From Candidatus Heimdallarchaeota archaeon B3_Heim (lineage in GTDB: Archaea > Asgardarchaeota > Heimdallarchaeia > Hodarchaeales > Hodarchaeaceae): 32,000 bases of DNA. Below the pieces are notes generated by a model. It worked only from the letters and a program-made list of their open reading frames with translations. It made no database searches and was not told the DNA's origin. Where the stretch lies: contig NJBF01000006.1 in assembly GCA_003144275.1 (NCBI GenBank), positions 60,001 to 92,000 of the forward strand, given 5' to 3'. How positions within the stretch are numbered: the first letter of the stretch is position 1; each line of letters starts with the position of its first letter. A program made the translations under genes and the position numbers. Below, in pieces: positions 1 to 32,000 of this stretch.

Positions 1-1
1 T

Positions 2-595
2 GAAGAAGCAAAATCCTTACTCACCAAAGGGTTACAAAAAACTGCTAGAATTACCTATTTCCCACAAGAATTTTCTACATACTTATTGGATCTGAAACTT
101 TCTTCTAATTTACCTGTTTCCCTTTTACCTGATGATTTATTTGTAAAACCCAATTTCAAAGGAAAAACTGATTTCTTTCACCGACTAGCGTCCGAGCTCA
201 TTTCATTTGGATTAGCATATCAACGGGTTAACTTAAAACCAGTTCCTCTGCATAAAATTACCTCTTTATTTCATAAACATCGGCCTTGGTGGCAGTGTGA
301 CATTCAAGACATTGAAACTGCTCTTGATGTTCTAAAAAAGAATAGTATTGTACGCAAAAAGGAGGATGGTTATATTTTTGAGCCATTCTCAGTATCTAGT
401 GAGATCAGAACTTTTCTGTCTGCTATTTCCGATGGAATAAGCGATTATGGGGAAATATCCTTGACATTGATTGAGCAATTAGTACCTTGGGAGAACGCTA
501 GGATCATCGCAATATTAGAAATCCTTACTAGTAATCAGATTTGTATATATGACCAGAAGAACGAATTAGTTTATTTCCCAGGTTTTAAGAAATGA
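2..595 (+). CDS. ESCRT-II Vps22/Vps36-like (EAP30-domain, tandem winged-helix) protein, 5'-truncated by the window edge
   Basis: The frame is open from nt 2 (EEAKSLLTKGLQKTARITYFPQEFSTYLLDLKL...), so the track's TTG at 86 is not the start. Segments resemble remembered eukaryotic sequences: FSTYLLDL ~ Vps36 FKSYLLSM; DFFHRLASEL ~ Vps22 DFYYELGVQI / Vps36 YHMQLAKQL; DIQDIETALDVL ~ SQDDLIRAIKKL; WENARIIAILEIL...D...YFPGF ~ WETERARQVLEHL...D...YWLPALF. Confidence 0.7.
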   Translation, partial: EEAKSLLTKGLQKTARITYFPQEFSTYLLDLKLSSNLPVSLLPDDLFVKPNFKGKTDFFHRLASELISFGLAYQRVNLKPVPLHKITSLFHKHRPWWQCDIQDIETALDVLKKNSIVRKKEDGYIFEPFSVSSEIRTFLSAISDGISDYGEISLTLIEQLVPWENARIIAILEILTSNQICIYDQKNELVYFPGFKK

Positions 596-618
596 AAGAA
601 TGAGGAGCCCGAAATTTC

Positions 619-918
619 ATGTTATTTCCTCCCCCAGAGGCATCAAAATTTTATGATGATCGAATATTAATATCTTGGGAAATCTCTCAACCAAAAAATT
701 GTGATTTACTTCGTGAACTTAAATTTGAGATATCTGGAAAGCCTAAATTAGTTTTTGATCCTAATCAAAGCCCTATTATTGAGTTACCAACGTTAGAAGG
801 TAACACGGTTATCTTGAATTGGGTCATCAAGCAACCAGAAAAAAGTACAGATATTCACTTATCGATGGAGTCTTCAACGATTAAGGAAACCCAAAAAATT
901 ACCCTGCTCTCTGAATAA
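619..918 (+). CDS. Hypothetical 99-aa protein, predicted beta-rich
   Basis: ATG-started ORF 23 nt after the upstream stop, on the same strand. Alternating hydrophobic strand-like patterns (ILISWEI, LKFEI, VILNWVI, IHLSM, KITL). No family recognised. Confidence 0.55.
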   Translation: MLFPPPEASKFYDDRILISWEISQPKNCDLLRELKFEISGKPKLVFDPNQSPIIELPTLEGNTVILNWVIKQPEKSTDIHLSMESSTIKETQKITLLSE

Positions 919-950
919 TTATATGATACTGATTCCTTGAAATGAGTGGT

Positions 951-986
951 TGAAAGCTTTAAAAATTTCTAGAGTAAACGTTACTC
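951..986 (+). promoter_or_regulatory. Putative BRE/TATA (GAAAGC-TTTAAAAA, TATA 958-965) plus inverted repeat GAGTAA-ACG-TTACTC (972-986) upstream of rps17e
   Basis: Sequence pattern and position only; the transcription start is unknown. Confidence 0.3.
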
Positions 987-1060
987 GAAGCGTAATTACT
1001 CTTCTAAACACCATAAAACAATAGAATGACGAAGAGACACTCACTAGGATAATGAGCATT

Positions 1061-1276
1061 ATGGGTAAAGTCCGAACATCCGCAGTAAAAGTAATTTCAC
1101 GAGAAATTGTGAAAGCATATGAATCACATTTATCTCCAGATTCGTTTGAACATAATAAAGACATAGTCTCGAAAGTGGCTCATATCCATTCCAAGAGGTT
1201 TAGGAATCAAATTGCTGGATATGTTACGCATCAGTTAAAGCTGAAAAAGTTACGTGAAGAGTCCTACGAAGATTGA
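1061..1276 (+). CDS. rps17e: 30S ribosomal protein S17e (eS17)
   Basis: MGKVRT...VK..SREIV...FEHNK..V......SKRFRNQIAGYVT signature. Probable start is the ATG at 1061 (track start 1052). Confidence 0.95.
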   Translation: MGKVRTSAVKVISREIVKAYESHLSPDSFEHNKDIVSKVAHIHSKRFRNQIAGYVTHQLKLKKLREESYED

Positions 1277-1512
1277 ATCTATTTTTCTGCGAGTAATCGG
1301 ACCAACATTAACAATTTTGCATTTTTATGAGAGATTAAGCTGGTTTTCTTCTAATTTGAGCTTAGCTTTCAAGTTTCTAGTCTTTTAAAGATGAAACAAT
1401 GGTTTATTAGAAGGTATATGGAGAAAACCTCATCGCCATTGCTCTCTCTAAATTATCTCATGGTTACATAGATTTTCTTAATTCGACGAAAAAAGTAAGT
1501 GTGAATCGTTCT

Positions 1513-1695
1513 ATGGCAGATAGTCCTCCACTTGGTGTACGCATAAAAGTTGAAGAAACTAAAGAGCGGTGTGGGAAGTGTAAGGCGCCATTCATCATGG
1601 AAGTTTATCTGGATCCATTAAGTGAAAGAAGATCGACAAGAGTCTACTGTAAGAATTGTCACTATGATGTCCCATTGGAGGAAAATGATTATTGA
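1513..1695 (+). CDS. Small zinc-ribbon protein (CGKC...CKNC)
   Basis: Two CxxC motifs in about 60 aa. The stop overlaps the next gene's TTG start (TTGA). ATG at 1513 is preferred over GTG at 1501. Confidence 0.65.
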   Translation: MADSPPLGVRIKVEETKERCGKCKAPFIMEVYLDPLSERRSTRVYCKNCHYDVPLEENDY

Positions 1696-2306
1696 GGTCT
1701 GCTAAACCTCCTGAATTTTATTTTGAGTGTCAACAGAGTGGTCTTTGTTGTTGTGATCCAAAGATTATTGTTACTACAACTTTTCTCGATATCTATAGCT
1801 TATATTTAGCGCTAGAGAGAGAATTTGACTACCTCCTGAAAAAATTATCATTTTACAGGATCGATACTGACCTAAGTCCTGAATCACGGAAGAAATTAGT
1901 TCTCTCAGCTATCCACACATCTGATGGTGAAATAATTCCAGGTCTGAGAAAAATTAATGGACAAAATTGTGTCTTTTACACCAGACCAAATTGCTCAATT
2001 TATCGATATCGGCCACGTGCCTGCAAAAACTACCCCATTGCTTTTCTTGATAACAAATCTGAGAATCGATTCATTTGGGCAAAGGATTCGGAAAAAGTTT
2101 GTCCTGGAGTAGGAAAAGGTAGACTCTTATCTCTTACTTCTTTAATTCAAGAAAGAAAAATTACTCTACAAGATATTCAAGCCCATAATGATCTTATCAA
2201 TGAACTGAACACTGAAGCTTCAAAGGGAACGCCATTATCAGCGAGAGAAGTAATCTGGTTGTTCATAGTCTATGCTGAAAAGTATCTTTCGACAAAAGAG
2301 GAATAA
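1692..2306 (+). CDS. YkgJ/UPF0153 family Cys-cluster (putative Fe-S/Zn) protein
   Basis: FECQQSGLCCC, CVFY...CSIYRYRPRACKNYP and CPGVGKG motifs. Confidence 0.85.
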   Translation: MRSAKPPEFYFECQQSGLCCCDPKIIVTTTFLDIYSLYLALEREFDYLLKKLSFYRIDTDLSPESRKKLVLSAIHTSDGEIIPGLRKINGQNCVFYTRPNCSIYRYRPRACKNYPIAFLDNKSENRFIWAKDSEKVCPGVGKGRLLSLTSLIQERKITLQDIQAHNDLINELNTEASKGTPLSAREVIWLFIVYAEKYLSTKEE

Positions 2307-2337
2307 TTCCCTATTAGCCGTTTATTAGTTTAAGGAG

Positions 2338-3927
2338 TCAATTCTTCCAGACTAATGCTTTCTTGTAATCACTTATTTCCTTTTCTATTTCTTCAGAGGA
2401 CCATCCTAATAGGTCTCCCATATGGTGAGCGATCTCTTCAATGCAATCCAAACCTTGTTCAAATGATAATTGAATCTGTGTTCGTCGAAATAACACATCT
2501 CGTAATGTGATTACTTTTTCATATTTAATAAAATAATTGATTTCACCGAAAATATAAGGACGATGATTTGTAATAACTTTCATTAGCTGAGGATCTTCCT
2601 TTGCTTCATCTAGCATTTTGATATAATTATCCCCATATCTCAATAAGTGTTGAGCGACTTGCTCTGACAAATTATACCGGATCATCATATTCTCACATGC
2701 GATTCTTGACCAAGCGTCCCAACCCTGACGTTTAGTTGAAACCCAGCCATTCAATGGAACCTTGTCTGTAGTAGATTTTGTTTTATCCCCGAGAATTTTC
2801 GTGATTTTATCCACCATTTCTTTAGCCATTGTTCGATAGGTGGTAAATTTTCCTCCCGCTATAGCAAAAGTATTTGGTCTAACCATCCGGATTTCATGAT
2901 TTCGTGAAACATCCGATTCTGATTTGGCAGAGTTAGAGAGAATTAAGGGGCGGAGCCCTGAATATGCACTGATGATATCTTGCTCTGTGAGAGAACCAGG
3001 AAACATAAAATTCACTGCATCGATCAGGTAATTTGCATCTTCCTTTGTTACTGGAATATAATTAAAATCTTCCCCATAATCTGTGTCCGTTGTCCCAACT
3101 AACAAATTCTCTCCAAATGGAACAATAAATATTATCCTTCCATCTTCAACAGGTATAACAACGGCATGATCTAGGTTATAAAACCGTTTTGTAATTAGGT
3201 GAACTCCCTTTGTAGGTCGAACACGCGAATGTGATGAAGGGTTGATTTGTTGAACCATCATATCCCTCCAATGACCACAGGCTAAAACAAGCGTTTTTGT
3301 TTGGACTGTAAATACATGTTTATTCGTTTGATCGCGCATCGTTACTGTATCTACTCCCTCTGGACTTTGTAAATGGAAATGTTCAGCCGAACAATAATTT
3401 AAAATATTAGCTCCTGCTTTTTCTGCAGACAACATGACTTCAAGAGTCAACCGAGCATCATCCATTTGACCATCACCATAAATTGCTGCCCCTTGAAAAT
3501 TTGTCTCACGAATAGAATTTGGTAGTAGCATCTTTGCTTTTTCAGGGCCTAGTATTTTGTGAAAAGAATAATTTCGAAAATTAGCGAAAAGATCATAGAG
3601 CCAAACTGCTAATCTCATTTTTTTCTTTGTCAGAATAGTATCAGAATGAAGAGGAACAAGAAATTTCAATGGTCGTGTTATATGTGGTGCCATTTCAAGG
3701 ATTTTTTTTCTTTCAATTGATGCTTCACGAACGAGACGAAATTCCTTTTGGCCAATATAGCGCAGTCCCGCGTGTACAAGTTTGGATGAACCACTACTTG
3801 TCCCATGACCAAAATCATCTTTCTCAACTAATGCAACTGTAAGACCTCTTAGAGCAGCATCCCGAGCGATACCTGCACCTGTTATACCCCCTCCTACAAT
3901 AAGGATATCATAGTTAGTCTTACTCAT
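2338..3927 (-). CDS. glpD: FAD-dependent glycerol-3-phosphate dehydrogenase/oxidase (GlpD/GlpA family)
   Basis: YDILIVGGGITGAGIARDAALRGL, GTSSGSSKLVHAGLRY, DGQMDDARL, PTKGVHL, SAYSGLRPL, IAGGKFTTYRTMA, and a C-terminal TLRDVLFRRT. Likely start is the ATG at 3927 (MSKTNYD); the track start at 4035 overlaps tatD. Confidence 0.92.
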   Translation of the reverse strand: MSKTNYDILIVGGGITGAGIARDAALRGLTVALVEKDDFGHGTSSGSSKLVHAGLRYIGQKEFRLVREASIERKKILEMAPHITRPLKFLVPLHSDTILTKKKMRLAVWLYDLFANFRNYSFHKILGPEKAKMLLPNSIRETNFQGAAIYGDGQMDDARLTLEVMLSAEKAGANILNYCSAEHFHLQSPEGVDTVTMRDQTNKHVFTVQTKTLVLACGHWRDMMVQQINPSSHSRVRPTKGVHLITKRFYNLDHAVVIPVEDGRIIFIVPFGENLLVGTTDTDYGEDFNYIPVTKEDANYLIDAVNFMFPGSLTEQDIISAYSGLRPLILSNSAKSESDVSRNHEIRMVRPNTFAIAGGKFTTYRTMAKEMVDKITKILGDKTKSTTDKVPLNGWVSTKRQGWDAWSRIACENMMIRYNLSEQVAQHLLRYGDNYIKMLDEAKEDPQLMKVITNHRPYIFGEINYFIKYEKVITLRDVLFRRTQIQLSFEQGLDCIEEIAHHMGDLLGWSSEEIEKEISDYKKALVWKN

Positions 3928-3991
3928 TTTTTGAATAGTGTGTTCGCGGTATTTATGATTTTTCACAGTTTCTGCCTCGATCTCTGAATTG

Positions 3992-4735
3992 CTATATATT
4001 GAAGAATTTTTCCGCATTTCGGGTCGTAATCGCATCTACTTCTTCGATAGATGAATTCTTTAGCTTCGCTAACTCTTCAACGGCATATTTTATGTTTGCT
4101 GGTTCATTACGCTTTCTTGGTATGGGACTAAGAAAAGGAGAATCAGTTTCTACCACAATATGCTCTAAAGGAGTCTTTCGTGCTATCTTGCGATGTTTCT
4201 TTCGATTAACTACTGCTGTCGGTATTGATATCATCCATCCTAAATCAATTACTCTGGTTGTTTCACTGATGTTCCCTGCAAAACAATGCATTAGAATAGG
4301 TACTTTGGCGAAACGTTCCAAAATATCAATACAATCTGATTCCGCTTTCCGAGAGTGAATGACTAATGGTTTCTCAAGAGTATTCGCAAGCTCTATCAAC
4401 TGCTTAAAGATATCTTGTTGCTTACTTCGCCATTGGGATTCATGTATCCAGTGATAATCCAGCCCAATTTCCCCAATTGCAACAATAGAGGTGTTTTGAC
4501 CTATTAATTCAATTGTCTCCTCAAATGGTATCTCTTTAATCCTCTGTGGGGCAAACCCCAGTGTGGTAAAAATAAATTCTGGATGAGTTTTAGCGAGTTG
4601 AGTGGCAAAAGTAAATTGATGGGGTTCAATTGCACTATTTATTACAGCCTGAAGACCCGTTTTTTTCGCATTATCTATTACCACATCAATATTTTTCATG
4701 AAGTCTGGTAATAAATGTGCATGTGCATCGATCAT
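3992..4735 (-). CDS. tatD: TatD family DNase/metallohydrolase
   Basis: IDAHAHL, GEIGLDY, IHSR, MHCF and ETDSPF motifs. Confidence 0.95.
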   Translation of the reverse strand: MIDAHAHLLPDFMKNIDVVIDNAKKTGLQAVINSAIEPHQFTFATQLAKTHPEFIFTTLGFAPQRIKEIPFEETIELIGQNTSIVAIGEIGLDYHWIHESQWRSKQQDIFKQLIELANTLEKPLVIHSRKAESDCIDILERFAKVPILMHCFAGNISETTRVIDLGWMISIPTAVVNRKKHRKIARKTPLEHIVVETDSPFLSPIPRKRNEPANIKYAVEELAKLKNSSIEEVDAITTRNAEKFFNI

Positions 4736-5049
4736 TACTCATACCTACGCTTTGCTAAATTGAAATTGAGTGTGCCCTTTGTTTCAAGTGTATCTGTGAA
4801 AGGAAAGCTTATCAACTTATTATTTGAGTATTTAGTGTCGATGCTGTAAGAGCATTAAATTTCCTTCGCTTTCATTCTGATATTCCCAATGCAGAACTCA
4901 ATAAGCTTAAGAATGATATGAGAGAATTGGTCATACAAGCAAAAACTGAATCTACTAAATTTCTATACTAATCGAATCTTTATAAAATCTAAAATCATCA
5001 GAGAATTAATAGACCTAATGGGTCTCTTTTCATCAATAGAGGTCTTGTC

Positions 5050-6051
5050 ATGGAAGAATCAGAGTTAAGAGAACTTATTCGTGAATATGCAATGCAGGTA
5101 CGTCTTGATCAAGGTGAAGCATCATTAACCTCGGTTCTTAAGCATGTGATAGCAGAAAACCCAGGAGTGAAAACTCAAGTAAGGTCTTCGGTTGCGCTAA
5201 TAAAAGAAGTAATCGGAGAGGTAAATTCTATGGAAGAAAACGATCTGAGTGAGAGCTCGAGCGGAATTTCTGTTGATGAAGCAAGCGAATATGAAATGTT
5301 GGTTAAATTAGTAAGTCAAAAGTTGTTAGATTCTCCTGAATTGAAAAAAGACATTAAAAGCCTGATGATTTATGGATCCTACGCAAAAAGATTACACGTT
5401 GTCGGAGAGAGTGATATCAATTTTTTGATTGTTCTCACTGCGGAAAAAGACTCTGAAAAAGCGATTGAAACCATATCTAATATAGCAGAAGAAATTATCA
5501 CACCCGAACTTGCGCATATTTTTGACTTAATGATTTTAAAAGAGGATGATATTTCCGAGTTGGAAAAATTCGGTCCTGATTTCACACATATTCATGCTCT
5601 CTATGCTAATGTAGGGGAACTCATCTATGGTGAAAATTATTTCCGTGATCTTGAATTTACTGATGATCAAGTCCGAGATGCTGCAAAATTGTTAATAGCA
5701 GAAGCAATTTCTCAAATTGATGAGATCATCAAAACTGCAAAAGAAGAAGATTTACCTGAAGATGAATTAGATTACTTGATAGGAGCATCTGTTATTGATA
5801 TTGCCTTCGGTCTTTCTTGTCATAAAGCGGGAATTAAATCTGTATCAATGGATCTCGTGAAACCTGATATCCATGAAGAAATCATTGAGGTTTGGGGACC
5901 TGAATCTGAATTTTCTATTTATTATCCTCTATTAGAAAAAGCCCATGCTTTTAAACTTGGTATTAAACTTCCCGAATCCGATGATTTTATGGCAACTTGT
6001 ATAGAATTTATTAAAAAAGTTATTGAATATACTGGTTTGCATGAAGCATAA
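5050..6051 (+). CDS. Multi-domain nucleotidyltransferase: GluRS-N-terminus-like domain + pol-beta-fold NTase + C-terminal helical (HEPN/KNTase-like) domain
   Basis: NTase motif YGSYAK...ESDINFLIV with a downstream FDLMIL strand and the MNT-type end GELIYGE. Residues 1-62 resemble the archaeal GluRS N-terminus. GAGGT SD-like motif upstream of the ATG. Confidence 0.75.
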   Translation: MEESELRELIREYAMQVRLDQGEASLTSVLKHVIAENPGVKTQVRSSVALIKEVIGEVNSMEENDLSESSSGISVDEASEYEMLVKLVSQKLLDSPELKKDIKSLMIYGSYAKRLHVVGESDINFLIVLTAEKDSEKAIETISNIAEEIITPELAHIFDLMILKEDDISELEKFGPDFTHIHALYANVGELIYGENYFRDLEFTDDQVRDAAKLLIAEAISQIDEIIKTAKEEDLPEDELDYLIGASVIDIAFGLSCHKAGIKSVSMDLVKPDIHEEIIEVWGPESEFSIYYPLLEKAHAFKLGIKLPESDDFMATCIEFIKKVIEYTGLHEA

Positions 6052-6059
6052 ACAATCTG

Positions 6060-6656
6060 TTACTTGCCAATATTCGCAAGGAATCCTTCTCGCTCTAGAT
6101 AGGGTTTCAAAAAGACAAATTCACTCATATAACGTTCTAGTTCCTTTAGAGCATAGGAATGAAACGAATTTGCTTGTTCATGAGTAATCCAATGTTTTTT
6201 TGAGTATAATGAAGATTGATTCATAACATCAATATGGTCTGCAACTCTAGCAATTCTAAATTCAGCACTGTTTTGATTTCCTATGAGCTCTAGTAACGAA
6301 GCTCCAATTTCGGGATTCAATTGGTCGACTATACGTTTTAATGCCCCTTCTTCAATATTTTGAAGAAATTCAGAAATTTCATTTGAAGCTGACAAATTAT
6401 AAAGGCTTTTATCTATATCCATATACTCAGATTCAGGGAAATCGTGAAAAAGCGCATGTAATACGGCTTTTTCAGTGTTAATGAGCGTTTTTATTGCTTG
6501 ATTCTTTCTTAAGATATTTTCCTCAAAACAAAAGAAGTATGTAAGAATACTAACAGCCCAAGAATGATCTGCTAGAGATTCAATGTCACATTTTGGAACT
6601 CCAGCTCGGATCCAGCCAGTACGCAGCAAAGATTTCATTAATTCAATGTTCTTCAT
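6060..6656 (-). CDS. HD-domain 5'-deoxynucleotidase, HDDC2/YfbR family
   Basis: LLRTGW...ESLADHSW, ALFHDFPE...DI, VADHID. Likely start is the ATG at 6656 (track TTG 6665). Confidence 0.9.
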   Translation of the reverse strand: MKNIELMKSLLRTGWIRAGVPKCDIESLADHSWAVSILTYFFCFEENILRKNQAIKTLINTEKAVLHALFHDFPESEYMDIDKSLYNLSASNEISEFLQNIEEGALKRIVDQLNPEIGASLLELIGNQNSAEFRIARVADHIDVMNQSSLYSKKHWITHEQANSFHSYALKELERYMSEFVFLKPYLEREGFLANIGK

Positions 6657-6769
6657 CAAAATCAACTTATTACACCATAAAAATTAATGATACGCATACA
6701 GTCGAATTCATGTAGAAAATCCAAGTAGGGTTTTATCCCTTCCCCCCTTGGGAATCGGAGATAAAAATG

Positions 6770-7060
6770 TCATGCTTTCATATAGACAGTTAATCGTCTA
6801 TTTGAAAACGCTTTTTTCAAGATTTTTTTCTCTTCCAAATCGGTTAATAGTTGCTTTGCCGCAGAAACGCGGATATCATTACGCGCAGCTATTTCCTGAG
6901 GAGTAACAACGACAGATTTCCGTTTTTCATATTCAGTGGTTAGATCTTTCAGCATAGCGTTATATTCGTCACCTACGAGTAATGATCGTTCATAACTAGT
7001 ATACTCGAAGACTTTACCCCATCTTCGTTTTTTACGTACCCTTTTATCAGATATGCTCAT
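6770..7060 (-). CDS. rps25e: 30S ribosomal protein S25e (eS25)
   Basis: Basic N-terminus with KKRRWGK and a winged helix VTPQEIAARNDIRVSAAKQLLTDLEEKKILK...RRLTVY matching the eS25 pattern. Likely start is the ATG at 7060. Confidence 0.82.
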   Translation of the reverse strand: MSISDKRVRKKRRWGKVFEYTSYERSLLVGDEYNAMLKDLTTEYEKRKSVVVTPQEIAARNDIRVSAAKQLLTDLEEKKILKKAFSNRRLTVYMKA

Positions 7061-7210
7061 CTTAATCGACTCCAATCAGCCTACTTGACATGTACTGTTC
7101 TTTTCTCCTTTGATATATGAAGGGTTCGATTGTATTGCCTAATTGTTTTTAAAATGCAGCTGTTTAATTCCTATATACTTTGTGATAAAGGAACTAAACG
7201 TGAGTAATAT

Positions 7211-7921
7211 ATGCTCGGAACATTGATCAATTGTCTGGCTGTTATATGTGGAACAATAATCGGAGTTACTATGGGAAAAGTATTCTTTTCTGATGAAATG
7301 AAACAAATCACCATAAAAAGTATCGGTTTATTGACAATGATGTTTGGAGTTCAAATGTTTCTGAAGTATCCCTTATCAGAAATGGAATTCCTAGTTTTAA
7401 TGTTTTCTTTAGTTCTAGGTGGGATAATTGGAGTATTGATCAAGATTGAAGATAACATCGAAAAGCTGGGAGAATGGTTTAAAGATCGAGCTAAAAACTC
7501 AGAAAGTACTTTTGTTGAGGGTTTTGTTGTTGCTTCCATCATTTTTGAAACTGGACCGTTAGCAATTCTTGGATCAATAAAAGATGGCATCAGTCAAGAA
7601 TTAGATTTATTACTGATAAAATCTGGATTGGATGGAATAATGTCAATCGTGCTATCGGCAACACTGGGAATAGGTGTAATTTTTAGTGTAGTTCCAATAT
7701 TAGTGTACCAGGGTTCAATTACATTGATTTCAGTGCTAGTAAGTCCCCAGCTAAGTGAATCGGTTCAGGGGATGATAAGTGTTGTCGGAGGCGTGTTAAT
7801 TCTCGGATTAGGTATTCGGATATTAGAAATAAAAGATATCCCTGTAGGAGATATGACTCCCTCTATATTACTAGTTATTCCTTTTACATTAATTTTTGAA
7901 GTGATTCAAGTAATGTTTTGA
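7211..7921 (+). CDS. DUF554 (YdfK-like) membrane protein
   Basis: MLGTLINCLAVICGTIIG, GFVVASIIFETGPLAILGSI, LLLIKSGLDG motifs; multiple TM helices. Confidence 0.9.
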   Translation: MLGTLINCLAVICGTIIGVTMGKVFFSDEMKQITIKSIGLLTMMFGVQMFLKYPLSEMEFLVLMFSLVLGGIIGVLIKIEDNIEKLGEWFKDRAKNSESTFVEGFVVASIIFETGPLAILGSIKDGISQELDLLLIKSGLDGIMSIVLSATLGIGVIFSVVPILVYQGSITLISVLVSPQLSESVQGMISVVGGVLILGLGIRILEIKDIPVGDMTPSILLVIPFTLIFEVIQVMF

Positions 7922-7935
7922 TTTACACTTATCAA

Positions 7936-8817
7936 TTACTTAAATGTAAACTGAATAAGTTTGATTATTCCCTCTGACATAAAGCCAAAGACACCAATGG
8001 TCATACAAATTTTGAGGATACGTTTTATTGAGGTAGTATTGTGAATAATCAGGTCTTCTGGTTGATTGAATAATTGAGGGATTGTGTACAGAATTAATCC
8101 AATAATCAAGAGAACGGCAAAAAAGAATGGGATACTTGAATAGTATCCTAAGATTATTGGAAATGGAATTACAACAACGAGACTCAATAGGATGATATAT
8201 GCAAGATTTCGAGCAGGCTTTACTCCATAGCGTAAAGCAATTGATTGCACATTCTCTAATTTGTCGCCATATACATCTTCTATATCTTTTATAAGCTCTC
8301 TTCCCAAATTTATTAGAAAGGCAAAAGAGGCGGGATAAATTAGAGTATTGTAGCTCTGGGTAACGAACCCTCCGAAAATAAATGGAATTGCAGCTAATAA
8401 AGCCACGATTAAATTACCTGGAAAGCCCGATCGTTTGAAGCGTGCAGCATAAAGATAGAGAAGAATGCCTCCACTCAACGCTAAAAGGACTGCAACGAAG
8501 TCAATTAAAACAGCAAATACAAACCCTAATGCAAGTGTAATAATAGAAAACCATTTTGCCCCTTTTAAACTAACAGAACCAGAAGGTATAGGACGATGGG
8601 GAACATTGATTTTGTCAATTTCGATATCGAATATGTCATTAATTGCATAACCATACGCAGAAATGAATCCAGTCGTAATACATCCAAATACAATGTACCA
8701 GAGTTGGTTTGTCGTCAAAGGAGCAGATAAAGCCGCTAAAGCACCTATGGCGACTGCAGATCCAGCTAATACGGAATTCAATGGTCGCCCAAGAATAAAA
8801 TAGGATTGTACAGACAT
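7936..8817 (-). CDS. UbiA-family prenyltransferase, probable digeranylgeranylglyceryl phosphate synthase
   Basis: RPLN, GYAINDIFDIEIDKINVPHRPIPSG, YLYAARFKRSGFPGN, GRELIKDIEDVYGD motifs typical of DGGGPS. Confidence 0.88.
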   Translation of the reverse strand: MSVQSYFILGRPLNSVLAGSAVAIGALAALSAPLTTNQLWYIVFGCITTGFISAYGYAINDIFDIEIDKINVPHRPIPSGSVSLKGAKWFSIITLALGFVFAVLIDFVAVLLALSGGILLYLYAARFKRSGFPGNLIVALLAAIPFIFGGFVTQSYNTLIYPASFAFLINLGRELIKDIEDVYGDKLENVQSIALRYGVKPARNLAYIILLSLVVVIPFPIILGYYSSIPFFFAVLLIIGLILYTIPQLFNQPEDLIIHNTTSIKRILKICMTIGVFGFMSEGIIKLIQFTFK

Positions 8818-8940
8818 TCTAGTTCATCTAGGTCCTTCTTTCGCAATAAAAAAGGAAAGCACACTTTTGTATTTATTTGTTTGGCGAGATTCTCAACTAT
8901 AAAAGAAGAAAATTTTTGTTGAAAATTACTTTAATTAGAA

Positions 8941-8970
8941 TATTAGAAAGAAAAAAGTAAAAAAAAAGGG
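8941..8970 (-). terminator. Oligo-T tract after the SPFH gene, candidate archaeal terminator
   Basis: The minus strand reads CCCCTTTTTTTTTACTTTTTCTTTCT about 10-40 nt downstream of the stop at 8982. Confidence 0.45.
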
Positions 8971-8981
8971 GATTAGAAGAA

Positions 8982-9872
8982 TTATTCGTCTGCCTTCTTC
9001 TTATCCTTTGTGGGAATTTTTTTTACCCCAAAGACACCTACAGGTGGTAAACCTCCATCTCCAGATGATCTTCCTAGGTTACCCCCTTTCGAAAATCCTG
9101 CAACAGGTATATTAGCAGGTACCATCATTATGGTTGCTCCACCTTCAGTTGCAGCTTCAAATAGTAAATTTATCCAACGTAATTCCATAGCGATTGGTGA
9201 TTTAGCATATTTATTAGCTGCTTCTATCATTCCATCTGCTGCTTCTTTTTCTGCTTGGGCAAGTGTGATACGAGCACGTCGTTCCCTTTCAGCTTCCGCT
9301 TGACGGGAAATTGCTTCTTGTAACCTTGCTGGGACGACAACATCACGAATTTCTACACTCATGATTTTTATACCCCACTTTTCAGTCTTCTCATCTACAA
9401 TTTCTTGCATATGACTGGCAATCTTCTCCCGTTCAGCTAATACTTCATCCAGTTCGACTTGTCCAGTCACTTCTCGTAAGGTTGTTTGAGCAACCCACTG
9501 AGTAGCGGAGGAATAGTGTTCAACTTCTAAGATGGTCTTTTCAACGTCTACAACCTTAAAGAACAACACGGCATCGATAGTAACGGGAACATTATCTCTG
9601 GTTAAGCTTTGTTCAGAACGGAAGGAGTAAGTTTGGATTCGAGTGGAAATGATTGAGGGAATTTTATCAATACCAGGAATAATCCAGAAAAATCCTGGAC
9701 CCTTTAAGCCTTGATATCGTCCAAGTCGCAGAACAGGTGCCCGTTCCCATTCTTTAATAATCTTAATTCCACTGGCGAGATAAATCAATACAAGTATCAG
9801 ACCAAACAATCCAAAAAACAGTAGCATAACATCTGTGCCCGCATCTTGGGCAAAAAAATTCAGTATTTCCAT
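8982..9872 (-). CDS. SPFH/stomatin (band 7, slipin) family membrane protein
   Basis: N-terminal TM, EWERAPVLRLG, TRDNVPVTIDAV, AQTTLREVTG, WGIKIMSVEIRDV, QAEAERERRA. Confidence 0.95.
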   Translation of the reverse strand: MEILNFFAQDAGTDVMLLFFGLFGLILVLIYLASGIKIIKEWERAPVLRLGRYQGLKGPGFFWIIPGIDKIPSIISTRIQTYSFRSEQSLTRDNVPVTIDAVLFFKVVDVEKTILEVEHYSSATQWVAQTTLREVTGQVELDEVLAEREKIASHMQEIVDEKTEKWGIKIMSVEIRDVVVPARLQEAISRQAEAERERRARITLAQAEKEAADGMIEAANKYAKSPIAMELRWINLLFEAATEGGATIMMVPANIPVAGFSKGGNLGRSSGDGGLPPVGVFGVKKIPTKDKKKADE

Positions 9873-10020
9873 TTTTTTAACCTAATTAACATTCTTCTTG
9901 AATAACAGTCACATTTTGACTAGAAAATTATATAATTTAAATCCTCACTTTACGGAAAACAGTGAAATAAAAAATCTACTAAACTGATATTTTTAGTGGT
10001 TGAATTCAGGTAACGTTCAG

Positions 10021-10434
10021 ATGGCTTCGAATCACATACTTGTTGAATTTTCCATTGCTGGCCAGAATGAATACGGTCGTGGTATATTAGATCGTGACAT
10101 TGCATCCCGTACAGTAGCTTTAATTAATTATCAACTTCGGAATGCTATTCAAACACGAATTGTGGTTCGAGATGGAGAAGTAAGTTTTCCATTTAAGATT
10201 GGCAGAGCAGGCCCTGAAAACGCAAAGAAATATGTAAGGAAGGGGGACATCGGGTATTGGACACAAAGTCACGTTCTAATTGTCTTCTTAGCTAGCAAAG
10301 AAATTGCATATCCAGTTAATATCGTTGGCCAGATTCAACAGGGGAGCATAAAATTTTTCAAAAAACTGAGAATTGGCCGTTCTATTAAAATAGAGAGAGT
10401 ACAGAGCGCTATCGATGAGGAGGATTACCTCTAA
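10021..10434 (+). CDS. Cyclophilin-like fold protein (TM1367/DUF369-like)
   Basis: A.RTV...GEV.F...E.....V.KGDIGYW....LIVF pattern. ATG at 10021 is preferred over TTG at 10000. Confidence 0.75.
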   Translation: MASNHILVEFSIAGQNEYGRGILDRDIASRTVALINYQLRNAIQTRIVVRDGEVSFPFKIGRAGPENAKKYVRKGDIGYWTQSHVLIVFLASKEIAYPVNIVGQIQQGSIKFFKKLRIGRSIKIERVQSAIDEEDYL

Positions 10435-10438
10435 ACTA

Positions 10439-11182
10439 TCAATGCCCGAAAAATAGTCTTTCAGCTAAACGAATCGGTAAACCGACTTTCTGAATTTCTC
10501 TAGCGACATCTCTGATGTCATAATTAACCCTGATCCAATCTAACTTAATCGTAGATTCAGGAGAAATTTCCATTATACCAGCAGACGCGCGTGGATCATT
10601 ATCACGTGGTTGACCCACACTTCCAGGATTGAAGATGACTTTTCCTGCCTCATTCTGGTATATTAACGGAATGTGAGTATGACCAACAATGAGTAGTAAA
10701 TTTTCACCAATCATATCAAGAAGTTCATCCTTGCGTTGTTTGGAATCTTCTGGATAGATATAATCGGTCAAATACTCTTTAGGTGAGGCATGTGTCAAAT
10801 AAATTTTGACGCCATTCTCTTCTATCTCCTTATATTCATATTGAGCTATGATGGAAATATAGGTTTTATTGTAAGTTGTTAGTTGATCAAAAGTCCAAAG
10901 AACCGCTTTTGCTGCGTCAGGGTTAAAACCGTCAGCGTTTCCTGTTGCACAAGCAATATCATGATTGCCTATTATGGTTAAATCAAAAGATTCAGAGATT
11001 TTAACGAGTTCGTTTGGATATGGTCCATATCCGATGATATCGCCTAAGCATATTGTATAGTCGATGTTTTTCCCATATTGATTTTGAACCTCATCGCGAA
11101 TCGCGTGATACGCAGTCAAATTACTATGGAGGTCTGCCAGAAATAGTATCCGCATTGGTCGACTAGACATAAAATTTCCCAA
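10439..11182 (-). CDS. Calcineurin-like metallophosphoesterase (MJ0936/YfcE-like)
   Basis: DLHSN, GDIIGYG, GNHD, THASP, GHTH, NPGSVGQPRD motifs. The real start may be 11170 or 11155. A BRE/TATA-like GAAAAAATTTATTTAAA near 11229-11245 suggests its own promoter. Confidence 0.92.
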   Translation of the reverse strand: MGNFMSSRPMRILFLADLHSNLTAYHAIRDEVQNQYGKNIDYTICLGDIIGYGPYPNELVKISESFDLTIIGNHDIACATGNADGFNPDAAKAVLWTFDQLTTYNKTYISIIAQYEYKEIEENGVKIYLTHASPKEYLTDYIYPEDSKQRKDELLDMIGENLLLIVGHTHIPLIYQNEAGKVIFNPGSVGQPRDNDPRASAGIMEISPESTIKLDWIRVNYDIRDVAREIQKVGLPIRLAERLFFGH

Positions 11183-11306
11183 AATAGAGTTTTTGACTCA
11201 AGATATCTCATAAAAAGTCGCAATGATCTTTAAATAAATTTTTTCCCCAATGATAGAAAAAAGGGATTGTAAGAGGTGTTTTACCACCATCTTAAAATTG
11301 CTCTCA

Positions 11307-11969
11307 TTACTCTGCAGTTAAAATTTGAATTTCTAATTCTTTTTCGGTGAGAGGTTCTTTCTTATTCAGAGCATTTGTGATAATTTCGAGAACTAACTTC
11401 TTTGCAGCTTCAACTGCAATGCCTTGCTTATATTCCTTCCGAAGGGCATCGATTATTCGTTCATTCCCACTTCCAGCAGCATAAGCATTTACTGCAAAGT
11501 AAGAACCTCCATTATCTACAAAGAACAGTTCTGCCTCTTTAGAAATTGGATTGAAGCCTGCTAGGAGTAAAGCTGTTCCGAAAGGTCTAAGACCTCCTTG
11601 AATTGTATGGCGAGCCATTAAATCTCCTAATCGTTGAGCTAAAGCCCTGATGGAAATTTTTTCTCCGTAAATCAAACGATGTTGTTGAGCAACTAAACGT
11701 GCTTGTCCAATTAGAAGGTTTGAATCAGTAGAGAGGCCAGATGCAATTAGGAATAATTTACTATCTATTTTTTGAATTTTATCTGGTTTTACAACCAATG
11801 GATCAAATAAAGTTTCACCCGCGAGTAAAATGGTTTTACTATCTAAGATCATGCCTAATGCGGCTGCTCCTTTCTCGGATGCCTTTCGTGCATATGATAA
11901 TTGGACCAATTCACCGTCAGGACTCCATATTGCTGCAGATTTATCGTATGGTATTCTAGAATCGTACAT
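11307..11969 (-). CDS. psmA: 20S proteasome alpha subunit (divergent, short)
   Basis: YDKSAAIWSPDGELVQLSYA (canonical YD...FSPDGRLFQVEYA), KIQKID, SGLSTD, GGLRPFGTALLLAG. Confidence 0.92.
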   Translation of the reverse strand: MYDSRIPYDKSAAIWSPDGELVQLSYARKASEKGAAALGMILDSKTILLAGETLFDPLVVKPDKIQKIDSKLFLIASGLSTDSNLLIGQARLVAQQHRLIYGEKISIRALAQRLGDLMARHTIQGGLRPFGTALLLAGFNPISKEAELFFVDNGGSYFAVNAYAAGSGNERIIDALRKEYKQGIAVEAAKKLVLEIITNALNKKEPLTEKELEIQILTAE

Positions 11970-11979
11970 AATTTATACC

Positions 11980-12645
11980 TCACATGTCAATATGGATTTC
12001 TTCTGTTATTACTTGGTCTTCAACCTTGAAAAAGATCAATCCATCAATTCCATTCCCAGTAGCGTTATCTCTTGCAAGAGAGGTTTTTAAAGCTGCAATA
12101 GCAAGGTCTTTCGCCTTTTCTTTGTCGAGATCAGGTTTGTATGAGTGTTCTAATACACCTATGGATAATAGGGTTCCTGATCCAATTGCAAAGAAGTCTT
12201 CGTCAGAAATTGATCCATCAGGACCTAAAACATATACATGTGATCCACGACGATCGACTCCTGCAACTAAAAGTTGTACCCACCAAGGTTGAAATCTTCG
12301 AAAACTTCCATGCATGATTGTGGCAAGTAAGCTCCCAGCAACTTTAATACTGGGCTCGAAATTATTTTCAAGTTGATAAAGACGTAATTCACTTCGCAAT
12401 AGATCCACTAGTGCTTGTGCATCGGATACAGATCCTGCAATTCCAATACCAGTGTAATCATTGACCTTATGGACTTTTTTTGCATGTTTACTAGCAGTAA
12501 AACTGCCCATTGATGCACGACGATCAGCGATAACTAAAGCACCATTTTTAAACTTCAAGGCTAATCCTGTTGTCCCTTTTAATCTATTCATCTGGTCTTG
12601 CTGTGAATTATTATCGTTAAATAAGGGGTTTGTTGGATAATTCAC
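11980..12645 (-). CDS. psmB: 20S proteasome beta subunit with propeptide, catalytic triad intact
   Basis: LKG|TTGLAL with Thr1, Asp17 (ADRRAS), Lys33 (HAKK) and GSG. GTG start with AAGGAG upstream. Confidence 0.95.
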   Translation of the reverse strand: MNYPTNPLFNDNNSQQDQMNRLKGTTGLALKFKNGALVIADRRASMGSFTASKHAKKVHKVNDYTGIGIAGSVSDAQALVDLLRSELRLYQLENNFEPSIKVAGSLLATIMHGSFRRFQPWWVQLLVAGVDRRGSHVYVLGPDGSISDEDFFAIGSGTLLSIGVLEHSYKPDLDKEKAKDLAIAALKTSLARDNATGNGIDGLIFFKVEDQVITEEIHIDM

Positions 12646-12873
12646 TTTGTGTTTCTCCTTTATTGTGTTTTTTATTGTTGTTAAACATTATATTGTTTCA
12701 TATAGAGAATTTCTAGAACTTATTAATATGACTGGCTTTGGGAAAAAAAGAGAAATTGCTGTTTATCAAGCGAGAATGCTTTGGAAAAATTACTTTTTCC
12801 TTCTTGAATTAGAGAATTTGGTATAGTTCTCCTTTTAATATTGACTGAAACCTAGATTCCAATGATTAAGGGA

Positions 12874-15837
12874 TTAAAAATCCATATAGAGAGCTGGCTT
12901 CATTGGTTGAGCCTTTGAAGCTTTATTTAGAGGATCGATGATTGATTTAGTTCCAGCTGCGAAAACCTCTAGATTACAGTCAAAGTGTTTAGATAGATAT
13001 TGTTTATACCCATTAATTGCATCTATTTCTTTTTCTGTTCCTACATATTCTTTCCTAAATATCTTAGCATCCCCACGAACCGATTTAAGTTCTTTAGCAA
13101 TTTCAGACATTTTTGGAGTGAATTTCGGGTTTGACTTTAGAGTACCCATAATTTTCCCCATATTAAAAGATCCTCCACCTAGTATTTTAGAAATTTCACC
13201 GTATAATTCTTGTTTCCATTCAGGTGCTACGTAAATAATTATCTTTTTTGGAGAATCTCGCTTCAAATCAATAATTGCTTGAATATCTTCTGATAAATCC
13301 TTAATGAAATTTGTTTGCAGCATTAAGTCAGCTGCTTCGCTTGTCACCTCTAATTGGGGAATATTCCTTAATGAGCAGAATTCAGTAGATCCTAATTTCT
13401 CATTAATTTCCTCACAAACATGTGGAATCATTGGACTGAGAATTATATTCCAATGATCGACAATATATCGAAGAGCTGCCTGTCTTTCTTTCTTAGAGAT
13501 GCCAATAGAAGATTTTTGATAGAACTCGATCTCTCTTAACATTAGATGGAATGCATGAGTGACAAAATCTCGGCCATTATACACCCCCAGTTGACTTACT
13601 GCTTCTTTTAGATGGGATGTACAAGCAGAAATGAAAGATCGTGTCATAAATGATGATTTATTTACATCAAAGGATTTATCAATAGGATATGAAGCAATCT
13701 CGTTAATCAATGACCAAAATTTTCTGAATCTAGTCACAAGGGTGTTAATACCTTCGTCTGTCCAATTCAAAACTGTATCAGCAGAACCAGCAGCAACTAG
13801 ATACATCCTTGTAACATCAACAGAGTACTTTTTTGGAAGAAGGGCAATAGGTATGACATTTCCAGCAGATTTTGACATTTTTTCTCCCTCACGAATTAAT
13901 AGTTCATTAAGGCTAAAGCATTTTGGCCAATGCTTGGGGGGAAATATTGCCACATGATGGAATATTGTAAATGATAGGTGATTACCTATATGTGCAATTG
14001 CTGTGTGCCGTAAATCGTTCGGATACCAGTAAAGAAATTCTTTTTGCATCTCGCCCAAAACTTGTTGGTCAATACCACTTTTCTTTGAAACTTTGACCTT
14101 GCTTCCTTTTTTCAAGAAAATATAATCAAATACTTCCGGAATCAACTGCTCAGAACGAATATTATGCTCACGAATATGATGAATAATTGTGTAAAAGGCC
14201 ATGTAAATAACACTGTCACTTAATGACTCAATTATCCATCCCTGTCCCTTGGTTAATGGAAATTCAGTACCTAGTCCTCTTTTTCTGACACAAGGTCTTC
14301 GATCTAACCAGTCAAAAGTTCTTTCGAAGGATTTTCGATATTTTTCTGGGGTAATGGTCATTTTTGAGAGGGCGTCAAATGCTTTGGATTTCCATGTTTC
14401 ATTCCCATAATGTAGAAAGTATTGATCAGGCAATACTGCAACCACAATTTCTCCACCACATCTACAAAAAGCTTTTCTTGAAGTTTCATAAAATGGAAAT
14501 GCTCGTTGTTCATCAATCAAAGTTTTAGCTACGTTATCTTTTGCATTTTCAACTTTTTGTCCAGCAAATTCCTCTGTAAAGTCCATCATAATACCATTAT
14601 AAAATTCCGAGGAATAGATTTCTTGTGTTGCAGTTTCAAGTTTTTCTGTATCATTCTGATTTTTGACACCTAAACGTTCACATATTTCAATAGCAGGAAA
14701 TTCTCCATATTCCTCAACTGAAATTAATGCAATTGGTTCTATTTTAACTACTTTATCAGCTAAACCTTCGTATTGATCAATCGGTGAAGTATCTTCTTGT
14801 AAATCTCTTAGTGCTATATAATCGTAAGGAGCATGTGCTGGAACTGAGTATACAACCCCTGTTGCATGTTCAGGATCTACAAAAGGCGCTGGAAGGATAG
14901 GTAGGGGTCTATCAGGTACACGAGGTGCGAATACTTCCAAACCAATGAATTCAGATCCTAATTTCTCCTCTAATTCCTCAATTTCAAAATTTTGTTGATG
15001 TAACTTCGTAACAGCTCTAGATGAGATTACCCAAGTTTCTCCATTAATTCGTATTCGTTTATAGTGTGCCTCTGGATGAATCCATAGATTTGTAGCACCA
15101 TATATAGTCTCAGGCCGGAATGTCGCTGCAACTAAAAAATCCTCTCCCATTTGAAATTTGAGGGCTACAAACTCTTGTACTTCAACTTTATTGACATCAG
15201 CATCTCTAATATCGTCTTCTCCGACTGCATTTTTATCAATTGGACACCAAAGTATTGGAAATTCACCTTGAACAATCAATTTTTGTTCGATTAGGTGTTT
15301 ATATTGCCATTCAATAAATTTATTATATTCGGGATCCCCAGTTGTGAATTGTCGGTGTACGTCCAATGAATACCCCATTGCTTCAAAATCACTAATCATA
15401 TTCTTGGCAAAATACATTGCAACATTCATCGGATCATTGAACGACTGGACAATTTCCTTAATCTGCTTTTCGTCTTGTTCATAGATGCTTACGTAATCTG
15501 TATAGAGAGAGATAGTATGTTTGTCGCCTTCTGCTATTTTTGCCGACACTGATAATACTGGTGTTCCAGTAATATGGAAGGCCATGGGCCAGAGAGTATT
15601 ATTGCCCAATTGACGTTTGTAACGACAAAACATATCTCCTAGTGTATAAGTACGAGCATGCCCTACATGTAACGCCCCAGACGAATAAGGATAAGGAATA
15701 GTGACAAAGTATTTTTTCTTACTTGGATCTACAATTCCCTTGAAAATGTCTTTTTCTGACCATCTTTGTTGCCATTTCTTTTCAATTGATCGAAGACTCT
15801 CGAAAAATTCGCTAATAACACCCTGTTGTTCACTCAA
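12874..15837 (-). CDS. leuS: Leucyl-tRNA synthetase, archaeal/eukaryal type
   Basis: YPYSSGALHVGH (HIGH), KMSKS, CP1 ATFRPETIYG, WIIESLSDSVIYMAFY, KAQPMKPALY. Confidence 0.97.
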   Translation of the reverse strand: MSEQQGVISEFFESLRSIEKKWQQRWSEKDIFKGIVDPSKKKYFVTIPYPYSSGALHVGHARTYTLGDMFCRYKRQLGNNTLWPMAFHITGTPVLSVSAKIAEGDKHTISLYTDYVSIYEQDEKQIKEIVQSFNDPMNVAMYFAKNMISDFEAMGYSLDVHRQFTTGDPEYNKFIEWQYKHLIEQKLIVQGEFPILWCPIDKNAVGEDDIRDADVNKVEVQEFVALKFQMGEDFLVAATFRPETIYGATNLWIHPEAHYKRIRINGETWVISSRAVTKLHQQNFEIEELEEKLGSEFIGLEVFAPRVPDRPLPILPAPFVDPEHATGVVYSVPAHAPYDYIALRDLQEDTSPIDQYEGLADKVVKIEPIALISVEEYGEFPAIEICERLGVKNQNDTEKLETATQEIYSSEFYNGIMMDFTEEFAGQKVENAKDNVAKTLIDEQRAFPFYETSRKAFCRCGGEIVVAVLPDQYFLHYGNETWKSKAFDALSKMTITPEKYRKSFERTFDWLDRRPCVRKRGLGTEFPLTKGQGWIIESLSDSVIYMAFYTIIHHIREHNIRSEQLIPEVFDYIFLKKGSKVKVSKKSGIDQQVLGEMQKEFLYWYPNDLRHTAIAHIGNHLSFTIFHHVAIFPPKHWPKCFSLNELLIREGEKMSKSAGNVIPIALLPKKYSVDVTRMYLVAAGSADTVLNWTDEGINTLVTRFRKFWSLINEIASYPIDKSFDVNKSSFMTRSFISACTSHLKEAVSQLGVYNGRDFVTHAFHLMLREIEFYQKSSIGISKKERQAALRYIVDHWNIILSPMIPHVCEEINEKLGSTEFCSLRNIPQLEVTSEAADLMLQTNFIKDLSEDIQAIIDLKRDSPKKIIIYVAPEWKQELYGEISKILGGGSFNMGKIMGTLKSNPKFTPKMSEIAKELKSVRGDAKIFRKEYVGTEKEIDAINGYKQYLSKHFDCNLEVFAAGTKSIIDPLNKASKAQPMKPALYMDF

Positions 15838-16152
15838 TGTATTACACCGTTATTTGATTTACAATTGGAATAGAATTAAAGAAAAAACAATAAATGAATG
15901 AGGATACTAAAATAGAGCGTTCTCTAAGGGTTGAAAAATTAATTTTAGGACAGAAGAACGCAATACCTCATTGAATTACCTCAATTCCTCTACTTCAGCC
16001 CTTTTTTTATAAGAATTTGGCTATCATCAAGGACTCTTCAACCACCTATGAATATAAAGGGGAGTGGGGAGTATCTAGGCTGTTGAGGAGAATAAGAAAA
16101 ATGAAGTTTGTCTATCGATGAAATGCTCAATAGAAAAAATAGAACCAGCTAA

Positions 16153-16785
16153 TCAATTTGCATGTGAGGTACTTATCCTACGTATTTGTAGAAAAATTTG
16201 ATGATTAACCAACATTTGACGAATTAATTGGATAAATCTCTCAATTGTTTCAGATTTAACATTATAACTTTCAATTTCAATTTCTGTTTGGGAAATTGTA
16301 GAAATCAATATTTTAGAATGATCTTCGACATGTATCCACTCTAAACGTCCCTTATTATCAGTAGAAAAGTGGCCAACAAACCTATAATATCCAAAATATT
16401 TCCCTGCTAATTGTTTAACTAGATCTTCAACAGGAATTTCCTTCTCAGAAGTGATTGTTGTGAGTATCTTTTTCAGTTCACTATTTTGTTCTTGATAATG
16501 ATGAATAAGTCCCTGATTGTCAAAATATTCTCGAACTTTGTCATAGGTTTCATTTCCCAAACCATATCCCCCATCAGGAGATTGTTGTATTAATCGATCT
16601 TCTTGAAGACGTTCTAAAGCCCTAGTTAATTTTTGTTGGTGAACATCTCTAAGTAATCGCCGAAGACCATTAAAACGAAAATTATAGTTTTTTTCTCTTA
16701 CAGATAACTCCTCTAGTACCGACTCTTCGAGACTCGATAAATATTCTGGAACGAAATCCGCACTTTCTTGTCTATATTCTTCCAA
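16153..16785 (-). CDS. Winged-helix (HxlR-like) DNA-binding protein with an uncharacterised alpha/beta C-terminal domain
   Basis: FRFNGLRRLL.DVHQQKLTRALERLQEDRLI...GGY matches the HxlR-type wHTH pattern. TTG start. Confidence 0.65.
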   Translation of the reverse strand: MEEYRQESADFVPEYLSSLEESVLEELSVREKNYNFRFNGLRRLLRDVHQQKLTRALERLQEDRLIQQSPDGGYGLGNETYDKVREYFDNQGLIHHYQEQNSELKKILTTITSEKEIPVEDLVKQLAGKYFGYYRFVGHFSTDNKGRLEWIHVEDHSKILISTISQTEIEIESYNVKSETIERFIQLIRQMLVNHQIFLQIRRISTSHAN

Positions 16786-16822
16786 ATTTACTCACTTCTA
16801 TCCTCATTAGTTCATCATTGCG

Positions 16823-16868
16823 AAGAAAATAATAATTAGGGGTAGAGAATTTTCCACCCTTCTAATTA
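16823..16868 (-). terminator. Stem-loop followed by a U-rich tail directly downstream of hsp20
   Basis: Minus strand TAATTAG-AA-GGGT-GG...CT-ACCC-CTAATTA followed by TTATTTTCTT, starting 10 nt after the stop codon. Confidence 0.5.
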
Positions 16869-16878
16869 CACTCATTCA

Positions 16879-17454
16879 CTATTCTATGTTCAATTTATGT
16901 CTTTTCTCAGTAGTTTTTTGTTTTTTACTGCTTATTTCAAGAACTCCATTATGGATCGTACTTTTTGTTTGCTTCGGTTCTATTTTCGAGGGTAGGTGTA
17001 CGACTTGATTAATCTCCCTGGTACCAGCTTTTCCATTAAGAGTTAACTCCAAACCACTTTCGTCAATTTCGATATTCAAATTGTCTTTTGTAAACCCAGG
17101 AACTTCTACTATAATCTTTAAAGAATCATCTTCATCTAAAATATCAACGAACCGATCCAAACTGGTTGGTTTTGAAGATATCTCAGGGTTTTCGCGATGT
17201 GTGGGAATCATTTCAAGTTGAGGTAACCCTCTTTTCTCACGATAGTCATTTAAATTTCCCCATTGTCGGACTTCTGGTCTATAATCGGTTTCTGGGCCAA
17301 TTCGCATAGAATATCCGAAAGTAATCGGTCCTTCCTCTGTGTATTCTCTATTCATTCCTTTAAGAGAAGTGTTGAATTCTTCATTAAATGATTTAAAAAT
17401 GTCAGTAAAGTCAAAATTCCAAAAATTATCAAAATTTCGTCTTTTTCGATTCAT
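16879..17454 (-). CDS. hsp20: Archaeal small heat-shock protein Hsp20
   Basis: GPITFGYSMRIGP...VRQWGN, VDILDEDD.LKIIVEVPG, alpha-crystallin end HNGVLEI and C-terminal LNIE (IxI). ATG at 17454 has AAGGTGAT upstream. Confidence 0.93.
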   Translation of the reverse strand: MNRKRRNFDNFWNFDFTDIFKSFNEEFNTSLKGMNREYTEEGPITFGYSMRIGPETDYRPEVRQWGNLNDYREKRGLPQLEMIPTHRENPEISSKPTSLDRFVDILDEDDSLKIIVEVPGFTKDNLNIEIDESGLELTLNGKAGTREINQVVHLPSKIEPKQTKSTIHNGVLEISSKKQKTTEKRHKLNIE

Positions 17455-17505
17455 ACATATCACCTTTTAGTAATTGTCTCTGATAAAAAATATATTCACG
17501 TATTG

Positions 17506-17520
17506 TTTATAAATTTTTTG
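17506..17520 (-). promoter_or_regulatory. BRE + TATA box of hsp20 (CAAAAAA-TTTATAAA)
   Basis: Near-consensus archaeal promoter about 50 nt upstream of the start, with the SD motif in between. Confidence 0.55.
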
Positions 17521-17679
17521 TTAGTGAATAAATCTATAATAATAGAATATGAGGGTTTAATTCTGATTTTAAGTACAAAAAACACTTCTAATAAGTTGTG
17601 AATAAAATAATTCAGACATTTCAGTATACTTAGGCTTTTGAATTAAAGTCCAGCATGCTAGTTTAAGGATATTTCTCTG

Positions 17680-18528
17680 ATGATTGATCTTCTTGCTGCT
17701 ATACTCATGGCTCTATTTCAAGGAATTATTGAATGGCTTCCGATCTCCTCAGAGGGCCAATTATCATTACTATTTGTAACAATATATGGTCTCGATGAAT
17801 TAGCTGCTGTAACACTAGCCCTATTTTTACATCTGGGTACAATGATGTCAGTCATCTGGTACTTTAGAAAAGACTTACTAGAAATGGTGGATCAACATTC
17901 ACCAATTTTTGAAATAATGATCCTTACCACAATTGGAACAGCTTTAACAGCCGTGCCAATTGTATTAATCTTCAAGACTTATTGGGTATCCTTTACAACC
18001 AACCTTATTATTCCTGCAGACCTTCTTTTTACAATAATTGTAGGAAGTTTGCTAATTCTTACTGGTTTAGTTTTGAAGAAACAATCAGATCAGGGCACTA
18101 GAGAAATATATTCAGTGACACGAAAAGAAGCTTTTTTACTAGGTCTCGCCCAAGGAATTGCTGCATTACCCGGCATTAGTCGAAGTGGGATGACGATTAC
18201 ATTCTTGCTTATAATCGGGATCATGCATAAAGATGCATTTAAGATTAGTTTCTTGATATCAATTCCCGCAGTATTAGGAGCCACGTCATTAGAGTTTCTA
18301 TTAGAAGGTTTTCAGATAGATTTTACTGGTATGACTGTCGGAAATGTATTTTTTCCATTCCCATTATTAGTCTTCTCAATCTTCTTAACAGCTATCATCG
18401 GAATCTTAACGATGGATTTATTACTAAACCTTAAGAAAATACCTTACGATAAATTCTGTTTCGCCTTTGGTACCACAACTATTTTATTAGGTTTCTTGTT
18501 TTTCTTTATTAGAGTAGTGAGTGCTTAA
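17680..18528 (+). CDS. uppP: Undecaprenyl/polyprenyl-diphosphate phosphatase (BacA/UppP)
   Basis: QGIIEWLPISSEGQL and AQGIAALPGISRSGMTI motifs, SFLISIPAVLGA. Confidence 0.93.
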   Translation: MIDLLAAILMALFQGIIEWLPISSEGQLSLLFVTIYGLDELAAVTLALFLHLGTMMSVIWYFRKDLLEMVDQHSPIFEIMILTTIGTALTAVPIVLIFKTYWVSFTTNLIIPADLLFTIIVGSLLILTGLVLKKQSDQGTREIYSVTRKEAFLLGLAQGIAALPGISRSGMTITFLLIIGIMHKDAFKISFLISIPAVLGATSLEFLLEGFQIDFTGMTVGNVFFPFPLLVFSIFLTAIIGILTMDLLLNLKKIPYDKFCFAFGTTTILLGFLFFFIRVVSA

Positions 18529-19886
18529 TGACAATACTTACAACACATCTAAGCTTAGCAGGGATAGCTTTTTGGTCCTTTCTTTCCCCCACAGATAAAA
18601 ATAACTTTAAAGAGAAGAAATATCTTTTCTGGATTGTCTTAGCCTTTTCTATCATCCCAGATGTTGACATCTTCTTGGGGATACATCGTGGGTTATCTCA
18701 TAGTCTTATCCCTCCGACATTATTGGTCATTCTTGGGATTAGTATCCACATTTTGAATCGTTATAATATTGGTCTTGGAAATAATAGCACTGGGAATCCA
18801 ATTCACCATAAAAATGCTTTTAGGGGACGACTTTTCCTGTACGCAGGCCTTTTATGGATTTTTCATATATTATTGGACTTTCAATATCCCTTGGCGATTT
18901 TTTACCCCCTCTCTGATCGTCTTTATCAGCTTGATTTTGTTTATCTTCTTAGTTTAGTCCCATGGTTATTCTTTCCAGTTATGATAGTCGGAGCAGAATT
19001 TCATCTAACGAGTATCTCCTATTTAAGGGGAATTGCAAGTTATTTCGTAAATCTACCCCCCTCTGAAAGAATAGAAGTTTTTGGGACAGATGTTATTGCA
19101 ATACGCATAGACGATATTTTTATTCACTTGTTCCTCCTTCTAATCTTCCTCCAAGTCACGAGACCAATGTTACCCAAACTTTCAACGCAATGGGTTCGGA
19201 CCCTAAGATCACGGATGGACTATGACGGCTATGTCATGACGACAGGAGTGGTACTATTACTAATTGGTATGGTCATGGGGCCTATGATTGGAACTCAAGT
19301 TATTGACTCTAGCTCAAATAATTCTTCTTTCAACATTTCACCCACATCTTTTGCTCCTTCTGTTGCATTGTCCATAGAACCAACGAATTATTTTTTCCAA
19401 CCACAAACAATTATAAAAGTGCGTGGTTCCTTAATAGTCGAACCTCAGAGTGGTGATTTTGATCATATCCTACTAATTTCCTCTCAAGAACACTACAACT
19501 CCTTTAACCAAGATCTCTCCTCACTATTCAAGCAAAAACCTCCCAATTCGAGCGAAAATCTTGCCTCGTTCAGGAGTAATTATTCGATTCTACTAGATCA
19601 GTTATATAGCACAACACTGGCTATGAATTTTACAAACATTGATGAAACAACGATCTATACACAGATTCTTAGCAGTCCTGTAATTGTTGTAGGCGTAATG
19701 GAAAACTGGAATGATTCACTGTTACTCAGTGGATATGAACAAAGTATGTCTGCTCAACTCACAATCACTGTTACAACAAGTCGTTTATCCCTTTTTATTA
19801 TTGGTCTAGGGGCGATGGCTGTTGGATGCGTAGCGATCATCATTTCCGTTAAATTAAAAAAGCACAATATCAATAATTTACCATAG
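18528..19886 (+). CDS. YdjM-type membrane-bound metal-dependent hydrolase with a long C-terminal membrane-anchored extension
   Basis: TTH, SIIPDVD...HRGLSHS, FHILLD motifs. TAATG 1-nt overlap with uppP. Confidence 0.82.
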   Translation: MTILTTHLSLAGIAFWSFLSPTDKNNFKEKKYLFWIVLAFSIIPDVDIFLGIHRGLSHSLIPPTLLVILGISIHILNRYNIGLGNNSTGNPIHHKNAFRGRLFLYAGLLWIFHILLDFQYPLAIFYPLSDRLYQLDFVYLLSLVPWLFFPVMIVGAEFHLTSISYLRGIASYFVNLPPSERIEVFGTDVIAIRIDDIFIHLFLLLIFLQVTRPMLPKLSTQWVRTLRSRMDYDGYVMTTGVVLLLIGMVMGPMIGTQVIDSSSNNSSFNISPTSFAPSVALSIEPTNYFFQPQTIIKVRGSLIVEPQSGDFDHILLISSQEHYNSFNQDLSSLFKQKPPNSSENLASFRSNYSILLDQLYSTTLAMNFTNIDETTIYTQILSSPVIVVGVMENWNDSLLLSGYEQSMSAQLTITVTTSRLSLFIIGLGAMAVGCVAIIISVKLKKHNINNLP

Positions 19887-19932
19887 ACTCATAATCAAAT
19901 ATTTACTGAAAAATACAATAGGTGCTGTACAT

Positions 19933-20118
19933 ATGCCTTCCTATCGTTGTCAAAGCTGTGGGAAAACAATATCTCCCATTCCACAACACTGTGGAAAAGA
20001 TATGGTCATAGGGGAAATTAATGGAGCTCCAAGTTTAATTTGTGTCAATGGTGAAGATTGTCATCATGAACCACTCCCCAAATGCTGTAGTATGCCTGGT
20101 TACACACGGTGGATTTAG
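19933..20118 (+). CDS. Small Cys/His-rich metal-binding protein (61 aa)
   Basis: CxxC, HCGKDM, CxxxxxCHH and CC in 61 aa; internal duplication PIPQHC / PLPKCC. ATG start with GGTG upstream. Confidence 0.65.
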   Translation: MPSYRCQSCGKTISPIPQHCGKDMVIGEINGAPSLICVNGEDCHHEPLPKCCSMPGYTRWI

Positions 20119-20127
20119 TTCATTTTT

Positions 20128-21351
20128 TCAGTTAAGAAAAGCATTTAAATACTTAATAAATGGGAATGCAAGAGTCACCTTTAGTGGAACACGACAATGA
20201 ACCACGGCATTCACATCTGACGATTTTAACCTATTCAGGTACCATTGAACTTGACTATCACGTCCAGATGATATTTTATCGAACAGTCGTCTTAATTTAT
20301 ATGCACGTGTGAACATTGTCATCATCTGTTCTTTCCATTTAGTCTGATAATCAAGAAGTGATCCATTTCCAGTTAGATAATTATGGATTGATTCTGCAAC
20401 AATAGATCCAGCTACCATAGATGTTGGTATACCACCTCCAACGCTGGAAACAACTTGACATGCGGAATCCCCTACTAATAGTGTATTTGACTGTTCATCA
20501 ACGGTTTTTTTCAGCGGTAATCCGACTGGGACAAGACCTCCAATTGTCGAGTCGATTGTAGCTGACTGTAACAATTCACTTACGAATGGATGCTCTGAGG
20601 TAAAATTTTCCAATGCTTTGGATACTGTGATTTTGCCTTTAGTCATGGGGGTTCGTAGTCCAACTCCTACATTGGCAGTATTTCCATTTTTCGGAATCAC
20701 CCAAGCATATGCTCCTGGAGCGTAGTTCTCCCCGAAAAACATCTGTATATCTGTGGGATCATAATCTGGGGAATCTATGTTGGTCATTACATGTTGTTTA
20801 GCATAAACAAAATGCTCTGTATTCCTTTTTTCAGAGAGCCCAGTCCATCTAGCTATTCGGGATCGGGCACCATCTGCTCCAACAATTACTTGTGCTTTTA
20901 TAGGTTCAGGAGTTGATCCCTCACGGGAAATCCAAACGGAATTCTTGACCTTGTTTACAGCTCGCGCCGATCTCCAAATCTGTGCTCCAGCTTTTTCAGC
21001 AGAAATAAGTAAATCTTCATTCCAAGCTCCCCGATGTAATGTATATCCTTCAAAAGGAGTTTGGATGATTTTTCCCATCGGGGAATGAAAACTTATTCGG
21101 TTAGTTCTGGAACTTATGTATTTTGATTCAAAGGTATAAAAATTAAGTGCATCGGGAACATCAGGAGTGAGAATAGCCATTTCCTCTGGAGAGGGCATAA
21201 ATTCTCCACATTGCACAGGGAAACCTGGTCGTTCTCGTTTGTCTATACCAAGTATTGAAAGGTCTTTGCCTGCTATTTTTGTTAAGTTTTTCAACGTGGA
21301 TGCTCCAGCTGGACCTAATCCTACAACTAGCACATCAACTTTCATGATCAT
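20128..21351 (-). CDS. Geranylgeranyl reductase family flavoprotein (DGGGPL reductase-like)
   Basis: VLVVGLGPAGA, PVQCGE, IVGADG, YAWVIPK, LLVGDSACQV...GGGI. Likely start at 21351 or 21345 (track TTG 21363). Confidence 0.92.
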   Translation of the reverse strand: MIMKVDVLVVGLGPAGASTLKNLTKIAGKDLSILGIDKRERPGFPVQCGEFMPSPEEMAILTPDVPDALNFYTFESKYISSRTNRISFHSPMGKIIQTPFEGYTLHRGAWNEDLLISAEKAGAQIWRSARAVNKVKNSVWISREGSTPEPIKAQVIVGADGARSRIARWTGLSEKRNTEHFVYAKQHVMTNIDSPDYDPTDIQMFFGENYAPGAYAWVIPKNGNTANVGVGLRTPMTKGKITVSKALENFTSEHPFVSELLQSATIDSTIGGLVPVGLPLKKTVDEQSNTLLVGDSACQVVSSVGGGIPTSMVAGSIVAESIHNYLTGNGSLLDYQTKWKEQMMTMFTRAYKLRRLFDKISSGRDSQVQWYLNRLKSSDVNAVVHCRVPLKVTLAFPFIKYLNAFLN

Positions 21352-21380
21352 TGTTCCCAACAAAGACTAACAAGGAATGT

Positions 21381-22967
21381 TCAAGACTGAATGAAGTTGT
21401 TTGCAGCGTCAACGGCAAAATCAAAAATAGCTCCTGGGATCACACCGATGAGAATAATTAGAATCACTCCAATTCCAATAGCCATTGCATATGACATTGG
21501 GATTCGATAAGTTTTCATAGATTCAACATTGACTGTATGGGATTCAATTAGTTCTTCGGCTGGTGGATCGAGAATCATTAATTTTATTACTCGTATGTAA
21601 TAGAAAACAGATATTGCACTGTTGATTACTCCAATTATTGCTAACCAGATCAAATCAGCGTAAAGAGCAGAGAAAAAGATAAACAACTTGGAAATAAATC
21701 CAGCTAGAGGGGGAACACCCATTAAACTTAGAAGAGCTATTGTCATTGCAAAGACTATCCACGGATGCCGTTTCCTGAGCCCAGCATAGTCATTAATTTC
21801 CTCACTGCCTACAGAAAAGGAAACAACAATAACAACTGTAAAAGCAACAATCTTCATCACAGCGTGAGTCAGAATGTGGAACTCAGCTGCAGCAATTGAA
21901 AAACTTCCAACAGTTATATCAATGAGTCCTGTAATAGCTGCTGCAGGTTCATTTGCTGCGGCAGCTAATGCTATTAGTATATACCCCGCGTGTGCTATAC
22001 TAGAGTAAGCCAACATTCTCTTGATATTAGTTTGAACCAATGCAACTAAGTTACCAAGAGTCATTGTTAAAACAGCCAATATAGCAAAGATCATTCCCCA
22101 AATTTCTCCTAAATCCGTTAATCCCACAACGACTATTCGCATTATTGCAGCAAAACCCATCGCTTTGGATCCAGCAGCAAGAAAAGTCGTGATAGCTGTA
22201 GGGGTTCCTTGATATACATCCACTGCCCACGCATGGAAAGGAACTGCAGCCATCTTATAACCAAAACCGACAAATAGAAACATCAGTGCCAATACATGTA
22301 AAGGAGAATAACTCGATAAATCTGCAAAAGAAGCGATTACTGTTTCTAGACTTGTGGGTGTGAGGGATCCTGTTGAGCTTGTGATACCATAAATGAGTGA
22401 AATTCCAAATAATATGAAGGCTGAAGACATTGCACCGATTAAAAAGAATTTCAACGCACTTTCGCTGGTTTCAGCTCTTGATTTCTGGTACGCTGCAAGA
22501 GAATATACTGGGAGAGAGCCCAGTTCCCAAGCTACAAATATTAAAAGTAGATCATTTGCTGCAACTAGAACCATCATGCCAATAGTAGCCAGGATGAGAA
22601 GTGAGTAATAGACACCCAAATTGTAGTCGGTTTTCATATAGTCACTACTAGATATGGCTACGAAAACTAATACAATGAGAAAAATAATTGCAAAGAATCG
22701 AAAGAAATCATCGATAATGAATAACCCAGAAGGATGGGTGTGTGTGTGTGTTGTTTGGACATCGAGGAAATCAACAGGATTCCCAAAAAGATAAGAAATA
22801 TCACCATTTACACTTAAAATAACACTATAGAGTGAGAGAAATCCACCAATAATAGTGATAGGGGGAGTGAATCTCCTTGCTATATTGAACGCTTCAAGAA
22901 GAAGACATATGATCATAGTTCCTATTAATATTAGGAAGGGTAACAGTATAATGGCGATATTACTCAT
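21381..22967 (-). CDS. nuoN: Complex I-like subunit N
   Basis: AWELGSLP, ESALKFFLIG, GYKMAAVPFHAW, NIKRMLAYSSIAHAG, FISKL; last gene of the membrane arm. Confidence 0.95.
   Translation of the reverse strand: MSNIAIILLPFLILIGTMIICLLLEAFNIARRFTPPITIIGGFLSLYSVILSVNGDISYLFGNPVDFLDVQTTHTHTHPSGLFIIDDFFRFFAIIFLIVLVFVAISSSDYMKTDYNLGVYYSLLILATIGMMVLVAANDLLLIFVAWELGSLPVYSLAAYQKSRAETSESALKFFLIGAMSSAFILFGISLIYGITSSTGSLTPTSLETVIASFADLSSYSPLHVLALMFLFVGFGYKMAAVPFHAWAVDVYQGTPTAITTFLAAGSKAMGFAAIMRIVVVGLTDLGEIWGMIFAILAVLTMTLGNLVALVQTNIKRMLAYSSIAHAGYILIALAAAANEPAAAITGLIDITVGSFSIAAAEFHILTHAVMKIVAFTVVIVVSFSVGSEEINDYAGLRKRHPWIVFAMTIALLSLMGVPPLAGFISKLFIFFSALYADLIWLAIIGVINSAISVFYYIRVIKLMILDPPAEELIESHTVNVESMKTYRIPMSYAMAIGIGVILIILIGVIPGAIFDFAVDAANNFIQS
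22738..22750. repeat. (GT)6G dinucleotide tract inside nuoN, encoding HTHTH
   Basis: GTGTGTGTGTGTG read directly from the sequence. Confidence 0.8.
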
Positions 22968-22982
22968 TTTTTCATTTCACCT

Positions 22983-24545
22983 TTAGAATTGAGATTCGAA
23001 AAATGCTGTTGCTTCAGTCATCATATCTAGCAGCAATGCTGGGAAAAGTCCCAATATTAAAGTAAAGAGACTTAATAATCCAAGTACGGAATATTGTGAC
23101 CAATGGGATACATCATGGGCATGTGAAAGTTCAGGATTCTTATCACCAAAAACAGTTCTTTGTAACATCCAAAGATAATATGCTGCTGTAAAGATAATTC
23201 CGAAAATAGCTATAAAAGCCAGAACTGGTACCCATTCAAAGAGAGCAATGAATACTAATAGTTCTGACCAAAATCCCGCAAGTCCTGGCAAACCTGCACT
23301 TGCAAATGAGGCAAAAACTAACACTGCCGCAGTTATAGGCATATGTTTGGCTATACCACGTAATTTAGGGATATCTCTAGTATGTGCAGAATGTCCTATT
23401 GTTCCAGCTATAAAGAACAATAAAGGAGATATGATTCCGTGAGCTATTTGCATAAATTGTGCTCCAGCGAATCCTTCCTCTGTTTGAGCAGCAACTCCAA
23501 GAAGAACGATTCCCATATGGCCAACACTACTGTAAGCTACAAGAGATTTCATATCTACCTGTCTTAAAGCAACCCACGCACCATATAGCAAGGAAACAAT
23601 TCCTATTACAGCTACTAACCAAGCAAATTCCGTTAAGGCGTGGGGTAGAAACCACCCACTCATACGCATTAGACCATACCCACCCATTTTCAATAATAAT
23701 CCAGCCAATATCATAGATCCAGGAGTTGGGGCTTCAACATGCGCTAAGGGAAGCCAAGTGTGAAAAGGTACGCTTGGTACTTTGACGATAAATCCAAACA
23801 GTAATGCCAAGAATATTAATAATACAAAAGTCTCTGCTCCAAAATCTATTTGTCTCAGGAGATCAAATGAGAAAGTTCCACCACCGCCTGTGACCTCTGG
23901 ATAATCTGCTGACTTTAGCCAAATACCGATTATTCCTAACAGCATAACCATAGATGCTACATGTGTATATATGAAAAAGTAGATTGCAGCATATTCCCGT
24001 CGGGGTCCACCCCAAATACCTATTAGGAAGAACATTGGTACAAGCACCAATTCCCAAGCAACATAAAAGATTACAAAATCTGTAGCGAGAAAAGTACCCA
24101 AGACACCTGTCTCTAACAATAGAATCATTGCATAATAAGCAGGTTCTCTTTCATGAATATCCTTGAATGAAGCAAGTATTGCGATACAGAATATGAACCC
24201 ACTTAAGAGAACTAAAGGCATGCTTAGCCCATCAACTCCAAGTGAAAAATTCATTCCTATCGATTCAATCCAAGGAATATTTACCACTAACGTCCAACCA
24301 CCGCTAGCAAGAGCATCACGATTTGCATGCATAGAAGAATCCAATAATGAATGGTTTTCATACATCATCCAAGCCAATATAGCAAGACCAAACGTGATTA
24401 CGCTCATTAGCAGCGCAAAATAGCGTGCAAATCCTTCACGCACACGGCCAATAAACCATGTGGGTAGTGCAGCTAGAATTGGTAGAAGGAAAATAAGAGT
24501 TAACACTCCGATTCCGTTTTCACCAAATAATATTTGTGTTATCAT
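22983..24545 (-). CDS. nuoM: Complex I-like subunit M
   Basis: LGVDGLS, AWELVLVP, VKVPSVPFHTWLPLAHVEAP, LLKMGGYG, FWSE. ATG at 24545 is preferred over TTG at 24554. Confidence 0.96.
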   Translation of the reverse strand: MITQILFGENGIGVLTLIFLLPILAALPTWFIGRVREGFARYFALLMSVITFGLAILAWMMYENHSLLDSSMHANRDALASGGWTLVVNIPWIESIGMNFSLGVDGLSMPLVLLSGFIFCIAILASFKDIHEREPAYYAMILLLETGVLGTFLATDFVIFYVAWELVLVPMFFLIGIWGGPRREYAAIYFFIYTHVASMVMLLGIIGIWLKSADYPEVTGGGGTFSFDLLRQIDFGAETFVLLIFLALLFGFIVKVPSVPFHTWLPLAHVEAPTPGSMILAGLLLKMGGYGLMRMSGWFLPHALTEFAWLVAVIGIVSLLYGAWVALRQVDMKSLVAYSSVGHMGIVLLGVAAQTEEGFAGAQFMQIAHGIISPLLFFIAGTIGHSAHTRDIPKLRGIAKHMPITAAVLVFASFASAGLPGLAGFWSELLVFIALFEWVPVLAFIAIFGIIFTAAYYLWMLQRTVFGDKNPELSHAHDVSHWSQYSVLGLLSLFTLILGLFPALLLDMMTEATAFFESQF

Positions 24546-24565
24546 TGTCTTCAACCTTCAATTTT

Positions 24566-26854
24566 TTAGAGGGGAAATACCCCTGCCATTAGTAAACCGA
24601 TGATAATAATTGCAATTGCACCCAGTAAGGAGTACAGTGCGTAATTTTCGACTACTCCCGTTTGAACGTGACTCATATATCTCCCAGTCTTCATAACACC
24701 TTTAGCTGAGCCCCTTATTAACCCTTGATCGATGATTCGTTCATCTGTTGCTTTTGCTAAACTACACAATGCAACTGAGGCACGACCTGTTAAACGAACC
24801 AAACCATCTATAACCGTATCATCCCACCACTTAGAAAAACCACAGAGCGCAAAACCAATTCTTCCAGTTAATCTCACAGCTCGATCGAAGACGTTCTTCT
24901 CGATCCAGTTCATAGCTTCACAATAGTACTCATAGAATAGATGAACAAGTTTCAGATATAGGGTATCAATATAATATCCATTTTCCAATATTAGTTGAAC
25001 TCCCCGACCAGGTGCTGAAGCCTTTACTCCACGTACAAAAGATCGAACTTTCAATTGAATATTTGTAATTCTATCAGATGGTGCCTCAGGTACATCTATT
25101 TTGAAGGAAGGTTCATCTTTTGGAAAAGTGATTTGAGCTTTTGCACGGGGGTAGTAAATCAAATACGCTAGAGCTATTCCAATAGTGGTTACAAAAATTG
25201 AGGTGCTACCTGTCTCAAAATCGAAAACTGGCCCTATTCCACCTTCTAACCATTCCACCATATGGTGTTCAATATTAAAAAGTGAAAAAAGCTCAATTTT
25301 GAACGTACTTCCTATCAGACCAACTGAATATATTCCCGCTAATACCAATGATACAATAGCTAGGATCCATAATGGTTTAGTCATCCATCCATCAGATTCA
25401 TGAATATCATGACCAGAACGATTTTCGCCTGGAAAAACTAGGAACCACATTCTAGAAATGTAAAATGCTGTTAAGAACGCTGTAATTAACGCAGAAAGCC
25501 AAACTAGCGCGATTAATGGTTCATGTACTATATGGTTCCTTGCATGTGAAATAATTGCATCTTTGCTAAAGAATCCATTTCCGAAGCCTGCAAGTGAAAG
25601 TGAGCCTATAGCCATAACCTTCCAAGTATCAGGCATATGTGATTTTAAACCACCCATTTCACGAATATCTTGCGTTCCAGATCCATGAATGACTGAACCT
25701 GCAGATAAAAAGAGCAAAGCTTTGAATATCCCATGGTTAATGACATGAAAGATAGCGACCGCCATTCCTCCCACACCTAAACCTATGGTCATATATCCTA
25801 GCTGGCTGATAGTGGAAAACGCCAAAATACCTTTGATATCTGTCTGAACTAATGCAATAGAACCGGCCATGATTGCTGTAATTCCACCAATGAGAGCAAC
25901 AATTAACAAAGCATTTGAATCTGCAAATTCAAAAACGAAGTAACTACGAGCTATCAAAAAAATTCCTGCTTTCACCATCGTTGCGCTGTGGATTAGACAG
26001 CTAACCGTAGTAGGTCCTGCCATGGCGTCAGGTAGCCATACATGAAGTGGGAATTGAGCTGATTTTCCAACAGCTCCACCAAAAATTAATAAGGCGATGA
26101 ATGCGAACAATCCGGGATCAAAGATTCCAGGAATTACTCCTGCTTCTATCATATGTCTAATTTCAATAAAATCGAAAGAGGGATGATATATTCCATGATA
26201 TCTTTGTGAAGCTGCAACAGTAACGAGATAAAGCAATATTATTCCTGCGAATAAGAAGATATCTCCTATCTTGGTTGTCAAGAACGCCTTTTTAGCTGCC
26301 GAAGCTGGATGAGGTTGTCCTTCTGGTACAACTTCTTTTTCATAGAAATAACCAATTAGTAAGTAACTGCAAACACCCATAAGTTCCCACCCGATGAAGA
26401 GTTGAATAAAATTTGGGGACAAACAAAGGGTTAACATTGCTGCTGCGAACATGTTTATTTCAGCATAATAACGAGGAGACCCCTCGTGAGACATATAACT
26501 TCTACTATACACAACCACTAGAAAAGCTATAAGAGCAACCATTAAACTTACAATAACTGAAAGAGGATCAAGAAGTACACCAATTTCTACTTTTACATCC
26601 CCTACTTGAAACCATGTTGTGACAATTTTTTCTTCTATATGTGCATGATCAAAGAGAAGACGAAAAATAATTTCGCCCGAAACAAGTAGAGTTAAAATAA
26701 GACTTCCGCCAGTTGCAATAAGTGCAATCAAATTTCCGTGTGCTTTTTTGTCATAATATTTTCCAATAAACAGTACAATGAAGGATGCTACAATTGGAAT
26801 AATTGGTATAAGAATAGCAAAATTGCCAAAAATCAGTATTACTTCTTCAGCCAT
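24566..26854 (-). CDS. nuoL: Complex I-like subunit L
   Basis: GWELMG, GKSAQFPLHVWLPDAMAGPT, IHSATMVKAG, HGIFKALLFL, GFFSKD and the C-terminal lateral helix. Confidence 0.96.
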   Translation of the reverse strand: MAEEVILIFGNFAILIPIIPIVASFIVLFIGKYYDKKAHGNLIALIATGGSLILTLLVSGEIIFRLLFDHAHIEEKIVTTWFQVGDVKVEIGVLLDPLSVIVSLMVALIAFLVVVYSRSYMSHEGSPRYYAEINMFAAAMLTLCLSPNFIQLFIGWELMGVCSYLLIGYFYEKEVVPEGQPHPASAAKKAFLTTKIGDIFLFAGIILLYLVTVAASQRYHGIYHPSFDFIEIRHMIEAGVIPGIFDPGLFAFIALLIFGGAVGKSAQFPLHVWLPDAMAGPTTVSCLIHSATMVKAGIFLIARSYFVFEFADSNALLIVALIGGITAIMAGSIALVQTDIKGILAFSTISQLGYMTIGLGVGGMAVAIFHVINHGIFKALLFLSAGSVIHGSGTQDIREMGGLKSHMPDTWKVMAIGSLSLAGFGNGFFSKDAIISHARNHIVHEPLIALVWLSALITAFLTAFYISRMWFLVFPGENRSGHDIHESDGWMTKPLWILAIVSLVLAGIYSVGLIGSTFKIELFSLFNIEHHMVEWLEGGIGPVFDFETGSTSIFVTTIGIALAYLIYYPRAKAQITFPKDEPSFKIDVPEAPSDRITNIQLKVRSFVRGVKASAPGRGVQLILENGYYIDTLYLKLVHLFYEYYCEAMNWIEKNVFDRAVRLTGRIGFALCGFSKWWDDTVIDGLVRLTGRASVALCSLAKATDERIIDQGLIRGSAKGVMKTGRYMSHVQTGVVENYALYSLLGAIAIIIIGLLMAGVFPL

Positions 26855-26872
26855 GATTTGTCACCCGAGTTT

Positions 26873-27184
26873 TTATCCTTTCAATGATTGAAAGTCTGTT
26901 GCCTCCACTGTTCCATGATTACGATAAACGGACAAAATAATTCCCAATCCTACTGCTGCTTCTGCAGCTGCCAATGCTATGCTAATAATTACTGCTATTT
27001 GTCCTGTTACAAATCCTACATCATTATAAAGTGCAAAAATTGCAAAATTGATATTCGCCGAGTTCAACATTAATTCTACTGCAATAAGCATACGTATTGC
27101 TGATTTAGATTTAATAAAACCTGCTAAACCAATGAAAAATAATAATAATGCTATACCTACAAAAATTGAAGCATCTGCGATCAT
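26873..27184 (-). CDS. nuoK: Complex I-like subunit K
   Basis: IAVELMLNSANINF and AAAEAAVGL, with both conserved Glu residues. Confidence 0.95.
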   Translation of the reverse strand: MIADASIFVGIALLLFFIGLAGFIKSKSAIRMLIAVELMLNSANINFAIFALYNDVGFVTGQIAVIISIALAAAEAAVGLGIILSVYRNHGTVEATDFQSLKG

Positions 27185-27750
27185 AGATCCTCAACCTCCT
27201 TCTTTACAAGATAGACACTTCCAAGCATTGCTCCTAACAGTAACAATCCTAAAGTGAGAATTGTGCCTCCGTGCGTAGTAAACATTTGTTCAGCCAAGTT
27301 ACCTATTAACACGTTGTCAAAATTTTCAACATCTTTTGCAGCTAAATCTTGAAGAGCCCAAAAAACACTACTTACCTGAGTGAGAACATATGCTGTAATC
27401 ATGAATAACAAAAATGCTCCAGCAAAGCTTAAGCGCCAATCCATCAATTTTCCTGAACCTGGTTTTTCAAACATGGCATCTTTCCCTGATAACGAAATAG
27501 CGAATAGCATTAAGATTGTAATACCGCCAGCGTAAACAATTATTTGTATAACCAATAATAATGCAGAGCCAGCATAAAGCAAGAAAATCATAGCAACTCC
27601 GAGGAGACAGAATATTAGCCATACAACTGCGTGATAGACACTTTTAACGGAAACTGCGAGGTATGCAGAGCCAGTCGTATATATGACGAGTAAAAATAAT
27701 ACAAAATATTCTAACAGTTCAAATAATTCAGGTGGGATCAAATAGGCCAT
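27181..27750 (-). CDS. nuoJ: Complex I-like subunit J
   Basis: QIIVYAGGITILMLF and LLLGAMLGSVYL; position between nuoI and nuoK. Confidence 0.92.
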   Translation of the reverse strand: MAYLIPPELFELLEYFVLFLLVIYTTGSAYLAVSVKSVYHAVVWLIFCLLGVAMIFLLYAGSALLLVIQIIVYAGGITILMLFAISLSGKDAMFEKPGSGKLMDWRLSFAGAFLLFMITAYVLTQVSSVFWALQDLAAKDVENFDNVLIGNLAEQMFTTHGGTILTLGLLLLGAMLGSVYLVKKEVEDL

Positions 27751-27752
27751 AA

Positions 27753-28409
27753 TTAACTCTCCTTATTAGTCTCCGTCAGTAGCTTTCGATTATCTTGATA
27801 TTCTCTATCACCATACTTCTCTACATACTCTTTCCAGTGATCTGCATATTCTTTTGGATAATAGAGCTTGAACAACCCGTATAAATCTTGATAATCATGA
27901 TATAATTCTTCTTTATTGGACGTTGCTGCATCAAATCCAGGTGTATGATGTAATGCATCATACTTACACGCTTCTACACAAAAACCGCAGTAAAGGCATC
28001 TCCCGATGAAAATTTGTGGGTGTAACAACGGTCGGGGGGATTTTCCTTCACGAGCTTTTTGTTTTTCTACCCAATGTGCTGGAGTAGGGGTAATTTCAAC
28101 CATTTCTATGCATTTATTTGGACAAACTCGTTCACAGGCTTTACAACCTGTACAGTTTGGTGCATTTAAACCAATTAATCCCCGAGAATTTGGTGAGATG
28201 TGGGGTGTTGCTTCAAACACATCGGAAAATGTTAATTCTCGATCAAGGATAGTTTGACCCTTTTCAGCCAATGCTTCTGGGAAATAGATTGTATCCTTAT
28301 TCCGACGATCACCGTCATATATGGCAATCGGCTTTTTAAAGAGTAATCGCCCTACGTAAGCTAATGGCCGAGTTATCAAGACATTAGGAATTAATTTGAA
28401 ATTCACCAT
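27753..28409 (-). CDS. nuoI: Complex I-like subunit I (2x[4Fe-4S])
   Basis: CTGCKACERVCP and RCLYCGFCVEAC. Confidence 0.95.
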   Translation of the reverse strand: MVNFKLIPNVLITRPLAYVGRLLFKKPIAIYDGDRRNKDTIYFPEALAEKGQTILDRELTFSDVFEATPHISPNSRGLIGLNAPNCTGCKACERVCPNKCIEMVEITPTPAHWVEKQKAREGKSPRPLLHPQIFIGRCLYCGFCVEACKYDALHHTPGFDAATSNKEELYHDYQDLYGLFKLYYPKEYADHWKEYVEKYGDREYQDNRKLLTETNKES

Positions 28410-28410
28410 T

Positions 28411-29553
28411 TTAACTCACAACACCAAATAATGCTGGATTCATAAGAAACATAACGATAATTAAGAATATATTTACAAAAGCAAGAGGTATTAGACGTTT
28501 CCAACCGATATCTAACAATTGATCTATTCTGACTCTCGGTAGGGCAGCTCTAACCCATATAAATATGAAAATAAATGCCCAGATCTTTACAACAAGAATT
28601 GCTGTTGATAGTAAAGGGATACTTTCAATTGTGCTCGCTGGGATAAACGGTAGATAGGCCCCACCCCAAAAGAGGGATACACCAATAAAGGCACCAATCA
28701 GCAGAATAAAGTATTCTGTTGCCATCGACATCATATAACGAAAGCCAGTTAATTCCGTTCGCCACCCCATGACTAATTCTGCTTCTGCCTCGGGAATATC
28801 GAAGGGAATTCTTTCAGTTTCTGCAGCTAAAGACACCATAAATACTACAAATCCAATAGGCATGAAAATCATAAATGGAAGTCCTGCAGGAGTATAGGTT
28901 TGTTGGTAGGCGATATCAACCAATGAAAATGAATTGGTTACTATTACTACTGCGCCAACAGACAAGATCAGGGGAATTTCATAACTAATCATTTGAGCTG
29001 CTGATCTAAATCCTCCGAGTACTGAATATTTATTATTTGAAGACCATCCAGTTATCAAAACACCTACAGGATAGAGAGAGAACAGTGCAAAGATTAATAG
29101 AAAACCAACTGCAGGATCTGCTATAACTTGGGTTGCTCCAAGTGGAAGTAATGCTCCGAGCATAAATGGTGGAGCAACAACGAATGCAAAAAAACCAATG
29201 TTAAAAGGAAATTTGTCCGCTTTTTCAGGTACGATATCTTCTTTCGAAAAAAACTTAAGAAACTCTGCTATATTTTGTAGAAGCCCAAACTTCCATGTTC
29301 GTCCGAAAAAATGCCCATAGTTGAAATCTATGAACACAGGGCCTCGTCTATTCATCATACGACCTACAAGTTTTCTTTCAAACCAAATTAGTAAGATAGT
29401 ATTAACAATTAGGAATACCAAAATTGAGGTCATTTCTAAGCTATCGATTAAAGTTAAACGTAAAGAATCTTGAAATTCAACCTGACCTGGTAAAATATCA
29501 CTGATTAATCCGAGTAACCAGTCAGCAAACCCTTCATATATACCGTAACCCAT
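28411..29553 (-). CDS. nuoH: Complex I-like subunit H
   Basis: ERKLVGR, SNNKYSVLGGFRSAAQMISYE, ETERIPFDIPEAEAELVMG, PRVRIDQL. Confidence 0.96.
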   Translation of the reverse strand: MGYGIYEGFADWLLGLISDILPGQVEFQDSLRLTLIDSLEMTSILVFLIVNTILLIWFERKLVGRMMNRRGPVFIDFNYGHFFGRTWKFGLLQNIAEFLKFFSKEDIVPEKADKFPFNIGFFAFVVAPPFMLGALLPLGATQVIADPAVGFLLIFALFSLYPVGVLITGWSSNNKYSVLGGFRSAAQMISYEIPLILSVGAVVIVTNSFSLVDIAYQQTYTPAGLPFMIFMPIGFVVFMVSLAAETERIPFDIPEAEAELVMGWRTELTGFRYMMSMATEYFILLIGAFIGVSLFWGGAYLPFIPASTIESIPLLSTAILVVKIWAFIFIFIWVRAALPRVRIDQLLDIGWKRLIPLAFVNIFLIIVMFLMNPALFGVVS

Positions 29554-29563
29554 CTTCTATCAC

Positions 29564-30652
29564 CTATCTATCGATTTCTCCCATGCAAAGATCTGCACTA
29601 GCTATAATTGGTGGAATATCAGCAACTTTGCCACCCGTTATCAAATGCGAAGTTAAACATAGATTGGAATATGCTGGTGATTTTATCTTCACACGGTAAG
29701 GGATTTTATCATCGTTCCCAATAATATAATATCCTGCTTCACCACGAGGATCTTCGGTTCTAAAATAAACTTCTCCTTGAGGGAGTCTCCTGGGTGCCTT
29801 CTGATTAATTTCACCTTCTGGAGGGAGATTATCTAAAGCTTGACGTATAATGTGAGTAGACTGTCTTATTTCCTCCATTCTAATTTGGAATCGTGCTAAG
29901 CAATCTCCACCAGTTCGGACTGGAACCTCAAAATCCAGTTCAGGATAGACTAAATACGGTTCAATCTTTCGAATATCACCCTGAACTCCTGATGCTCTTA
30001 AAACAGGGCCAGTTGCCCCAAGATTCAGAGCGTTCTCTTTTGAAAGAACACCTACCTCCACACTTCGAAGCATAAAAACCTTCGAATCTTCTAACATTGC
30101 GCTATATTCTTTTATACGCTCATCAAGATAGTAAGTCAGTTTTCTCGCATCATTAACAAAACCCTGAGGGAATTCATGCTTCAGTCCTCCTACACGAAAA
30201 TAATTATACATCATTCGAGAACCTGTAACATGTTCTAATAAGTCAAGAACATATTCTCTTTCCCGGTACGGGATAACAAGCATTGTCAATACTCCCAAAT
30301 CTCCCGCGTAAGCAGAAAGCCATGTGAAATGCGATGCAATTCGTTGAAATTCGAGCATTATCACTCGCATATATTGAGCTCGTTTGCTAACTTCCATCCC
30401 TAAAAGTTTCTCAATTGCCATTATGTAAGTCCCTTCCCATGACATTGCTGAGACATAGCATAATCTATCTGCAAGTGGCTGAAATGTATCATAAGGACGT
30501 GATTCAGCCATTTTTTCAATCATACGAAAAATATAACCAATGAGGATTTCTGAACCAACAACTTGTTCTCCCTCAGTCTTAACTTTTAATGTCCACAAAC
30601 CATGATTAACTGGATGCTGAGGACCCATATGAATATACATTTGTTCACTCAT
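29564..30652 (-). CDS. nuoD: Complex I-like subunit D (quinone-binding, no complete NiFe ligand set)
   Basis: GPQHPVNHG, DRLCY, RIASH...DLG, GPVLRASG, PRGEAG, DLCMGEIDR. Confidence 0.96.
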   Translation of the reverse strand: MSEQMYIHMGPQHPVNHGLWTLKVKTEGEQVVGSEILIGYIFRMIEKMAESRPYDTFQPLADRLCYVSAMSWEGTYIMAIEKLLGMEVSKRAQYMRVIMLEFQRIASHFTWLSAYAGDLGVLTMLVIPYREREYVLDLLEHVTGSRMMYNYFRVGGLKHEFPQGFVNDARKLTYYLDERIKEYSAMLEDSKVFMLRSVEVGVLSKENALNLGATGPVLRASGVQGDIRKIEPYLVYPELDFEVPVRTGGDCLARFQIRMEEIRQSTHIIRQALDNLPPEGEINQKAPRRLPQGEVYFRTEDPRGEAGYYIIGNDDKIPYRVKIKSPAYSNLCLTSHLITGGKVADIPPIIASADLCMGEIDR

Positions 30653-30654
30653 GG

Positions 30655-31173
30655 TTAGACCTCCTTATTGGGTTGTGGTTTATAGGAAAAAGGTTTTTCT
30701 GGTAAAGTGTATGCTCTTCTCATAGGGTACAATTCGGAAATGTGTTTATGTTCATAATCGTCCCAATCTTCGGGGAGTAATAACCGTTTCAAGTTAGGAT
30801 GCCCAGATACGTGAATTCCAAACATATCATACAGCTCCCTCTCGTGCCAATTCGCAGAAGCCCAGATGGATGTTATTGAGGGAACTTGGGATTTATCTCG
30901 ATCATCCAGCTTGACACGGACTTGGATGACCGTTGAATCTCCATCCCAGCGATCGATGTGATATACTACATCAAAATGAGTTTCCCAATCAACTCCAGAA
31001 ATAGCTTCCAAAGATGGAAATTCCAAATCCTGAGCTACAAAGGTCATTACCTCAAAAAGATTGTCAGAACTAGTTTTAATTTCAAGACGGGAATCAGCGA
31101 TAATTTGAACATCATCGATTTTTCCTGAAAGTTTTTCCTGAATTTGCTTTCTGTGTTCCTCTATAGGCGTCAT
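30655..31173 (-). CDS. nuoC: Complex I-like subunit C
   Basis: ISGVDW, VPSITSIWASANWHERELYDMFGI...GHPNLKRLLLP. Confidence 0.96.
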   Translation of the reverse strand: MTPIEEHRKQIQEKLSGKIDDVQIIADSRLEIKTSSDNLFEVMTFVAQDLEFPSLEAISGVDWETHFDVVYHIDRWDGDSTVIQVRVKLDDRDKSQVPSITSIWASANWHERELYDMFGIHVSGHPNLKRLLLPEDWDDYEHKHISELYPMRRAYTLPEKPFSYKPQPNKEV

Positions 31174-31805
31174 TTCTCTTCTTCCTCCAGTAATTTGCCT
31201 TTAAGGATTATCCGATGATCTATCAAGGGAGGGGCTCTCTCATAGAACTCTCTAGGAAGCTCTCGAAGAGGTTCTGGGACATAAACACCATCTGCTTTTA
31301 TTTTTTCTTGAAGACGATGAAGTCCAGCCCACATTGCTTCTGGTCTGGGGGGACAGCCTGGTACATAGATATCAACAGGAATTACTTGATCAGTTCCTTC
31401 CAAAATTGTTGGAGCTTGCCAAAATGGACCTCCACTTATAGCACATTCTCCTGTAGCGAAAACCCACTTCGGTGCTGCCATCAAATCGTAAACGGTTCTC
31501 AATCGTGGAGCTGCTTTGATAGTCATTGGCCCATTAATCCATAGAACATCACAATGACGGGGACTTGCCCGAGCTAAAATTCCTATTCGCTCTGTATCAT
31601 ACCGAGAAGCCATTGTTGCAGCCATTTCAATAGCACAACATTTCATACCTAAAAATACTGGGTATAAACTGGCTCTTTGACTCCAATTCCTTAACCAATT
31701 CAGTATTACCGTCGTAAAATTTCGACTTTTCGTTAACACCACATTGGGCATTGGTTCATAGATTTCAAGCTCTCCAAGAGCTTTTAATTCTTTATATTCA
31801 GCCAT
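31170..31805 (-). CDS. nuoB: Complex I-like subunit B (N2 cluster)
   Basis: KCCAIEM, RASPRHCD, GECAISGG, VDIYVPGCPPRPEA. Confidence 0.97.
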   Translation of the reverse strand: MAEYKELKALGELEIYEPMPNVVLTKSRNFTTVILNWLRNWSQRASLYPVFLGMKCCAIEMAATMASRYDTERIGILARASPRHCDVLWINGPMTIKAAPRLRTVYDLMAAPKWVFATGECAISGGPFWQAPTILEGTDQVIPVDIYVPGCPPRPEAMWAGLHRLQEKIKADGVYVPEPLRELPREFYERAPPLIDHRIILKGKLLEEEEK

Positions 31806-31808
31806 GCT

Positions 31809-32000
31809 CTACACCCAAGACATTGTTCCCTTTTTCATCCAAAAGAATACCCCGAATAGCACTAAAGCTGCGAAAAGCCCCATGACGATCATAATTGTTA
31901 CTTGATTTGTAACAATCCTAAAAGAATAAGCCCAAAGAAGAAAAAGAATTGTTAAGATGTCAAATACTACAAAAACCACTGCAAAAGTAAAGAATTGGAT
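31809..32000 (-). CDS. nuoA: Complex I-like subunit A, 5'-truncated by the window edge (not in the ORF track)
   Basis: My translation: IQFFTFAVVFVVFDILTILFLLWAYSF...FWMKKGTMSWV*. FD motif and KG...W end typical of NuoA; 3 nt upstream of nuoB. Confidence 0.9.
   Translation of the reverse strand: MQFFTFAVVFVVFDILTILFLLWAYSFRIVTNQVTIMIVMGLFAALVLFGVFFWMKKGTMSWV

Follow-up and report, generated by a model that had tools for sequence, protein, structure and literature searches.

A synthetase-type YqeY-like domain joined to a degenerate nucleotidyltransferase core in Hodarchaeales archaea

The N-terminal region of archaeal non-discriminating glutamyl-tRNA synthetase (GluRS) is named the YQEY domain and corresponds to residues 1-85 of the M. 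thermautotrophicus enzyme, PDB 3AII (PMC2978374). Two further reports describe YqeY and GatB-tail modules as tRNA binders in D. radiodurans GlnRS (PMC1865053) and GatB (PMC2811023). Deinococcus GlnRS, with its C-terminal YqeY domain (PMC1865053), and eukaryotic GlnRS, with its N-terminal domain (PMC3333875), show the same kind of event as the one described here, in which a small helical tRNA-sensor module is placed on a different catalytic scaffold. Two other groups of proteins resemble the remainder of the protein considered in this work. ANT(9), AadA and ANT(4'), which have the KNTase architecture, combine a Pol-beta nucleotidyltransferase (NTase) with a helical bundle, and the type VII MNT-HEPN toxin-antitoxin systems and fused MNT-HEPN proteins (PMC7641770, PMC13000451) set an MNT-like NTase beside a HEPN-like bundle, as does the present protein within one polypeptide.

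The protein is encoded in a stretch of 32,000 nucleotides from Candidatus Heimdallarchaeota archaeon B3_Heim (GCA_003144275.1 NJBF01000006.1:60001-92000), referred to below as the window. Like archaeal GluRS, it begins with a homologous four-helix domain of ~65 aa followed by a flexible acidic/charged linker, but this domain sits on an NTase-like core rather than on a class I synthetase body, and it is acidic and free of the lysines (GKA, KAVMGK) that the GluRS domain keeps. Whereas the known YqeY and GatB-tail modules are hosted by Glx-tRNA enzymes, the host scaffold here is not such an enzyme, and the similarity signals to these modules lie below significance. The protein is distinguished from ANT(9), AadA and ANT(4') by an identity of 14-17%, an Asn at the second carboxylate, the extra N-terminal domain and an archaeal housekeeping context, and from the MNT-HEPN systems by the lack of an Rx4-6H motif, a degenerate NTase site, and vertical inheritance in fixed synteny, with neither mobility nor a defence island. 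Full-text literature searches found no description of the three-domain architecture, in line with an earlier reading of this DNA from its sequence alone (the sequence-only reading), which knew of no NTase carrying such an N-terminal domain. New in this work are the class-wide distribution of the architecture, its two-domain ancestor and single origin, the further decay of the catalytic triad in distant orthologs, and the Glx-tRNA background.

Architecture of the three-domain protein

The gene (5050..6051, + strand) encodes 333 aa plus a stop codon, arranged as a YqeY-like N-terminal domain (N-domain), an acidic linker, a degenerate Pol-beta NTase and a HEPN-like helical domain. Its start codon is ATG, with a ribosome-binding-like GAGGT 6 nt upstream (5039..5043, +) as read from the sequence, and the start at 5050 is confirmed by the shared N-terminus of the homologs, the same initial Met being common to all 27 that were aligned. 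Rfam and tRNA scans of the window found nothing. Among 5.8 billion proteins searched, 79 homologs reached E ≤ 1e-55; most are full length and 55-89% identical, and all come from Hodarchaeales or Heimdallarchaeota metagenome-assembled genomes; the fullest annotation among them is 'nucleotidyltransferase domain-containing'. An exhaustive HMMER search of 1.84 billion cluster representatives matched just 33 clusters. These comprise the close family, a set of full-length relatives that are 29-33% identical, and a third group of shorter proteins (~240-280 aa) covering residues 78-330 only. Together these searches show a real gene under selection and a family that, on their evidence, is small and confined to one lineage.

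By profile comparison, the N-domain (aa 1-62; 5050..5235, +) is homologous to the N-terminal YqeY-like appended domain of archaeal GluRS/GlnRS. Searched alone, residues 1-62 (to about 67) align with positions 3-67 of the archaeal GluRS model NF003169 at E 2.9e-7, and TIGR00463 matches the domain at E 6.6e-4. For profile-profile alignment we used the N-termini of 31 Asgard GluRS genes gathered by genome search; hhalign aligned the N-domains of the NTase-like proteins to them with a probability of 97-98% and E-values of 2.5e-11 to 6.5e-14. An HMM made from the same N-domains matched 70 of 73 GluRS and GlnRS N-termini (best E 4e-15), and phmmer found a GluRS fragment (P0111, E 4e-4) among 1.8 billion proteins. 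The sequence-only reading had recognized a GluRS-like pattern in residues 1-62 while allowing that no profile match to GluRS-N or YqeY might exist; the NF003169 and hhalign results bear the pattern out. In the AlphaFold2 model four helices span residues 3-59, and the domain modelled alone reached a pLDDT of 91.9. BLASTP between the N-domain and the N-terminus of GluRS from the same genome gave zero alignment. The N-domain of that GluRS is among the most divergent (13.5 bits with the N-domain HMM); only profile methods brought out the relationship.

Structural comparison of the N-domain alone was less informative. Foldseek against the PDB returned nothing at E ≤ 0.001, and the top VIA-align score, Z 6.5, was to unrelated small helical proteins. 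A direct relationship to YqeY or to the GatB tail is weakly indicated by three converging signals, all below significance: the Pfam GatB_Yqey model (PF02637) scored 13.5 bits (E 0.068, positions 73-128 of 148; cut-off 27 bits), the C. jejuni YqeY tail (8xje_A residues 94-146) superposed with an rmsd of 1.6 Å over 47 residues at Z 4.9, in the noise range, and the N-terminal domain of human GlnRS (4ye6_A residues 117-182) gave Z 4.8, in the noise range of small helical domains. The GluRS lysines in G-K-A...K-A-V-M-G-K are replaced in the NTase-like protein by G-E-A...T-S-V-L-K, and tRNA binding by the N-domain may be weakened as a result. The mean net charge of the N-domain is -5.6 in the close family, against +0.9 for the Asgard GluRS N-domains. 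The glutamyl-tRNA synthetase model covers the protein at positions 3-76 only, and the class I catalytic domain with HIGH/KMSKS is absent; by this comparison the protein is not itself a glutamyl-tRNA synthetase, the real gltX lying elsewhere (G000:C19).

The acidic linker (aa 63-79; 5236..5286, +), Ser/Glu-rich as the sequence-only reading had described it, varies in length and sequence across the homolog alignment and is predicted to be flexible: in the AlphaFold2 model, built from 27 homologs with a mean pLDDT of 81.5, values drop below 50 at residues 69-78. Profile and structure matches assign residues 80-204 (5287..5661, +) to the alpha/beta fold of Pol-beta-type nucleotidyltransferases. 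PF18765 (Polbeta) matched at E 5e-6, scoring 24.4 bits with the whole protein and 26.9 with the isolated domain against a cut-off of 26.9; PF01909 (NTP_transf_2) reached 16-18 bits (cut-off 21), and the NTase domain matched the MNT structure 9xbd_E at E 5.5e-4. The fold is found again in ANT(9), AadA, MNT, HI0073 and others at Z 6-15. Residues 78-333 superposed best on ANT(9) (6sxj_A; Z 14.9, rmsd 3.3 over 216 residues), then on ANT-3,9 (7uy4_B; Z 13.4), with lesser matches to ANT(4'), AadA, LinB and HalB. Residues 205-333 (5662..6048, +) form a HEPN-like helical bundle of the KNTase/AadA C-domain type, matching several HEPN structures at Z 8-9. The Rx4-6H motif is absent from these residues, whose sole Arg, R209, has no His 4-6 residues after it; conserved instead are K271 and an A-H-x-x-K/R-L-G motif (298-304). 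The MNT-like NTase and the helical C-terminal domain of ~125 aa without an RNase motif (HEPN bundle, Z about 9) both agree with the sequence-only reading. The protein belongs to none of the closest named families by score: NCBIfam ANT_9 gave 20.3-22.8 bits, far under its cut-off of 340, MntA (NF047752) 13.6-15.4 bits against 60, and the archaeal CCA-enzyme model (TIGR03671) 12.6-14.8 bits against 281 (E 0.009-0.04).

Distribution, synteny and origin

In a survey of 83 genomes of the class, 20 of the 21 genomes of the window's genus had the full-length three-domain form, as did the two genomes of f22, a sister family within this order, at 29% identity; the remaining families of the class have the two-domain form only, which matches residues ~79-327. 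The fusion is genuine and not a chimeric artefact. Far from being unique to this assembly, an outcome that the sequence-only reading had kept in view, it is conserved across an order of Asgard archaea. The neighborhood is the same beside orthologs of 29-33% identity, with TatD upstream, a YfbR-like HD hydrolase tail-to-tail at a distance of a few bases, and rpS25e just beyond, and the NTase-like gene is single-copy, vertically inherited and syntenic among these housekeeping genes (rpS25e, TatD). In the window, the HD phosphohydrolase gene (6060..6665, -) ends 8 nt from the stop codon and is followed by rpS25e (6770-7075, -). The tail-to-tail pairing, in which the two genes sometimes overlap by 9 nt, is kept beside the orthologs of 29-33% identity; given the convergent orientation, the two genes are not co-transcribed.

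Upstream of the gene lies a gene-free gap of 314 nt (window 4736-5049) with no Rfam family or tRNA in it, a position at which relatives carry an extra gene for a PALP enzyme or SHMT. The TatD ORF (3992-4735, -) overlaps by 44 nt the listed start of a glycerol-3-phosphate-dehydrogenase-like ORF (2338-4035, -), the true start of which is, because of this overlap, probably further in. The PADLOC QatD model matches the TatD protein as well (E 3e-32), probably through a similarity common to TatD proteins in general.

The three-domain proteins form one clade in a tree of the core with the N-domain omitted (SH-aLRT 99) and again in a tree of the N-domain only (SH-aLRT 92). On the strength of this agreement, the fusion was formed once, from a two-domain paralog present across the class. 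The N-domain tree does not separate GluRS from GlnRS as the donor. Nearly all genomes of the genus contain the two-domain paralog beside the three-domain protein. That of the window's genome is P0082 (G000:C61:34672-35418, L006:1492-2289), a protein of 265 aa with 26% identity to the three-domain protein over residues 97-327. P0082 shares the NTase and helical core but has neither N-domain nor linker, keeps a canonical S-D-L-D site and is less acidic (pI 5.1). A Pfam search of P0082 returned zero matches, and it belongs to a class-wide family of uncharacterised ANT/KNTase-like proteins. The positions of the two-domain paralog near GlnRS in one genome (G026) and near gatDE in the window's own genome were judged coincidental.

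Catalytic site, charge and the Glx-tRNA background

The NTase motif reads G109-S110 ... S121-D122-I123-N124. The nucleotide-binding G-S motif (5374..5379, +) is nearly invariant, with G109 in 110 of 110 relatives and S110 in 109. At the [DE]x[DE] metal site, D122-I123-N124 (5413..5421, +), Asn replaces the second carboxylate, as the sequence-only reading had noticed; N124 falls at this position when the protein is aligned with a solved MNT (SDID) and with the two-domain paralogs (SDxD). D159 (5524..5526, +), the third carboxylate of the NTase triad, is kept. We tabulated these sites in 110 sequences, comprising 76 close homologs, 20 distant three-domain proteins and 14 two-domain paralogs. The second site is Asn in all 76 close and all 20 distant proteins, hence in 96 of 96 three-domain proteins tabulated; the two-domain paralogs have Asp in 11 cases and Asn in three, and on the core tree this D-to-N change arose at least twice among them. 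The first carboxylate is Asp in every close homolog (76/76) and every two-domain paralog (14/14), and is Asn in eight of the 20 distant orthologs (P0090 and the P0093 cluster). The third is Asp in 75 of 76 close homologs and 14 of 14 two-domain paralogs, and Asn in two of the 20 distant orthologs (P0089 and P0094). E120 was considered as a compensating carboxylate and ruled out, being Gln or Val in distant orthologs.

The positional orthologs that read N-x-N...D or D-x-N...N indicate that the function shared by the family is independent of the canonical two-metal centre; judged from these alignments, such a centre cannot underlie a function common to the three-domain orthologs. The core is most likely a decommissioned or strongly altered nucleotidyltransferase. 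K113, K/R271, K/R302 and G304 are widely retained across relatives, and residues 107-125, the active-site loop, are the best-conserved segment within the genus. Asn is able to ligate Mg2+. With this capacity, the conserved loop and the retention of D122 and D159 in the genus, residual or unusual catalysis is possible, and the recurrence of the D-to-N change among two-domain paralogs suggests that Asn at the second site may be tolerated in an active enzyme.

The protein has a pI of 4.45 and a net charge of -38, confirming its description as strongly acidic. None of the other long ORFs in the window (23 in all) is as acidic: it carries -11.4 charges per 100 residues, and the next -4.5. GluRS of the same genome has a pI of 9.15 and a net charge of +16. 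A charge of -38 argues against a broad RNA-binding surface, and it would fit basic partners at least as well as direct RNA binding.

The genome carries enzymes for both routes to Gln-tRNA. An intact canonical gltX, a point which the sequence-only reading had raised, is present on contig C19. GlnRS is encoded on contig C76 (L004:1378-3147; TIGR00440, 687 bits) and has a Lys-rich tail and no N-terminal YqeY-like domain; the GlnRS proteins of the genus end in a poly-Lys tail and best match a 'GlnRS/YqeY fusion' model, minus its YqeY part. GlnRS proteins of sister families have the N-terminal YqeY-like domain, as in eukaryotic GlnRS. As this difference between the sister families and the window's genus shows, the YqeY-like module was repeatedly gained and lost among the Glx-tRNA enzymes of the class, with the NTase-like protein as one more recipient. 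GlnRS loci of the class include, besides that on contig C76 of the window's genome (G000), L052:3398-5353 and L060-L088. A 2022 review states that all archaea lack GlnRS (PMC9499178), while a 2024 preprint mentions GlnRS of this archaeal class beside cox genes. A gatD-gatE operon (contig C61; L110:2206-5560, minus strand) coexists with GlnRS in the genome; the last 45-70 residues of GatE are matched by neither the Pfam GatB_Yqey nor the GatE models, and this tail appears degenerate. On the same contig, L110:5712-6812 encodes a protein of 366 aa in which a single histone fold at the N-terminus (CBFD_NFYB_HMF, E 5.5e-8) precedes a long stretch that is uncharacterised.

Within the genus, GlnRS was found in 11 of 21 genomes and the NTase-like gene in 20 of 21; in family f22, GlnRS was found in neither genome and the NTase-like gene in 2 of 2. 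The NTase-like gene does not co-vary with GlnRS. We did not adopt the idea that the N-domain moved from GlnRS to complement an N-domain-less GlnRS in trans, given this missing co-occurrence; the Lys-rich tail that GlnRS itself has and the failure of the tree to single out a donor type also speak against it. Four genomes of the genus (G111, G122, G116 and G119; L090, L091, L092 and L094) encode a third GluRS/GlnRS-family paralog of ~580 aa with the HIGH region TRLPPEPSGYLHIGHG. Its N-domain groups with GlnRS N-domains, and it was not found in the window's own genome.

Candidate functions and their meaning

The data establish the three-domain architecture, the homology of its domains, their joining in one event, the distribution of the family and the degeneration of its triad. 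In the course of events that we propose, a duplicate of the class-wide two-domain protein (Pol-beta NTase plus HEPN-like domain, in the ANT/KNTase architecture) would have gained a YqeY-like appended domain in one event, of the type carried N-terminally by archaeal GluRS and Heimdallarchaeial GlnRS. The three-domain proteins all have Asn at the second carboxylate and have kept the G-S motif and the pocket-facing basic residues K113, K/R271 and K/R302. The core would then no longer be a classical two-metal nucleotidyltransferase; it would more likely serve as a sensor or clamp for a nucleotide, or for a 3' end resembling one, and would be connected through the N-domain to tRNA(Glu/Gln) or to the basic enzymes acting on these tRNAs, namely GluRS, GlnRS and GatDE. 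A putative connection to tRNA(Glx) or to the synthetase/amidotransferase machinery is reasonable given the identity of the N-domain. The reading that we favor, though we put it a little short of an even chance, is that of a lineage-specific, housekeeping-type Hodarchaeales protein, with a putative non-catalytic or weakly catalytic nucleotide-binding module linked through the N-domain to tRNA(Glx) or its enzymes.

The sequence-only reading had proposed an enzyme that nucleotidylates tRNA, and an active nucleotidyltransferase with a non-canonical metal site (D122, N124, D159), directed by the YqeY-like domain to tRNA(Glx) for, e.g., 3'-end modification, would account for the retention of G-S, D122 and D159 in close homologs (D159 in 75/76), for the strong conservation of the active-site loop and for an N-domain of the tRNA-sensor type. 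Nucleotidyltransferases acting on tRNA ends are known, e.g., the MenT toxins (PMC10435456). That proposal is weakened by Asn at the second carboxylate in 96/96 proteins, by the loss of the first or third carboxylate in distant orthologs and by the net charge of -38, and the archaeal CCA-enzyme model matched only at E 0.009-0.04. It is mainly the positional orthologs with N-x-N...D or D-x-N...N, whose shared function has no need of the carboxylates, that move us away from an enzyme, and we consider this explanation doubtful. The charge lends itself to another explanation, that of an acidic protein-docking or nucleic-acid-mimicking scaffold, which would bind basic partners and have neither a nucleotide nor an RNA as ligand. 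The protein stands out among the long ORFs of the window (-11.4 versus -4.5 charges per 100 residues), GluRS has a pI of 9.15 and the GlnRS of the genus a poly-Lys tail, and almost every genome of the genus also has the two-domain paralog; conceivable partners are GluRS, Lys-tailed GlnRS, ribosomal proteins or the active two-domain paralog, the last in a pseudoenzyme-enzyme pair. A scaffold of this kind is nevertheless unlikely in our estimate, as the G-S motif and the pocket lysines are kept over deep divergence, suggesting that a ligand pocket is still used.

The best structural matches, ANT(9), AadA and ANT(4'), with HalB of Hailong also among them, and weak PADLOC PDC-S09 and cyclase matches at the NTase motif would suit an adenylyltransferase acting on small molecules (antibiotic-type), or else a toxin-antitoxin or defence module of the fused MNT-HEPN kind. 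Against such a role stand the family scores (ANT_9 20-23 bits versus 340; MntA 14-15 versus 60), the missing Rx4-6H motif, the degenerate catalytic site and the single-copy, vertical and syntenic character of a gene set among rpS25e and TatD, which together make it highly improbable. To return to the favored nucleotide-binding module linked to tRNA(Glx) or its enzymes, a bolder form of it would make the protein a cofactor of the Glx-tRNA machinery, free-standing and without catalysis, in the archaea most closely related to eukaryotes. It would be the functional counterpart there of eukaryotic synthetase-associated proteins like Arc1p or the AIMPs, and its synthetase-derived YqeY domain and nucleotide-sensing pseudo-nucleotidyltransferase would couple ATP or tRNA status to GluRS, GlnRS or GatDE. 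We regard this as a long shot. If true, its setting would be a lineage that has both GlnRS and GatDE and in which the YqeY domain has moved about between such enzymes.

The appended domains of aminoacyl-tRNA synthetases, like their non-enzymatic cofactors, are seen for the most part as elaborations of eukaryotes, and Hodarchaeales are the archaeal group placed nearest to eukaryotes. In this group, an appended domain of synthetases has moved onto an unrelated and apparently decommissioned enzyme fold, and the combination has long been fixed. Binding to tRNA(Glx) or to the Glx-tRNA enzymes, if it occurs, would make the protein an early case of synthetase-associated factors acting in trans, and would offer a way into how these archaea manage two routes to Gln-tRNA side by side, a direct one (GlnRS) and an indirect one (GluRS plus GatDE). 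Were it merely a lineage-specific ligand binder, it would still be a clean natural case of the passage from a nucleotidyltransferase to a pseudoenzyme.

Follow-up and report, generated by a model that had tools for sequence, protein, structure and literature searches.

A divergent proteasome alpha gene coupled to psmB in Hodarchaeales, and its relation to the 20S genes of other Heimdallarchaeia

The question at stake at this locus is how the single-subunit proteasome rings of archaea led to the seven-subunit rings of eukaryotes. Hodarchaeales is the order proposed in published work as nearest to eukaryotes, and the genome studied here, that of Candidatus Heimdallarchaeota archaeon B3_Heim, belongs to it. 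In a 32,000-nucleotide stretch of that genome (the window) a psmB gene is followed closely by a short and unusual alpha-type gene, here called alpha2. The original prediction took the two for a dedicated paralogous alpha/beta pair that forms a second, accessory 20S particle or heteromeric rings, and for a possible step toward the eukaryotic multi-subunit 20S. Does the locus encode a second particle, and if not, what is an order proposed to lie nearest the eukaryotes doing with two deeply diverged alpha types and one beta?

The psmB-alpha2 locus and its products

The features of the locus are as follows, with positions counted from the first nucleotide of the window.

12646-12715, minus strand: AT-rich psmB leader, judged from its sequence the likely ribosome-binding region and putative promoter of the two-gene operon
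11980-12645, minus strand: psmB, a precursor of 221 amino acids, start GTG 12643-12645, stop TGA 11980-11982 (open reading frame and PF00227)
11970-11982, minus strand: psmB stop and 10-nt spacer with GAGGT, a translational coupling signal (sequence and conserved junction)
11307-11969, minus strand: alpha2, an alpha-type gene of 220 amino acids, start ATG 11967-11969, stop TAA 11307-11309 (open reading frame and Pfam)
11245-11306, minus strand: intergenic stretch 3' of alpha2 with a T6 run, conjecturally an archaeal oligo-T terminator

The original prediction described this locus correctly in every detail except the strand, both genes lying on the minus strand. The sequence confirms that psmB is followed after 10 nt by an alpha gene, with GAGGT lying across the beta stop codon: the junction reads TGAGGTATAAATTATG, and its element is TGAGGTATAAATT followed by the ATG of alpha2, in which the Shine-Dalgarno-like GAGGT overlaps the psmB TGA. 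TGAGG and a spacer of 10-12 nt are kept in all 31 loci of the genus that were read (some of them the same genome twice), so the junction is not a chance feature. Gene order is likewise conserved around it, as LeuRS, beta, alpha2 and metallophosphoesterase. Upstream of psmB there are an AGGA at 12656-12659 and an AAGGAG 9-10 nt before the GTG start. A scan of the locus for promoters and terminators with bacterial-type models, of little use for an archaeon, found no hairpin terminator after alpha2 and gave no usable promoter.

The psmB product matches PF00227 at 168 bits and scores 182.3 bits against the archaeal PsmB equivalog of NCBIfam (TIGR03634), below its cut-off of 224. When it is aligned to the mature Archaeoglobus fulgidus beta subunit (1j2q_H), the catalytic Thr1 falls at residue 25, with cleavage at G24|T25 and a propeptide of 24 residues. 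The Asp17 and Lys33 that had been predicted together with Thr1 are present in the same alignment, as are Gly47, Ser129 and Asp166, and Ser169 is replaced by Thr.

The alpha2 product matches PF00227 at 111 bits (cut-off 22.4), and its N-terminal alpha signature, PF10584, is borderline at 28.4 bits against a cut-off of 27.7. It falls below the cut-offs of the archaeal PsmA equivalog TIGR03633 (165 bits, cut-off 287.35) and of NF003075 (172 bits, cut-off 219). Because such scores lie under the curated cut-offs of NCBI, many orthologues have been deposited as "hypothetical protein". Aligned to the Thermoplasma alpha subunit, whose numbering it follows, alpha2 retains Y8, D9, P17, G19, Y26, K33 and K64 (the equivalent of Thermoplasma K66), and thus the YD..P..Y gate residues and pocket lysine that had been read from the sequence; this pocket lysine is found in at least 90% of 39 aligned relatives. 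Relative to Thermoplasma it has K10 for R, A12-A13 for I-T, W15 for F, E20 for R, L24 for V and S25 for E. The W, E and S among these had also been predicted, along with the length of 220 residues, and W15 and E20 show no variation within either Hodarchaeales family. The protein has no Thr1, and its chain ends at the last beta strand, so that the C-terminal strand and helix are missing.

An alignment-based AlphaFold2 model of alpha2, which is the one used here, has a pLDDT of 89 and includes helix 22-33 (prediction from the single sequence gave a pLDDT of 37). In Foldseek it superimposes on solved yeast, Plasmodium and Thermoplasma alpha subunits with TM scores of ~0.85. When the three genes are compared over one set of genome pairs in the genus, identity to genome G000 comes to 84-86% for alpha2, 72-75% for alpha1 (the canonical alpha described below) and 64-72% for beta. 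Alpha2 thus varies least, and the long stem on which it sits in the trees below reflects an old change followed by strong constraint, and not decay. It is a real, conserved alpha-type paralogue.

The 20S gene set of the genome and of its class

If the pair were the core of an additional particle, a further set of 20S genes would be looked for elsewhere in the genome. The assembly (3.95 Mb, 36% G+C, 94% complete) holds exactly three proteasome-family genes according to PF00227 and a phmmer search of all six-frame open reading frames run with --max: alpha1, alpha2 and the beta of this locus. Alpha1 is a canonical psmA of 245 amino acids on contig 57, followed by SBDS and Rrp4 in the exosome superoperon, so a canonical psmA of the kind that the original prediction proposed to look for beside rrp4 does exist, on another contig. 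It lies within psmA-SBDS-Rrp4 in 22 of the 22 Hodarchaeales loci read. There are two genes for alpha and one for beta, by both PF00227 and phmmer. No second beta gene turned up in the exhaustive search of the six-frame reading frames of this genome, and a single beta is also what is found in 21 of 21 genomes of the genus, among them a closed chromosome of 4.9 Mb, and in both genomes of the second Hodarchaeales family (f2).

These counts bear directly on the proposal that the tandem is a dedicated second 20S particle working beside a canonical proteasome. The pair is self-contained and translationally coupled, both of its proteins fall under the NCBIfam equivalog cut-offs, and a canonical psmA is present elsewhere in the genome, all of which speaks for such a particle; but with one beta gene only, in this genome as in the rest of the genus and in the second family, no separate second 20S particle is encoded. 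Moreover, the remaining sampled families of the class have no 20S genes besides this tandem. We therefore consider a second, accessory particle extremely improbable, and this part of the original prediction is abandoned.

The distribution of the three genes is as follows. Within the genus, alpha2 orthologues occur in 20 of 21 genomes, and the one that lacks it is 83% complete. They also occur in the two genomes of the second Hodarchaeales family, which has the same three genes, with an alpha2 that is 53-62% identical and a spacer of 56-66 nt. Heimdallarchaeia outside Hodarchaeales have one alpha and one beta, arranged as a beta-alpha tandem with a spacing of 1-16 nt, in all 19 genomes whose loci were read (4 families), and in the five of these non-Hodarchaeales genomes that were checked the superoperon starts at SBDS and psmA is absent. 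Other Asgard classes usually have two alphas, one of them with SBDS, and two or three unlinked betas. In families f16 and f23 a linked pair occurs in alpha-beta order.

The beta-alpha operon is therefore class-wide and is mostly the sole 20S gene set of Heimdallarchaeia, which does not suit its original description as an added accessory. The presence of the tandem in every sampled family, together with the grouping of the linked betas in one clade (below), argues that the operon is old and no addition made by Hodarchaeales. Hodarchaeales stand out by having a canonical alpha1 as well, and by how far their linked alpha has diverged.

Phylogeny of the linked beta and alpha subunits

In a quick maximum likelihood tree, built without bootstraps, the alpha-linked betas form one clade (SH-aLRT 95) in which those of Hodarchaeales are nested among those of the other families; the operon beta is thus vertically related across the class. 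The alphas were treated with more care. Their tree has 73 rows and was obtained by a careful search under LG+C20+F+G4 (PMSF), with betas as outgroup; its rows are Asgard alphas picked regardless of their similarity to alpha2, together with representatives from a library of 1.8 billion proteins. The eukaryotic rows cover four alpha types (the named eukaryotic alpha2, alpha3 and alpha4 among them), all drawn from the matches closest to Hodarchaeales alpha2. During this work a 495-aa "double alpha" (P0123) was set aside as a plant gene-model fusion. AU tests made against an earlier, quick alpha tree are superseded by those given here, since the quick search had stopped 23 lnL short and one constrained tree beat the quick tree.

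Hodarchaeales alpha2 falls in a divergent Asgard lineage, defined in the present analysis and called group I (UFBoot 93, SH-aLRT 93), which holds all of the beta-linked alphas. The eukaryotic alphas, the canonical Asgard alphas and Hodarchaeales alpha1 are joined by another branch (97/98), with group I outside. The alpha2 stem is long, at ~1.0 substitutions per site, and because of this group I itself is possibly inflated by long-branch attraction. A deletion of two residues before the pocket lysine provides, as a discrete character, evidence on placement that is independent of branch lengths: it is common to all 12 group I rows and the 5 alpha2 rows, and is missing from alpha1, from the other canonical Asgard alphas, from the sampled archaeal-type outgroup representatives and from 16 of 17 eukaryotic representatives. 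The tree thus shows that Asgard alphas split into two old lineages, of which one travels with its own beta as an operon, and that the eukaryotic alphas group with the other, canonical one. Among the Heimdallarchaeia sampled, the canonical type, within which the eukaryotic alphas nest, is kept by Hodarchaeales only.

Within group I, alpha2 branches next to two alphas of another Asgard family (f21), neither of them linked to a beta. A tree in which alpha2 and the operon alphas of the sister families form a clade by themselves is rejected (p-AU 0.012), so that the operon alpha may differ partly in history from the beta beside it.

Two other accounts of the origin of alpha2 can be weighed against this tree. 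One is that alpha1 was duplicated recently, in Hodarchaeales only, and that the copy came to lie beside psmB and then evolved fast into alpha2. Such a history would agree with the long stem and with the confinement of alpha2 orthologues at >50% identity to Hodarchaeales, and the AU test made with the poorer quick tree did not reject it (p 0.28). Against the careful tree, however, a clade of alpha1 and alpha2 is 30.5 lnL worse and is rejected (p-AU 0.013), the two-residue deletion ties alpha2 to group I and not to alpha1, and an alpha already stands behind psmB in every other family of the class, where the betas are orthologous. A recent duplication is in our judgment highly improbable.

The other account makes alpha2 the closest archaeal relative of the eukaryotic alphas, or of alpha4/PSMA7 in particular, so that the pair would record the first alpha duplication on the way to the heteroheptamer. 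It draws on the placement of the organism in Hodarchaeales and on several similarities: the best eukaryotic PDB match of alpha2 is alpha4/Pre6 (106 bits), the top Foldseek match is yeast chain C, and FastTree (188 rows) sets alpha2 next to alpha4 sequences. Nor does the AU test reject a clade of alpha2 and eukaryotes, which is 13.8 lnL lower than the careful tree (p-AU 0.158). But the neighbours in FastTree are fast-evolving alpha4 sequences of diplomonads (Spironucleus) and microsporidia, the usual pattern of long-branch attraction, and the association is gone under LG+C20 PMSF: with the fast sequences removed and a site-heterogeneous model applied, alpha2 goes to group I. Eukaryotes share the 97/98 branch with alpha1 and the canonical Asgard alphas instead. 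Their alphas have the loop in its long form, lacking the deletion; archaeal alphas of known structure outscore any eukaryotic one (127 versus 106 bits); and the derived W15 and E20 of alpha2 are not eukaryotic features. We judge this eukaryotic link very unlikely. The "step toward eukaryotes" of the original prediction is accordingly disfavored by the maximum likelihood tree and the indel, while the AU test does not exclude it.

Predicted particles and comparison with known systems

Alpha2 is a proteasome alpha paralogue, an already known kind of protein, and what follows on its function is a prediction. The reading that we favor, and consider reasonably likely as a whole, is that the locus is the ancestral Heimdallarchaeia 20S core operon, psmB followed by its own alpha; that its single type of beta ring is served by two alpha isoforms; and that the gating of one of these, alpha2, is altered. 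The beta is the only catalytic subunit of the cell, and alpha2, as the group I alpha of the operon, would be made together with it through coupled translation, which should give equal amounts of the two. Unlike the other families of the class, Hodarchaeales have additionally kept the canonical alpha1 in the psmA-SBDS-Rrp4 superoperon. As there are two alpha types and a single beta, one type of catalytic ring must be shared by different alphas, and we infer that both alphas co-assemble with the single beta. One kind of beta ring would then be capped by alpha2 rings, alpha1 rings or mixed rings, and the gene set makes such heteromeric or alternative alpha rings plausible.

That alpha2 should be a ring subunit at all is suggested by its coupling to beta and by the sister families, whose rings must be built from the linked alpha for want of any other. 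Alpha2 itself keeps the residues needed to form rings, open the gate and dock activators (Y8, D9, P17, G19, Y26 and the pocket lysine), among them the open-gate cluster of Y8, D9, P17 and Y26. It could alternatively act outside the ring and help an alpha1/beta particle to assemble, regulate it or sit on it as a cap-like pseudo-subunit; its lost C-terminal helix, borderline alpha signature, changed gate-control residues and scores under the equivalog cut-offs might all be expected of such a protein. Yet the operon alphas of family f3 are equally short (216-218 aa) and, each being the sole alpha, must form the ring; the invariant core residues are kept across the family; and alpha2, besides its one-to-one coupling to beta, is better conserved than either alpha1 or beta. 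We regard such a non-ring role as distinctly unlikely.

If alpha2 is a ring subunit alternative to alpha1, how might the two kinds of particle differ? The residues that in Thermoplasma keep the gate shut and tie it to activators are the ones altered in alpha2, which has A in place of both I12 and T13, E in place of R20, S in place of E25, L in place of V24 and W in place of F15. In Thermoplasma the E25A mutation raises basal activity, which then shows no further rise with PAN or PA26. The partner of E25 is R28 or R20, the "IT switch" consists of I12 and T13, and V24 lines the hydrophobic pocket for the HbYX motif (PMC12352868). By analogy with these mutants of a distant species, the gate of a particle capped by alpha2 probably behaves otherwise than that of a particle capped by alpha1, standing open more readily or needing PAN less. 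The activator ATPases of the genome are one PAN (C-terminus E-Y-T) and four Cdc48-like proteins, one ending G-Y-L. With its natural substitutions at R20, at E25 and in the I12/T13 switch, alpha2 is an archaeal isoform whose predicted change in gating can be put to the test.

A bolder version has alpha1 and alpha2 sharing one ring on the single beta and, in its stronger form, makes alpha2 the sister of the eukaryotic alphas. We hold it to be unlikely. An archaeal alpha ring of this shared kind, if real, would be hetero-oligomeric and a surviving intermediate on the way to the heteroheptamer of eukaryotes.

How do these subunits compare with those already described? A literature search for Asgard alpha lineages or paralogues, the Heimdallarchaeia beta-alpha operon and Hodarchaeales alpha2 found none, which is no proof of absence. 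Archaeal PsmA proteins of known structure (Thermoplasma acidophilum 1pma, Methanocaldococcus jannaschii 3h4p, Archaeoglobus fulgidus 1j2p) have the same fold as alpha2 and belong to the same length class; alpha2 is ~34% identical over residues 3-212 and keeps their Y8, D9, P17, G19, Y26 and K66 equivalent. Its best score against them, 127 bits, is roughly half of the 246 reached by alpha1 of the same genome. Unlike them it has A12, A13, W15, E20, L24 and S25, the deletion before K66 and no C-terminal helix, and its gene stands behind psmB and not in the exosome superoperon.

A further counterpart is the beta-alpha operon of the other Heimdallarchaeia, which shares gene order, tight spacing, orthologous betas and group I alphas with the deletion. 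There, however, R20 and E25 are retained in the linked alpha, and no other alpha gene is present, whereas Hodarchaeales alone add the canonical alpha1 and their linked alpha lies on a long stem. The actinobacterial prcB-prcA pair also has the beta-then-alpha order and co-translation, but the corresponding models give scores far under their cut-offs (TIGR03690, 83 bits for the beta, cut-off 192; TIGR03691, 19 bits for alpha2, cut-off 139), and no Pup, Mpa or Dop genes are found near the beta-alpha2 locus. The gene order shared with prcBA is convergent or trivial. Among eukaryotic subunits alpha4 (yeast Pre6, human PSMA7) is the type that alpha2 resembles best by sequence and fold, and its loop after strand S7 is of similar length; it is nevertheless not the sister of alpha2 in the careful tree and does not have the group I deletion.

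The best functional analogue is Haloferax volcanii, which likewise has two alpha genes and a single beta (psmA, psmC and psmB). Particles of differing alpha composition have been isolated from that species, and its alpha2 cannot replace its alpha1 (PMC2910475). The duplication that gave Haloferax its alpha1 and alpha2 is almost certainly independent of the Hodarchaeales one. In the present genome alpha2 is translationally coupled to the beta, and it stands in the place that the sole alpha holds in the sister families.

Surroundings of the operon and candidate activator ATPases

The immediate neighbours of the psmB-alpha2 operon (the sole beta gene of the B3_Heim genome followed by a divergent alpha gene) encode LeuRS, a metallophosphoesterase and a cyclophilin-like protein, none related to proteolysis. 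An SPFH/Band-7 gene and an Hsp20 gene lie a few kb from it, and a further stretch of the window looks like a large operon.

8982-9872, minus strand: SPFH/Band-7 gene
16879-17463, minus strand: Hsp20 gene
20128-31805, minus strand: long series of co-directional, closely spaced ORFs

PAN and Cdc48-like ATPase loci were located elsewhere in the genome.

Contig C50, 51770-52852, plus strand: PAN/Cdc48-like ATPase locus
Contig C96, 100769-102340, plus strand: PAN/Cdc48-like ATPase locus

The single PAN ends in E-Y-T, with the penultimate Tyr retained and Glu at the 'hydrophobic' position. Among the four Cdc48-like ATPases, the C-terminus is G-Y-L in one and S-F-L in a second.

Alpha and beta arrangements in other Asgard families

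Linked pairs in the Asgard families listed below have the order alpha, then beta, and their alphas carry long acidic C-terminal tails. The same families have an additional beta that is extremely diverged, with a very long branch in the tree and a score of 41-61 bits against the window beta. The superoperon alpha of genome G066 (family f19) is accompanied by a tandem of canonical-type alphas.

L137, L146, L148 (families f16, f23); L136, L138, L145, L149: linked alpha-then-beta pairs and extra divergent beta
L090, 2402-3142 and 3294-4007: direct tandem of two canonical-type alpha genes

An alpha gene was sought and not found in G126 (family f7, Heimdallarchaeia, 87% complete), whose only detected 20S gene trace is part of a beta where a contig ends; this probably reflects an assembly gap.

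Relatives of alpha2 and a third alpha in Hodarchaeales

The closest relatives of the Hodarchaeales alpha2 are two unlinked alphas of the same divergent lineage (group I) in G063, family f21, with which it shares D/E20, L24 (Thermoplasma numbering) and the ARKA..EKG stretch.

L133, 2354-3079: group I alpha
L134, 2327-3073: group I alpha

No canonical alpha was found in G063, and its two betas both belong to other clades. A Ras-family GTPase gene lies near one of the two alphas.

The second Hodarchaeales family (G023) has an extra alpha-type gene with no beta linkage.

L056, 2239-2850, at a contig end: extra alpha-type gene

The gene, whose full-length representative is P0124 (246 aa), is 44% identical to alpha2, and in trees it groups with the alpha2 of G023; this family therefore has three alphas and one beta.
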